From assembly GCA_963745835.1 (NCBI GenBank), contig CAVUZH010000024.1, positions 160,001 to 224,000 of the forward strand: 64,000 nt of DNA, read 5' to 3'. The notes beneath the pieces are model-generated. The model searched no databases, was not told the DNA's origin, and saw nothing but the letters and a program-made list of their open reading frames with translations. Origin of the DNA: an uncultured delta proteobacterium. Its GTDB lineage: Bacteria > Desulfobacterota > Binatia > UBA9968. A program made the position numbers and the translations under genes. Of the stretch, positions 1 through 64,000 are shown one piece after another; position 1 is the stretch's first letter; each line of letters starts with the position of its first letter.

Positions 1-803
1 CGGTCCACCCAGAAATATTGAGTGCCGGGATTCGAGTTCAGGTTTTCCCATTTGGGATTTTCCGGATCCGCCGGCGGTTTAACCGGACTCGGCCCAACAT
101 GGCAAAAGCCACACGACATGCCGACTCGGTAAGGACGAATCAGGTTTTTATCATTATAGTAGTCGGGGTCGGTATAAAATTTTTCCGCATTCCATTTCTT
201 TTGCGCCGCTTCGTCGAACTCCGGATTCGGAAACAGGCGCAGGCCGACAATTCCCGACGCATAGCCGTACAACGATCCCACGGGAATGTTCTTACCGCGC
301 GCGCCAATCTGGATGCCGGGATATTTCTGTTCGTTTTCGAACGGGTCCGGCGGGCAATCTTTGCTGCGCGTATCCAGCCACAGGCCGAAGCGATCTTTGT
401 TCGCGGTCTGTGGCTTATCAAAGCAGGGCTCGTTTACCAGGCCAAGTTCTTGCCAACGCGTGTCCCGGCTCAGATGTTTGATGTTGGGATGAGATGAAAG
501 AATCTTAAGTAGATCGACGGCGCCAAAGCTCTCGCTAACGAGGTGATCCCAGAAGCGGTCGTTGCCGCCGCTCCAAACGATCCAGTTGTTGCGTCCCCTC
601 ACCTCATTGGCCGTGAGTTCCACCCCGCCATCCATGTCTTTAAAATAATCCTCATCGGCGGCCGGCAAGCTTTCCGCAGTGCGTCCAACCGTTAACGCCT
701 CGTCCTTAACCGAGCCAGGTTCGGGCGATCCTTTTCCGCATCCGGAAGCTGCGAGGATGACGAGTATCGATAGCGCAGAAAGGTTCAGACGACGGATTTC
801 CAT
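1..803 (-). CDS. Large lipoprotein c-type cytochrome of unknown function (5' part only; runs off the window edge)
   Basis: Missing from the ORF track because there is no stop in the window. Manual translation from ATG 803 gives MEIRRLNLSALSILVILAASG-C (lipobox)...GRNNWIVWSGGNDRFWD...YRVGMSCGFCHVGP (CxxCH near 95-110). Confidence 0.8.
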   Translation of the reverse strand, partial: MEIRRLNLSALSILVILAASGCGKGSPEPGSVKDEALTVGRTAESLPAADEDYFKDMDGGVELTANEVRGRNNWIVWSGGNDRFWDHLVSESFGAVDLLKILSSHPNIKHLSRDTRWQELGLVNEPCFDKPQTANKDRFGLWLDTRSKDCPPDPFENEQKYPGIQIGARGKNIPVGSLYGYASGIVGLRLFPNPEFDEAAQKKWNAEKFYTDPDYYNDKNLIRPYRVGMSCGFCHVGPSPVKPPADPENPKWENLNSNPGTQYFWVD

Positions 804-888
804 TGTTTGTTTCTCCCCAACCACAACGCTGCCATTCCAAAGAATCGGCCAGCTTTTCGGCAATAGATCTGTTTCGACTTAGCGAATG

Positions 889-2349
889 TCAAAGGCTCTT
901 CAGATATTCGATCAACGCGTCTTTTTCCGGGGCCGACAAGTTGACGCCGAATTCGTGGCCCTGGTTGCCGCTGGCGCGTTCACTGACATCATATTTGGTG
1001 CCGATTCGTTGCGCCTCCGGACCTTGGCTAACGAACCCGACATTCTCCGGATCGTAAACATCATAACCGCGATAGAATACCTTTGGCCGCTCGGCGACCG
1101 CTTTGAGCAAATCGCGCAGAGTCGGCACCGAACCGTTGTGCAGATAAGGCGCGCGCAGCCAGATGCCGTCCAAGAACTGCGCGATGTATCCACTCGGTTC
1201 ATTTTCGACCAGACCGCGCCGCTCGATGCCGAAATTGCGCACGACTTTGTTGGACTCAATGGCTGCCTGCTTGCTCCAGGTTTTTAGCCGCTCGCGATCC
1301 GTGCCGACCTCTTCAACCGGCACGCGGGTGCCGGTGCGCTCGCTCGCGTGACACCTGGCGCAATTAGCATCAAAAATAGTCTTGCCCAGTTTGGCTTGTT
1401 CCGCCTTGATCGGGAATGGATACTTTGGCGCCTGCAGTTCACTCAAGTATTTCACCAGCCAATCAATCTGCTCCATGAAATCGTCGCGATCGTGCGGCTC
1501 GGCATTGAGCAGGCCCAAGGCCGAATCGATGATCACCGAACGCGCATCATGGCTGTCGCCGGCAAGGTTCATTAGCATGCCTTTCTCCGGCTGGTACTTT
1601 TTTAAATTCCAGACCGACGGCATGTCGGTGGGACCAATCGTATCGTCCATAGGCCAGTTGAGTAGGAAATATTTGGTGAGATTCATGGCATCATCGCGCC
1701 CCCGGCCCCACAACGGGAACTCCTCGTGATACACCCACTTGAATTGCGCTTCGCGTTCGAGCAAACGCTTTTTGGTGATCGGAATCAGCACGTAGCGATA
1801 AATCAGCCGATCCAACAGCGGCAAATCATAAACGAGCGCGATTTCGCTCATGATCTCATCGGCGTTGAAGCGGGGATCCCTGGCACAGTCCACGACGAAG
1901 CGGAAAAATGCCTGCAGATTGAGCGTGTGATTGGGCCCTGCCGGCACAAACACAGGATTTTCATCGGCGCTCTTACGATAGCTGGCGGTGTGGCACGAGG
2001 CGCAGTTATTAGCCACGCGTGGAAAGCCGATCACTTTTTTAGTGAAACCGATCGGCAGCTCCTGACCCTGCTCCCACGCGACTCCTAAGGAAGCATAACC
2101 GCCAGGCCCCGGCAACTTCTCGGGAAACATGCGCGGCAGTACGAAAAAGATCCAATACGGTATGCCGGCATCGTGCTCCGCGCCAATGGAGCCATATTTA
2201 AAACGCATGTCGGGTGTGGCGGTCACCCAGTTAGGTTGCGGCTCCTCACGGAGAAATTTATACCAACCGATAATACCTCCGACAGCAACGAACAGGAGCA
2301 CAAGCAGCAAACAAGTTTTCCACCAGGATTTTTTTTGTCCTGCAACCAT
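889..2349 (-). CDS. Membrane-anchored di-heme cytochrome c, RoxA/MauG-like
   Basis: N-terminal TM helix; two CxxCH motifs (CASCH, CARCH); WLRAPYLHNGSVPTL; C-terminal GNQGHEFG...DALIEYLK. Confidence 0.85.
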   Translation of the reverse strand: MVAGQKKSWWKTCLLLVLLFVAVGGIIGWYKFLREEPQPNWVTATPDMRFKYGSIGAEHDAGIPYWIFFVLPRMFPEKLPGPGGYASLGVAWEQGQELPIGFTKKVIGFPRVANNCASCHTASYRKSADENPVFVPAGPNHTLNLQAFFRFVVDCARDPRFNADEIMSEIALVYDLPLLDRLIYRYVLIPITKKRLLEREAQFKWVYHEEFPLWGRGRDDAMNLTKYFLLNWPMDDTIGPTDMPSVWNLKKYQPEKGMLMNLAGDSHDARSVIIDSALGLLNAEPHDRDDFMEQIDWLVKYLSELQAPKYPFPIKAEQAKLGKTIFDANCARCHASERTGTRVPVEEVGTDRERLKTWSKQAAIESNKVVRNFGIERRGLVENEPSGYIAQFLDGIWLRAPYLHNGSVPTLRDLLKAVAERPKVFYRGYDVYDPENVGFVSQGPEAQRIGTKYDVSERASGNQGHEFGVNLSAPEKDALIEYLKSL

Positions 2350-2385
2350 CGAACCTCCAGGGTCACTCAGGAGCGCACCCGCGAT

Positions 2386-3906
2386 TTAAAAAGTCTTGAG
2401 GTACTCGATCAAAGCGTCTTTGTCTGCGACCGGCAGCTCGGTGCCGTAGCGGTTTCCTTCATGACCTTGATTCGAATTGCCGGGCTCAGCTGTATCGTAA
2501 AGAAAATATTTCCGGCCTTTCTCTTCGCTGACGTCGCCAACAAAGCCAACCTTCTTCTGGTCGTAGACATCGTAGCCGCGGTAAAAAGTTTTCGGTCGTT
2601 TGTCACTGGGCTCCAGCAGGTCGCGCAAGGTCGGCACCGAGCCGTTGTGCAAATACGGCGCCCGCAGCCAGAGCCCGTCGAGCGGACTATTGGCATAACC
2701 GAAAGTTTTGCGGAAGTGCCTGAAGCGTTCTTCGGCGTATCCGGCGAAGATCATATTTTGATTGACGGCAACCTCATAGGTGTAGGAGTCGAGACGTGCG
2801 CGGTCGGTGCCAATATCCTTGATCGGCACCACCTTGCCGACATCTTCGCCGCGAAAATCCTTGCCATCGGCGCCATGGCATTTCGCACAGTACTCTTTGT
2901 AGATCGGCGCGCCTTGGGCGGCGAGATCATTGTTGATCGCAAACGGATAGGCTGGCGCGGCGAGATTGCGGACCCAGTCGGCGACGCGTTTCAAGCTGGC
3001 CCGGTCGCCGGTGGGCGGCGTGATGCCGGTGCCCATGGCGGCGCTGCGGTTACGCTCCTCCAGCGACACGTTGTTACCGTCCCAATGCAAGTTCATTTTG
3101 AGACTTTCGCGTTGGTCCTGATTCCAAATGGACGGAAAATCCGTCGTGCCAATTCGTTCCTCCTTCGAAAGCTGATCGGGCGGGAAATTAAAATAAGCTT
3201 TCAACGGGTTGAAGGTGTCGACTCGCCCCGGACCCCACTCGGGTTGCTCTTTGATGAAATCCAGCCGATCGCGCAAAGTCAGGATTCGTTCGCGCATGAA
3301 ATAAATGCCGTAGAAACGCAGTACCAGCCGATCGATCATGGGTAAATCGTCCAGACCTTCGCGTTCTCGGATAACCTTAATCTGCCGCAGGATGTCCCTT
3401 GGCGTAAATCTCCTGTCCTCGCCGGTCGCGAACAGAAATCTCATGAAGGCGCGGAAGTCAAAAGTATTTGCCGGCATTGCTGAATAAACCTTGGGCTCGC
3501 TTTCCGCGCTTTCGCGCACGGTTCCCGCATGGCAAAAGGCACAGTTGAGCCACACTACGTCAAAGCCGAGATAGCGGCGCTGGGACATGCCGACCGGAAG
3601 ACTTTTCCCCTTCTCGAAAACAAAGCCGACCGACTCCCAGCCACGGCCGGGCTGCGGCAACTTGTCTTCAAACAGCTCAGGTAAGGCGCGCCAGATCCAA
3701 TACGGCACGCCAAACTCGTGCTCGCTGCCGAGGGACCCATACTTGAAATGCTCGAGATCGTCTTTGTAAACCACCGGAGTATCGGCGCCGAAACGTCCCA
3801 GCAACAAAGCTCCCCCCACCATAGCCAGTACCAGCACCACAACAGTGATCCAACCGATGAGCTTCAGAATACGTTCGCCCGGCGACGCTAGTTCAGGCTG
3901 CGCCAT
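2386..3906 (-). CDS. Membrane-anchored di-heme cytochrome c, RoxA/MauG-like (paralogue of 889-2349)
   Basis: Start moved to ATG 3906 (GGGGAG RBS); TM helix; CAFCH and CAKCH; WLRAPYLHNGSVPTL; shares FKYGSxGxEHxxGxPYWI with its neighbour. Confidence 0.85.
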   Translation of the reverse strand: MAQPELASPGERILKLIGWITVVVLVLAMVGGALLLGRFGADTPVVYKDDLEHFKYGSLGSEHEFGVPYWIWRALPELFEDKLPQPGRGWESVGFVFEKGKSLPVGMSQRRYLGFDVVWLNCAFCHAGTVRESAESEPKVYSAMPANTFDFRAFMRFLFATGEDRRFTPRDILRQIKVIREREGLDDLPMIDRLVLRFYGIYFMRERILTLRDRLDFIKEQPEWGPGRVDTFNPLKAYFNFPPDQLSKEERIGTTDFPSIWNQDQRESLKMNLHWDGNNVSLEERNRSAAMGTGITPPTGDRASLKRVADWVRNLAAPAYPFAINNDLAAQGAPIYKEYCAKCHGADGKDFRGEDVGKVVPIKDIGTDRARLDSYTYEVAVNQNMIFAGYAEERFRHFRKTFGYANSPLDGLWLRAPYLHNGSVPTLRDLLEPSDKRPKTFYRGYDVYDQKKVGFVGDVSEEKGRKYFLYDTAEPGNSNQGHEGNRYGTELPVADKDALIEYLKTF

Positions 3907-4119
3907 AGACGTTCTCCCCCCGTAATGGTTGCTCGCTGCACTGGCGTTGTCACGATCATCAAAAGTTAGTGCCGTCGTTTGACGTGAATCGATTGAAGAT
4001 TGGCTCGAGATCGAAATAGCTGGAGTTGTTCGTGAAGAATATGGCTTCGATCCTGGGGGCCCCCGCGGCAGGATCGCCCCGAACCGCGGTGTCAGGTTCA
4101 CAGCATCGGCTTTATCTGA

Positions 4120-4557
4120 CTAGGAGTTAAACTTCAGGGCAAAATCAATCAATCGCTTTTTCTCCCAATAAACCTTCCCCAAGTAGAGGCCGGGTTCGAT
4201 TTGGCGGATCTCATCACGTATCCACTGAGCGATAATGGAGGTATCGGAGTAATCCAGAACAATACAGTCTTTGCCGTCGAGCCAACTAGGTGCTTTGTAA
4301 ACTTTGGCGATGATGGCATTGAGACCAAAAGGAAGAATTCGGTTTTTCAGGACTCCCTTGCCGGCATCGAAGACTTTACCTTGCCAGGCAAAGTTACTGA
4401 TGAACTTGGCGATGTTCGAACTGAACTTCGTGCCGGGCGCAACGATCGCGGTTCCATCCGCTTCGCCGTTTGGAATCTCGCCCGCGGCGCATTTGCCGAA
4501 AAGGTCGTCGAGGTCTGCTTGCGACATGCTCAAAAGTTTCTCGACATCGTAAGCCAT
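4120..4557 (-). CDS. Conserved hypothetical protein, possibly a GXWXG/DUF4334-like beta-barrel
   Basis: 145 aa; GGAGG RBS; motifs WQGKVF, IVLDY, IRDEIR; first gene of the cytochrome cluster. Confidence 0.7.
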   Translation of the reverse strand: MAYDVEKLLSMSQADLDDLFGKCAAGEIPNGEADGTAIVAPGTKFSSNIAKFISNFAWQGKVFDAGKGVLKNRILPFGLNAIIAKVYKAPSWLDGKDCIVLDYSDTSIIAQWIRDEIRQIEPGLYLGKVYWEKKRLIDFALKFNS

Positions 4558-4773
4558 GGTAGTTTCCCTCCTCCCGTCAGATATATATTCGAGGAAGATG
4601 TCACTCGTTGAAACGAACTAACGACGACTAATCTCATACGACTGCGCCCGACGTCAAGAAAATTTCCTACGGCTGAAGAAAATCGCAGATGAGAATTAAA
4701 GTGTGCACGCATCGCGCGATTTTGAATTGTGAATCGAAGTAACTTTTGTCAAGCTACAATCTAAGTGGAACAC

Positions 4774-4983
4774 ATGAAAACAAAAACAGCGATCATCTCT
4801 ATCGATGATTTAAAATCGGATGATTTGCCGGCTCTGCGCCAAACGCTCGGCACATTGCCTGGAGTTCAGAGTTTAGATTTCAGCTTGGAGCGCAAGGTCG
4901 CGGTGATTGATTTCGATCCCAAACAGTCTCACCTTGACGATTTTTTGCGCGCAGTTTTGAAGGCGGGATTTAGAGTAAGCTAA
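4774..4983 (+). CDS. HMA/copper-chaperone-fold protein lacking CxxC
   Basis: LPGVQSLDFSLERKVAVIDFDP...AVLKAGF matches the HMA pattern; the protein has no cysteines. Confidence 0.65.
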   Translation: MKTKTAIISIDDLKSDDLPALRQTLGTLPGVQSLDFSLERKVAVIDFDPKQSHLDDFLRAVLKAGFRVS

Positions 4984-4986
4984 CAG

Positions 4987-5133
4987 CCGTTCAACCGTTC
5001 AAAGTTCACGGTTCTAGGCTAACACTGCGAGTGCTCACGACGCAGCAGTGTTCGTCCCGAGCTTGTTTACTTCAAATCATTCCGGCTCAACAGCGTACGG
5101 ATTGAACGTTCGAATGTTGAACCGTTGAACGGT
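4987..5133. repeat. GTTCAA-array inverted element A
   Basis: ccgttcaaccgttcaaagttcacggttc (4987-5014) and ttgaacgttcgaatgttgaaccgttgaacggt (5102-5133) face each other between convergent genes. Confidence 0.7.
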
Positions 5134-5135
5134 AC

Positions 5136-6491
5136 TTACTCTCCGGCCACGGTCATCTTAGAAATTTTAATGGTAGGCGCGGCGATGCGGCCTCTCATTT
5201 CGAGATCGTTGCCGATCGTCTCGATATTTTGAAACATCTCTTTGAGATTCCCCGCAATCGTCACCTCTTCGACGGGATACGCGAGCTCGCCGTTTTCGAT
5301 CCAGATGCCGGCGGCGCCGCGCGAGTAATCGCCGGTTACGAGATTAACACCGAAGCCGATGGTCTCGGTTAAATAGAGGCCCCGTTTCACAGAACCGATA
5401 ATCTCGTCAGGCGCTTGCTTGCCGGGCGCAAGATAAAAGTTGGTGGGCGCCACACCCGGCGGTTCACCTATCGAACGAGAAGCATTTCCGGTCGAAGCCA
5501 TGTTTAACTTTTTGCCGCTGTAAGTGTCGAGCAGATAGCTGCGCAAAAACCCATTCTCAACTACAGCCTTTTGGGTAATCGGCAAGCCTTCGGAGTCAAA
5601 TGGTTTCGAGCCGAGCGCTCCGGGAATGGTTCCATCGTCCCAAACCGTGGTTAGATCCGACGCGATCTTGTTGCCGAGCTGACCGTTTAGAAAGGATGCG
5701 CCTTTGTACAAAGAGTATCCCGACAACGCGGAGGACAGATTCCGCAACAGCGAAGCCGCCATATCGGGATCGAAAACAATCGGCACTTCGCAAGTTTTAA
5801 TTTTACGAGCGCCCAGACGGCGCAATACCCGTTCGGCGGCTCTTTTGCCAACGCTCTCCGCCGAATCTAATCGGGCAAATTTTCGATTGGACGAATACCA
5901 ATAGTCTCTCTGCATCGAACCATTTTGCGACGCCACCGGAGCGACTGAATGACCGAAATTCGATCCGTGATACTCGCCGCAGAATCCATGACTGCTGGCG
6001 TAGATAACCCGACCGGATTGGTTGGAAAATTCCGCCCCTTCAGAGTTGGTAATGCGAGGATCGAATTCCATGGCCGCCTTCTCGGCCGCCAGCGCGATGG
6101 CGATTTTGTCATCGACAGAAACTGAGTCCGCCGCATTATCGAAGAGATCCATGTCGGGAATATCTCGAGCCAACAATGCAGCGTCGGGCAAGCCGCTGAA
6201 CGGATCTTGAGCGGTAAACCGGGCCATATTGATGGTATCCTCAACAAGTTTGTCGATGGCTTGTCTTGAAATATCCGAAGTTGAGGCAGAGGCGGAGCTA
6301 TTGCCGTAAAACAACCGCAAACCCAGCCGCTTTTCTTGAGCCTGGCTAATTTTCTCCACTTCGCCAAGACGAACGGTGACAAAGAAAGAGTCTCCCTCCA
6401 CCATGACGATGTCGCCCTGAGTCGCTCCTTTAGCTTTGGCCGTGTCGAGAACCTCGCGCGCCAATTGCTGACTGAGATCGAGTCGTTCCAT
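5136..6491 (-). CDS. pmbA: Metalloprotease PmbA/TldE
   Basis: MQRDYWYS, KPFDSEG, GDYSRGAAGIWIENGE; adjacent to tldD. Confidence 0.93.
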   Translation of the reverse strand: MERLDLSQQLAREVLDTAKAKGATQGDIVMVEGDSFFVTVRLGEVEKISQAQEKRLGLRLFYGNSSASASTSDISRQAIDKLVEDTINMARFTAQDPFSGLPDAALLARDIPDMDLFDNAADSVSVDDKIAIALAAEKAAMEFDPRITNSEGAEFSNQSGRVIYASSHGFCGEYHGSNFGHSVAPVASQNGSMQRDYWYSSNRKFARLDSAESVGKRAAERVLRRLGARKIKTCEVPIVFDPDMAASLLRNLSSALSGYSLYKGASFLNGQLGNKIASDLTTVWDDGTIPGALGSKPFDSEGLPITQKAVVENGFLRSYLLDTYSGKKLNMASTGNASRSIGEPPGVAPTNFYLAPGKQAPDEIIGSVKRGLYLTETIGFGVNLVTGDYSRGAAGIWIENGELAYPVEEVTIAGNLKEMFQNIETIGNDLEMRGRIAAPTIKISKMTVAGE

Positions 6492-6530
6492 GTTTCCTTC
6501 CCGCTTACTGCCTGAACTATTCCGGGTCGA

Positions 6531-7982
<1,452 letters not shown>

Positions 7983-8149
7983 GTTAGATTCTCCCTTGAC
8001 GATTTGTACCACCTCGAACCTTCGCTTTAAAGACATTCGCTCACGCGCATTGAACTGACCTGCTCTGCCAAAAATGGCCTAAACTGCTCGGTTGATCGTT
8101 CTAATCGGTATGGGTTAGAATCCGCTCCATCAAAACCTAGGTGAGGACA

Positions 8150-9218
8150 ATGGCACAAAAAAAAATCATTCATGTGGTCGGCACCGGAACTATCGGCGAA
8201 CCCCTCATCGGGATTCTCTGCACCTTCAAGGAACAGTTCGGCATAGATGAAGTGACTTTTCATAAACGGACGCCGCTTCTCACCGACCGTTCAAAGGTCA
8301 TGGTCCTATGCAATCGAGGCGCGCAACTTTGCGTCGATAAAGAACGGCGGCAAAAATTCGTCGAGATGGGCATGACCCCGACCTATGAAGCTGAGGAAGC
8401 CATTGAGCGCGCCAGCGTAATTATCGACTGCACACCGGTCGGCAACGACAACAAAGAGAAGCTTTACAACAAGTACGCTAATAACGGGCGCGGGTTTCAT
8501 CGCTCAAGGCAGTGAGTACGGATTCGGCAAGATGTATGCGCGTGGCATCAACGACAAGGCTCTGATCAAGGGAGAGGACCAGTTCATCCAGGTCGTAAGC
8601 TGCAATACTCACAACTTAGCCGTGCTCATCGATACCATCGCATTAGGACCGGAAAAGGAAGACAATTTAGAAGAAAGCCGTTTTGTCTGCATGCGCCGCG
8701 CTAACGACATCAGTCAGGAAGGGGATTTCATCCCGGCGCCAGAAGCAGGCAAGCACGATGATACCGAGTTCGGGACTCATCAAGGCCGAGACGCGCATTA
8801 TCTGTTCAAGACCCTGGGCATGGACCTGAATATCTATTCCTCGGCTCTCAAGCTAAACACCCAGTATATGCACACAATTCATTTCGACCTTAAGTTACGG
8901 CGCGGCATTGACAAAGATCAATTGATGCGGCGACTGCAGTCCAACGGCAGGGTCGCGATGACCAACAAAAAATCATCCGCTTCGGTCTTCTCGTTCGGCA
9001 GGGATCACGGGCTCTTCGGCCGCATTTTGAATCAAACAGTGATTGTCACACAAAGCTTGGCGATGAGAGGAGACCGCGAAATCATCGGCACTTGCTTCAC
9101 GCCGCAGGACGGCAATTCGCTATTCAGTAGCTTGGCGGCAACCATGTGGTTTTTGTATCCAGACTCTTACGAGGACAAGCTGAGCCCGGTTCGAGATTAC
9201 TTCTTCAACGAGATCTAA
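8150..9218 (+). CDS. Archaeal-type (class II) GAPDH-like dehydrogenase, one frameshift near 8493
   Basis: Joining the two ORFs gives VVGTGTIG (Rossmann), VIIDCTP, FIAQGSE, QVVSCNTH (catalytic Cys), RRAND, GTHQGRD, YMH. Confidence 0.75.
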
Positions 9219-9250
9219 CCTTGCATATAACGGCGTGGCTCGGCGCCGTT

Positions 9251-9688
9251 CTATTCCCTCACCGTTTCCGCGGCAACATCATCAAACCTGACCGCGTCCC
9301 CGGCTTTAAAACCGTATCGGCGTGAAAGTCCGCCGTTAATTTCGAGTACATACTGACTCGGAACCGATACCGAACGGCCATCCAAGGAAAACGGCACGGT
9401 TTCATGGACGATGCCGACGATTTTGCGATCGCGGCTGATGAAAATCATGTCGAGAGGAATCGGCGTGTTCTTCATCCAGAACGAATTGATTTTCTCGCCT
9501 GGAAAGATAAACAACATCCCGTGATTGGGCGGTAGCTCGCGCCGATACATCAGGCCAACCTCGCGCCTTTCAGGCGTGGCGGCGATCTCAATCTGAAAGC
9601 TAACCTCACCTTTGGTGGTTTCAATAGTCACTTTGGGTTGTCCCTTGCAAGCGATTGGCATCATTGAAAATACTGAGCTCAATACCAA
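9251..9688 (-). CDS. DUF192 family protein (start uncertain)
   Basis: EIAATPERREVGLMYR, GMLFIF, FWMKNTPIPLDMIFI, YVLEINGG. Confidence 0.85.
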   Translation of the reverse strand: MVLSSVFSMMPIACKGQPKVTIETTKGEVSFQIEIAATPERREVGLMYRRELPPNHGMLFIFPGEKINSFWMKNTPIPLDMIFISRDRKIVGIVHETVPFSLDGRSVSVPSQYVLEINGGLSRRYGFKAGDAVRFDDVAAETVRE

Positions 9689-9719
9689 AGCTCCAGCATA
9701 CCTAATCCAGAACCGTGCT

Positions 9720-11714
9720 CTATTTACGAATTCTTCTTGTGACCAGTTCTGCAATATCGAACACCTCCGGCCCGCTACCCTCTTCTTTAGCTGTCTCCTC
9801 GGTAAGCATTCGCAGACAAAATGGACAACCGGTTGCGACGGTTTGCGCGCCGGTTTGCTTGAGCTCACGAAACCGATTGGTACTCACCCGCTCTTTGCCT
9901 CTCTCCTCATCCTTCCAGAACTGTCCGCCACCGGCGCCGCAACAAAAGCTATTGTTCCGAGTCCGTTCAGGCTCAATGAGATTGGCGCCTGTCATCTCGA
10001 TCAGCGAACGAGGCTCGTCGAAAATTCCATTGTGCCGGCCGAGATAGCAAGGGTCGTGATAAGTTACCGCGGTAGCCGAGTTTCGCTCGATCTTGAGCTT
10101 GCCATCGCGGATCAACTCGCTAATGAATTCGGTGTGATGTCTTACTACGTAGTTGCCGCCAAACTGCGGGTATTCTTTGCCAATTGTGTGAAAGCAGTGC
10201 GGACAAGTCGTTACGATGACTTTGGCTTTGATAGCATTCAATGCGGTGACGTTCTCGTCGGCCATCTGGGCAAACAGGTATTCGTTGCCGGTGCGCCGAG
10301 CGGTATCGCCCGTGCACTTTTCAGTCTTGCCTAGTACTGCCCAATTTAAGCCGGCGGAATGGAGAATTTCCGCCATGTTGCGCGCGATCTTCTGCGCACG
10401 CGGATCGAACGAGACTGCGCAGCCAACCCAGTAAAGCACGTCCGGATTGGCATTCTGATCAATCGTCGGAACCGGGAACGGCAAATCTTTCGTCCAGACC
10501 AGCCGCTCCTCTGCTGAAATCCCCCATGGGTTTCCTGCCTTTTCCATCTGATTGAATGTGTTTTTAAGACCGTTGGGAAATTCGGCGGCGCTCAACACCC
10601 GTTCACGCCTGACGTCGATGATGTGCAGCATCTGCTCATTGCCCACCGGACAAACCTCGATACAAGCGTTGCAGGTGGTGCAAGCCCAGGCAGCCTCTTC
10701 ATTGAGAGCGAAATCGAGTAAAGGGCGCGGGCTCTCCGCTCCCGCAGCAAACTTCGGGAAAAGATCGTTTAGCTCGAATCGTTCGTTGATCAATATCGCT
10801 GCCGGGCTAAGTGCTTTGCCGGTGTTGGTGGCGGGACAGACATCCTGACAGCGGTTACACATGATGCAGCTGTACGCATCCATCAGGCGCGGCCACGCGA
10901 ACTCCTCCAATTTGGATGCGCCGAACACTTCCTCATTCTCAAAATCCATGGGCTGCAGCACACCCGGATTCTTTTTCTGTAGCGCTAAATTGATCGGCGC
11001 CATGAATAGATGGATGTGTTTGGTGCGCGGGAAGTACGGAATGAAAACCAGGATCGACCCTAAAGCGCCCCACCAAAAGAAATGATGGAAAATCTCAAGC
11101 GCGCCTGGAGTCATCCCGGAAAATAGCGCCGCAAATGCCGTGCTCACGGGTTGCCACCGGTCCGCGCCTTCGAGGGCAAGCTGGCAGGCTTTGTACATCA
11201 GCCGGCTGCCCACATGAAAAAGTATAAAAGCCGAAACAATCGCCGAATCGCGGCGAATGCCGTTGCGTACTCCCTCTCGGACCGGCACGTTCGCGGGAAA
11301 GTCGAAATCTTTAGGCCGGACAAAGAAACGCCGGATCACCAAACTAATAATCCCGATCAAGACAGCTGCAGTTAGGATATCGGCGGTCAGATTAAATGCG
11401 TTCCACAGACCGCCCCGGGTGTGCAAGGCTAGATAACCCTCGAGCACATCGACTAAATTGACCAAAAAATAAAAAACGAATCCGTAGAAAACCAGAGCGT
11501 GAAAGAAAGAAACCAGCGGCCGCGTCCGAAACACGGAGCGCTGAAGAACAACATTCACCACAGCATCGATAACCCGCCTAGGTAGCTGATCGAAGCGACC
11601 ATCCGGCTTGCCGCGAGCGATGCTTCGATAAACGTCGTAAAATCTTCGCCCGCCGTAATAGAACGATGCCGCCAACAACAGAAAGAACAGTATTTTTTCG
11701 AGCGACGTAAGCAT
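9720..11714 (-). CDS. FadF/HdrD-like membrane Fe-S oxidoreductase with CCG domains
   Basis: Multi-TM N-terminus; CIMCNRCQDVCP and CTTCNACIEVCP; YHDPCYLGR; CCGAGGG; GCPFC. Confidence 0.9.
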   Translation of the reverse strand: MLTSLEKILFFLLLAASFYYGGRRFYDVYRSIARGKPDGRFDQLPRRVIDAVVNVVLQRSVFRTRPLVSFFHALVFYGFVFYFLVNLVDVLEGYLALHTRGGLWNAFNLTADILTAAVLIGIISLVIRRFFVRPKDFDFPANVPVREGVRNGIRRDSAIVSAFILFHVGSRLMYKACQLALEGADRWQPVSTAFAALFSGMTPGALEIFHHFFWWGALGSILVFIPYFPRTKHIHLFMAPINLALQKKNPGVLQPMDFENEEVFGASKLEEFAWPRLMDAYSCIMCNRCQDVCPATNTGKALSPAAILINERFELNDLFPKFAAGAESPRPLLDFALNEEAAWACTTCNACIEVCPVGNEQMLHIIDVRRERVLSAAEFPNGLKNTFNQMEKAGNPWGISAEERLVWTKDLPFPVPTIDQNANPDVLYWVGCAVSFDPRAQKIARNMAEILHSAGLNWAVLGKTEKCTGDTARRTGNEYLFAQMADENVTALNAIKAKVIVTTCPHCFHTIGKEYPQFGGNYVVRHHTEFISELIRDGKLKIERNSATAVTYHDPCYLGRHNGIFDEPRSLIEMTGANLIEPERTRNNSFCCGAGGGQFWKDEERGKERVSTNRFRELKQTGAQTVATGCPFCLRMLTEETAKEEGSGPEVFDIAELVTRRIRK

Positions 11715-11897
11715 TAGCGCTTATTAACCTCCGGCTCTGTCTACTTTATCGAATTTGAATGAAGCGGATGACCGGACTGAGCCCGGCGCTGGTAAATCAT
11801 CACGAAATGTGGCGAACCAGTGCCGCAGACTGAGTCGAGTAAATGAGTTGACTCTACAGGAAGCAGTATTTATGAATCAACGGGCGGAATCAGCGAA

Positions 11898-12677
11898 TTA
11901 TCCGGCGTACCCCAACCGTCTTGAAAGATCACGTCCGGAATCAAGAATCAAAGGCGAGATATCGTTTCGGAGCTTCTCCAGAGTCAGTCGATCACTCGGT
12001 CCCACTATAGCCAGCGCGCCGACCAGGCTCCTGGTGTAGTCTCTGACCGGGACAGCGATCGAACTGATCTCATTGATAAACTCTCCGTCGTCGATGGCAT
12101 AGCCGATCTCTCCGGTTTCTTTGACCTGCTGAGCCAGCCCTCTGGTATCGGTAATCGTCTTATCGTTGTAACGCTTCAAAGGGTCAAGGTCGCCAAGCGA
12201 CACACCGCCATCCGACTCAAAAGCAAGGTATACCTTACCTACCGCGGTGCAATGCGGCGGCAGTACCGAGCCGAGAAACGAGACAACTCGCACCGGTCGC
12301 GCCGGCTCGACAAAGTCCAGCGGCACTATCCCCGCGCCTTTTCGAATCGCCACGAACGCACTCTCTTTAGCTGACTTCGCCAGCTCTTCAAGAGTTGCGC
12401 GGGCCTGTAACAACAAACCCATCTGGTGTATGAACGTTTGCCCAAGCTGCAGACACTTGAGGCCGAGGCGATAATTTTCCGAGACTTTGTTCTGTTCGAT
12501 GTAGCCGCGCGCCTCGAGCGTGGCCAGCAGACGAAAAACGTTGTTCTTGTGAAGCTTCAATCGTTTGCTCAACTCAGTAACGCCTATCTCATCAACATTA
12601 CCGTTGAACTGCTCGAGGACATCAAGGGCGTGCGATACGGATTGAATTACGTAATTAGATTTCTCCCGGCGAACCAT
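11898..12677 (-). CDS. IclR family transcriptional regulator
   Basis: IQSVSHALDVLE HTH, PHCTAVGK, SIAVPVRD; ATG 12677 with GGAGG RBS. Confidence 0.92.
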   Translation of the reverse strand: MVRREKSNYVIQSVSHALDVLEQFNGNVDEIGVTELSKRLKLHKNNVFRLLATLEARGYIEQNKVSENYRLGLKCLQLGQTFIHQMGLLLQARATLEELAKSAKESAFVAIRKGAGIVPLDFVEPARPVRVVSFLGSVLPPHCTAVGKVYLAFESDGGVSLGDLDPLKRYNDKTITDTRGLAQQVKETGEIGYAIDDGEFINEISSIAVPVRDYTRSLVGALAIVGPSDRLTLEKLRNDISPLILDSGRDLSRRLGYAG

Positions 12678-12901
12678 GTCTCCTCCTGCCTCAGTCTGTG
12701 TAGAAATCAAAATAGACTGGTATGGGCCGTTCCAAAAAAGCGTTTTAACCTATATCGCCATCCGCACCTTGTCAACGAACGCCAAAAACAGCCTCTGATA
12801 TCCGCGTTTACCGAAAAAGCTGATCCTGGCTGTATACAGATAAGTCAACCTCCATCTCAGCTCGTCTTGACCGGTATAAGACAATAAGGCACACTCGTGC
12901 C

Positions 12902-12982
12902 ATGACTGAGCGGTCGGGATTTGCTGTCTTGATTGAAAGCTGGTGGCGCAGGCAGCAGTCGCTCCGATCGGCCTGTGGCTAA
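12902..12982 (+). CDS. trpL: trp operon leader peptide (26 aa)
   Basis: MTERSGFAVLIESWWRRQQSLRSACG*; tandem TGG TGG codons directly upstream of a terminator and trpE. Confidence 0.75.
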   Translation: MTERSGFAVLIESWWRRQQSLRSACG

Positions 12983-13045
12983 TTCCAGTCAGTTTACTAA
13001 CATTGAGGAGGGCCGTAGGCGGTTAGCTTATGGCCCTTTTTGTTT
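12971..13045 (+). promoter_or_regulatory. trp attenuator (antiterminator and intrinsic terminator)
   Basis: Terminator stem agggccgtaggc/gcttatggccct (13009-13037) followed by a T run; gcctgtggct (12971-12980) can pair instead with ggccgtaggc (13011-13020). Confidence 0.75.
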
Positions 13046-13053
13046 GTGAGCCT

Positions 13054-14541
13054 ATGATTCACCCGACATTTGAAGAATTCTGCCGGTTGGCGGAGCAAGG
13101 CAACCTGGTTCCGGTCTATCAGGAACTGCTCATGGACTTGGAAACGCCGCTCTCATTCTTTAAGCGCCTCGAACGGGATCGTTACGCTTTTCTGCTCGAA
13201 AGTGTTGAAGGTAGCGAACGTTGGGCGCGTTACTCTTTTTTGGGAAGCCGGCCCCGGCTTGTTTTTAAAAGCCACGGCAAGCAGGTCGAAATCATCGAAG
13301 ACGGTAAGAGTAGAAAGTTAGCCTCCGAAATGCCCCTCGATACTCTGAAACAGCTCGTGGGGAATTATCGACCGGTTACAGTGCCGGGTGTTCCGCCCTT
13401 TTTCGGTGGCGCCCTTGGTTACGTCGCCTACGATGCCGTCGAGCAATTTCACGGGATTGGCAACAACAAACACTCTCCGCTTGATGCCCCGGAGATTTTC
13501 TTTCTGTTCGTTCAAACTCTCATCGCTTTCGATAACTTGAAACATACCATCAAGATCATCGACAATGTCCAGTTAGAAACAGGAACTGATCTGCGAACCG
13601 CCTACAAGGAAGCGAGCGACAGAATCCGCAAAATTATCTCCTCGCTGCAGAAGAAACCACGCGGAATCGAACCTCGTGAGTTGAGCGATGGCAAAGCGCA
13701 GAAGCAGTTTCACTCCAATCTGAACCGCGATGGTTTTCAGAAAGCGGTCATCAAGGCCAAGGAATACATCCAGGCGGGCGATATCATTCAAACAGTCCTA
13801 TGTCAGAGGCTCGAAACCCAAACGGTTGCGGATGCCTTTGAAATTTATCGGGCTCTGCGCTTTATCAATCCTTCGCCGTACATGTTCTATCTCGAGCTCG
13901 AGGATCTACGGATCATCGGCTCGTCGCCTGAGACGATGGTGCGATTAACCGGCGACATGATTGAGCTTCGGCCGATTGCCGGAACCCGGCCGCGGGGCGC
14001 CACACCGGAAGAAGAACAGACGCTTGAAGCCGACCTGCTTGGCGACCCTAAAGAACGCGCTGAGCACATCATGTTGGTCGATCTGGGACGAAACGACGTC
14101 GGGCGCGTCGCGGAGATCGGCAGTGTCGAAGTCAACGAGCTCATGGGCATCGAACGCTACTCTCATGTCATTCACATCGTTTCCAACGTGCGCGGCAAGC
14201 TCGAGGCTGATAAGAGCCCATTTGATCTATTTGTCTCGGCGTTCCCTGCGGGAACGGTTTCTGGAGCGCCCAAGATTCGCGCGATGCAGATCATTAGCGA
14301 GCTGGAGCCGGAGAGACGCGGGCTATATGCAGGCGCCATCGGATACTTCGGCTATAACGGCAACCTGGATACCTGCATCGTCATTCGGACGATTGTGATG
14401 AAAGGCAGCAAAGTATTCATCAACGCGGGAGCTGGAATTGTCGCCGACTCCGATCCGGACATGGAGTATCAGGAGACTCTGAATAAGGCGCGGGCGATGT
14501 TTCGCGCCGTGGAGCTCGCCGAACAGTGGAGCAAGGCATGA
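13054..14541 (+). CDS. trpE: Anthranilate synthase component I
   Basis: LLESVEG (Trp feedback site), NPSPYM, PIAGT, AEHIMLVDLGRND, GTVSGAPK. Confidence 0.93.
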   Translation: MIHPTFEEFCRLAEQGNLVPVYQELLMDLETPLSFFKRLERDRYAFLLESVEGSERWARYSFLGSRPRLVFKSHGKQVEIIEDGKSRKLASEMPLDTLKQLVGNYRPVTVPGVPPFFGGALGYVAYDAVEQFHGIGNNKHSPLDAPEIFFLFVQTLIAFDNLKHTIKIIDNVQLETGTDLRTAYKEASDRIRKIISSLQKKPRGIEPRELSDGKAQKQFHSNLNRDGFQKAVIKAKEYIQAGDIIQTVLCQRLETQTVADAFEIYRALRFINPSPYMFYLELEDLRIIGSSPETMVRLTGDMIELRPIAGTRPRGATPEEEQTLEADLLGDPKERAEHIMLVDLGRNDVGRVAEIGSVEVNELMGIERYSHVIHIVSNVRGKLEADKSPFDLFVSAFPAGTVSGAPKIRAMQIISELEPERRGLYAGAIGYFGYNGNLDTCIVIRTIVMKGSKVFINAGAGIVADSDPDMEYQETLNKARAMFRAVELAEQWSKA

Positions 14542-15104
14542 TCCTGCTTATCGACAATTACGATTCATTTACTTACAACCTGTACCACTACCTGGGCGAG
14601 CTCGGGGCGGATGTAAAAGTTTATTTGAACGATAAAATCAGTTTGGACCAAATAGCCGAGCTAGGACCAGAGAAGATCGTTATTTCTCCCGGTCCCTGCA
14701 CGCCTAAAGAAGCAGGGATTTCCTGTGCCGTAATCCGCCACTTCAGCGCACGAATCCCAACATTAGGCGTCTGCCTTGGCCATCAGGCGATCGGAGCGGC
14801 TTTTGGCGGTGAGATCGTCCGAGCGCCGGCGATCATGCATGGCAAGCTCTCGGAAGTAGCTCATGATTCGCAAACCATTTTCCGCGGCATTAAAAACCCG
14901 TTTGCCGCAATGCGTTATCACTCATTGGTAATTGATCGACAGAAGCTGCCGGACGATCTAACCGTCAGCGCGCAGACTGCGGACGGCGTTATCATGGCGG
15001 TGCGGCACAAAAAAATGCCGGTCGAAGGCGTCCAATTTCATCCCGAATCGATACTTGCCGAGGAAGGCAAGAAAGTCCTACAAAACTTTTTAGACTACTA
15101 TTGA
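14538..15104 (+). CDS. trpG: Anthranilate synthase component II / glutamine amidotransferase
   Basis: IDNYDSFTYN, SPGPCTP, GVCLGHQ, QFHPES; overlaps the trpE stop codon. Confidence 0.9.
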   Translation: MILLIDNYDSFTYNLYHYLGELGADVKVYLNDKISLDQIAELGPEKIVISPGPCTPKEAGISCAVIRHFSARIPTLGVCLGHQAIGAAFGGEIVRAPAIMHGKLSEVAHDSQTIFRGIKNPFAAMRYHSLVIDRQKLPDDLTVSAQTADGVIMAVRHKKMPVEGVQFHPESILAEEGKKVLQNFLDYY

Positions 15105-15118
15105 TAAACGGGTCCGTC

Positions 15119-15538
15119 ATGAGACTTCTATGTTTCCAAGCGAAACGGTTCCGCTGGAAAACTCACTCTAAAACCCTCCCCGAGGTTCCGGATCTGGAAG
15201 CCGAGGAAGAAATTACCGATGGGGTCGTTATTTTCGTCCAAGCCGAAGCGGCCGATGCGCCGGAGCAACATCTGGACTCGATCAAGCGCAAAGCGGTCAA
15301 GCATATCAAATGGCTGGCAAACAAACGGGATCTGAGAAACATTGTTCTCCATTCATTTACTCACCTCGGCGGCGACACTGCAGATCCGGGCTTCGCCGAG
15401 CCGCTTATCCAGAGTATTGGAGACCGGCTCAACCAAAGCGGCTATCACGTTCGAATCACCCCATTCGGCTATTTTTGCGAATGGGATTTATCAGTCTATG
15501 GTGAAAGCCTTGCCAAGGTTTGGAAAGAAATACATTAG
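15119..15538 (+). CDS. Free-standing archaeal-type threonyl-tRNA synthetase editing domain (DTD-like fold)
   Basis: MRLL..., VVIFVQAE, IVLHSFTHLG, TPFGYF, GESLAKVWKEI parallel the archaeal YPFAHL, APFGYYK and GHPLAELSR motifs. Confidence 0.75.
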   Translation: MRLLCFQAKRFRWKTHSKTLPEVPDLEAEEEITDGVVIFVQAEAADAPEQHLDSIKRKAVKHIKWLANKRDLRNIVLHSFTHLGGDTADPGFAEPLIQSIGDRLNQSGYHVRITPFGYFCEWDLSVYGESLAKVWKEIH

Positions 15539-15627
15539 CACCGCTACCTAGAGTCTTTTGCACCAGCTAATCGGTCACTCGATCGAAAACGTGCTACAAT
15601 CATTCACCCAAAAACCGGAGGAACACG

Positions 15628-16176
15628 ATGAGCCTGATAAGAAGCAACGTTATCTTATGGTCGTTTGCAATGGTCTGTTTAACTGTCTTCGGCTGCAGAA
15701 ACGGCGAGGAGCTCGCTAATCCTGACGACCTCCCGGATATCAATAAACAGCTCCGCCCATACATCACCATTGCAAGCACAAAAGTCCGGACCGGGCCGGG
15801 CCCGCAGTTCAGAGCTACTGGCGAAGTGCCGCCTCGCGCGAAGGTTCACGTGGTCGGCAGAGATGGAGACTGGGTGCTGATCGTGTCAAAGAAAGGCAAC
15901 ATTCCAGGTTTCATCGAAATGGCTTCCGTCAAACCGGGTGAAGGCGAAGAGATCGCAACCGGCGATCCGACAGTCGGCGGCAAGTATGAAATACTGGCAA
16001 ATACCCGGCTCCATAGCGGACCCGGACTTCATTACCCGGTGGTTGCGGAGGTTTCAAAAGGGACGATTATCAACGTCGTCGAAGAAGACAAAGGCTGGAT
16101 AAAGGTAGAGTCAAAACGAGGCAAGCAGCCTGGCTACGTCGAATCGAGCTTGGCCAAACCGGCGGCGGATCAATAG
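15628..16176 (+). CDS. Lipoprotein with two bacterial SH3 domains
   Basis: Lipobox VFG-C; repeated VRTGPG / LHSGPG...W..V...G..G(F/Y)(I/V). Confidence 0.85.
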   Translation: MSLIRSNVILWSFAMVCLTVFGCRNGEELANPDDLPDINKQLRPYITIASTKVRTGPGPQFRATGEVPPRAKVHVVGRDGDWVLIVSKKGNIPGFIEMASVKPGEGEEIATGDPTVGGKYEILANTRLHSGPGLHYPVVAEVSKGTIINVVEEDKGWIKVESKRGKQPGYVESSLAKPAADQ

Positions 16177-16468
16177 ATCCTAAGCGGGAAACGTTCTTGT
16201 ATGCGCAAGGCGTGAAACTGGGATCACTCCGTTAAGGCTATTATATGCGGTCCGGGCGTGGTCTGCCGGCTGATTCTTGATCGACCGCGCTGCTAGATCC
16301 TCAACAAGCGATGTCTGAGATGAGATAGAAGAACATATTAATCTTACGCACTCTTGCTAAACCTCCATTCAAGCCTCGACATCGGCTCTTCTGCCATACG
16401 AGATCGACTAAATGCTTGTTGTTCAGCTGGTTTCTCGCATAGAATCGCTGCCACACTTGTAGGAGGAG

Positions 16469-16939
16469 ATGATTATGGAGATTGAGAGGAAGTTAGCAGA
16501 ACTTGGGATCGAAGTGCCGGCGCCGCCGGTACCGGCGGCTCATTACATTCCCTGCGTTCAAGTCGGTAATCTCTTGTTCGTCGGCGGCAACACCGGCAGG
16601 CTCAATGGCCAGCCGCACCTATACGCCGGCAAAGTAGGCGATCACGTAACTCTGGAACAAGCCTATCAGATGGCGCGTCATTGCGCCCTAAATCATCTGG
16701 CAATCATCAAGTCGGCGTTGGGCGATCTCGATCGGGTGGAGCGCTTTGTCAAACTACTCGGCTTTGTAAATGTTGCTCCAGGTTTTACCAAGATGCCTCA
16801 AGTGGTGAATGGCGCGTCCGATCTGTTCATCGAAATCTGGGGGGAACGAGGACAGCACGCCCGCGCCGCGGTGGGAGTTGCCTCTCTCGCCAACGAAGCG
16901 CCGGTCGAAACGGAAGTCATCTTGCAGATCAGAGATTAG
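16469..16939 (+). CDS. RidA/YjgF family protein
   Basis: VVNGASDLF, GQHARAAVG, APVETE; AGGAGG RBS. Confidence 0.9.
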   Translation: MIMEIERKLAELGIEVPAPPVPAAHYIPCVQVGNLLFVGGNTGRLNGQPHLYAGKVGDHVTLEQAYQMARHCALNHLAIIKSALGDLDRVERFVKLLGFVNVAPGFTKMPQVVNGASDLFIEIWGERGQHARAAVGVASLANEAPVETEVILQIRD

Positions 16940-17136
16940 GTACTGCGAATGCAATCTACCCAAATCGGCTGTCCAATTCAGGGTAGCCTACGGATCATCG
17001 GCTGCCGGTGGTTGATGTTCCTATCGCGCCACGCAGCAGCTCTCAGTAACATCAACCGTAAAACGTCGTCTATGGACTGAGATCACTGTGATGTGAACTG
17101 TTGTGATCTATCTGTTTGTCACATCGTTGCCGCAGC

Positions 17137-19425
17137 TTATGCTTTGCCCGCGGCTTTCAATCCCCGCAAAACGTTCTCAGGACTCAGCGGCAACTTGTAG
17201 ATGCGCACGCCGGTGGCGTTGAAGATCGCGTTGGCGATGCAGGCCATCGGCGGGACACAGGCGATTTCACCGGCGCCTTTCGCGCCGTAGGGACCGGCCC
17301 CTGGATAGCCGGGCACCAGAGTCGTTTCGATGCGTGGCATCATGTTTATCGTCGGCATCAAGTAATCCACGAACGAAGGATTCAACGTTCTCCCGTTGTT
17401 GTCGAAGACAACCTGTTCGCAGAGGGCCTGGCCGATGCTCATGGCGGTGGCGCCTTCGATTTGACCTTCGACGGCGGCTTGATGGATAGGTTGGCCGATG
17501 TCGTGAACAGCCACGTATTTCACAATCTTCACGTTGCCGGTGTCCGGACTCACCTCGACGATGCAGGCATGCGCGGTGAACGGCTGCGAGCTGCCGTGGG
17601 CTTTTTCTTCAGCCATTAATTCGAGATTGTCGCAGTAGCCGCGGCCAATCACTTCGCCGATGACGTTGTGCGCATTGGTTGCAACGGTCGCCAGCGCTAC
17701 TGCCTTGGTTGGCGTGCCTTTGACCCGGATCTGCTTGTCGACGATCTCGAGATCGTCCGGACTCGCCTCGAGCTGGCGGGCGGCCATTTTGAAAAGCTGG
17801 TTGCGCGCGTCGATGGCAGCGAGCCGGGATGCGGTGCCGGAAACCAGAATGCCGCGGCTTCCGACCGTGCCGGCATCCCACGGGCTGGCGTCGGTGTCGA
17901 CATTGACTACGGTGACATCGCTTACTGGAATGCCCAGCTCTTCGGCGACGATCATGGGAATACCGAAGCCGGGAATAGTGCCCATGTCGATTTTGCCGAT
18001 ATGCACCGTCACCGACCCATCTTCGTTGACTTTCACGATGGCGCCGCCGCCGGGACCGGCGCTCTCGATCCATGACCCCGTCGCGAGGCCCAGGCCCTGG
18101 TTTTTTTCCAGCTTAACTTTGCCCCAGCCGATTTTTTCCTTGGCGATGCGGATGGTTTCAGCCAACGAAACATCGCGCAGCTTGGGCACGCCGACGATCT
18201 TGTCGCCGGCTTTAGGAACGTTCTTAAGACGGAATTCAACCGGATCCATGCCGAGCTTAGCGGCGATGGAATCCATATGCGATTCAACGGCGAACGCAGC
18301 CTGCGGGCCGCCGGGACCGCGCACCGGGCCGCAGACCTGCTTATTGGTGTAAACGCTGTAGCCTTCGATGTGGCAGTTGGGCATCAAGTACCAGCCGCCG
18401 AGCATGTTGGTACAGCGGCCGCCGGCTTGCACGCCGAAGCCCGAGTAGCCGCCCGCGTCGTAGAAAACTTTGCCAGTGCGGGCGACGATGGTGCCATCCT
18501 TTTTGACGCCGGTTTTGATGTACATGCGCGCGCCGGAACGGATCGTCGTCGAAATGGTTTCTTCGGCTTTGTCGAGGACGATCATCACCGGCCGCTTGGC
18601 TTTCATCGCCAACAGCCCGCAGATCGGCTCGACAGCGGCGCCCGAGGTTATGCCGCTCCCCTTGCCGCCGAAGCCGCCGCCGAGCCCGGCAGAGATCACG
18701 CGCACGTTGTTGAGCGACAGCCCCAGCATCTTCGCCACCTCCTGGCGCACCGGGAACGGCGCCTGGGCATTGGCCCAGACCGTTAGACGGCCGTTCGGTT
18801 CCATCTGCGCCGCGGCGATGCGCGGTTCCAGATACTGAGGATGGATCATCTTGGTCTCGTAGACTTCGTCGACCACGATGTCCGCCTCCGCCATCGCTTT
18901 TTCGGCATCGCCGACTTTGACGACGGCATGGCCGCAGATATTTTTGAGGCCGGTGTCCGCCGGAATAGTTTTCGGCAGCGGCATGTCCTCGTGCAAGGTC
19001 GGCGCGTCAGGCTTGGTGGCCTCTTCGGGATCGAGCGCCACCGGCAGCGGCTCGTAAACTACTTTGATTTTTTTCAGCGCTCGTTTGGCGATCGCGAGCG
19101 AGTCGGCAGCGACCGCTGCTACCGGATCGCCCATGAAACGCACCTTGTCCCGTGCCAGAATATGGCGGTCCATGTAGCTGCGCCCATAACGCACATTCGG
19201 CGCATCGGCGGCAGTGACGACGGCATGAACGCCGGCGACCTTCTTCGCTTCGCTGGTGTCGATGCTGACGATTTTGCCATGGGCGTGTTGACTGCGCAGG
19301 ATGGCGCCGTGCAATTGATCCTTCAGCATCAAATCGATGCCGTAAACACCCTTGCCGACGACACGCTCGACGCCGCCCATTCTGGCTGGACTTGTGCCGA
19401 CGACTTTGAATTCCGCTTTAGCCAT
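17137..19425 (-). CDS. Xanthine dehydrogenase family molybdopterin-binding large subunit
   Basis: GGGFGGK, VRGPGGPQ, GTVGSR, EGQIEG, AKGAGE. Confidence 0.92.
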   Translation of the reverse strand: MAKAEFKVVGTSPARMGGVERVVGKGVYGIDLMLKDQLHGAILRSQHAHGKIVSIDTSEAKKVAGVHAVVTAADAPNVRYGRSYMDRHILARDKVRFMGDPVAAVAADSLAIAKRALKKIKVVYEPLPVALDPEEATKPDAPTLHEDMPLPKTIPADTGLKNICGHAVVKVGDAEKAMAEADIVVDEVYETKMIHPQYLEPRIAAAQMEPNGRLTVWANAQAPFPVRQEVAKMLGLSLNNVRVISAGLGGGFGGKGSGITSGAAVEPICGLLAMKAKRPVMIVLDKAEETISTTIRSGARMYIKTGVKKDGTIVARTGKVFYDAGGYSGFGVQAGGRCTNMLGGWYLMPNCHIEGYSVYTNKQVCGPVRGPGGPQAAFAVESHMDSIAAKLGMDPVEFRLKNVPKAGDKIVGVPKLRDVSLAETIRIAKEKIGWGKVKLEKNQGLGLATGSWIESAGPGGGAIVKVNEDGSVTVHIGKIDMGTIPGFGIPMIVAEELGIPVSDVTVVNVDTDASPWDAGTVGSRGILVSGTASRLAAIDARNQLFKMAARQLEASPDDLEIVDKQIRVKGTPTKAVALATVATNAHNVIGEVIGRGYCDNLELMAEEKAHGSSQPFTAHACIVEVSPDTGNVKIVKYVAVHDIGQPIHQAAVEGQIEGATAMSIGQALCEQVVFDNNGRTLNPSFVDYLMPTINMMPRIETTLVPGYPGAGPYGAKGAGEIACVPPMACIANAIFNATGVRIYKLPLSPENVLRGLKAAGKA

Positions 19426-19458
19426 TATGATGGTCTCCTTACCGGATTTGGAAATTTT

Positions 19459-19537
19459 CCCGCAAGCCGCAAAGACGCGAAGTTCGGAAGTTGGAATCCG
19501 AGTACTTTTCCTTTGCGCCTTAGCGTCTTTGCCGGAG
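19459..19537. repeat. REP-like intergenic inverted repeat
   Basis: gcaaagacgcgaag pairs with cttagcgtctttgc (13/14) inside the operon. Confidence 0.55.
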
Positions 19538-19560
19538 GTAATGCTTTCGATTTCATCTCG

Positions 19561-20025
19561 CTAGAGCTTCTGTGCCGCGAGATAGATCGCATCGACGATC
19601 TTGTTGTAGCCGGTGCACCGGCAGATATTGCCTGAGACAGCCTCTTCGATGTCTTCAGCCGAAGGTTTCTTGGTACGGTCGAGCAGTGCTTTCACCGACA
19701 TGATAAATCCCGGCGTGCAGTAACCGCACTGCACCGCGCCGGTGTCGATGAACGCCTGCTGCACAGGATGTAATTTATCGCCATCAGCTAATCCCTCGAT
19801 AGTGATGATCTCAGCGCCGTTGGCGTCGGCAGCCATGGTGACGCACGAGTTGATCGGCTTGCCGTTGTAGATCACGGTGCAAGCGCCGCACTCGCCGGTG
19901 TTGCAGCAGAGCTTGCTGCCCTTCATTTCCAGCGTGTCGCGGAGAAACTCCAAGAGTGAGGCCGACGCATCCGCGCTAGCGCTGATCGACTGACCGTTTA
20001 TTTTCGTGTTGATGCTGACACTCAT
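19561..20025 (-). CDS. 2Fe-2S small subunit (CoxS/XdhC-like)
   Basis: CNTGECGAC, QCGYCTPG, GNICRCTGY. Confidence 0.93.
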   Translation of the reverse strand: MSVSINTKINGQSISASADASASLLEFLRDTLEMKGSKLCCNTGECGACTVIYNGKPINSCVTMAADANGAEIITIEGLADGDKLHPVQQAFIDTGAVQCGYCTPGFIMSVKALLDRTKKPSAEDIEEAVSGNICRCTGYNKIVDAIYLAAQKL

Positions 20026-20894
20026 CTACCTACCTCCTTGCCGGTCGCGGCCTTCCAGGTTTGTTCTAGACCCCGCCGGGTCAGAGCTTCGACGATCCAG
20101 CGCCGGTTCTCGGCGCTGCTGCGCTGATCGTCGATCGGACTCGCTTCGGTCGCGGCCAGCGCGCCGGCTTCCTTTAGAAGTGCCGCGGTCAGCGGCTTGC
20201 CGCGCAGCAGCGCTTCGGTCTTCGGCGCGCGAACCGGGGTCGGTGCTACCGCGCCCAAGCCGATGCGAACATCTTGTATATTGCTCTTCCCGGCATCCGG
20301 CGTCATCAAGACCGCCACACCCACCATCGCAATATCCATTGCGCCGCGCACGGCATGCTTCAAATACACGCCTTTGCTGCCGGCTGGGGGATAGGGCACA
20401 TCGATTTCGGTCAGCAGACCTTTGCTACCGAGAACGGACTTTCCCGGTCCCTGAAAAAATGACATGAACGGTTGATTTCTCTCGCCTTCCGAAAAAGCGC
20501 ACTTCGCGCTTGCTTCGAGCACCAGCAGTGGTGCTAAGGTTTCGCCCGAGGGCGAAGCGCGGCAGATATTGCCGCCGATGGTGGCGGTGTTGCGCACCTG
20601 TAAGGACGCGAATTGGTGCGACGCATCCCAGAGCAGCGGCAGCTTGTCACGCAAAATAGCGTTGGTCTCAAGCTCACGGATGGTCGCCAATGGCCCGATG
20701 CGGAGGCTGCCGCCGTTCTCTTGGATACCCGATAGCCCGCTGAGCTTTTTGATGTTGATCAGGCAGGCCGGCTCTTCCTTATACTTGATGTCCACCATTA
20801 CATCGGTGCCGCCGGCAATCACCTTAGCTTCGGCCCCGTGCTTGATGAGCAACGACAAAGCCTCGTCTGTGGATTTCGGTTCAAAGTATTCCAT
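20022..20894 (-). CDS. FAD-binding medium subunit (CoxM/XdhB-like)
   Basis: IAGGTD, QVRNTATIGGN, GAVAPTP. Confidence 0.92.
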   Translation of the reverse strand: MEYFEPKSTDEALSLLIKHGAEAKVIAGGTDVMVDIKYKEEPACLINIKKLSGLSGIQENGGSLRIGPLATIRELETNAILRDKLPLLWDASHQFASLQVRNTATIGGNICRASPSGETLAPLLVLEASAKCAFSEGERNQPFMSFFQGPGKSVLGSKGLLTEIDVPYPPAGSKGVYLKHAVRGAMDIAMVGVAVLMTPDAGKSNIQDVRIGLGAVAPTPVRAPKTEALLRGKPLTAALLKEAGALAATEASPIDDQRSSAENRRWIVEALTRRGLEQTWKAATGKEVGR

Positions 20895-21178
20895 CAGTTC
20901 CCCCGATAATTTACTTGAGCTGATATGGTCAGTTTCAATCTCTACAGCATTACAGGTCAGCTCGTCACTCGGCGATCTGTCAGTTTCATATTAGCCCAAC
21001 GGTGCAACTGTCAAGGGACAAAGTAAGAAAACGATCAGGAATGCGAACGCAAACAGCTAGAACAGTCGGCCGGGCGAAGTGATCGCCGAGTTCGGTCACT
21101 ACCAGCCCTGATCGGCATTCGGAGACTGCTGCTGGCGTACTTTGCTCATCCTTGGTCGGATTCAAGCCTGGATGAAGT

Positions 21179-21574
21179 TTATCTCTCGAGTAAGGTCTTT
21201 AGTTTGTTTAGATCCCTCTCGACAGATCCGGCGTCATCGGCAAACTTTTGATCCGACATGCCGGCCAGGCGGTAAAGCGTAAAAACTACTTCACTGCCGT
21301 CGTTATTCGGGAAGACACGCATGGGGTTATAGAATTTGGTTCCGGACGATAAAGTCACATCATGATCTAGAATTCCAAATTTGTTTTTCTCGGCGAAATT
21401 AACTTTCACCGTTCCCATCGGCGCCTCGGCTATCCATTCGTCGTCGACGTTTTTTATGGAACCGCTGAGTCCTCCGGCCCATCGAGGGAGGTTCTCAGGG
21501 TTCGATGCAAATTCATAAACCTCAGCGGCGCGGCGTTCGATCGACACACTGATATGCTTAGCCATGAACGTCAT
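21179..21574 (-). CDS. SRPBCC / polyketide-cyclase-like protein
   Basis: VYEFASNPENLPRW, GILDHDV, NPMRV, DLNKLKTLLE. Confidence 0.85.
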   Translation of the reverse strand: MTFMAKHISVSIERRAAEVYEFASNPENLPRWAGGLSGSIKNVDDEWIAEAPMGTVKVNFAEKNKFGILDHDVTLSSGTKFYNPMRVFPNNDGSEVVFTLYRLAGMSDQKFADDAGSVERDLNKLKTLLER

Positions 21575-21663
21575 TAGAAAATCTCCTTACATTAGGTTCG
21601 GATTAACCGGAACTCAGCTTCAGCCGCTTGGTTGACCCTCACACCAGATCGCGCAATTAATAG

Positions 21664-22101
21664 ATGTATATAAGCCAAGCTCAGCTCGGTTTTCGCAAGC
21701 CCGATCTATTTGAACGTATGTTGAACAAAGGTTTTCGGGGGCTTGGCCTAGGTCACAAGTACCTCTTGGAGGTGCAGGGTCGCAAGATCTATCGAGTCTA
21801 TTCGACTCCCGTGGACCTGCTGGAGTTCATGGGGACGCGCTTCCTCGTTGCTCCTCGCGGACGCACACCATGGGTCCGTAACGCCGAGGGCCCAAATCAA
21901 ATCGCTTTGAAGAGGCGTCCAGCGCCGAAGATCCAGATTCGGATCGTTTCAGATGATGAAAAATCGCAGATCCTGAAGGAGTATCTGGACCGCTTCAACT
22001 TGACGGTGCAGAGATATTTTCTAATCGAAGCCGGCTCCAAGTCCCGATATTTTGTAACAATCGTCAGCCTATATCCGGTTTTTGAATTGTTCGAGCTCTA
22101 G
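21664..22101 (+). CDS. Deazaflavin (F420)-dependent nitroreductase-like protein, divergent or decaying
   Basis: LLEVQGRK..YSTPV, LVAPRG..WVRN, YPVFEL; the usual GRKSG motif is degraded. Confidence 0.6.
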   Translation: MYISQAQLGFRKPDLFERMLNKGFRGLGLGHKYLLEVQGRKIYRVYSTPVDLLEFMGTRFLVAPRGRTPWVRNAEGPNQIALKRRPAPKIQIRIVSDDEKSQILKEYLDRFNLTVQRYFLIEAGSKSRYFVTIVSLYPVFELFEL

Positions 22102-22180
22102 TGTTTGTCTTACGATAAGTCGATGAACGAAAGGCGCGCCATGCTGCCGGCATTATCGAACGGAAAAAATAGCGCCCATC

Positions 22181-22207
22181 TGTCCTGAATGCCCTTGCTC
22201 ATTCGTC
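22181..22207 (+). promoter_or_regulatory. Candidate ECF42-type promoter
   Basis: TGTCCT-N17-CGTC upstream of the DGPF gene, similar to the TGTCGA...CG(A/T)C motif of ECF42. Confidence 0.4.
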
Positions 22208-22241
22208 GACTCAATGAAAGCACAATCTACAGGAGGAAATC

Positions 22242-22658
22242 ATGAGCACACAGACGACAACAGAATGCATGTTGTTATTTCGCGGCACCGACTGGCACAA
22301 AGGGCTGTCACCGGAGGAAATTCAGGAGGTGGTGAAGCAAATGTATGCCTGGCTTGACCGCTTGACGGCGCAGGGTAAGGCCAAAGCCGGCAAACCCCTC
22401 TTTCCAGAGGGTAAAATCGTTTCACAAAAGAAAGGCCGTTCAGTCGCGGATGGTCCGTTTGCCGAGTCCAAAGAAGCGATTGCCGGATTCTTTTTGCTCG
22501 AGGTCGGCAGTTTGGAGGAGGCGGCGGAGATCGCCAAGGATTTTCCAGGCTTGAATTACGGCGCCACCGTGGAAGTTAGGCCGGTGGCGCCTGAATGCCC
22601 ATTGGCGCTAAGCCCAAGGGAACAAAGCGCTGCACAACCGGCTCGCGCGGGCGCGTGA
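22242..22658 (+). CDS. YciI/DGPF-domain protein
   Basis: DGPFAESKEAIAGFF, VEVRPV. Confidence 0.9.
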   Translation: MSTQTTTECMLLFRGTDWHKGLSPEEIQEVVKQMYAWLDRLTAQGKAKAGKPLFPEGKIVSQKKGRSVADGPFAESKEAIAGFFLLEVGSLEEAAEIAKDFPGLNYGATVEVRPVAPECPLALSPREQSAAQPARAGA

Positions 22659-22903
22659 TTTCACCGCGCCGTCATCGCCTGTTGTACAAAATCCCGACAG
22701 CCTCGCCACGAGCGGAAGTTTCAATGTTCCCAATCCTTTCCGTTCGCGGTGAGCCGGCGGGAGGAGTCAAAAAAATTTTCAGCCCGGGCGCGGTCAAGCG
22801 GCCTAACCCCTTGAGCTCAATGTTGGATCGCCTTCAATGCGGCGGTCGAGCTGAAGCCTAGCGTTGCCGATTGCGCCTGCGACGGTCACAGAATGGCTCA
22901 TTA

Positions 22904-24265
22904 ATGAAGACGACAAATTCCGATACCAAGAGTCCGGTGCCGTGCTCGGGAGAAGTTACTCAGGTGGTGGAGCATTGCTTCCGGCATGAGTCCGGAAGGA
23001 TAATTTCGACCTTGACCAGAATTTTTGGCATCGAGCATATCAATCGGGCCGAAGACGTAGTTCAGGAAACCTTAGCCAGGGCATTGCAAACATGGCCCTA
23101 TTACGGAATCCCGCAAAATCCCGCCGCTTGGATCACGCAGGTAGCGAAAAATTTGGCTCTGGATCTCATCCGCCGCGAAAAGATTTTTCACAATAAACAA
23201 ATCGAGATCGCGCGCTTGATAGACCAGGATTCGCCGAATGCCGCAGCCGAGAATGCGCTAGTCGGTGAAAAGGAAATTACCGATGACCGTCTCCGTATGA
23301 TGTTTGTCTGCTGCCATCCCGTGCTCCCGCAAGAGGCCCACGTGGCGCTGGCGCTCAAGACTCTTTGCGGCTTTAGCCCCGGCGAGATTGCCCGAGCATT
23401 TCTCACATCTGAAGCGGCAATCGCCAAACGGCTGACCCGGGCAAAGCAAAAGATCCGCGACGCGCGCGTGCCGTTTGAAATTCCGGCAGGCGAGGAGCTG
23501 GCGCAGCGCCTCGACGGCGTGCTGCAAACGCTTTATCTGCTTTTCAACGAAGGTTACAAAGCTTCAACAGGAGACCAACTGATTAGAGAAGCGCTCTGTC
23601 ATGAAGCCATCCGCCTCGGTGGGTTATTGGCTGAACATCCCGCAGGCAATCGTCCCCGAACTCACGCCTTGCTGGCGCTGATGTTACTGAACGGGGCACG
23701 GTTGAAGGCGCGACTGGACCAGAATGGAAACATTCTCCGACTGAAGGAACAGACCCGCTCAACCTGGGACCAGGCGATGATCGCGCGCGGATTGTTTCAT
23801 CTGATGCAATCCATGGCCGGCGACGAAATCAGTGAGTATCATCTGCAGGCCGGCATTGCGGCGTGCCACTGCGCTGCCAAGGATTACCAATCCACCGATT
23901 GGGCGCAGATCCTTTCGCTTTACGACCGGCTGCTCGAGCTAAATGATTCGCCCGTGATTGTCCTCAATCGTGCGGTAGCTCTCGCCAACCTGCACGGTCC
24001 GAGGGCAGGCATCGAAGCGGTGCACTCGATTCAAAATCGGCAGGAGTTGAATTCATATTATCTACTCTATGCAGTTCTGGCGGAGTTTGAGGCGGATCTA
24101 AACAATAAAGAAGCTGCCGGCAACTACTTCCGCAGGTCCCTGGAACTAACCACCATCAAGTCGGAACAGATTTTCATCTCGAAAAAGCTCAATCAGCTTG
24201 AGGCCGGCTCCTCAACGACTAATGTCGCGGGAAGGCGAAAACGGCGCCCGGCAACGACCCGGTAA
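22904..24265 (+). CDS. ECF sigma factor with C-terminal TPR extension (ECF42 type)
   Basis: AEDVVQE, DDRLRMMFVCCHP, YLLFNEGY, YHLQAGIAACH; next to a DGPF gene. Confidence 0.9.
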   Translation: MKTTNSDTKSPVPCSGEVTQVVEHCFRHESGRIISTLTRIFGIEHINRAEDVVQETLARALQTWPYYGIPQNPAAWITQVAKNLALDLIRREKIFHNKQIEIARLIDQDSPNAAAENALVGEKEITDDRLRMMFVCCHPVLPQEAHVALALKTLCGFSPGEIARAFLTSEAAIAKRLTRAKQKIRDARVPFEIPAGEELAQRLDGVLQTLYLLFNEGYKASTGDQLIREALCHEAIRLGGLLAEHPAGNRPRTHALLALMLLNGARLKARLDQNGNILRLKEQTRSTWDQAMIARGLFHLMQSMAGDEISEYHLQAGIAACHCAAKDYQSTDWAQILSLYDRLLELNDSPVIVLNRAVALANLHGPRAGIEAVHSIQNRQELNSYYLLYAVLAEFEADLNNKEAAGNYFRRSLELTTIKSEQIFISKKLNQLEAGSSTTNVAGRRKRRPATTR

Positions 24266-24329
24266 CTCCAGCTTGCCCGGGCCGACGCTCGCAGCCCATC
24301 ACTCAGGCAAGCCGACCTACGATGCCCCC

Positions 24330-24540
24330 GCTTTATCAGTAATGCCTGCAAATCTTCAATCCGTCGACGATTAACACCTAGATCGCTGTAACCGAGCCGC
24401 GATGCCAACCTCACCGCAATAACTCCTCAGCGATCCGCAAGTGAAGTTCGAGATCGTCGACAAAGCCAAAGACGGCGCTGGTGCATTCGGCATGAAGATA
24501 ATCGGCACTCGCAGCAATGATTTTGGTACGCGGAAGTGCG
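24330..24540 (-). pseudogene. DUF1499-family remnant (C-terminal half, frameshifted)
   Basis: Manual translation gives LPRTKIIAASADYLHAECTSAVFGFVDDLELHLR, then after a frame change VIAVRLASRLGYSDLGVNRRRIE; no N-terminus. Confidence 0.65.
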
Positions 24541-24571
24541 GGGCGCTTTACCTTTTTTCTTGTCATTCAAC

Positions 24572-24901
24572 TTAGAACTCAGATGCTTTGGCGACTGAGA
24601 TATCGTATCCTTCCCCCTCTTTGCGCAAGCGGCCGTCAATCACAAACGGCCCAAATGGAAGCAACGCCGCAAGAAGGACGAGACCCGTCCACCGAAAGCT
24701 CCAGCGCATGGCATCTTGCGCCAGCATCAAGGCGATGACAAACCCGATAAACAGGATTCCGTGCACCCATCCGACAATACGCACTGCCTCCGGCATTCCG
24801 GCAAAATGTTTTAACGGCATCGCTATTCCCAGCAACACCAGGAATGAAACGGCCTCAACGATTCCAATCAAGCGAAGCCGGCCGACTGGTGTTCTCAGCA
24901 T
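24572..24901 (-). CDS. DUF3817 family membrane protein
   Basis: EAVSFLVLLGIAMPLK, GWVHGILF, LLPFGPF. Confidence 0.85.
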   Translation of the reverse strand: MLRTPVGRLRLIGIVEAVSFLVLLGIAMPLKHFAGMPEAVRIVGWVHGILFIGFVIALMLAQDAMRWSFRWTGLVLLAALLPFGPFVIDGRLRKEGEGYDISVAKASEF

Positions 24902-25114
24902 ACTCTCCCTTTTTATCCAAACCGATGCCGTACTTTAGCGAATCGATTCTACTGCAGTATCCTGATCTATCCGCGATCGCCAATATTCCGCAGTCAACCT
25001 GGGAAATGGACGGGGAAGAGGCCAAATTCATAGCCGATTTCCCCCGGCGGGACCGCGCGCGGAGCAAATCGGAAATCAATCAAAATCAAGCTGCTTCATC
25101 CTGAGTATCCTCTC

Positions 25115-26005
25115 TCACGCGGCTGGGAAGTCAGCGACCGCAGGAATGATTTGCTTGCCGATTAGTTCGATGGACGTTATCTCGTGATCGTTAGGTACAT
25201 TGATAATCAAGTGCTCGATGCCGGCGTCACTGATGGATCGGCAGTATTCTATAGCTTCGCGCACGCTGTTTGAACCACCGACATCGAGCCTGCCAATGGC
25301 GGTGCGCTCGATCTCGTCATAAGGTCGGCCGATTGCGTCGCAACTTTTTCGCAGCACGTCGAGCTTGGCGCGAACGACTTCCAGACCGTCGAACGCATAG
25401 AGATTGCAAGCATCGCCGTATTTCGCCACCAGAGGCAGGGTCTTCTTCTCACCGGCGCCGCCAATTAGAATATTTGGATGCGGTTTGGCAAGCGGCTGAG
25501 GCGAATTGAGCGTCTCGGCCAGGCGATAATGTTTGCCGTTATACGGGACAACTTTTCCTGACCACATCTGCAGCGCAATCTGGAGGGTTTCCTCTAAACG
25601 CTCGAAGCGCTCTTTCAGCGGCGGAAAGGGAACACCAAGGCCGATAGCCTCGCGTTCGTACCAGCCCGCCCCGACCCCAAAATAGGCCCGGCCTCCGGAT
25701 AGGACATCGAGAGATGTTACGGTTTTGACGAGAATGCCGGGGTGGCGGTAAATCACCCCGCTAACGAGTGTTCCGAGGCGGATTCGCTTGGTCACGGCGG
25801 CCAAGAAGTTAAGCGCGCTGTAGCCTTCCAACATTGGCTCTTCGGGCTTACCGATCATGTCGATCTGAAAAAAATGATCCATCACCCAGAGACTTGCAAA
25901 ACCGGCTTCCTCCGCTGCTTGACCGATCCGAGCCAGGGTTGATGCTATAGCCGATTCCCCCGCTGGCCAAGTAAAAGATGGTATCTGCAGCCCCAGTTTC
26001 ATCAT
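25115..26005 (-). CDS. LLM-class F420-dependent oxidoreductase
   Basis: WVMDHFFQI, LDVLSGGR, GAGWYERE, ILIGGAGEKKTL. Confidence 0.9.
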   Translation of the reverse strand: MMKLGLQIPSFTWPAGESAIASTLARIGQAAEEAGFASLWVMDHFFQIDMIGKPEEPMLEGYSALNFLAAVTKRIRLGTLVSGVIYRHPGILVKTVTSLDVLSGGRAYFGVGAGWYEREAIGLGVPFPPLKERFERLEETLQIALQMWSGKVVPYNGKHYRLAETLNSPQPLAKPHPNILIGGAGEKKTLPLVAKYGDACNLYAFDGLEVVRAKLDVLRKSCDAIGRPYDEIERTAIGRLDVGGSNSVREAIEYCRSISDAGIEHLIINVPNDHEITSIELIGKQIIPAVADFPAA

Positions 26006-26068
26006 GCCCTCCGCGCGAAAAATTGAACGCAGATCGCGGTGATTATCTCACAAGAATATTTAGGATCT

Positions 26069-27202
26069 TCACAGGTCGGCGTTTGTGGGCTGAACTTTGA
26101 GCGGGAGTCGCACCATAAACTCGCTGCCTTTACCAACGCCCTCGCTGCGAACCTGGACTGAACCACCGTGGAGCGCGACAAAGTCTTTGACCAAGGCCAA
26201 GCCGATGCCGAGTCCGCCATGCGAAAGCTGGGTTTCCACCTGGGTGAAGAGATCGAATATTCGCGGCAACATATCGTGAGGAATTCCCACTCCGCTGTCA
26301 GTGACCCGGACCACGGCCTCGTCGGCCTCGGTGGTCACCTTAATAGAGATAGCCCCGTGCTCTGGAGTGTACTTGACCGCATTACTCAGTAGATTCAAGA
26401 AGACCTGCTGCAATCGATCACGATCGCCTTGCAGCACGATCGCGGACCATGGCCCAATCACCTGGATTCTCTGACGGCGTTCGTCAACCTTGGGCCGCGC
26501 CGACTCCACAGCCTTTTCGATAACTTCCTGAAGCACGACAGGTCCGATAGTTAAGCGAACCTTGCCTGTGCTGATGCGCGTCACATCCAATAAGTCATCA
26601 AGCATCCTGCGAACGAAATCCAACTGCTCCTCGATGAGTTTGAGCGAACCCTCTAAATCGGGGTTGCGAGAGGCTGTTCTACTGATGAGTTCCACCGCCG
26701 TGCATATCGACGCCATCGGGTTACGAAGCTCATGCGAGAAAGTGGCTAAAAAGTTATCCTTTCGCTGATTCGCTGCAGTCAGTGCCTGTACTTGGTTGCG
26801 CAATGTTTCGAGTTGCTCGCGCAGATCCGTTCGGTTGCGAAGGATCTTGCCAAAGCCTAAGAGATTCTGGTTCTGATCACGCAGGGCTATTAGTATGCCG
26901 GTGGCCCAAAATCGAGAGCCGTCTCGGCGCATCTGCCATCGATCATCTTCCGCTTTGCCGAAATTAAGCGCCAGTTCGATTTCCTGATCGGGAATTCCCC
27001 TCTCTCTATCTTCCGGGGTAAACAGAATTCCAAGAGGCTGGCCTACCATCTCGTTTGAGCTGCGGTCGAAGATATACCCGGCTCCGGGGCTCCACCACAG
27101 AACGCGCGCATCCGCATCTAGAAGCACAAAAGCGTGCTCTTTCGACTGCTGAGCCAGAAGACTAAGAAGTTGATGAATGCGCGCTGTATCAGGTTCTGAC
27201 AT
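26069..27202 (-). CDS. PAS-domain sensor histidine kinase
   Basis: RRDGSRFWA (PAC), SHELRNP, NLLSNAVKY, DSGVGI, GLGIGL. Confidence 0.92.
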   Translation of the reverse strand: MSEPDTARIHQLLSLLAQQSKEHAFVLLDADARVLWWSPGAGYIFDRSSNEMVGQPLGILFTPEDRERGIPDQEIELALNFGKAEDDRWQMRRDGSRFWATGILIALRDQNQNLLGFGKILRNRTDLREQLETLRNQVQALTAANQRKDNFLATFSHELRNPMASICTAVELISRTASRNPDLEGSLKLIEEQLDFVRRMLDDLLDVTRISTGKVRLTIGPVVLQEVIEKAVESARPKVDERRQRIQVIGPWSAIVLQGDRDRLQQVFLNLLSNAVKYTPEHGAISIKVTTEADEAVVRVTDSGVGIPHDMLPRIFDLFTQVETQLSHGGLGIGLALVKDFVALHGGSVQVRSEGVGKGSEFMVRLPLKVQPTNADL

Positions 27203-27690
27203 TCAGTAGGTCCCTTTGTTGAAAAACTTGTGCTGGGGTTTACGGCGGTGTCGTCAGCAGAAGTCCGCCGTATAGACACTACTGCAAGTATACCGGAGAT
27301 CTCGCGCAACTCCAGATTCGGTTGCAAACAATTTGAAACCTCTCCGGGCGAAAAACGGCTCTGAGAGTTTCATTAATTTGATTATCTTGAGCCAACGGTT
27401 TGCCGCTTAAGCTGCTGATTTTTGCGGTCATCTGACTCTTCAAAGCAGGCTAAAATTCCGCCAGATAAGCGACCATCACTGGAATATCCCAGGGGCATCT
27501 CAGCGAACTGGTACTTGCCTCATCCAGCAATTATCCGACATCAGAAGAAACACACGGAGAGTTTGCATTAGTTCCCGCCGAGCTGTTAAATCGTCGCTGT
27601 CGACGACCGACGTAGCAAACACGTTGAGTGAACTTTATGCTTACAATTCGAATAACCTACGACCCACCTTTTTCAGGAGATAAAATCACT

Positions 27691-28677
27691 ATGGTAGCGA
27701 AAGGCGTTTTTATAATCGGATTGCTGGCTGCTATTCTGCTAACGCCTGGCAGACCGGTTTTTGCCGCGTCGACATCGATGCGGGTTCTATATCCTAGCTT
27801 TGGTGGCACCTGGGCGACGCCCTGGATCGCCAAAGAGGCCGGCTATTTTGCCGCCGAGGGACTTGACGTCGAACTCATTCGGGTCGGAGGCAGCACGAGA
27901 ATGGTGGCAGCGATGTTGGGAGGAAGCGCGCCTATTATCCAAGCCGGTGCTGCTGCGGCAATCGCCGCCACGGCCGCCGGAAGCGATGTCGTTATTATCG
28001 CCGCTACGGGGAACGTATCGCCGTTTCGTTTGATGGCCCGACCGGATATCAAGCAACCTTCAGACCTAAAAGGTAAAAGAGCCGGCATCACCACGTTCGG
28101 ATCAACGTCGGATCAGGTGGTTCGCATAGCGCTGCAGAAATTCAATTTAGAGCCAAATAAAGATGTGGCGATTCTATCGTTGGGGGCCCAGCCGGAGGCG
28201 TTTGCCGCATTACAAAGCGGCGCGGTGCAAGTGGCGGCCTTAAGCTATCCGCTTTACGCGAAAGCAGCCCAACTGGGAATGCGCGAGTTGATTAACTTCG
28301 GTGACCTTGGAGTGGAAGACGTCAACGGCGGGGTCATCACCACCCGGTCCTATATTGCGCAGCATCGTGATACTGCCACCCGTTTTATCCAGGCTTACAT
28401 ACGGGGCGCACACCGGTATCGGAACGACAAGGAATTTAGCAAACGCGTTCTAGGAAAGTACGGCAAAATTACTGAAGATGATCTTTTGGAAGGCACTTGG
28501 CAGGATTATGCGCCGACGATTCAAAAAGTCCCACGTCCCTCCCCGAAGGCCGTTCAGTTTTTGATTGAGTTTCAGTTCAAAGGCAAGACACCGCTGCCCA
28601 AACCGGAAAACTTTGTCGATATGTCGATCGTGGATGAACTCGAAAAGAACGGCTTTATTGATTCGGTTTACAAGTGA
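27691..28677 (+). CDS. ABC transporter substrate-binding protein, NMT1/SsuA-like
   Basis: Signal peptide; WIAKEAGYF..EGLDV; DLKGKRAGIT..GS. Confidence 0.88.
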   Translation: MVAKGVFIIGLLAAILLTPGRPVFAASTSMRVLYPSFGGTWATPWIAKEAGYFAAEGLDVELIRVGGSTRMVAAMLGGSAPIIQAGAAAAIAATAAGSDVVIIAATGNVSPFRLMARPDIKQPSDLKGKRAGITTFGSTSDQVVRIALQKFNLEPNKDVAILSLGAQPEAFAALQSGAVQVAALSYPLYAKAAQLGMRELINFGDLGVEDVNGGVITTRSYIAQHRDTATRFIQAYIRGAHRYRNDKEFSKRVLGKYGKITEDDLLEGTWQDYAPTIQKVPRPSPKAVQFLIEFQFKGKTPLPKPENFVDMSIVDELEKNGFIDSVYK

Positions 28678-28790
28678 TCGGCAGCAGATAGCCCCGCCGG
28701 AACAGGCGAAGCCGGGTCATTCGCGGAAGCTGCGGCGCCGTGCAACAACTCACGCGAGGCCGCCTAGCAGTCACTGGCATCCTACGGCTG

Positions 28791-29102
28791 CTACTTCTTC
28801 TGAACCTGGAGATTGTTGGTAACTTTTTTTACGCCACCAACGCCGCGCGCTAGCTCTTCCGCGCGGGATCTGTCCTGCGGCGTATTAACGACTCCGTTTA
28901 GCGCAACCACACCGCTGGTGGTATCGACATCGACACGGGTCAAGGTCCCGGCCTTATCTTGGGCCAGTCGAGCTTTCACGCTTGAGGTGATGGTCGCGTC
29001 ATCGACATTCTCGCCGGCTGTCCGGCCGGTCATCGCCTGACATCCTCCGAGGATCCCGAGCAGCACGAGCACGACGGCCATCGATTTTAGATTCCGTATC
29101 AT
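28791..29102 (-). CDS. BON-domain lipoprotein
   Basis: Lipobox LGG-C; DDATITSSVK, GVVALNG, GVKKVTNNL. Confidence 0.9.
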   Translation of the reverse strand: MIRNLKSMAVVLVLLGILGGCQAMTGRTAGENVDDATITSSVKARLAQDKAGTLTRVDVDTTSGVVALNGVVNTPQDRSRAEELARGVGGVKKVTNNLQVQKK

Positions 29103-29403
29103 AGTTGAATCCTCCTCTTTGTACGTCTAACAACCGGCGAGCGTTGAGGCAACTAGGGTCGATACGAAAAATCAAAAATCAATCAAAAATCAATATAGAT
29201 GTCTGTAGTCCAAATTTCTCTTGACTTGTTCAGGAACCAGCCTGCGATCCGAAACTTCATATTCCACATTCGTATTTGGAGCAGAAAATAGCATTCTGCT
29301 GTTTTGCCGGTCAGGCACGCATAAATCCGCAACTCGGCCATTCTGAAACTCGTCTGTGACACATATCCTGGATGCTGGGCTTTATGTCAAAGGCTAAATT
29401 CAG

Positions 29404-30306
29404 CTATGATCCGCGCACTATCAACACCGGATCTTGGCAATGTCGCACGACCTTTTCAGTGACGCTGCCCAACACCCAGCGCTGTAATCCTGAACGTCCG
29501 TAAGGAGACATGGCGACCAAATTGTCCGGTGTCTTGCGGGCAAGGTTGATAATGGCATCCGCGGCTGACCCTTCGATTACTACTGTAGAAACTTCCGCAA
29601 CTCCTTGTGCCCGTAACAAACTAGCTCTGGAGTTCAAATAGTCCTCAGCTTCGTCCCTTATCTGATCCTTGAGCTCAACATAGTCAGGCACGTAGTAATC
29701 ATCTCCACCGTATGTCGGCAGCGGCAGCCCGTAAACTCGGATCAGAAGGACCTGCAGATCCAAAGCCTGAGCCAAAGCCGCAACAGGCGAAAGAATGGTT
29801 TCGGCGACGTCTGAACCGTCAAGAGGCACGATAACCGAACGCAATGCTGCTTCCCCATCGGTCTTCGAATTTCCAGGCGCACGCACCACCAGGAGCGGAT
29901 TGACCGTGCCGCGCAAAACTTTTTCAGTGACACTGCCCAGCAGCCAGCGAGTCACACCCGAACGGCCATGAGTGGCCATGGCAATCAGGGTGCCCCTGTC
30001 CGCGGATGCGGCCGCAATGATAATATCCTCGGGGCGGCCTTGTTCCACGTGGCAACGTACCTGGCCGTTGAGAAACGTTTGCGCCAATTTTTCGAGATAC
30101 TCTGTGCTGTTCCGTACAGCTTCTCTAACCAGCGCTCCTGCATATTCAGCTTGGTTGGAGGCAATGTCTTCGGCAATGTCAGCCATTTCAACTACACCGA
30201 GCAATTCGACCGCAACGCGGGCACCAGCCGCAAGTCGCCGCGCGTAGGGCAGCACGTCCTCCGCCGTCTTCGAGCCGTCTAACGGAATCAGCATTCGGCT
30301 AAACAT
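29404..30306 (-). CDS. Tandem universal stress protein
   Basis: Two PLDGS ... GRSG..RW.LGSVTEKV domains. Confidence 0.92.
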   Translation of the reverse strand: MFSRMLIPLDGSKTAEDVLPYARRLAAGARVAVELLGVVEMADIAEDIASNQAEYAGALVREAVRNSTEYLEKLAQTFLNGQVRCHVEQGRPEDIIIAAASADRGTLIAMATHGRSGVTRWLLGSVTEKVLRGTVNPLLVVRAPGNSKTDGEAALRSVIVPLDGSDVAETILSPVAALAQALDLQVLLIRVYGLPLPTYGGDDYYVPDYVELKDQIRDEAEDYLNSRASLLRAQGVAEVSTVVIEGSAADAIINLARKTPDNLVAMSPYGRSGLQRWVLGSVTEKVVRHCQDPVLIVRGS

Positions 30307-30476
30307 AGTTCCTCCCTCGATGATAGACCCTAGTTCCATGCGGAGTCATTGCCATAATCGGAGCAATGTATCAGCTTTAAGAAATCATTAAGAGATTATT
30401 CTCGTATCCAGGACAGCCCACCACTTCGAATCTGCAAAACCCAAGCAGCGCAATAAGGAAATAAGTCGGCCACTTA

Positions 30477-30491
30477 TGGCATCTTTTTTGC
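30477..30491 (+). promoter_or_regulatory. Candidate sigma-54 -24/-12 promoter
   Basis: TGGCATCTTTTTTGC (GG-N10-GC) about 140 bp upstream of the DksA-like gene. Confidence 0.55.
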
Positions 30492-30631
30492 GGTTTTTAC
30501 TGCTTATCGTCGCAGTTGTGTACCATCTTCCGGACGCGAGCAGCCTTTGCTTCATCCCTGAATCCACATGCAGATGAGTCTTTGATTATCGTCTTAACGG
30601 AATTCGCTTCTAACGGAAGGAGACCGCTCCG

Positions 30632-30970
30632 ATGCAGAGCAATATTGAGCCCCCTTACGCAGCCCGCTTGCGGAGCCGGCGTATGGAGGTCGAGAAAACT
30701 CTGGGACATCTTTCGACTGAGAGGCATCAGGTCGAAAGTAATACCGAGTGGCTGAATTACACCGCCTACAAAAGGCGAATAACTCTCCTTGATCGTGTCA
30801 CCGCGTGGTACCGTAGCGAGATGGCACAGATTGATAAAGCCCTTACCCGGGTCAAAGATAAGCGCTACGGTGTTTGCGTTGCTTGCCATAAGCCCATCGG
30901 GATGGAACACCTAGAGCTTGCGCCTGAATCAGAGCATTGCCCTTCGTGTCAATCGCTACAAGAACACTGA
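30632..30970 (+). CDS. TraR/DksA C4 zinc-finger protein
   Basis: IDKALTRV...YGVCVAC..PI..EHLE..P...CPSC. Confidence 0.82.
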   Translation: MQSNIEPPYAARLRSRRMEVEKTLGHLSTERHQVESNTEWLNYTAYKRRITLLDRVTAWYRSEMAQIDKALTRVKDKRYGVCVACHKPIGMEHLELAPESEHCPSCQSLQEH

Positions 30971-30977
30971 AGCAGGG

Positions 30978-32573
30978 TCAGCCCGTATTGCCAACAGTAC
31001 TCGACAATCGGCCTCGCAAAAACCGCTCGCTCCAACGCCTGAGATCTTTAATGGAATTGTCCGCATACAGCTCGAGGCAGACCTCGGCAGAGCATTCTCC
31101 AAACGGTTCCTCTCTCGATTTTTGCTCCAAATAAATTTCCCAGCGTCCGTCCGATACTTCATTTTCATTCCTCGCCCGCTGACGTAAACGGGTTTGAGTA
31201 AGGTTGTCGGAAGCGACACAATGCAAGAAGTACACGGGCACACGATGCCGCGCCGCAACGGCAACGAGTTTCTCCCGGTAACGTCTTTGCGCGAAAGTGG
31301 CATCTAACAGCACGCTCCGGCTCTGCGAAAGGTTTCGATCGGTTTGATCAAACATTTTGTCGTAGGTGTTTTCGGTGATTTCAGGGCTATAAATTCCCTG
31401 GTTAATTGGCACTCCCCTGCCGCTCTTACCCGTAAGCTCTTTGCGCACCACGTCTGAGTTGATCACAGATATCCCGATTCGCTCACCCAGCTCACGGGCC
31501 AAGGTCGACTTGCCGCTGCCAGTCAGACCACAAACCACCACCACAAACGGTCCGTATGGGCTCCAGGTCTGTCGTCCGGCGATGGTGAAATATTTTACCG
31601 AGGCGGCGCTCGCGCCGGCGCGTAACACTTCGACCTTGCCGCGAATCAATGCGCGGTAACATTTATAGAATGGCAGCAAGACGCTAAGACTGAAATCATT
31701 TATGAGATCGCGATATCGCATCAGGAACGCTTCGCCCAAAGGGGCACCGCCGCGAGCCTCCAAGTCCATCAGCAAAAAGCCAATCTCCGAGGCGGGATCG
31801 CACAAACGCAGTTGCGGATCGAATTCTACGCAGTCGAAGATCTGAATTCCTTCCGGCGCAAAACAGACATGCTCGCAATGCAAATCGCCGTGCCCGTCGC
31901 GCACCCAGCCGTCGGATGCGCGCCGCGAGATCAGTTCCCGGTTTTGATCGAGGAAGTTGTCGCCGAACGCTTTGATGGCCGCAAAATCGTCGGCGTCGAT
32001 AGCGTTGCCGATAAGCTGTTCGACGTCTTTCAGATTATCGCGCCATTGCTTTGTCACAGTATCGAAGTGGGCAGCGGCGCCAGCGGGACTCAACTGTTTG
32101 GCATGGGCATGGAAGGTAAATAGAACCTGGGCGAGAGAGCGCATCATGTCCGCTGTGACCTGCGCCGATTCCAACAGCAGGGGTAACATGCCTGCATCCG
32201 GCAAACGCCGCATCACCAGGGCGAACTCTAGCGGATGCTTGCTAGCGCCAAGCCGCCATCCTGCCACGTCGCGCCCGATCGGCAGCACTCCAAGATACAC
32301 CGATGGGGCCAACCGTCGATTAAGAGTCAGCTCTTCGTTGATGTAGTAGCGCCGCTTGCCGAGTGTGGTGAAGTCCAAAAAGGAAAATCGGACGGCCTTT
32401 TTGATCTTGTAAACCAGCTCACCGGCGAAAAAGAGATGCGAGATGTGGGTTTCTTTGTGGGTTATTCCCGCCGGGCAGTTGGGATAGAAGCTCGGCTTTA
32501 ACATCGCTGAAATTAACTCGTTTTGTCGATTCGGCTCCTCGTCCTCAGCATCCGTCTGCTGTAGTTTATCCAT
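30978..32573 (-). CDS. Bifunctional phosphotransferase-like / AAA kinase (COG2187+COG0645, Rv2004c-like)
   Basis: ETHIS, NRRLAPSVYLGV, DGHGDLH, FDCVEF; P-loop GLTGSGKS; LDATF. Confidence 0.88.
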   Translation of the reverse strand: MDKLQQTDAEDEEPNRQNELISAMLKPSFYPNCPAGITHKETHISHLFFAGELVYKIKKAVRFSFLDFTTLGKRRYYINEELTLNRRLAPSVYLGVLPIGRDVAGWRLGASKHPLEFALVMRRLPDAGMLPLLLESAQVTADMMRSLAQVLFTFHAHAKQLSPAGAAAHFDTVTKQWRDNLKDVEQLIGNAIDADDFAAIKAFGDNFLDQNRELISRRASDGWVRDGHGDLHCEHVCFAPEGIQIFDCVEFDPQLRLCDPASEIGFLLMDLEARGGAPLGEAFLMRYRDLINDFSLSVLLPFYKCYRALIRGKVEVLRAGASAASVKYFTIAGRQTWSPYGPFVVVVCGLTGSGKSTLARELGERIGISVINSDVVRKELTGKSGRGVPINQGIYSPEITENTYDKMFDQTDRNLSQSRSVLLDATFAQRRYREKLVAVAARHRVPVYFLHCVASDNLTQTRLRQRARNENEVSDGRWEIYLEQKSREEPFGECSAEVCLELYADNSIKDLRRWSERFLRGRLSSTVGNTG

Positions 32574-32995
32574 ATCGCTGCCTCAAGTGTGAACTTCGCA
32601 ATAGAAATACCACCGCAATACGAACACTTCTATGTCAGTTTATTGCTTGAACATACCTGCGGGATGGTTAAACCTGCAGATGCGGGTTGCAGGCAAGAGC
32701 TAAGCAAGACCCAATGAATTTCGACTTCTTCAATTTTTCAATCGAACGAAGCGAAGCTGATATCGCGGAGCTTTGCCGCGTGCTTGCGGGCTTGGACCCT
32801 ATGCTCTGTCAACCAATGCCGACGATGTGTTGCTGGCAAACTGCCGCGCCTCTCTGAGATTGAAGGTGAGAACTATAGCCGTAGCTCTTGGACCTAAGAA
32901 AACTTTGCCGCAGACATCTTGGATTTGCGTGCCAAAACGATAAACTTCGTGTACCATTTTCAGTCGGTGTAAATTGCAGCGCGGCAGGTTTAATC

Positions 32996-34324
32996 ATGCA
33001 AAAACAATCAGTCCCTTCGAAAACTTCCAACGCCAACGTCGGCGTGCTGGTAGGTGGCGGACCGGCTCCGGGAATCAATGGCGTTATCGGAGCGGTTACT
33101 TTGGAAGCGCTCAATCGCGCTCGCAAAGTGATCGGCCTCTACGATGGGTTTCAGTGGTTGATGCGCGGCGACACAACGCGTACCAAGGAACTGCTGAAAG
33201 ATGAAGTCTCGCGCATTCACTTCCAGGGCGGCTCGATCCTCAATACCTCGCGCGCAAACCCCACCAAGAAGGCGGAGGATGTTGAACGAGTGGTCGCCAC
33301 CTTGGACCGTTTAGGGATCGGTTACTTAGTGACCATCGGCGGCGACGATACCATGTATGCCGCAAGCCAGGTTGCCAAATATGCCGCCGGACGCATCCGG
33401 GTCTGCCATGTTCCCAAGACCATCGACAATGATTTGCCGCTTCCTGGCGAGATACCGACATTTGGCTTCGAAACCGCCCGTCAAGTTGGCAGCGCTCTCG
33501 TGCAAAACTTGATGGAAGACTCCCGCACTACCGGCCGCTGGTATTTCGCCGTGGTTATGGGACGTACAGCCGGGCATCTGGCTCTCGGAATCGGCAAGTC
33601 CACCGGCGCCACCCTGACGATTATTCCAGAGGAATTTCCCGCCACGGTGCATCTCGAAAGCGTCTGCGACATACTCGAAGGCGCGATTTTGAAACGCACC
33701 ACCTTGTGGAATCGTTCCGATGGTGTTGCTGTTATTGCCGAAGGTTTGCTCGAGAGAGTCCCGCCTGAGGAGCTGCAAAGCATCGAAGGGGTGCGCATCG
33801 CCCACGACAGTTATGGGCACTTGCGCCTGGCCGAGCTTGACCTCGCGTATATATTGAAAACCCTTGTCGAACATCGCTTCGCCAACCGCGGCTCTTCAAT
33901 GAGCATCGTGCACAAAAATATCGGTTACGAGCTTCGTTCGGCGGCGCCGATCGCGTTCGACTGTGACTATGTGCGCACTCTTGGCTATGGCGCGGTAGAG
34001 TTCCTACTAAATCCTGACGCCAAGATTGCGAGTCTCACCGGCGCGCTCGTGTGTTTAGTGGATGGAGAATTGAAGTATCTCGACTTTACCAGCTTGCAAG
34101 ATTCCAAAACCGGCAAAACTCGCGTTCGCTCGGTGGGAATAACCAAGCCCACCTACAAGGTTGCGCGCGAGTACATGATCCGGCTCGAGCACGAGGACTT
34201 CGCCGACAGTGAAAAGCTACGGCTGCTGGCGCAGGCAGCCTCGTCAAAGGACAAACTTTGCTCGCCTGAGGAGTTCAAAAGCCGTTATCAATATCTAGCA
34301 ACGGATCTTCTCGGCAGCGTCTAG
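32996..34324 (+). CDS. pfp: Pyrophosphate-dependent phosphofructokinase
   Basis: GGGPAPG, GGDD and PKTIDND (Asp/Lys signature of PPi use), MGR, GYELR. Confidence 0.85.
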   Translation: MQKQSVPSKTSNANVGVLVGGGPAPGINGVIGAVTLEALNRARKVIGLYDGFQWLMRGDTTRTKELLKDEVSRIHFQGGSILNTSRANPTKKAEDVERVVATLDRLGIGYLVTIGGDDTMYAASQVAKYAAGRIRVCHVPKTIDNDLPLPGEIPTFGFETARQVGSALVQNLMEDSRTTGRWYFAVVMGRTAGHLALGIGKSTGATLTIIPEEFPATVHLESVCDILEGAILKRTTLWNRSDGVAVIAEGLLERVPPEELQSIEGVRIAHDSYGHLRLAELDLAYILKTLVEHRFANRGSSMSIVHKNIGYELRSAAPIAFDCDYVRTLGYGAVEFLLNPDAKIASLTGALVCLVDGELKYLDFTSLQDSKTGKTRVRSVGITKPTYKVAREYMIRLEHEDFADSEKLRLLAQAASSKDKLCSPEEFKSRYQYLATDLLGSV

Positions 34325-34357
34325 CCGATCATAGCTTTAAGACTAAAAGGGGGATCG

Positions 34358-35371
34358 ATGGCAACTAGGGTCGCGATCAACGGGTTCGGCCGGATCGGCA
34401 GATTGGTCTTACGGTCAATCCTGCAACGTTACAAAAAGGATTTAGCGGTTGTTGCGGTCAATGACATGGCCGATCTCCATACCAACGCTCACCTGTTTCG
34501 CTACGACTCGACCTATGGCATATACCCCGGAACCGTTGAAGCCGGCGAAGGGATGATTCGAATCGACGGTGACAATATCGCAGTTCATAACCAAAACGAT
34601 CCGGCGCGGCTTCCCTGGAAGCAATTAGGGGTGGACATCGTTATCGAATCAACGGGTGTGTTTACCGACGGAGCACAGGTTAAAGCGCATCTGGATGCCG
34701 GCGCCAAGAAAGCGATCATCACGGCACCGGCGACGCACGAAGACATCACCGTGGTTCTTGGAGTAAACGACTCACAATATAATCCACGTCAGCATCACAT
34801 CGTGTCCAACGCTTCGTGCACTACCAATTGCCTGGCGCCGGTGGCTAAGGTCCTGCACGATACCTTCGGCGTTGAACGAGGTTTGATGACCACGGTCCAT
34901 GCCTATACCAACGACCAGCGCATTCTCGACCTAATGCATAAGGATTTGCGTCGGGCGCGCGCCGCTGCAACTAACATCGTGCCGACCAGCACCGGCGCGG
35001 CAAAAGCCATTGGCTTGGTCATGCCGGAATTAAAAGGCAAGCTGCACGGCCTCTCACTGCGCGTGCCGACGCCTACTGTATCGGTGGTCGATTTGGTCGT
35101 GAACTTAAAAAAACCGGCGTCTGCGGATAACATTAATAAAGCCTTAAAAAATGCCGCCTCTGCAAAGATGGCCGGCTATCTCGCGTATTCCGACGAACCC
35201 TTGGTTTCCAGCGACTTTCGTGGCAATCCTGCTTCCTCGATTGTGGACGGTCTATCGACGGTCGTGCTCGAAGAAAAAATGGCTAAAGTGCTTTCCTGGT
35301 ACGACAACGAATGGGGCTATAGTTGCCGGGTGGCTGACTTAGCGATATTAATGGCACAAAAAGGTTTATAG
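34358..35371 (+). CDS. gap: Type I glyceraldehyde-3-phosphate dehydrogenase
   Basis: [25 protein letters not shown]. Confidence 0.96.
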
Positions 35372-35380
35372 GAGGCGACC

Positions 35381-35770
35381 ATGTTTGCAAAAGACATCAT
35401 GACCAGAGACGTGATCACTGTCAGCCCAACCGCTACCATTAAGAATTTGGCTATGACGCTCATCAAGAATCAAATCAGCGGCGCGCCGGTGGCGGGCAGG
35501 AACGGCAAAATTATCGGCGTAGTCTCCGAAGCCGACATCGTCGCAAAAAAAGGCAAAGATGTAAAAACGATTATGAGCAAGAACATCATCAGCGTCACCG
35601 AAGAAACTGCCGTCGAAGACATTGCCAAATTAATGACCACGCACCGGATTAAACGCCTGCCCGTGATGCGCGGCTCAGAGGTCGTCGGCATCGTCAGCCG
35701 CGCTGACATCGTCAACGCCATCGCGCTGGGTAAGCACGTGGCCATCCATACACCGGTTTACGATCTTTGA
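35381..35770 (+). CDS. CBS-domain protein
   Basis: KDIMT, ISGAPV, IKRLPV, GIVSRADI. Confidence 0.9.
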   Translation: MFAKDIMTRDVITVSPTATIKNLAMTLIKNQISGAPVAGRNGKIIGVVSEADIVAKKGKDVKTIMSKNIISVTEETAVEDIAKLMTTHRIKRLPVMRGSEVVGIVSRADIVNAIALGKHVAIHTPVYDL

Positions 35771-36044
35771 TCGACATGTCTGCATTACTGCTTGGTGTTC
35801 CTTCAGCCTAAAAATAGTTCCAGCACCGAGTTCGATCGTTCCGGGGCTCTGGAACAAACAAACTGTCGTTCTCCCTCCTAAATTCGCGTTCTTAAGAACT
35901 TTTCGACTGATTACTCGCGGACCGGAAAGTTTCCACGACAGCGCGCGCCGTTTTTCGGCGCTATCCGTGGCATCTCTTTTACGCAATAGACTCTCATAGG
36001 CTGCTATTAAAAATTATCCGGAGCATACCAGAGGAGGATGAGTG

Positions 36045-36140
36045 ATGGCGCAAAAAATTTCTACGTTCGACGATTGGACAGATTACTTCAGCAAGTGACA
36101 GAAGGATATTGGCTTCTTGAGCCGCAGCGCTCCTGATTAA
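36045..36140 (+). pseudogene. Short gene-start remnant with an internal TGA
   Basis: GAGGAGG RBS then MAQKISTFDDWTDYFSK*QKDIGF; recalls the N-terminus of PaaA/BoxB-like proteins (recollection only). Confidence 0.3.
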
Positions 36141-36220
36141 ACTTTACGATTGCCACGTTCAAGCCCTTGCCTGGGAAGGCGGCGAGTATCCTTACCTAGC
36201 TAGGGCATGTTGGATTAGCG

Positions 36221-37231
36221 TCACCGCGGGCTCGCTTGAAACAGCCCTTTTTGCTCCAGCCTGCGTACGGTTCGATCGTCAATAAGATCTTCAGCGCGCA
36301 GACCGCGAATTTTTTCATTGGTCGCGCCTAAGAGTCTGATGGTGTTTCGAATACCGTCCGCGGTCGGGTAGATCTTCCGCTCATAGAGCGTCTTGATGAT
36401 TTCATAACCATCGGCGGTGTCCTCGGGCTTAGGCAGCCGGAGGCCCTTGGCCAGGCTGCGCATGACTGCTGCCTTGTTGGCGGGGTCCTGTATGAAAGCG
36501 ATGGCCTCGACGATGGCGGTTAGAATTCTTTCTACGACTTCGGGCTGTTGATTGATATAGCTGCGCCTGGCAAACACGGTCGTACCCTGGTACGGAATGC
36601 CCAACTCCGGTAGATCAGCGAGAACGCGGTAACCCTGACGTTTAAGCATGGCTGCCGATGAATACGCCGACAGCTGGGTTGCTTGGATGACTCCGGTGGT
36701 CATCGCCTGAGCGCGTACCGCATCGTTACCGATAACCCGGATGGTGATGTTGTCGCGCTTAACGTCGAGCCCCCAGTGCTCGAGCGCGAGCATCGTAAAT
36801 ACCCAATTACCACCGCCGATGCTCGTCACTCCGATGGTCTTGCCCTTCAGCTCGGCGGGGGTTTTGATGTCAGGTGAGGAAACGATCGTTCCGGTTAACC
36901 GGTTTACCAGGCCTGCAATGAAAACCAGATCCAAGCCGCCGGCCGCCGCGCCGAGAATCGCGCCGGAGACCGAAGCGGTATTGATCTGCGAATCGCCGTG
37001 GGCGATCGACGCCAAAGCCACAGGCGCGCTGGATACATAAACCAAATCCACATCCAACCCCTGCTTGCGAAAGAAGCCCTGATCGCGCGCGACAAAGAGG
37101 GCGCCCTCACGCTCGCTCAAGACGGCATAACTGATCACGACCTTGGTCGGCGGCGCGGCGCTGAAAGCCGTGTTGATCGACAAACTGTAGAACAACCCTA
37201 ACGAGATAAAGCATACGAACAGTTTTTTCAT
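36221..37231 (-). CDS. ABC transporter substrate-binding protein, NMT1/SsuA-like
   Basis: Signal peptide; FVARDQGFFRKQGLDV; ELKGKTIGVT. Confidence 0.88.
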   Translation of the reverse strand: MKKLFVCFISLGLFYSLSINTAFSAAPPTKVVISYAVLSEREGALFVARDQGFFRKQGLDVDLVYVSSAPVALASIAHGDSQINTASVSGAILGAAAGGLDLVFIAGLVNRLTGTIVSSPDIKTPAELKGKTIGVTSIGGGNWVFTMLALEHWGLDVKRDNITIRVIGNDAVRAQAMTTGVIQATQLSAYSSAAMLKRQGYRVLADLPELGIPYQGTTVFARRSYINQQPEVVERILTAIVEAIAFIQDPANKAAVMRSLAKGLRLPKPEDTADGYEIIKTLYERKIYPTADGIRNTIRLLGATNEKIRGLRAEDLIDDRTVRRLEQKGLFQASPR

Positions 37232-37312
37232 AAAGATTCAGCTTTCAAGGCGAATTTGAAGGCGACGCGGGCAGCGACCCACATCACCGGGACAGCATCA
37301 GGAACAATGAGG

Positions 37313-37543
37313 TCAGTGGCGCATATTGCCCTCGCACTTGCACATATCCGCGTCCAAGCCGTGCTCAGCAAAGAAACCTTGGTCCTTGGCGACAAACAAG
37401 AGTCCGCTGCGTTCACTGAAGTCGGCGAAGATGATACTGACATTCTTGGCGGCGCTAGCGGCCATTGCCGTTGAGCCGACGGCTAGCACCAGCAACAGCA
37501 ACAAAGTGGCTCCTAGCCTTGAATTATGAAACCGAAAGGGCAT
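37313..37543 (-). pseudogene. N-terminal fragment of an NMT1-like binding protein
   Basis: Signal peptide plus LFVAKDQGFFAEHGLD, then similarity to the downstream paralogue is lost. Confidence 0.7.
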
Positions 37544-37961
37544 TACGCACTTCCTCCTTGAAAGTACAAAGCAGCTCCTTGATCAAAACCATTTCAATAA
37601 CTCGATCGAGCATAAAAATGCAATGTTTTCGCTTCAGCCGCTTTCGTTGAACATGCGCTAGATAATCTGCCTGACTTATCTCCACTGACGTAAAGTCATT
37701 TCCCGCCTCGCGTCAATCAAGCTGCGTGATCAGAGGATCTACTCAGATCGTGCCATGATATGTCAAACATGTACAATTCTTCTCTGTTGTGCACAAAAAT
37801 CTCACATCCATCGACTAGATTTTGGTCAGCGGCAAAGCCGCTGGAGCGGCTGTTCATAGGTAAAAGTGCGGCTGACGCAGATTCGATCCAGCGGAATAGA
37901 CTTTGCTTTGATCTCCGCATTCAACCCGCAACAACTTCGCCCAAAATCTGCAGGAGGACAA

Positions 37962-38972
37962 ATGACCAATGTAGCGATCAATGGATTCGGTCGGATCGGC
38001 CGTCTCGGACTGCGCGCGATGCTCGAGCGTCACAAAGAAGAGCTCAATGTCGTCGCCGTAAACGACATGGCCGACTTGCATACCAACGCTCACCTGTTTC
38101 GTTATGACTCGACCTATGGAATCTTTCCGGGAACAGTGCAGATTGGCGAAGGTCAGCTCAAGATCGATGGATGGGATATCGCCGTGCTAAGCGAGAAAGA
38201 TCCATCGCGGCTGCCTTGGCGCAAGCTGGGGGTGGACATTGTCATCGAATCCACGGGCCTCTTTACCAGTGGCAGTCAAGCACGAGCTCATTTGGAAGCG
38301 GGGGCAAAGAAAGTGATTATCACCGCACCCGCAACAGATGAAGACATCACCGTGGTCTTGGGAGTCAACGAGTCGGCCTACGACCCTGACAAACACCAAA
38401 TCGTCTCGAATGCGTCCTGCACAACAAACTGTCTCGCTCCGCTGGCCAAAGTCTTACACGAGAACTTCGGCGTTGAGCGCGGTCTCATGACAACCACACA
38501 CTCCTACACCAACGATCAGCGCATTCTCGATCTGATGCACAGCGATATGCGTCGCGCCCGGGCCGGCGCCGCCAACATCGTCCCGACGACCACCGGCGCG
38601 GCCAAGGCCATCGGACTGGTCTTGCCCGAGCTCAAAGGCAAGCTTCACGGTCTCTCGCTCAGAGTGCCGACATCGAGTGTTTCCATTGTCGACCTGGTGG
38701 TCGACCTGAAAAGGCCAGCCTCGGCAGCAGCGATTAACGATTCGCTCAAGAGCTCTGCCGGTGGTGATCTCGACGGCATCCTGGCTTATTGCGACGAGCC
38801 GCTGGTCTCCAGCGACTTCCGCGGTAATCCGGCCTCCTCCATAGTAGATGGCTTATGTACTGTCATCCTGGAAGAGAAAATGGCAAAAATTTTGGCGTGG
38901 TACGATAACGAATGGGGCTATAGCTGCCGCGTTGGGGATCTCGCCGCCTTCATGATCGAGCGCGAACTATAA
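37962..38972 (+). CDS. gap: Type I glyceraldehyde-3-phosphate dehydrogenase, second copy
   Basis: AGGAGG RBS; same motifs as 34358-35371 and closely similar sequence. Confidence 0.95.
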   Translation: MTNVAINGFGRIGRLGLRAMLERHKEELNVVAVNDMADLHTNAHLFRYDSTYGIFPGTVQIGEGQLKIDGWDIAVLSEKDPSRLPWRKLGVDIVIESTGLFTSGSQARAHLEAGAKKVIITAPATDEDITVVLGVNESAYDPDKHQIVSNASCTTNCLAPLAKVLHENFGVERGLMTTTHSYTNDQRILDLMHSDMRRARAGAANIVPTTTGAAKAIGLVLPELKGKLHGLSLRVPTSSVSIVDLVVDLKRPASAAAINDSLKSSAGGDLDGILAYCDEPLVSSDFRGNPASSIVDGLCTVILEEKMAKILAWYDNEWGYSCRVGDLAAFMIEREL

Positions 38973-39024
38973 AATCCGTGCTTTTGTTTGGCCAATTCTG
39001 ATAAACCCCGCCATTGTGAAAGTC

Positions 39025-39742
39025 TTACTCTGAGGCTTGTGTCAGATATTCCACCGGCAACGGCACTTCCTGCACCGAGCCATACACGCTGCGCATAGCT
39101 GTAAGCCCGGGCGCCAGGCTTTGCTCCGATCACTTGATAGATCTCCGGCCCTTTGTAGTGAATCCCGACCCAGTCTTCGATTGCCACACCGGCAGAAATC
39201 TCGCCGCTGGCCAGAAGCCGGTGATAAGATGGCCGCCGCTGCGGTTCGCCGTCGTAATGCGGACAACAACTGCCGGGAACAAAACCGAGACAGCCAAGCG
39301 GACGCAGCCCATCTGAGAACGAGTCCGTCAGCCCTTGCTCAAACCAACAGATCGCTCCCGCGCTCACACCCGTGAGAATAATTCCCGACTGCCACGCCTC
39401 TCGGAGCAATTCCGGCACGCCCCAATCGCGCCACAAGGCAATCATGCTCTTGGTATTGCCGCCGCCGACATAGATCACATTTTGATTGAGCAGCAACGAG
39501 CGCAGATCCGGCGTCCTTTTGAACAACGACAACACCGAAGGACGGCACTGCAGTTTCAAGAATGCCGCATAGAAACTCGCAACATAATGGTCCGGCTCGC
39601 CGCTGGCAGTGGGCACGAAGAGCACCCGCGGTTGGGCAACGCCGGTTTGCGCTAAAATGTAACGCTCGAGCGCAAGATTCTCCGAGTCCCGATAAAATCC
39701 ACCGCCGCCGATGGGAATAATCTGTGGTGTTGGATTGGGCAT
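39025..39742 (-). CDS. Peptidase E (S51) family; probable frameshift near 39098
   Basis: FVPTAS, YVGGGNT, GVSAGA, CPHYD; a shifted frame gives MRSVYGSVQEVPLPVEYLTQASE* and removes the overlap with gap. Confidence 0.8.
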
Positions 39743-39792
39743 GTGTCGGCTTGCGCCGTCGATCTTAGCGAAGTGATAAAAAGTCTGGCACG

Positions 39793-40182
39793 CTATCTTC
39801 TCAACTCGCCTCGAGCCTGCTCGGCAATTTTTTCGTAGCCTGCTTTGATCCGGTCGAGTTCCTCTTCTTCAAGCTCTTCCAGATCCAACAATGCATTATG
39901 CGCACCGTGCGTCGCGCGGATGAGTTCGTCTAATTTCACCTGCATCGCCTCAGAATCACGATTTTGAGTACTTTGTATGAGGAAGACCATCAAAAAAGTG
40001 ATGATCGTGGTTCCGGTATTGATCACTAGCTGCCAGGTATCGCTGAATCCGAACAGTGGACCCGTAACCGCCCATGCCGCCACAACCGAAACAGCGATCA
40101 TGAATGTCAACGGTTTGCCGGTGATCCTTGCGGTTAATTTCGCAAAGCGCGAGAACCAAGACTTCGACCTTGTTGGCCTCAT
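39793..40182 (-). CDS. Low-affinity iron permease (Fet4-like) family protein
   Basis: FSDTWQLVINTGTTIITFLMVFLIQSTQNRD, KLDELI. Confidence 0.9.
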   Translation of the reverse strand: MRPTRSKSWFSRFAKLTARITGKPLTFMIAVSVVAAWAVTGPLFGFSDTWQLVINTGTTIITFLMVFLIQSTQNRDSEAMQVKLDELIRATHGAHNALLDLEELEEEELDRIKAGYEKIAEQARGELRR

Positions 40183-40359
40183 GGGTCACTCCCAAACTTG
40201 CAAAATCCTCACAATCCATATCACATGCTGCTGCGATTGGGCGACAATTTACCTGAGCGCGAATTGACAGTACCGACAGGCCCGTGAAATTGATTCAGCC
40301 TGGACATTTTCGGCTTGCGGGAGTAAGGGGAATAAATCATCGGAGTCGGAAGGAATCCT

Positions 40360-41298
40360 ATGACGACATTAATCACCGGGTTGGGCTTGGTTGGAACTTC
40401 CTATGCTCAACTCGCTCTCAAGCGCGGCGAAAGCATCGTTTTCTACGATATTGCGCCGAGGAAAGATTTCCTGGCGTATAAGCTGGGCACGGCTAACGTT
40501 ACGGTTGTTCAGCGCGATGTTCGCGACTTGCCGGCGTTGATCGAGACAATCCTGAAAAATAAAGTCGATACTGTCATCCACACAGCGGGACTGATCGGCG
40601 GCAAAGTCGCGCAGCCGATCTATACCGGCATGCAGATCAATGTGATGGGCACGATCAATGTCGCCGAAGCGGTACGTTTAACCGGGGTGAAGCGTCTGGT
40701 GCAGATCAGCACGTTCGGCATTTATGACCGGCGCGGCGGTGAGCCCGGTCCAATTGACGAAAGTTTCCACCGCGGCCCCGGGGAAGCGTATGGCAACTCC
40801 AAAGTCGCTAAGGAACTCATGGTAGAAGCGTATCAACGGCTGTATGGCTTTGAGCTGATCACGTTGCGGCTCGCCAATGTCTATGGGGTCGGCCACTTTG
40901 CCGGCGGCTCCGGCGGCGGTGAGATGGTGCAGAACATGCTCCAGACCGGAATCCGCGGCGGTGTGGTAAAGGTTGCGCAAGAGGTGGCGCGCGACTTCGA
41001 ATATGTTTACTACAAAGATCTGGGCCGAGCTCTCGATAAGGCAGCGACCACACCTCTGTCGAAGCCGGTGACACTTAATATCGGCACAGGCGTAGTCATC
41101 AAGTTCGACGATTTGGTCGCGACGGCCGAGAAACTCCTGCCCAATCTGCAGGTGGAAATAATGCCGGGGCAGAAACCTCGTTCCGCCAAGCAGCCAATGG
41201 TAATCACCAGAGCCAAACAATTCCTGGAGTGGGAGCCAGAGTATGATTTGGAACGCGGGTTCAAAGACTACATCGAGGAGCTCAAGGCGTTGAGCTGA
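40360..41298 (+). CDS. NAD-dependent epimerase/dehydratase
   Basis: TGLGLVG, HTAG, YGNSK. Confidence 0.88.
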   Translation: MTTLITGLGLVGTSYAQLALKRGESIVFYDIAPRKDFLAYKLGTANVTVVQRDVRDLPALIETILKNKVDTVIHTAGLIGGKVAQPIYTGMQINVMGTINVAEAVRLTGVKRLVQISTFGIYDRRGGEPGPIDESFHRGPGEAYGNSKVAKELMVEAYQRLYGFELITLRLANVYGVGHFAGGSGGGEMVQNMLQTGIRGGVVKVAQEVARDFEYVYYKDLGRALDKAATTPLSKPVTLNIGTGVVIKFDDLVATAEKLLPNLQVEIMPGQKPRSAKQPMVITRAKQFLEWEPEYDLERGFKDYIEELKALS

Positions 41299-41334
41299 TA
41301 AAAAGGCATCGCAGCTCCCGTAAAACCCGAGTCC

Positions 41335-43891
41335 TCAGAGTTTGATCTCGCCCCGTTTACCACTCTTGACGCTTTCGTAGCGCAGGTCATTGCCATCGGT
41401 CGTGATGATGATGGCGCCGTCTTCTTCGGTGCGGAGAATTTCTGCGCCGGCATCACGATAACGGTCCGCAAGCTCTTGCTTCTGAGCGCGCGCGTTTCTA
41501 GTGGTTCCTGAAATCACCGCTAGCCTGGGTTGCACGGCAGAAATGAATTCCGGTGTGCTCGCCGAAGCGCTGCCGTGACGCGGCACTTTCAAAACCGCGC
41601 TGTTAATCCGGGCCGGTCTTTGCGACAGAAACTGCTCGTCGCGTTTGTCGATGTCTCCGGTGAAAAGCAAGCGCGCTTTACCATAGTGCAGCTGTAGTAC
41701 CACCGAAACGTCGTCGTTTCGATCGGCCGGCGGATAAAGAAAACACAAATTCACTCCTTCAATCGAACGACACGGTGCTTCGTTGGTCAAATTGACCCGC
41801 TGGACCTTGGATCGGTCGAGGATTTCATCCAACTCCTCGAATCGATGCGTTCGTCCCTTGGCGGCGCCGGACCAGAATTGATCCGGGCGTGAACTCTCTG
41901 ACAATCGATGCCATTCCACCATAATGATCGATGCGCGGGTGGCTGACTAAAAGATAATCGACTTTCAGTATCTTGCGAGAGCGGAGATAGGGACCGACAA
42001 TCGCTTCGCCGGTATCGAACTCGCCGGTGGCTGTGCCTCCGGCGTCGATCAGCAAAGTTTTGGCGCCGGGAAACTCGACAACCACCGCATCTCCCTGGCC
42101 GACATTCAGATAAGTCACTCTGAGTTCTTGGCGCGCCCAGCGTTCGCGGGCCCAGTAGGCAACATCCGCCATCAATAGTCGACGAACTCAAACCGACGGC
42201 AATCACGGCGCCGCGGCTTTTCTTGAGCCAGAGTAGAGAAGCAATCAAAAAATACACGAGCGCCAATCTCCCACAGATCCGGCGCGGGTACTGAGATATG
42301 AGCAAACGGAAGGCTAGCAAACCATTCCACCAGCCATCCGGATAACCACAGAAGCCACTCTGTGACCGAGACTAAAGCGGTGACAGAATCCGGCCATGCC
42401 AGAGAGATGAAACTGATCGCAAGCCCCAGCGGCACGACGACAAAGCCAATCAACGGCACGACTACTGGATTGGACACGAATCCGGCCAACGAGAGATGAC
42501 CGAAATAGTGCGCGATCAACGGTCCGGTGCCGATGGTCGCTAGGAGCGGCACAGCCAAGTGCATTCCAATCGAGCGCAGCTTTGGTTTTATCCGGCTTCG
42601 CTCCTGAGGCAAGCGGTCTTTCTCGGGCGCGGCGACAGTCCTAAAAACCTGACGCATTCCCCAGGCGATCGAAAAGACTGCGAGAAACGAAAGCTGAAAG
42701 GAGATGTCGGCGATTACGCCGGGCCAAACCAGCGCTATTAGCAACGCGGCAAACGTCAGACTGGTTAGAACCTCTTCCTCTCGATCCAGCAAGACAGCCA
42801 ATTCATAAACTCCGATCATGATCGCCGAGCGCACCGTCGGCACCATGGCACCGGCCAGCGCGGTGTAGAAAATCACCGCAACAAACGAGCAAAAGGTCGC
42901 AATTTTGATCAGATTGCAGCGCAACAGCAAATAAAGATTGAACGAACCGAGCCAGCGCACGAGCCAAAACACCACCAAACCGAGCATCGCCACATGCAGC
43001 CCGGAGATGGATAAAACGTGATTCACTCCCGCGGCCGTAAAGTCGGAGCGCGTCTTCTTTGAAATTTCTCCCATGTCTCCGACCACCAGCGCCTTCATCA
43101 GGGCGCCGGATTCGGGAGTAAAGTAGCTTTCAATGTAGCGACGGATTTTTCGACGCAGGCTTTCCACCGCGCCACGCAATCGATCCGGCGCGCGCTCCAC
43201 CAACTCGATCTTTTCGTCGCTCTCTAAAAAACCGATGGCATAAATCTGACGTCGCGATAAATACGTGGCGTAATTAAAACCACCAGGATTGCCACTGTCT
43301 TTGGGCACAGTTGGCCGAATCTGCGCGCGGATGCGATCGCCGTAGTGCCACTCACGGCGAAGCTGCCGGACGTTCAACAGCAGATCACCGGAAATTTCCT
43401 CGGCGCCCGTCGAGGTGCCATATCCGTTCGGCGCGCAAATACCACCGGCTCCGGTTCGGCAGTCTTTCGGGTTCGTGCAGCAGCACCCCTTCTAGAAAAA
43501 AATCGTTGTTCTCGTTCATGACCGAGCGAAGGTGATTCGGCGGAAAAGTTGGAAACAACAGCTGGTGATGACGGAAATAGCCCAAAGCAAACATCGATCC
43601 CACTACCATCGCGAGCAGCGCCCGGGCTTGGTAGTTTCTCGTGATCGTACTACGTTCGCTAGTTACATCGCGTCCAGCGATTAGCGTCGTGAGCCATCTC
43701 AGTTTAGCGAGCGGGTCGATGAGGAGGACCAAAGGAACCAACAATAACCACACCAGATCGGCGGAGAGAACGACTGGCGAGGCGGCGGCCAATTGACCCA
43801 GCAAAAGCGAGCCAGTCAGCGCAAACAGCCAAGTTGATGGGCGAATAGCTCTTGGGACCGTTGGCGCGATTTGCTCGGAAGATGGCGCCAT
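41335..43891 (-). CDS. comEC: ComEC/Rec2 DNA-uptake channel, split by about 4 frameshifts
   Basis: NPGGFNY, HVLSISGLHV, SFQLSF, NVGQGDA, SHPRIDH, LFTGDI across consecutive frames; breaks near 43414, 42265, 42180 and 41885. Confidence 0.85.
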
Positions 43892-43901
43892 CAATCCGCT
43901 T

Positions 43902-45754
43902 TCACTGCAGAGGCGGAGCCGGATGAAATAGTTGCCAGAGTTGCTGGGCGAGCTTTGGGTTCATGCCTGGAACCTGCATTAACTCATCCAGGCTCGCCTG
44001 TTCAACCCCCTTGACGCTGCCGAACGCGCGCAGCAAGGCGCGCCGGCGCGCCGCCCCGATACCGGGAATACGGTCCAAGGCTGAGGAGAGGGTTTGCTTT
44101 GAACGGAGTTTCTTGTGGTGCGTAATCGCGAAACGGTGCGCCTCATCGCGCACCCGCTGCAAGAGGAACAAGGCATTGGAATTACGTCTCAACGTCACCG
44201 GATTACTCTGTCCCGGCAGGAACACGCGCTCCTCGGATCGCTCGATCTCGGCGCTGCGCGGCGCAGATTGCACGCGCATTTTGGCCAGACCGACCACGTC
44301 GACTCCTTCGACTCCGACTTCGCGCATGGCCGCCAACGCCATCGCCAATTGGCCTTTGCCGCCGTCGACCACCACCAGGTTGGGCATCTCTTCCTCTCGC
44401 TTGCCGCGTGTAAAGCGGCGTTTCAGAACTTCCAACATCATGCCGAAATCGTCGCCACCGCCGGACGCGTCGATGGTGCGAATTCGATAATGACGGTAGT
44501 GCGCCTTGTCGGGTTCGCCGCCGATGAACGTAACCTGAGAGCCGACCGCATTTGCGCCGTGAATCATCGAGATATCAAAGCACTCGATCCGATGCGGGTA
44601 GCGCTTCAAGCGCAGCTGCGCCTGTAATTCTTGAAGCATCTTCTCACGGGCTTTCTCCTGATCGTGACGTTCAGTAAAGCTCTGCCGGGCATTCTGCTGC
44701 GCCATTTCGACCAGCTTGCGCTTGTCACCCTTCTGCGGCACGTGAATGCTCACGTTCTTGCCTTTGCGCTCGCTCAGATACTCGGCCCGGGTATCCCGAT
44801 CTTCCAATTCCACGGGCAGCAAGATTTCGTCTGGCATGAAGCGTTGTCCCTGGTAGAACTGCGTCAGCAGCGAGCCCATGATTTCCTCATCGGAAAAATC
44901 CAAATCTTCCAATGCATAAGCTTGCGTCCCGGTCAGTTTCCCTTGGCGCACGAAGAGCACCTGAGCCTCGATATAACCGCCTTCGCGGTAAAGGCCGAAA
45001 ATATCCTGATCCGCGCCCCAATGAGAAACCATTCGCTGTTTTTCGAGAGTTTTCTCGACCGCCTGGATCTGATCGCGGATCTTAGCCGCCGATTCAAATT
45101 CCATTGCCTCGGCTTTGGCCGCCATGCGCTGCCGGAGTTCCGCCAGCAATTCGTGTTGCCGCCCTTCGATAAACAAGCTTGCCTGGCGGACCTGCTCGCG
45201 GTACTCCTCGGATCAACTGCCAGGACGCACGGCGCCAAACAACGCTTGATTTCATACTGTAAGCAGGGCCGGCTGCGATTCTTAAAATTGTGATCCGTGC
45301 AGTTACGCAAAAGAAAATGCTTCTCGATGATGTCTACGGTTTCACGCGCGGCCACCGCGGACGAGAACGGACCGAAGTAGCGGCTGCCATCTTTGACGAT
45401 CTTGCGGGTGGTGAAAATACGCGGCCATACGTCCCGGGTGGTAACCTTGATGCTCAAATAGCTCTTGTCGTCCTTGAGACGAATGTTGTAACGCGGTTTG
45501 TATTGCTTGATCAGATTGTTTTCAAGAATCAGAGCTTCCTTGTCATTGCTGGTGACCAGAGTCTCGAGATCTCCGACCCGCCTGAGTAGGAATTCAATCT
45601 GTGAACGTCCATCGCTGCGATTGAAGTACGATCTCACCCGCGCGCGCAAGTCCTTGGCTTTGCCGACATAGATCACCTTTCCTGCCTCGTCGCGCATCAG
45701 ATAGACCCCCGGACGAGACGGAAGGTTGGTCACTTTTTCATCCACGGAAAGCAT
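43902..45754 (-). CDS. uvrC: Excinuclease ABC subunit C, one frameshift near 45208
   Basis: PGVYLM..YVGKAKDLR (GIY-YIG), IECFDIS, VDGGKGQ, RDEAHRFA, HhH. Confidence 0.92.
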
Positions 45755-45977
45755 CGATTTCAGTATATCAGTTGGTCCCGCTGCCGGGCGACAACTGCGC
45801 CCAACGCGGTCATTTAGCTCGATCCGTCAACGTCTTCATTCGCCGGCGTTGCTTTGCAGCAGAAGTTGATGCAGCCGGAAATTCTAACGGGTGCGGATGA
45901 TTGAACGACGCGGCGTTACCGGCAGACCGCGCACACGCCATCGTTTGGCGCGCGTTTAGAAATCGCCGGGATTGCCT

Positions 45978-48026
<2,049 letters not shown>

Positions 48027-48050
48027 AATACCAATTACATCAGGCCGCTG

Positions 48051-48365
48051 CTACCGGCCTTGGGTTCCATGAGCGCCGTAGAGTTTGTCGATATAACCGC
48101 TTTTGTCGATTTCGCTGAGGACGCGCGCATCGATGAAATCAGCAGGTCGATACTGCGCAAACTTGGGTTGCCCTTCCGCCAGATGATCGAGCACTGCCTG
48201 AACGGCGCTCTCCACGGCATAAGGCTTGGCCGGCATCTTCGCGGCATATTCCCAGGATTCTTCCAGCGCCTCGCGATCGCCGGTGCCGAGGAACTTGCCG
48301 AGAATGCGCACAGTATCTTCCTTGCGGGTCTTAAACAGATGGACGCCTTTGACGATCGCTCGCAC
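48051..48365 (-). pseudogene. C-terminal fragment of an NMT1-like binding protein
   Basis: ILGKFL..D..ALEESW..., DFID..VL.EIDKSGYIDKLY matches the C-terminus of 27691-28677; no N-terminus. Confidence 0.7.
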
Positions 48366-48493
48366 GGCCCGAGTTGCCAGGGCCGGATTTTTTTGAACCA
48401 GCGAGCGCCGCCAGTGCCTAGCGGCTTAGATCTGGGGAGTTGTGCAGTGAATGCGCCAGCCCAAAATCGGCAAAAGTGTAGGAAGTCCAAGAT

Positions 48494-48760
48494 CTAGCCG
48501 CGCGGGCCGCGCCAAGGTTTTTCAAAGCTATCCCCATTGACGGTAACTAACCGGCCCGGCTGCTGGAACATGACTTTGGCGATGGAGGGTGAAATCGGTT
48601 TGCCAAACAGGCAATACTCATGTCCGTCCTGGCGACGCGCATTGGCCCAAGCGGCGAATTCATCGGGGCTCGGCGTATGCCCGATATCGGCCGCGCAACG
48701 GCGCACGATGAAGCCCAGCATCATCTTCGGCGCGCCGTTCTTGGGATTCCGTAACGTCAT
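48494..48760 (-). CDS. Small hypothetical protein
   Basis: 88 aa ORF of globular composition (LGFIVRRC...EFAAWAN...LFGKPIS); no family recognised. Confidence 0.55.
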   Translation of the reverse strand: MTLRNPKNGAPKMMLGFIVRRCAADIGHTPSPDEFAAWANARRQDGHEYCLFGKPISPSIAKVMFQQPGRLVTVNGDSFEKPWRGPRG

Positions 48761-49109
48761 TGATTACTCTATAAAAGATCTGGTTGTTTGTTGCAAGAAA
48801 GTTCTACTAGTGCGCGTAAGTTTTTCGTTCAACGATTTCTTTTGGACCAAATTCCGCGGTTGAGAAAGATCGAGGGGCATACTGAAAGATCGAAATTGCC
48901 GAGGTTCAGTTCAAACTATTTTTGGCGCTGGATCGCCGCCTTCATGTGCTTGAGCTAGTTACGATCCCAATTAGATTTGCTCCTCGGTCGAAGACAGAAA
49001 AGGATTCTCTTCGTGCGGAAGATTTGCTCCTCGCCACTACTTTCCGGTCAACTTTTAATCCGGGCTGAACGCAAATCACATCTGAAGATGTGCTGATCTA
49101 CTCCATCAA

Positions 49110-49146
49110 AGCAAAACGGCGGGTAACAATTCCGTTAACCCGCCGT
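49110..49146 (-). terminator. Intrinsic terminator downstream of the bicupin gene
   Basis: acggcgggt/acccgccgt stem followed by TTTTGCTTT on the minus strand. Confidence 0.65.
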
Positions 49147-49169
49147 CTAGTGCTGTTATTTGATTATTC

Positions 49170-50108
49170 TCAGTCGTCCATGTGAGTGGTCGCCTTCAAG
49201 TGTTTGTCCACGGTGGTGTAGCCTTTCTTCCATTGATCGACGAACCAATAGCGAACACCGAACTCGAAGCGGAGCTCTTTCATATCCCTGTCGAAGGGAT
49301 TGAAATGTTGATGATGCAACATGCCGGGAGGCACATGGACGGCATCGCCCTGATTCCAATCATAACGTTTGCCGCCGATCTCAGAATAGCCGTCGCCTTC
49401 CAGTGCATACAGGTAGGCTTCCGGATGAGCATGGCTGTGACTTTTGGTGTGCGGCAGATCGACAAAGATCGAGCTGATTGCCACACCCGTAGCCCGGAAT
49501 CCGTTCTGCTTACCGCTTCGGCCCATCAAAAAATAAGTCGCGCCGTGTTTCGACTCGCCGGATTTCTCGTGTTGTTGCTGGTGCATTGAGATACGCCGGC
49601 TGTCCTCAGGCCAGTACTGCGACTCTTCTTTAGGGAAGTTCGCTAAAATTTTCGGATCATTCTCGCCGCATTCTTCGAGTTGCTCCAACTTTCCCATGTA
49701 AACGTCAGCTTCCAGGTGCCAAGCTAGCCCTGAAAGGTAACCCACGGGCGCGTTTCCGGTATTGAAGAGCTGATGCGGTGAACGGTAGGGAATGTGCAAA
49801 ATCGTTCCCGGTAAGAAGTCGTAACGTTTTTCATCCAAAATCAGAAAGCCTTCGCCGCTCTCGACGTAGATCGCCTCTTCGCCATGAAAGTGTTTGCCGG
49901 TATGCCAGCCTACCGGAATCTCGGCTCGCATGAGACAGCTGCCGCCGGTAGGGAAGCCGGTCTCTGGAGCAATCATCAAGGCAGCCTTATAGTCCTGCGG
50001 CGTGCGCACCCATTTGAGGTCTTTGGATTTGGCTACCCGCGGTGCGTCGTCAACCTTCTTCTGATTGCTTTTAGACCGTTCTAACCACGCGCTGTAGAAG
50101 TCGCTCAT
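49170..50108 (-). CDS. Bicupin, gentisate-dioxygenase-like
   Basis: Two cupin motifs: HFHGEE...HQLFN and HAHPEA...HQHFN. Confidence 0.8.
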   Translation of the reverse strand: MSDFYSAWLERSKSNQKKVDDAPRVAKSKDLKWVRTPQDYKAALMIAPETGFPTGGSCLMRAEIPVGWHTGKHFHGEEAIYVESGEGFLILDEKRYDFLPGTILHIPYRSPHQLFNTGNAPVGYLSGLAWHLEADVYMGKLEQLEECGENDPKILANFPKEESQYWPEDSRRISMHQQQHEKSGESKHGATYFLMGRSGKQNGFRATGVAISSIFVDLPHTKSHSHAHPEAYLYALEGDGYSEIGGKRYDWNQGDAVHVPPGMLHHQHFNPFDRDMKELRFEFGVRYWFVDQWKKGYTTVDKHLKATTHMDD

Positions 50109-50554
50109 TATTCCTCCTGCTCATAAGATTCGTTCGGTTATTCCTTCTTTACCTAACGAAGGGGTACTTTTTTGTCAAATTGGCGCCAGGCTAGCGCATG
50201 CGTGGGCGGCACTTCGTCAGCCCTCGTCGAGGTGAGTTAATCACTCCGACTGGAAAGCTTTTATCCGGCGCGCACTAATAATTGGTTATCAGTTCCTCTG
50301 GGGGCTGGTGGGAGCTTGAAAAAGCCTCCATAAAACACTGGACCAAAACCGACGCTAAATCCTAAGACAGTTCATGCACTTCCGCAGCGCTGACACACGG
50401 CTACGCCACGCAGCAGAGAAATTCCGAGACTATGCTGCTGACTCTGAGAGCTGTCTGTTTCGATCAAGGATTGAGCCAAAACAATTGAGCAGTTTTAGCT
50501 ACATGGATTTTCCATGCCCTTTGGCTACTTGTACTCAGTGTCACCCGATGTCGT

Positions 50555-50917
50555 CTACACTTTCCAGCCCGGCGAAAGATCGACCCGGGTGCCGACCGGG
50601 TCGAGCACAAAGGTTTCAGCGAACCGCCCATCTTTTGGTAGCTCGGCGGTGCCGCCTGTGGCCCCCGCCGCCAGAGCGGTTTCGACCGCGCCCTTCACAT
50701 CGTCCACTGCAATACCGAAATGATAGATGCCCTCGCGCCGGTTGCGCGCCGGCAAAATCGCCAGATTGATGTGTCCGTCGGACACATAGATGGCTCTACC
50801 ATGCTCGCCGCCTTCGCCGCTGCGTGCGACTTCTTTCATGCCGAAGGACGTCTTATAGAACTCCGCCAATTTCTCCGTATCTTTTGTCAGAAGCGCAATG
50901 TGTGCGATACGTGCCAT
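50555..50917 (-). CDS. VOC/glyoxalase family protein
   Basis: IAHIAL, FYKTSFG, YHFGIAVDD, DPVGTRVD. Confidence 0.87.
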   Translation of the reverse strand: MARIAHIALLTKDTEKLAEFYKTSFGMKEVARSGEGGEHGRAIYVSDGHINLAILPARNRREGIYHFGIAVDDVKGAVETALAAGATGGTAELPKDGRFAETFVLDPVGTRVDLSPGWKV

Positions 50918-51313
50918 GATTTGTCTCCTTATCCCTTCAGAATTTCTCCAACCCTAATTTTGCCTGTGATTTCTGAACCGCCAATCTCTCCTTTTAGCAG
51001 CTTTACCCAAAATAATCGTTACTATCTGCCGCTTCTAAGACATCCCATCCCTTTGCCGACTGTCAAGTTCGTCCAATACCAAGTTAGGTGTGAAGTTGTT
51101 GAACGTTTCAAAGGAGAGATCGATACGAGCAAATTCCCGTTTGCTGAACTACGTTTAATAAAAATCAGTCCACCGAATACTTTTGCTATCTCGGTCGTAT
51201 CATCAGTTGAGGTGTAGAGTAATGGGGTGCTTTGGCTCTCAGTTGGATCGATGTATGATTAAGAAGTTCCATCAATTCACCCAACTTCGAGAGACAACTC
51301 GAATCACAACTCT

Positions 51314-51871
51314 ATGCCTGTTGCATGGCCCGAGAAAGACGATGAAGCGCTCCTTACGCTTATCCAAGATGGCAGCCAACAGGCTTTCAGTGTTCTCGTG
51401 CAGCGACACACAGAGCGATTCTATCGGCTCGCTTACCGCTATCTACAAAATAAGGAGGCCGCCGAAGACGTCGTACAGGATGCTTTCGTTAAATTGTGGG
51501 AAGATCCCGGCAAGTGGCAAGCGGAGCGAAACAACAAATTCACCACCTGGTTTTATCGGGTCGTGGTTAATCTATGTCTCGACTGGCAGAAACGGAAGAA
51601 ACCGCTCGAGCTTGGTGACCAGGAGCTTACGATCGCCGATGATCGAGAATCACCCGACATCGCGATCTTACATGCCGAGAAACAGAAAATACTTGAGAAA
51701 GAAATCGCCGCTCTGCCGGAGCGGCAGAGAACTGCATTGAATCTCTGTTTTGATGAAGGATTGAGCAACCACGAAGCCGCCGAAGTGATGGGGCTCAAGT
51801 TAAAGGCTTTGCAATCGCTGGTTATGCGCGCCAAGACGACGCTTAAAGAACGCCTGAAAAATTACTTGTGA
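51314..51871 (+). CDS. ECF sigma factor
   Basis: AEDVVQDAF, FTTWFYRVVVNLCLD, LPERQR, EAAEVMG. Confidence 0.92.
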   Translation: MPVAWPEKDDEALLTLIQDGSQQAFSVLVQRHTERFYRLAYRYLQNKEAAEDVVQDAFVKLWEDPGKWQAERNNKFTTWFYRVVVNLCLDWQKRKKPLELGDQELTIADDRESPDIAILHAEKQKILEKEIAALPERQRTALNLCFDEGLSNHEAAEVMGLKLKALQSLVMRAKTTLKERLKNYL

Positions 51872-51879
51872 GGTTTACT

Positions 51880-52191
51880 ATGGCTACCCACCCAGATGAA
51901 AAAATCGACGAGATGCTTAAAACGCGCCGGATCCAGGCCCCTAGCCCAGACCTTGCGCAGCGGATCATCTTAAAGGCGCAGATGACGCCTCAGGCGCAGG
52001 TATTTTCGTTGGCGCGATGGATCAAGCAAACCTTCGCCGAACTGCATTTACCGAATCCGGCCTATGTCCTGGCGGGCACGTTGATGATGGGTTTTGTCCT
52101 TGGGTTGAATGTCCCGTCGGACACGGCACCCGAAAATGCCGACGCCGTTCAGGCGCTTAGTTTTCTCGATCCGGACGAAGGACTTATATGA
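51880..52191 (+). CDS. Single-TM putative anti-sigma factor
   Basis: PSPDLAQRI plus one TM segment; lies between the ECF sigma and sensor genes. Confidence 0.7.
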   Translation: MATHPDEKIDEMLKTRRIQAPSPDLAQRIILKAQMTPQAQVFSLARWIKQTFAELHLPNPAYVLAGTLMMGFVLGLNVPSDTAPENADAVQALSFLDPDEGLI

Positions 52192-52622
52192 ACACGAAAC
52201 TAAAAATCGCCTTTATCGTGTCGATAATATTGAATGTTTTGTTACTGGGCATTTTCTTCGGTACGTTGAGCCCCGGCTTCGGCCGGGAGAGTTCACGGCG
52301 AGAGCGTCTCACCGCCGAAATCGAAAAACTGCCGGAACCGGCACGCAGCCGATTTCGCGACAAAATGGCTCAGCTTCGCGCCGCGGATGATCCTTTGCGC
52401 GAGCAGATGCGCCAGGCCCGCAATCAAGCGATCGACCTTCTGGTTGCTGAGCCTTTGGATGAAGCCGCATACGACAAGCAGCTAATCCAGATCAGCCAAT
52501 TGCGTGGACAAATATCGAAACGTGTGGCTGACGATCTCAAAGAGCTCGTCAGAGGATTACCGCCAGCGCAGCGCGCCACTGTCGGTGAGCTGCTCAAACG
52601 GCCACCGCCGCCACCCAGGTGA
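52188..52622 (+). CDS. Periplasmic heavy-metal-sensor (CnrX/Spy-like) protein
   Basis: SIILNVLLLG anchor, helical body, AEPLD, LPPAQR. Confidence 0.8.
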   Translation: MNTKLKIAFIVSIILNVLLLGIFFGTLSPGFGRESSRRERLTAEIEKLPEPARSRFRDKMAQLRAADDPLREQMRQARNQAIDLLVAEPLDEAAYDKQLIQISQLRGQISKRVADDLKELVRGLPPAQRATVGELLKRPPPPPR

Positions 52623-52645
52623 CCCCCGTTACTTAAAATTGACAC

Positions 52646-52676
52646 AAAAGCGCTGGTCTTACCGGCGCTTTTTTTT
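52646..52676 (+). terminator. Intrinsic terminator between the sensor gene and macA
   Basis: aaaagcgctggt-ctt-accggcgctttt followed by a long T run. Confidence 0.75.
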
Positions 52677-52743
52677 GCCTGAACGGCGGAGACAAAGGGT
52701 TCCTGGTTCGTATCACGATAAGGACAACGAAAGGCAACACACT

Positions 52744-53964
52744 ATGAATTGGAAAAAAGCAATCAAACAGCGGCCCAAGAAGCTGGTCAGTTTATTTGCT
52801 CTAGCCGGGTTGATCGCCGGCGGCTGGTACTGGTATGCCAGCGCGGCACGCCAGCCGGAGCAAAACGCTCAGCAACCGATCACGATTACCCGTGGGACGA
52901 TTCAGGAAGTGGTCACGGCGCAAGGTAAACTTGAAGCGAAGCAATACGTTGACGTCGGCACGCAGGTGTCCGGTCAGATTAAAAAACTTCACGTCGATAT
53001 CGGCGATACGGTGAAGCAAGGCCAACTACTTGCAGAGCTCGATCCGCGGGTGTATCAGGCGCAAGTCGAAGCCAACGAAGCCCGGCTGAACAGCCTGAGA
53101 GCTCAGCTCAATCAGCAGAAAGCTCAGCTGACTTTGGCGGAGCAAAACTTCAAACGAAATCGCGATTTGTTCGGCGTCAACGCCGTCAGCCAGCAGGCCC
53201 TCCAGGAATCCGAAACAGAAGCGGCCGTTGCGAGAGCGCAGGTCGCATCGATTCAGGCACAAATTCAGGAAACCGAATCAAACATCAGGGGCAATCAGAC
53301 CAATCTTAGCTTTACCAAAATTTACGCTCCCATGGCCGGCACCGTGACGACTCGACCCGCGCGGGAAGGCCAGACCTTAAACGCCAACCAGAGCGCGCCG
53401 ACGATTCTGCAGATCGCTAATCTCGACACGATGACCGTGCGGGCGCAGGTCGCCGAAGCGGACGTCACAAAGCTAAAGGAAGGCATGCCTGTTTATTTCA
53501 CAACCCTCGGAAATACCGAACACCGTTGGCAGGGCACGGTGCGCCAGATTCTTCCTGCGCCGCAGATCGTCAATGAAGTCGTGCTTTACGATGTCTTGAT
53601 CGACGTCAAGAACGACGGCCGCCAGCTCATGACCGGCATGACGACACAGGTGTTTTTCATCTTCGGCAAAGCCGAAAATGTCACGATAGCTCCCGCCGAA
53701 GTGCTAACCCGCCGGCTCACCGAGCACGACAATGAGTCGGGCAAGGCGTACAGGGTCACCGTCGTTACCGAGAAAGGGCGCGAGCAACGCATCATCCATG
53801 TCGGTCTGCAGACGCGCACGCAGGCGGAAGTCATCGCCGGTCTGGAGCCAGGCGAACGTATCCTAGTCAGCCGTCCCCAAGGACAGGGCACCGCAACGGC
53901 CCAGAATAATCGTGCGCGCGCTGGCAGCAATGCGCCTCGACTTAACCGGGGGCCGCAGCTATGA
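52744..53964 (+). CDS. macA: MacA-type periplasmic adaptor
   Basis: VDVGTQVSGQI, IYAPMAG, GQTLNANQSAPTIL, VAEADV. Confidence 0.88.
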   Translation: MNWKKAIKQRPKKLVSLFALAGLIAGGWYWYASAARQPEQNAQQPITITRGTIQEVVTAQGKLEAKQYVDVGTQVSGQIKKLHVDIGDTVKQGQLLAELDPRVYQAQVEANEARLNSLRAQLNQQKAQLTLAEQNFKRNRDLFGVNAVSQQALQESETEAAVARAQVASIQAQIQETESNIRGNQTNLSFTKIYAPMAGTVTTRPAREGQTLNANQSAPTILQIANLDTMTVRAQVAEADVTKLKEGMPVYFTTLGNTEHRWQGTVRQILPAPQIVNEVVLYDVLIDVKNDGRQLMTGMTTQVFFIFGKAENVTIAPAEVLTRRLTEHDNESGKAYRVTVVTEKGREQRIIHVGLQTRTQAEVIAGLEPGERILVSRPQGQGTATAQNNRARAGSNAPRLNRGPQL

Positions 53965-55902
53965 ACGATGTCATTTTGGATTTAACGGCCATCGAGAAAC
54001 ATTATCAGAACGGCGATACCGTCGTTCGCGCCCTCGACGGCGTGTCGTTGAAAATCCATAGCGGCGAATTTGTCGCCATCATGGGCCAGTCCGGCTCGGG
54101 CAAATCAACTTTGATGAACATTATCGGTTGTCTCGACCGGCCGACTTCCGGGAGTTATCGGGTGCTCGGTAAAGAGGCGGCCAACCTGTCGCCCGACGAA
54201 CTGGCAGCTTTGCGGCGTGAAACCTTCGGCTTCGTATTTCAACGCTACAATCTGTTGGCGACTGCCACAGCCGGCGAGAATGTGGAGATTCCCTCGGTTT
54301 ACGCCGGATTGCCTAAGCAGAAAAGATCGACTCGCGCCAAGGGATTACTGCAGCGACTTGGACTCGGCGATCGCACCGATCATCGCCCGGCGGAGCTATC
54401 GGGAGGTCAGCAGCAACGGGTTGCCATCGCGCGAGCGTTGGTAAACGACCCACCGGTGATCCTCGCCGATGAACCCACCGGAGCTCTCGATAGCAGGAGC
54501 GGCGATGAAGTTTTGTCGCTCCTCAAAGACTTGCACACCGAAGGCCGGACAATCATTCTCATCACTCATGCTGAAAACGTGGCGCAGCACGCCAGCCGCA
54601 TCGTGCGCATTCAAGATGGTCGAATCCTCGACGACAGCGGAGTTGTCACTAAACCAAGCCCGATGCCGGTCGAGACTGCCGATCTTAATCTCAAGAATGC
54701 CGTCACTCTGGCGGCGAGCATGCAGGAGGCTCTGGTGACCGCCTGGCGCTCGCTGCGGGTTAATCTCTTTCGCACCGTGTTGACCTTGCTCGGCATTATT
54801 ATTGGCGTCGCCGCAGTCGTGGCGATGCTCGCCGTTGGCGAAGGCAGCCGGCAAAAGGTGCTCGACCGCATCAGTTCATTCGGGACCAATCTGATGCTGA
54901 TTCGTCCGGGCGCCGCGGGCATTCGTAACACCGGCGATATCGTCACCCTGATTCCAGAGGACGCAGCCGCCATCAAAACATTGCCGAATATCGAGACCGC
55001 CTTGCCCGAGCGCAGCGGCCGCATGACCGTCCGTTTCGGCAACCGCGATTATCAAACATCGGTCCAAGGAACCGGCGAGGATTTCCCACAAGGCGCGCGA
55101 CTGGAAGGTCGCCGAGGGGCAGTTCTTCAACGCCGACGATATGAAGCAGTATGCGCCGGTGGTCGTGCTCGGCCGCACGGTGGCGAAAACGCTCTTTCCG
55201 GATGGCGGTGAAGCCGTGGGAAATTACGTTCTGCTGAAGAACGTTCCCTTCCTCGTGATCGGCGTCATGACCGAAAAAGGCGCATCTCCCAACGGCAGCG
55301 ATCAGGATGACGTTATCTTCACGCCGATCAGCACCGGTTTGGTGCGATTATTCGGCAAGAGCTATTTGAGCAGCATCACCATTAAAGTCTCTGACGCGGC
55401 CGACATTGCGGCGACGCAAGAGCGGGTTGAAAACCTGTTGCGCGAGCGCCACCGCACCGAAGACTTCAGCGTGCGCAACATGGCGTCGTATCTACAGGCG
55501 GCCATAGAGACTCAGGATACCTTTACGTTGCTCCTCGGAACGGTCGCGGCCATTTCGCTGCTGGTCGGCGGCATCGGAGTTATGAACATAATGCTGGTCA
55601 GTGTGGTCGAGCGCACCCGCGAGATCGGCATCCGTATGGCTACCGGCGCGCGTATGCGCGACATTCTGCTGCAGTTCAACATCGAAGCGGCAGTGGTTTG
55701 CGCCGCCGGCGGTTTATTGGGAATTCTCGTCGGCGTGGCTGCCGGCATGATTCTGCGTTACAGCGGCATGAGCGTGATTTTCTCGATCACGCCCGCACTG
55801 TTAGCCTTCGCCTGCGCTTCGGCGACCGGACTGATATTCGGTTACCTGCCGGCGCGCAAGGCGGCGCGCCTGGACCCCGTGGTGGCTTTAGCTTCGGAGT
55901 GA
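53961..55902 (+). CDS. macB: MacB ABC ATPase-permease, one frameshift near 55088
   Basis: [22 protein letters not shown]; [20 protein letters not shown] in the second frame. Confidence 0.9.
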
Positions 55903-55907
55903 GTAAT

Positions 55908-57255
55908 ATGAAAAATCTTAGACTTAAAAGCGCAATCGCTCTTTCATTCGCTCTGTCGGCGTGCAGTTTGGCGCCGCAATACCAACGTCCGCAGATCGCC
56001 ATGCCGGCGGGCTGGACCAACGTTGCCGGCGTCGGCGTCAGTGATCAGCCGGCGACAGTGCCGTTTTGGCAGGAGCTTGGCAGTGACGAGTTGAACAACA
56101 TCATGAAAATGGCGCTGGCGCAGAATCTCGATCTCGAGGCCGCGCTGCATCGCATCGATCAGGCGCGCGCGCAAACCAAAATTGCCGGCTCCTCGCTCTT
56201 TCCTCAGATCGAAGCCAGCGTCGGCGCATCGCGCAGTTTTCAAGACCCGAGAAACGTCAGCACGGCACGCGGAATCGGCAGTATCAGCTATGAAGTCGAT
56301 CTCTGGGGCAGAAATCGCAGCAACAGAACAGCGGCTAATTATCGGGCTGAGGCCACGGCATTCGATCGGGACGCGCTCCAGCTTGTCGTCACTTCGGACA
56401 CCGCCGACTTTTACAGCCAGGTGCTTAGCTTGAACGAGCGCATCCGCATCGCTGAAAGCAATTTGAAAAATGCCGAAGAAGTGCTGCGGATTATCGAAGC
56501 CCGCTATAAGGCCGGCAGCGTCTCCGGCTTGGAGGTCTCACAGCAGCGGGTGGCCGTGAACAGTTTCCGCGCCTCGCTGGCCTCACTCAATGAACAGCGC
56601 AGCACGACACCTTAATGCTTTGGCAATACTCCTCGGCCAGGCGCCGCAAAATCTGCAAGCACCTCAGGATACGCTCGCTTCGCTCAAAGTCCCTGACGTA
56701 AACTTGACCCCGCCGGCAACGCTCCTTACTGCGCGCCCGGATATCGAGAGAGCCGAAGCAACTCTGCGCGCGGCTAATGCCGACATCGGCGCTGCGCGTG
56801 CGGCTTTCTTTCCCTCTTTGAACTTTGGCTTGGATGCCAGCATGGCGGCGGGATTCGGCGGACCTGCGGCCGCGGCAGTATCGCTGGCCAGCAGCGCGCT
56901 TGCGCCGATCTTCACCGGTGGCCGTCTTACGGGGAATCTCGAAGACGTCACCGCGCGGCAAAAAGAATTGGCGGCTCAATATCAGAAAACCGTGCTGGTG
57001 GCATTTCAAGAAGTCGAAGACGCCCTCGCCGCCTACAAGAACGTTAACGAGCAAGCCGTGATCTCACGCGAATCCGTCAAGGAATCACAAGCCGCCTACG
57101 ACATCGCCAAAGCCCGTTTCGATGCCGGCGCCATCGATTATCTGAATCTGCTGGAAACTCAGCGCAGCCTCTACCAAGCGCAGGACAATCAGATCGCGGT
57201 CTATCAGGATCAAATCGCAGCGTTTGTGCAGTTGCGAAAAGCGCTTGGAGCGTAA
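55908..57255 (+). CDS. Outer-membrane efflux factor (NodT/TolC family lipoprotein), one frameshift near 56609
   Basis: Lipobox LSA-C; SYEVDLWG; RPDI..AE; AFQEVEDAL. Confidence 0.88.
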
Positions 57256-57271
57256 GTCGCGCGACTTACAT

Positions 57272-57665
57272 AGTTCAACCGTTCAACAGTTCAATGGTTC
57301 AAGGTCAGAGCGCCGCAGGCGAACCGGTTCGAATTGTTTCAACCGTTCCAAGTGTTCCAGCCGTCAAGCCGTTAAGACCGATCGGGCGGATAACCGTACA
57401 TAGGTTTCTTTCTGCCGAGGAATTTCTGCGCTGCCGAAGGACTGTTCCAGTGAACGAAGAGTCGTAGCCTTGGCCGTTCAGCAAGAATCAACTGAATTCT
57501 GAAACCGGTGTTGAACTTCAACGTGAAGTTCGATCTCGTCTATGTCTAAACTTCCTGATTCCGAGTGGTATGTTTACCTAGGCTGGTGATCAACGGATGT
57601 TGCACTTCAAACGACTGAACGTTTTGACGGCTGGAACGAGTGGAACCCTGGAACGTTTGGAACCA
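57272..57665. repeat. GTTCAA-array inverted element B
   Basis: gttcaacc-gttcaaca-gttcaatg-gttcaagg then gttcca units on the left; tgaac/tggaac units on the right; the 14-mer gttccagccgtcaa is exactly inverted. Confidence 0.7.
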
Positions 57666-57684
57666 TTCCGAGCAGGAGGTTCGC

Positions 57685-58020
57685 ATGCCCGAGCAAATCA
57701 CCAAATATCCCGACATCACCCTGCAGGTCTTAAGAGAAGCCGGCGCCGTTTGCGGCAAAGGGGCGCCGCAAAAAATTCTCAAACAGTGTCCCGCTGATCG
57801 CTTCTGTTCCCTGCCCACAGGTGAGATGTGCATCTATGGCATCAAGGACATCCCGCGAATGACCCAGATCGCGCCGGCTGAACTGGCCCAAGTGGTTTGT
57901 CCGCTGACACCCAAAGGAGCAAGCTTTGCAGCGGGATTCTCAGGGCTGGAGGCAGCGATGATTGGCGCCATTTTTCTGGGCGGTCTCGCGGTTGGAAAAG
58001 TCTGGCGGAAGCGCGCTTAG
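57685..58020 (+). CDS. Cys-rich small protein with a C-terminal membrane anchor, unknown function
   Basis: AGGAGG RBS; five Cys; hydrophobic tail followed by KVWRKRA. Confidence 0.7.
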   Translation: MPEQITKYPDITLQVLREAGAVCGKGAPQKILKQCPADRFCSLPTGEMCIYGIKDIPRMTQIAPAELAQVVCPLTPKGASFAAGFSGLEAAMIGAIFLGGLAVGKVWRKRA

Positions 58021-58028
58021 CGCGCTTC

Positions 58029-58249
58029 CGTTCAAGAGTTCGATAGTTCAACCGTTCAACGCAGGGGCTCGGAGCGGAAGCAGTTCCCAATTACATAAAG
58101 TTTTAAGTGTTCCGTCGCTCAGAATGAAGATGCGGAGTCGTTGAATGATCAACCGACTTCTGTTGATCTGCCTGCTCCGCGTCATCCGTTTTTTCAAGAG
58201 ATCCTGCTATTTTTTCTTCGTTGAATTTTTGAACTGTTGAACCTTGAAC
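58029..58249. repeat. GTTCAA-array inverted element C
   Basis: gttcaaga-gttcgata-gttcaacc-gttcaacg faces ttgaattt-ttgaactg-ttgaacc-ttgaac. Confidence 0.7.
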
Positions 58250-58303
58250 AAAGTTTTAAGTTGACCTATCGTCTGGGGCACTAACGCAGTTCGGGGGTTA
58301 AGC

Positions 58304-59227
58304 ATGTCTGTTGATTCTGCCGCCTCTCAAACAAATCAAACCAAAGGCCCGCTGGTCTGGCTCGACATGGACCAGAAAGAACTCGATGACGCGTACAACC
58401 AATCCGTCTATGCGCCTAATCAGGAGCAAGTCGCCAAGCGGCGCCGATTGGCAAGCGAAGCTGCAATCAAACGGCTTGCGCCGGCCCTACGTCTCTCCTA
58501 TGGTCCGAGTGAAATCGAGAAACTCGACATCTACAGGACCTCGCGCCGTAACGCGCCAATCATGGTCTTTACTCATGGCGGCGCCTGGCGCAACGGATCG
58601 GCAAAAGATTTTGCTTTCCAGGCCGAGGTGTTTATCAACGCCGGAGCCCATTACGTCGTCCTTGACTTTGCCGCGATACACGAAGTCGGCGGCAATCTTA
58701 TGGTGATGGCGGATCAGGTGCGACGCGCGGTCGCATGGGTGTACAAGAACGCGGAAACCTTCGGCGGCGATCGCAACCGTCTTTATGTAGCTGGCCACTC
58801 CTCGGGCGCGCATCTCACCGGCGTGATCCTGGTGACCGATTGGCGCCGGGACTTCGATTTACCAGCGGACATTATCAAAGGGGGATTATGTGTCAGCGGC
58901 ATGTATGATTTAAAACCGGTACGGCTGTCAGCGCGTAGCAAATATGTAAAATTCGACGACCTCACCGAAGAAGCGCTCAGCTCTCAACGACATCTCGAAT
59001 ATTTAAATTGTCCGATCACGGTTGGCTACGGCTCCCAGGAGACACCGGAGTTCCAGCGTCAGGGGCGCGAGTTTGCCGCGGCGGTCAAAGCTGCCGGCAA
59101 GCCTGTGCAGTTGATCGTCGGCGAAGGCTTCAATCATTTCGAAATGCAAGAGACGTTCGGCAATCCCTATGGACTGGCTGGCCGCGCCGCACTGGAACTG
59201 ATGAATTTGCAGACGCGCTCATCATAG
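58304..59227 (+). CDS. Arylformamidase-like alpha/beta hydrolase
   Basis: HGGAW, GHSSG, SGMYDL, ETPEF, NHF. Confidence 0.87.
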   Translation: MSVDSAASQTNQTKGPLVWLDMDQKELDDAYNQSVYAPNQEQVAKRRRLASEAAIKRLAPALRLSYGPSEIEKLDIYRTSRRNAPIMVFTHGGAWRNGSAKDFAFQAEVFINAGAHYVVLDFAAIHEVGGNLMVMADQVRRAVAWVYKNAETFGGDRNRLYVAGHSSGAHLTGVILVTDWRRDFDLPADIIKGGLCVSGMYDLKPVRLSARSKYVKFDDLTEEALSSQRHLEYLNCPITVGYGSQETPEFQRQGREFAAAVKAAGKPVQLIVGEGFNHFEMQETFGNPYGLAGRAALELMNLQTRSS

Positions 59228-59435
59228 ACGATAGTCGCGCTGCAGAGTCTCATTGCGGCTAGCTGCCGAAGTTCAGCATCGACGCTCTTTCCCGCAAACT
59301 TTTAGGTCGTGGTATTCATCAGCCGGTGGATTGAAAATATTTACCCTAGGAGGTGTTCATTAACCCCATCTGATCCGCTATCATAGAAACCCAAGTTCCC
59401 CACAGGCTCAGGTCCAAAGCCAGTAAGATCTGTTG

Positions 59436-62400
59436 ATGCCTAAAAACGATGTCAAGAGCAGGTTACGCGCGATAGCTGCGATCCTCGCGCTCGCCACCAT
59501 CTATTTTTGCGCCGGAATCTTCGGGTTATCCCTGGCTTTTAAAAATCCCAATGCTTCTGCGGTCTGGCCATCCAGCGGTATTGCGCTCGCAGCGATTCTC
59601 GTCTGGGGTTTTAGGCTTTGGCCGGGCATTCTTCTGGGAGCGTTTTTTGTAAACTTCGCCACCCAAGGATCGCTCTGGACGGCGCTCGGCATAGCCGCAG
59701 GCAATACCTCCGAAGCGCTTCTGGCAGCGATGTTGTTAGCTCGCTTTGCCCAGGGCGCCAATGTTTTTAATCGCACTAGAAACATTCTCACTTTCATATT
59801 TCTCGCCGGTATCATCAGCACTGCTGTCGGCGCCACCATGGGGACGATCACTTTGTATCTCGGCGGCTTCATCGCGCGGCCCGAGTTCTCGACTGTTTGG
59901 CTGACATGGTGGCTCGGCGACGCGGTGGGAAATCTGATTATCACTCCTCTGCTGCTCATGTGGCTGACGCAACCGTTATTGCCTGTTCGATCCAGGCATA
60001 TCTTCGAGGCTGCAGGTTTGTTGACGGCGGTGGTTTCGACGTCGGCGCTGCTGTTTCTCAATCCGGTTCCCGCTGGCTTGGAGTATTTTGCTCTCGGACC
60101 GCTACTTTGGGCCGCCTTGCGCTTCGGCCGAAGAGGCGCGATCACGGCGGCGTTCGTGACATCAGGGATTGCGCTCTGGGGCACGGTGCGTGATCTCGGG
60201 CCGTTCGCGGAATCGGAGCCGCACGAATCGATATTTTTGCTACAGCTGTTTATCGCCACGATCACGATGACAGCTCTCGTTGTCGCCGTCGGTGGTCTCG
60301 CAACAGCAGCGTTTGGAGCAACGTCTGAGAATAAAAGACGCGGTGAGCCGCATATTGTCTGAAGTTTCGACGATGACCGAGGCGGCGCCGCAGATCATCA
60401 AGGCTATCTGTGAAACCGCCGCCTGGGATTTCGGCGCATTATGGCTCGTCGAGCGAAGTTCTAACGTACTCACTTGTGTCGACATGTGGTGCCTGCCTTC
60501 TATTGATGTGTCGGGATTTGCGGCGGTTACCCGTGAGATCAAGTTCGCTCCCGGTATAGGTCTTCCGGGACGCGTCTGGGATAGCGCTACGCCGGCTTGG
60601 ATTACCGATGTGCTCAAAGACAATAATTTCCCGCGCGCGCCGGTAGCGATCAGCGTAGGCTTTCATGGAGCTGTCGGTTTTCCGATCAAACTCGATAACG
60701 AGGTTTTTGGCGTGCTGGAGTTTTTCAGCCGCGAAACTAAAGAACGAGATTACGAGTTTCAGGAGATGGTCGCCAATCTCGGCACACAGCTCGGCCAGTT
60801 CGTCGAACGCCAGCGCGCCGAGGCCGCGCTGCGCGAAAGTGAAGCGCGACTTCAGCTGGCGTTGTCTGCCGGACAGATGGGCGCTTGGGAATGGAACATA
60901 AACGCGCGCAAAATCACCTGGTCCTCGAGTTTAGAGGTGATCCACGGCCTGAAGCGAGGCAGCTTCGGCGGAGCCTTCGAGGATTTTAAGAAAACCATTC
61001 ATCCGGAAGATCTCGAATCTGTTCTAAGCCAGATTCAGACGACATTGGAAACCCGCAGCGACTACGAGGTCGCCTACCGCATCGTACACCCGGACGGTCA
61101 GATCCGCTGGGTAGAGGCCCTCGCTAGTCTATCTTACGGCGCCGACGGGCGCCCGGAGAAGTTAGCCGGCGTGTGCATGGATATTACCGAAAGCAGACAT
61201 CAGCAAGAAATGCTGCGGCGGCGGACTCGCTCGCTGGAAATTATCAACCGCGTCGGCAACACGCTGGCGGCCGAGTTGGATGTGAAAAAGATTGCGCAAA
61301 TCGTCATCGATGCCGGCCGCGAAATTTCCGGCGCGCAGTTCGGCGCGTTCCTCCACAATGTAGCGGAGGGAGCCGGCGAGTCGTCTCCGCTCTATTCGGT
61401 ATCCGGCGCGTCCTACGAGGTGGTCGACAAATTGATGCCGCGCAACCAACAACTCTTTGGACCGATGTCTATCGGCGGCGTGCTGCGCGTCGGCGATCTC
61501 TTGAATGACTCGCGCTTTGCAATCACTTTGCCTGATCACGGCATCGCCGAAGGCCCCCTGCCGGTGCGCAGTTACCTGTCAGTTCCGGTAAGCTCCCGTT
61601 CGGGAGACGTTATCGGCCGATTAGTATTCGGTCATCCGCAGCCGAATCTCTTTACCGCCGAAGCGGAAAGCATCGTGACCGCCATTGCTGCACAAGCGTC
61701 GGTCGCTTTCGACAATGCTAATCTTTATCAAACGGTTCAGCGGCGTGTCGAAGAGTTTCAAAAGCTAATCGACAGGGCGCCGATTGGTATCGCAGTGGCT
61801 ACCGACGCCGAATCCAAACACATTTGGGGCAATCCGGAATTCATGCGAATGGTCGGAACCGGCGCCGAGCAGAACCTGTCGAAGACCGGCGCCGAGCAAG
61901 ATCGGCTTTTGTTTAAGATTTTCCGCAACGGCATTGAACTCGCCGCGGAAGAGTTACCGATGCAGCGAGCCGCGCGCGAAGGCATCGATGTATTGGATGA
62001 AGAGCTTGAGATCGAGCGGGAAGACGGCACCGTCATCCACGAGCTTTGTCGCGCGACTCCTCTGCGCGACGAGCGCGGCAATGTCCGCGGTTGCATCGGC
62101 ATCTTTTTGAACATCAGCGATCGCAAGCAGGCTGATGCGGCCCTGCAGCGCGCGAAAGACGATCTGGCGAGAGCCAATGAAGGGCTCGAGAAAAGAATTC
62201 AACTGCGCACTGCCGAACTACAGATGGCCAATGCCGCGCTTTTTGCCGAGCGTGAGGAAGAAAAGAGGCTCGAACAGCAGTTGCGACAAGCGCAGAAGAT
62301 GGAAAGCATGGGAACTCTCGCGAGCGGCATTGCGCACGATTTCAATAACATTCTGAACATCATCAAGGGGTATGCATCACTGCTGCCGCAATCCGGAGAG

Positions 62401-63468
62401 GAGCAGCAAATGGCAGCGGAGGCCTTGCAAGTCATCGATGAGACGGTCGAACGCGGAGCAGCCACGGTTCGGCAGCTGCTCGCGCTGGCCCGCGAGAGCA
62501 ACCTTCGTTTCGAGTCCATCGATCTGAATGAAATGTTGGAAAATTTGAAAACCTTGCTGAGTGGAACTCTGCCGAAGACCATCGACATAGAAGTAGATCT
62601 TGAATCCAATCTGCCGCAAGCTATGGCCGATCCCAATCAGCTGCACCAGGTGTTTTTAAACGTTTGTCTCAATGCTCGAGATGCCATGCCGCAGGGCGGA
62701 AAGCTTCGTCTCGTCACCGACATCGTGGCTGGTGTGGAACTTCGCAAGACCTACACCGAAGCGAAAGAGAAATTCTACGCCTGCGTCTCTGTTGAAGATA
62801 CCGGATCGGGAATAGATGAAACCGTGAAGCATCGCATATTCGAACCTTTTTTTACAACCAAGCCACAAGGCCAAGGCAGTGGCCTGGGTCTGGCTGTCGC
62901 TTACGGCATCATAGCCAACCACCGGGGTTTCATCGAAGTAACCAGCCAGCCCGATCGAGGCGCCGCTTTTCGTATCTATCTGCCACTTGCCGAGAAGTCG
63001 CCGTTGAAGCACGAATCGAAGATCTCGAGCCGTCCTGAAGCGCCAGGAACTATTTCGACCGAAGGCCAGCTCGTCCTATTTGTCGACGATGAGAAGAACC
63101 AGGTCAAACTCATGATCGCATATCTTGAATCGGCCGGTTATCGTGTCTTGACAGCGCTTGATGGTGTCGAGGCAGTCGAGACTTTTAGACGGTATAAAGA
63201 CCAAATCGCAGTCGTGGTTCTGGATCTAGGGCTGCCTAAGTTGAATGGCTGGGACGTTCTGAAGCAAATGAAGATCGCCGATCCGACAATAAAACCCATC
63301 CTGGCTTCCGGTTATGTTTCCGCTGAAGTCGAATCTGCATTGGACAACGGCGATCTAAGCGCGGTGATTTTCAAGCCTTACAAACTCGAGGAAATCAAGA
63401 ACGCCGTCGCCGCAGCTGCCGGGGAACGAAGGCCGCTCGATGTCTTGGGGTATTCGACAAATGGCTAG
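59436..63468 (+). CDS. MASE1-GAF-PAS-GAF-PAS hybrid histidine kinase with receiver domain, one frameshift near 60286
   Basis: VWPSSG and WWLGD (MASE1); GLPGRVW (GAF); IHPED (PAS); AHDFNN, PFFTTK; VDDE and DLGLP. Confidence 0.88.
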
Positions 63469-63579
63469 CTATGAGGAAGTATCCAATCCATGATTCTTGC
63501 AAAAAGGTACAATTGTAACCAGGAGTGAGGCACCAACTCGCTTCAAGATCAGTCTCAACAAACCATAGGAGAGCCGACC

Positions 63580-64000
63580 ATGGCCGCGGAATTCATAGAT
63601 TTGTTAAACCTGCCGGAACTGGACATTGGCCACAGTAAAAAAGTTCTGTTCACTTCGGATCACTTTCATACCTGGGTGCATGGCGACTATCCGGGAACCA
63701 AGGGGCCGATGCACAAACACACGGCCGATCAGCAATTCTATTGCGTCAAGGGCGAATGCACGTTTCACTTTCCCGATACTCCGGCAAGAAAACTCACACC
63801 CGGCATGCTCGTGACCATCCCGGCCGGTCAACTCTATCAACTCGATAACACAGGTGACGAGTACATGATCCTGCTCGGGGCGCGCGCCGAGGCCGCCGCT
63901 AAACCGCGTTTCAGCGACAAGGACGAAGTGGTCACCACCGGGGATTATGCGGTGCAGAATCTCGATAAGATCAAAGCGCCGGAGGAGAAGAAAGCTAGAG
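63580..64000 (+). CDS. Cupin-domain protein (runs off the window edge)
   Basis: AGGAG RBS; manual translation MAAEFIDL...PMHKHTADQQFYCVKGE...IPAGQLYQLDNTG. Confidence 0.8.
   Translation, partial: MAAEFIDLLNLPELDIGHSKKVLFTSDHFHTWVHGDYPGTKGPMHKHTADQQFYCVKGECTFHFPDTPARKLTPGMLVTIPAGQLYQLDNTGDEYMILLGARAEAAAKPRFSDKDEVVTTGDYAVQNLDKIKAPEEKKAR

Follow-up and report, generated by a model that had tools for sequence, protein, structure and literature searches.

A conserved operon of RoxA-like di-haem proteins in an uncultured Binatia bacterium, with a possible link to lipid oxidation

Background

The described proteins nearest to the operon analysed here are the rubber oxygenases RoxA and RoxB (PDB 4b2n; NCBIfam NF050033, NF050034 and NF051462), typified by RoxA, which is secreted in soluble form at about 70 kDa; the RoxA review (table and text) names H641 as sixth ligand to its C-terminal haem. 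A RoxA-like pair in Pseudomonas aeruginosa, named 'FadCcp', makes up the oleate diol synthase: PA2077 is the 10S-dioxygenase and PA2078 the 7,10-diol synthase; these tandem proteins are 43% identical, carry PYFHNGSVP and oxygenate oleate (PMC4496055). Further removed are bCcP, MauG, MbnH, BthA and YhjA (the last also membrane-anchored), which have in common with the proteins described below a broad superfamily, two c-haems and an HNGS-type motif.

The operon occupies the first 4,557 positions of a 64,000-nucleotide stretch of DNA, which we refer to as the window. A first-pass annotation of the window had described four co-oriented genes there, for a barrel protein and three c-type cytochromes, and had suggested a complex acting on a possibly lipophilic substrate. 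We evaluated these suggestions by profile and homolog searches, structural modelling, and comparison of related loci.

Results

An ORF check of the window finds all four co-oriented genes where the first-pass annotation had put them, on the minus strand (as are all features given below). The first gene of the operon, g145 (4120..4557), encodes a 145-aa cytoplasmic protein predicted to be a beta-barrel, possibly calycin-like, and the ribosome-binding site GGAGGAGGG precedes its start. It is followed by dh1 (2386..3906), a 506-aa membrane-anchored RoxA-like di-haem protein called from its ORF, hydropathy, PF21419, NF040606 and its place in the dh1 clade; the listed ORF spans 2386-4101, being open up to a GTG at 4101, and we take the ATG at 3906, behind GGGGGAG, to be the likely start, which yields 506 aa. 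Its paralog dh2 (889..2349; ORF, hydropathy, profiles and AlphaFold) encodes a membrane-anchored RoxA-like di-haem protein of 486 aa, 39% identical to dh1 across about 500 residues (E 2e-105). The fourth gene, B ('lipo'; 3..803), begins MEIRR and runs off the window edge after 267 codons, the opening part of a lipoprotein di-haem cytochrome of about 800 aa that is a third, distant RoxA-like paralog. The four-gene observation lies far beyond chance, because PF21419 matches the pair at E values of 3e-16 and 6e-17 (59.1 bits for dh1 and 61.3 bits for dh2 in a Pfam profile search) and because homolog searches with three families (dh2, the g145 barrel and the large paralog B) returned 6,600 to 7,900 database homologs each.

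A single hydrophobic helix near the N-terminus, a pair of CXXCH motifs and the sequence PYLHNGSVP are common to dh1 and dh2. The dh1 anchor (3796..3867) was located by hydropathy (above 1.6 over 19-mers; translation checked), and is followed by the haem-1 motif CAFCH, the putative catalytic haem (3529..3543; C122, C125 and H126 invariant in alignment A3), the haem-2 motif CAKCH (2875..2889; C340, C343 and H344 invariant in A3) and the PYLHNGSVP 'MauG motif' (2632..2658), in which P417-G422, V424 and P425 are invariant and S423 nearly so (A3). The corresponding features of dh2 are an anchor found by hydropathy (2260..2325) and modelled by AlphaFold as a single helix at residues 6-32, the haem-1 motif CASCH (1990..2004; invariant in alignments A1 and A4), the haem-2 motif CARCH (1348..1362; invariant in dh2 alignments) and PYLHNGSVP (1123..1149), which aligns to RoxA residues 496-530. 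Further on, GNQGHEFG (946..969) contains the invariant H465, which a phmmer alignment to 4b2n sets on RoxA H641. Both paralogs show the paired CXXCH motifs, a MauG motif of the form PY[FLM]HN[GS]SVP and the distal-His motif aligned with H641, features that the RoxA review table lists for RoxA-type proteins. The block HWDGNN..EERN is invariant in, and specific to, dh1. In a FastTree phylogeny of 146 rows, a dh2 clade (73 rows, support 99) and a dh1 clade (69 rows, support 80) each contain the respective window protein, so that by sequence the two appear to be separate orthologue clades.

The two paralogs were expected to be RoxA-like, and they are: 4b2n is the only strong PDB match both by sequence and by fold of the dh2 AlphaFold model (pLDDT 90.6; E 9.4e-13, TMq 0.58), the next-best fold matches being hydrazine synthase gamma, MauG and YhjA (E at least 5e-3, TMq at most 0.26). 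Shared with RoxA and RoxB are the overall fold, the two c-haems, the motif PY[FL]HNGSVP (in the RoxB spelling, according to the RoxA review table) and a C-terminal GxxxGH...ALIEYLKT whose His is the one aligned with H641. The differences are equally clear, and agree with the earlier description of short, tethered proteins: identity to RoxA is only 18%, the lengths are 486 and 506 aa versus 648-662 aa, and RoxA is secreted, whereas dh1 and dh2 keep an N-terminal transmembrane (TM) helix that looks uncleaved. They are also retained as a conserved, putatively heteromeric pair, and their neighbours point to fatty acids rather than to rubber.

As had been surmised, profile searches place the pair in no characterised clade. 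Membership of the RoxC, RoxB and RoxA equivalogs was rejected, with scores of 87.1, 67.7 and 58.5 bits for dh1 and 69.6, 67.6 and 56.8 bits for dh2 falling more than 800 bits short of cut-offs of 900-1000 bits. MbnH (TIGR04039) gave 19.9 bits for dh2 against 362.85 and left dh1 unmatched, and the bCcP/MauG family PF03150 was not matched at E up to 0.1, the fold matches there having E of at least 1e-2 and TMq of 0.18-0.26. The pair just passes the 150-bit cut-off of NF040606 (CytoC_perox, 'di-heme-cytochrome C peroxidase'), at 186.6 bits for dh1 and 155.7 bits for dh2, each in two stretches, whereas a canonical member (locus L025, 4130-6007), a 625-aa lipoprotein adjoining a lipoxygenase gene, is matched end to end at 508.5 bits. 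Literature searches found neither an experimentally characterised activity behind the NF040606 name nor biochemical or genetic results for any member. The subfamily is already named in NCBIfam, and the haem-enzyme set is unstudied though widely conserved.

The product of B has a signal peptide with a lipobox-like LAASG/C (741..803; signal scan) and a haem-1 motif CGFCH (99..113; motif scan), both checked in translation. Its ortholog at locus L001 (2455-4881; 808 aa, 85% identical) carries CGFCH241 and CARCH480 together with the C-terminal motif typical of the family; on NF040606, scores for B orthologs lie at 35-42 bits (41 bits for that of L001), below the 150-bit cut-off, and the B family has 6,621 database homologs, typically of 797-798 aa. 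The first-pass annotation had called two of the three cytochromes RoxA/MauG-like, which stands for dh1 and dh2 and needs widening for B, likewise a distant RoxA-like di-haem protein to judge from the L001 ortholog. All three cytochromes of the operon belong to the RoxA-like superfamily, by fold or motifs.

That g145 encodes a barrel is supported by its AlphaFold model, a barrel of about eight strands with N-terminal helices (mean pLDDT 80.1). In the form encoded here it is not exported with the rest of the set, as we found neither a signal peptide nor a hydrophobic 19-mer. Pfam and NCBIfam gave no match, and all of its approximately 7,700 database homologs are named 'hypothetical'. The best PDB fold match is 4mve_A (Tcur_1030; TM 0.64, E 4.6e-4, probability 1.00, 14% identity), which we take to be a GXWXG/DUF4334 member; weaker matches follow to the calycin folds FABP, CRABP and lipocalin (TMq 0.28-0.41, E at least 0.13), which, like 4mve, the model may resemble in its barrel of eight strands preceded by helices. 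In the ESM Atlas, GXWXG plus DUF4334 is the closest cluster with a name (score 0.87), a lead only, and none of 30 aligned g145 family members matches PF14231 or PF14232 (GXWXG/DUF4334) at E up to 10. Four loci (L032, L033, L034 and L048) carry g145 as a fusion, N-terminal of the TM helix of dh1. The side of the membrane that the g145 domain occupies seems to switch between lineages, for which the best explanation offered below does not account.

The proposal had been made to depend on co-occurrence of the genes in other genomes, and they do co-occur. Our sample comprised 80 related loci, distributed over 8 named phyla; the carriers are aerobes and include cyanobacteria, Verrucomicrobiota, Acidobacteriota, Ca. 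Nitrotoga and Thiobacillus, as well as the cultured Rivibacter subsaxonicus DSM 19570 and Alteromonas sp. ASW11-130. Where at least 1.7 kb of upstream DNA was available, dh1 and dh2 are in tandem in 67 of 73 loci, the remainder being L047 (in which a contig end cuts dh2) and five single-copy loci; among the 44 loci whose flanks reach 7.5 kb or more on both sides, the tandem pair is found in 43, B in 33, g145 in 26, and both B and g145 in 23. NCBI locus tags of database matches (ACM3SP_24470/24485 and ACREQO_08820/08830) agree with the gene order of the window. The commonest architecture sampled is B, a long g145, a 675-aa protein with two CXXCH motifs (found in 29 of 80 loci), dh1 and dh2. Gene fusions comprise g145-TM-dh1 (4 of 80 loci and 2 of 150 representatives), a 4-TM protein, s141, joined N-terminally to a di-haem protein (11 of 150 representatives), and an Old Yellow Enzyme (OYE)-TM-di-haem protein in P0346.

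The suggestion that the proteins form a complex also gained support in silico. The dh1-dh2 model has an ipSAE of 0.91, compared with 0.01 for the best of three controls; of 80 solved complexes 58 attain this level, and of 110 mismatched pairs 2 do, counts that apply only roughly, because the alignments for dh1-dh2 were our own. Three model runs have at least 97% of contacts in common, with a partner pLDDT of at least 91. The model supports a predicted dh1-dh2 dimer, and does not separate a heterodimer from homodimers of such close paralogs.

To describe the neighbours we clustered flanking ORFs over the 80 loci, using raw counts and assigning Pfam families on representatives only. OYE (PF00724) lies immediately upstream of dh1 in 16 loci; acyl-lipid hydrolases occur in 20 (patatin-like, Tle1-like, Lipase_3 (class-3), DUF676, DUF900 and a GMC-hydrolase fusion) and GMC oxidoreductases in 12. 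An animal haem peroxidase (PF03098) is found in 6 loci, with a signal peptide or anchor in 4 of the 6, and is co-oriented with a catalase-related protein, or mini-catalase (L023, L057), or with a P450 (L054, L080). Five loci have a lipoxygenase (PF00305): in Nostocales it immediately follows dh2, and in L025 it lies between the canonical NF040606 protein and dh1. Lipoxygenases and PF03098 proteins are rare in bacteria. None of these neighbours is present in the available flanking DNA of 42 of the 80 loci, and the commonest architecture mostly lacks lipoxygenase and haem peroxidase, with a lipase in few loci. By tblastn, no lipid-related neighbour family occurs in the 64-kb window itself; what ties this genome to lipids is the Binatia locus L001 (90% identical), where the cluster extends further, with genes for a GMC oxidoreductase and for a haem peroxidase that is exported. 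The earlier guess of a lipophilic substrate is independently supported by the neighbouring lipases, lipoxygenases, haem dioxygenases and OYEs, as well as by the gene fusions, and we infer that fatty acids or acyl lipids are better supported as substrate than polyisoprene. In keeping with the first-pass annotation, the flanking ORFs that we scanned include no mau or mbn gene.

Discussion

We consider it about an even call that the operon encodes a lipid-directed haem-oxygenase/peroxidase system on the cytoplasmic membrane, its chemistry and substrate being read from relatives, fusions and neighbours. Motifs and fold suggest that dh1 and dh2 would be type-II-anchored, with their RoxA-fold domains toward the periplasm; by analogy with RoxA, the N-terminal c-haem with its His proximal ligand would be the catalytic site of each, and the C-terminal bis-His c-haem a relay. 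As the heterodimer modelled here, the two paralogs may act in turn on unsaturated acyl chains, either lipase-freed fatty acids or membrane lipids, one of them dioxygenating and the other rearranging or reducing the resulting hydroperoxide, in the arrangement of PA2077 and PA2078. B would supply the periplasm with a third haem enzyme, related to these two, and g145, whose fold may resemble that of fatty-acid-binding proteins, may sit at the cytoplasmic foot of dh1 and hand over or receive lipid. Against this reading count the absence of lipid-related neighbours from the window and from the available DNA of 42 loci, and the fact that some carriers, such as Ca. Nitrotoga and Thiobacillus, are not known for polyunsaturated lipids.

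By analogy, the nearest known parallel to this lipid-directed system would be the P. aeruginosa oleate diol synthase, a comparison drawn from published features (Table 1 of PMC4496055) and not from sequence. Both systems are tandem periplasmic RoxA-like di-haem paralogs (43% identical there, 39% here) with PY[FL]HNGSVP; PA2077 and PA2078 differ in being longer (634 and 624 aa), in having cleavable signal peptides, and in being soluble and reportedly active as monomers, and no partner resembling B or g145 is described in the portion of that source used here (PMC4496055).

Much of the same evidence would suit a lipid-hydroperoxide peroxidase serving membrane repair, which we regard as unlikely. 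On the outer membrane surface of the cytoplasmic membrane the pair would then reduce acyl chains that have become peroxidised, while lipases excise damaged chains and OYE, GMC and SDR enzymes detoxify enals, aldehydes and alcohols; the substrate class is that of the oxygenase system, and the purpose protective instead of biosynthetic or signalling. The peroxidase label of the NCBIfam subfamily, a fold within the bCcP/MauG/RoxA superfamily, the upstream or (in P0346) fused OYE, the lipases, and the wide spread in aerobes of 8 named phyla are all consistent with repair. However, co-oriented lipoxygenases, and haem peroxidases accompanied by a mini-catalase or P450, make hydroperoxides on purpose; a peroxidase cycle would here be without an evident electron donor; and RoxA, the nearest solved relative, is an oxygenase.

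It is improbable that dh1 and dh2 are ordinary membrane-tethered periplasmic H2O2 peroxidases, fed by cytochrome c or quinol as are bCcP and YhjA. Removal of H2O2 needs no diverged pair plus a third paralog, and this account leaves the lipid-related neighbours and fusions unexplained; the lack of a PF03150 match and the low TM-scores to bCcP, MauG and YhjA also count against it, although the NF040606 name, weak fold matches to YhjA, MacA and bCcPs, a bis-His second haem that could serve electron entry, and a ferritin-like gene upstream in L005 speak in its favour.

Still less probable is that the pair cleaves polyisoprenoids within or next to the membrane in the manner of RoxA and RoxB, candidate substrates being carotenoids, squalene or hopanoid precursors, polyprenols and quinone tails. 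An anchor fits a membrane-embedded isoprenoid, RoxA is the only strong structural relative, and the motif takes its RoxB spelling, PYLHNGSVP; but the Rox equivalog scores (57-87 bits) are far below cut-off, the proteins are some 150 residues shorter than RoxA and not secreted, and it is fatty-acid enzymes, not isoprenoid or carotenoid genes, that recur among the neighbours. Least probable is a respiratory or electron-transfer module, or a MauG-like modifier of a cluster-encoded partner protein, for which the operon's three to four membrane-anchored c-type cytochromes, the MauG motif and the chemolithotroph carriers Ca. Nitrotoga and Thiobacillus can be cited, but against which stand the RoxA-type fold, whose haem site is modelled after an enzyme that binds O2, the occurrence in cyanobacteria, Verrucomicrobiota and Acidobacteriota, the MbnH score, and the absence of mau or mbn precursor genes among the neighbours scanned.

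Conclusion

Returning to the lipid-directed oxygenase/peroxidase system, a broader form of it is conceivable, though we think it doubtful: an unrecognised lipid-oxidation machine set across the membrane in at least 8 named phyla, making or processing oxylipins from membrane lipids. On the periplasmic side this machine would consist of a RoxA-fold di-haem heterodimer and the large third paralog; on the cytoplasmic side it would comprise a fatty-acid-binding-type barrel and/or OYE, in some lineages fused through a single TM helix; and its partners would be lipases, with lipoxygenase or cyclooxygenase-like dioxygenases in some lineages. If this broader form were true, the operon would represent a prokaryotic counterpart of the oxylipin cascades of plants and animals, spread far more widely than the lone diol-synthase example of P. 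aeruginosa.

A four-gene cluster with three exported cytochromes

Positions 1-4557 of the window hold four minus-strand genes, all co-oriented, and every item of the cluster described in the first-pass annotation (a barrel protein, two di-haem paralogs and a lipoprotein cytochrome) was found in the open reading frames (ORFs) and their motifs. The gene for the barrel protein, g145 (4120-4557), encodes 145 residues behind a strong ribosome-binding site, with no signal peptide or hydrophobic segment detected by sequence scan. The paralogs dh1 (2386-3906; 506 residues) and dh2 (889-2349; 486 residues) share 39% identity from end to end (E = 2e-105), and each carries one amino-terminal transmembrane (TM) helix, two CXXCH motifs and PYLHNGSVP. 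As first called, the dh1 ORF covers 2386-4101 and opens with a GTG; we preferred the ATG at 3906 because GGGGGAG lies ahead of that codon and the hydrophobic helix just after it. The last gene, B, starts at 803 and leaves the window after 267 codons, which specify a signal peptide, a lipobox-like LAASG/C and the motif CGFCH.

The cluster is flanked by ordinary housekeeping genes (PmbA/TldD, trpE/G, an IclR regulator and UvrB), and the GC content of 1-4500 (0.54-0.56) is unremarkable beside the remainder of 1-12000, so we make no claim of an island. Scans of 1-5200 returned two promoter-like sites (3.6 expected) and 11 terminator-like sites (6.8 +/- 2.6 expected), both uninformative counts, with none tellingly placed between the operon genes; Rfam had no match within 1-6000 and ARAGORN found no tRNA anywhere in the window. 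Divergent from the operon, a 72-residue protein (4765-4983, plus strand) matches the NF041115 UxxU metal-binding (seleno)protein model weakly (29.6 bits; cut-off 95). A type II (archaeal-type) glyceraldehyde-3-phosphate dehydrogenase-like gene is split between two frames (8141-8515 and 8532-9218, plus strand; 124 and 228 residues), which match NF003251 positions 5-103 and 133-293 well under cut-off and could reflect a frameshift, a pseudogene or an assembly error. The IclR-family regulator gene (11898-12710, minus strand) lies about 7 kb away from the operon; in Rivibacter (locus L016, 968-1771) a regulator of this family is immediately upstream of the cluster.

Relationship to RoxA

Pfam matched dh1 and dh2 to PF21419 (RoxA-like cytochrome c-like) and to generic cytochrome c domains, with PF03150 absent from the matches, and both proteins just pass NF040606, the NCBIfam 'di-heme-cytochrome C peroxidase' subfamily (186.6 bits for dh1 and 155.7 for dh2; cut-off 150). 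We placed them against Rox, MauG and MbnH relatives by HMM cut-offs and fold search. On the RoxA, RoxB and RoxC equivalog models they score 57-87 bits, far under the cut-offs of 900-1000, and the MbnH model gives 19.9 bits against 362.85. The superfamily is already known and the subfamily already named by NCBI; no characterised clade takes in dh1 or dh2.

In a sequence search of the PDB, RoxA (4b2n) was the only solved relative. Its match to dh2 spans the PYLHNGSVP region and the carboxyl-terminal GNQGH...ALIEYLK motif, and aligns His465 of dh2 onto RoxA His641. A review of RoxA gives H641 as the second axial ligand of the C-terminal haem and assigns the O2-binding active site to the N-terminal haem (H195) (PMC6311187). 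An AlphaFold model of dh2 (23-sequence alignment; mean pLDDT 90.6) had RoxA as its sole confident PDB match (E = 9.4e-13, TMq 0.58, 18% identity), followed by hydrazine synthase gamma, MauG, YhjA and bCcPs with E of at least 5e-3 and TMq of at most 0.26. Taken together, the fold search and the sequence match indicate that dh1 and dh2 are, as modelled, compact membrane-anchored forms of the RoxA fold, in keeping with the RoxA/MauG-like kinship that had been read from their motifs.

Over its 267 residues the fragment of B shares 85% identity with the beginning of an 808-residue protein in L001, a Candidatus Binatia MAG with a dh2 that is 90% identical to that of the window. This 808-residue protein scores 41 bits on NF040606 and has a second CXXCH, a degenerate MauG motif and the shared carboxyl-terminal signature GH..G...ALIEFLKTF; from these motifs and this signature we assign all three cytochromes to one superfamily. 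The fragment itself had no PDB match by sequence under E = 0.5.

Conservation of the gene set

Our sample is the best 80 loci from one scan of species-representative genomes, counted by tblastn with the window proteins and full-length references as queries: Pseudomonadota (39), Acidobacteriota (16), Verrucomicrobiota (9), Cyanobacteriota (7), Binatota (2), Nitrospirota (2), Planctomycetota (2), Gemmatimonadota (1) and unassigned (2), or eight named phyla in all. Of 73 loci with 1.7 kb or more of upstream sequence, 67 have dh1 followed by dh2; the exceptions are five single-copy loci and L047, whose contig ends within dh2. The first-pass annotation had made its case depend on the genes co-occurring elsewhere, and they do: where both flanks extend for 7.5 kb or more (44 loci), the tandem is present in 43, B in 33, a g145-type gene in 26, B and g145 together in 23 and neither in eight.

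Gene order takes four forms. That of the window (g145-dh1-dh2-B) is fitted by partial Binatia loci and Pelagibius (dh2-B in L001 and L068; dh1-dh2-B with no g145 match in L076). Verrucomicrobiota and some Acidobacteriota have B-g145-dh1-dh2, sometimes with a second g145 copy; cyanobacteria, Bryobacterales and others have an Old Yellow Enzyme (OYE) gene, dh1, a four-TM protein and dh2; and most Pseudomonadota and Nitrospiraceae have type-C clusters, in which B, a long form of g145 and a 675-residue protein with two CXXCH motifs precede dh1 and dh2. This two-CXXCH protein (about 675-740 residues, with a signal peptide) occurs in 29 of the best 80 loci, for example in Candidatus Nitrotoga (L005, 6263-8290). 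In clusters of the Pseudomonadota/Nitrospiraceae type it lies between the long g145 and dh1; it is absent from the window and matches no Pfam or NCBIfam family.

A FastTree phylogeny of 146 rows (HSPs under 1,250 nt or on the other strand left out), rooted on one long-branched canonical NF040606 protein, separates a dh2 clade (73 rows, support 99) from a dh1 clade (69 rows, support 80) and leaves three single-copy sequences outside both. The two-clade split points to an old duplication retained as a pair, and an invariant HWDGNN..EERN block, kept in dh1 and missing from dh2, suggests different roles for the two proteins. The window's dh2 nests on a short branch among Nitrospiraceae and Betaproteobacteria (76% identity to L002) and its dh1 lies on a long branch (best identity 61%), which suggests unequal rates or separate histories.

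Predicted complex

We co-folded the periplasmic domains of dh1 (38-506) and dh2 (32-486) with a 21-row alignment for each. The ipSAE was 0.91 in three runs, against 0.01 for the best control, a mark reached by 58 of 80 solved complexes and two of 110 mismatched pairs (rough benchmark counts, because we supplied our own alignments). The three runs have at least 97% of contacts in common, with partner pLDDT of at least 91, and the modelled interface is asymmetric (dh1 236-247, 296-298, 362 and 377-402 against dh2 69-99, 129-132, 171-175 and 448). Recall of a solved complex is unlikely, since RoxA is described as a monomer and the bCcP homodimers are no more than remote fold kin. Invariant or nearly invariant residues are not enriched at the interface (6/32 in dh1 and 9/29 in dh2, versus 26% and 25% overall) and so add nothing to the model. 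The complex modelling that had been proposed as a check thus argues for a dh1-dh2 pairing, which is probably heterodimeric; the model is also compatible with paralog homodimers and is silent on affinity.

The barrel protein and fusions across the membrane

As a single query g145 matches no Pfam or NCBIfam family, and no Pfam family is common to 30 of its relatives. Its model (pLDDT 80.1, pTM 0.77) has two amino-terminal helices followed by an eight-strand barrel, with one significant PDB match, an uncharacterised Thermomonospora protein (4mve_A; TM 0.64, E = 4.6e-4); the weak matches after it are mostly fatty-acid-, bile-acid- and retinoid-binding proteins, lipocalins and avidins. The nearest named ESM Atlas cluster is GXWXG plus DUF4334 (0.87), which serves as a lead only. 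Sequence searches of the PDB gave nothing under E = 0.5 for g145 and chance-level matches (E = 0.5 or worse) for its family profile. The match to 4mve_A, the weak fatty-acid-binding-type matches and the GXWXG lead make a lipid-binding barrel plausible.

The g145 domain is fused in frame to the amino terminus of dh1, before the TM helix, in four loci (L032, L033, L034 and L048) and in 2/150 representatives of homologous protein clusters. One representative, P0346 (1,025 residues), has an OYE domain linked through a single TM helix to a RoxA-like di-haem domain, a chain that would join a cytoplasmic flavoenzyme to a periplasmic c-haem enzyme. Because c-haem attachment needs the periplasm, the fused g145 and OYE domains are placed on the cytoplasmic side. 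Judged by such topology, short and fused g145 forms should be cytoplasmic, and the long form of the type-C clusters, which starts with a lipoprotein signal or signal anchor, should be periplasmic, an opposite placement that the function proposed below does not account for.

In 14 of the best 80 loci (L049, 9460-9885; L050-L053, L055, L060-L062, L065, L069, L071, L074 and L079), dh1 and dh2 are separated by a protein of about 141 residues that has four hydrophobic helices. It is fused to the amino terminus of dh2-type proteins in L051, L062 and L074, and stands there in one or two copies in 11/150 representatives. We rejected the cyanobacterial 141-residue ORF as a diverged g145 (hhalign probability 0.08); it is the four-TM membrane protein.

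Neighbouring genes

Neighbours were ORFs of at least 90 residues from all 80 loci, clustered by all-against-all BLASTP with phmmer extension; families were named by Pfam and NCBIfam on representatives only, and the counts are raw. An OYE gene (PF00724) is immediately upstream of dh1 in 16 of the best 80 loci. Animal haem peroxidases (PF03098) occur in six (L001, L023, L052, L054, L057 and L080), from Binatota, Pseudomonadota (gamma and alpha), Cyanobacteriota and Gemmatimonadota, and have a signal peptide or anchor in L001, L023, L054 and L057. The operons of L023 and L057 run haem peroxidase, catalase-related protein, dh1-dh2, a combination that resembles the pairing of a 10S-dioxygenase and a catalase-related lyase in cyanobacteria. 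A P450 follows the haem peroxidase in L054 and directly precedes it in L080, which resembles the fungal dioxygenase-P450 fusions.

Five of the 80 loci have a lipoxygenase gene (LOX, PF00305). In three Nostocales loci it immediately follows dh2, in L053 it lies about 1.4 kb beyond dh2, and in a Methylococcaceae locus (L025) it separates a canonical NF040606 lipoprotein from dh1. That lipoprotein (4130-6007; 508.5 bits end to end) is immediately ahead of LOX and the pair. Counted from its probable start, Met34, its first haem motif is CAGCH with the His at 130, identical in motif and position to the entries for PA2077 and PA2078, the Pseudomonas aeruginosa oleate diol synthase 'FadCcp', in the 2015 paper (PMC4496055).

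Acyl-lipid hydrolases are found in 20 of the best 80 loci. They comprise a family of about 900 residues in eight loci (partial patatin matches in four of six scanned, two above gathering score), Tle1-like proteins in eight, patatins (L005 and L061), Lipase_3 (L032), DUF676-type (L049 and L055) and DUF900 (L040) proteins, and a GMC-hydrolase fusion (L074). GMC oxidoreductases occur in 12 of the 80 loci and short-chain dehydrogenases in five. At least one of these neighbour types is present in 38 of the best 80 loci; Pseudomonadota-type clusters mostly have lipases alone among them. The Nitrotoga cluster has a ferritin-like protein upstream (2328-2837) and its patatin-like phospholipase, with a lipoprotein signal, downstream (11705-13120).

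By tblastn, the whole window had no match to 14 neighbour-family representatives. In L001, the window's closest relative, the B ortholog is followed (4909-9355) by two overlapping ORFs that together make up a GMC oxidoreductase, possibly through a frameshift, and by an exported PF03098 protein of 932 residues in convergent orientation; by analogy, such a GMC oxidoreductase and exported haem peroxidase may also lie just left of the window.

Proposed function

The most economical reading of dh1 and dh2 is a periplasm-facing di-haem oxygenase/peroxidase pair acting on unsaturated acyl lipids, with the paralogs taking successive steps on the acyl chains as PA2077 (10S-dioxygenase) and PA2078 (7,10-diol synthase) do, and we regard it as evenly poised between right and wrong. 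It draws on the RoxA fold and membrane anchors of the two proteins, on their conservation as a probable heterodimer, on the fusions to a fatty-acid-binding-type barrel and an ene-reductase, and on neighbouring enzymes for the release, dioxygenation and transformation of fatty acids. The earlier proposal of a complex acting on a lipophilic substrate is thereby supported, and the neighbours and fusions narrow it to acyl lipids or fatty acids in place of rubber. The same evidence fits a protective peroxidase that would remove lipid hydroperoxides, which we consider clearly the less likely of the two. A generic H2O2 peroxidase would account less well for the neighbours and fusions and seems improbable. 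So, to a slightly greater degree, does a Rox-like enzyme cleaving isoprenoids, which also fits this evidence less well. Least probable of all is an electron-transfer or MauG-like maturation module, for which the fit is again poorer.

Distribution and significance

Each component searched has thousands of metagenomic homologs in the protein collection (for dh2 at 50% clustering, 4,845 representatives at E <= 1e-3 and 409 at E <= 1e-30), named in their sources only as 'hypothetical protein', 'mono/diheme cytochrome c family protein', 'RoxA-like' or 'cytochrome c5'. Literature searches found no assay, structure or paper on the membrane-anchored family, nothing relevant on Binatota cytochrome peroxidases, for PF21419 just a preprint listing the model among plastic-enzyme domains, and for FadCcp nothing beyond the 2015 paper. 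The nearest characterised work is on PA2077 and PA2078 (PMC4496055). As far as these searches reach, there is no earlier description of this conserved, membrane-anchored pair together with its partners and lipid context. Cultured carriers (Rivibacter subsaxonicus DSM 19570, Alteromonas sp. ASW11-130 and Aetokthonos hydrillicola CCALA 1050) make experiments feasible.

To our knowledge, very few enzymes underlie what is understood of oxylipins in bacteria (P. aeruginosa LoxA, PA2077/78, and a handful of cyanobacterial LOX or COX-like proteins). The dh1-dh2 family has thousands of homologs and is kept as a pair across eight named phyla. If dh1 and dh2 do act on acyl lipids, they would offer a testable way into membrane-lipid oxidation or repair in non-pathogenic environmental bacteria, would add compact RoxA-fold enzymes to the c-haem catalysts that use O2 or peroxide, and would explain a role for the GXWXG-like barrels and long OYE variants encoded alongside them.
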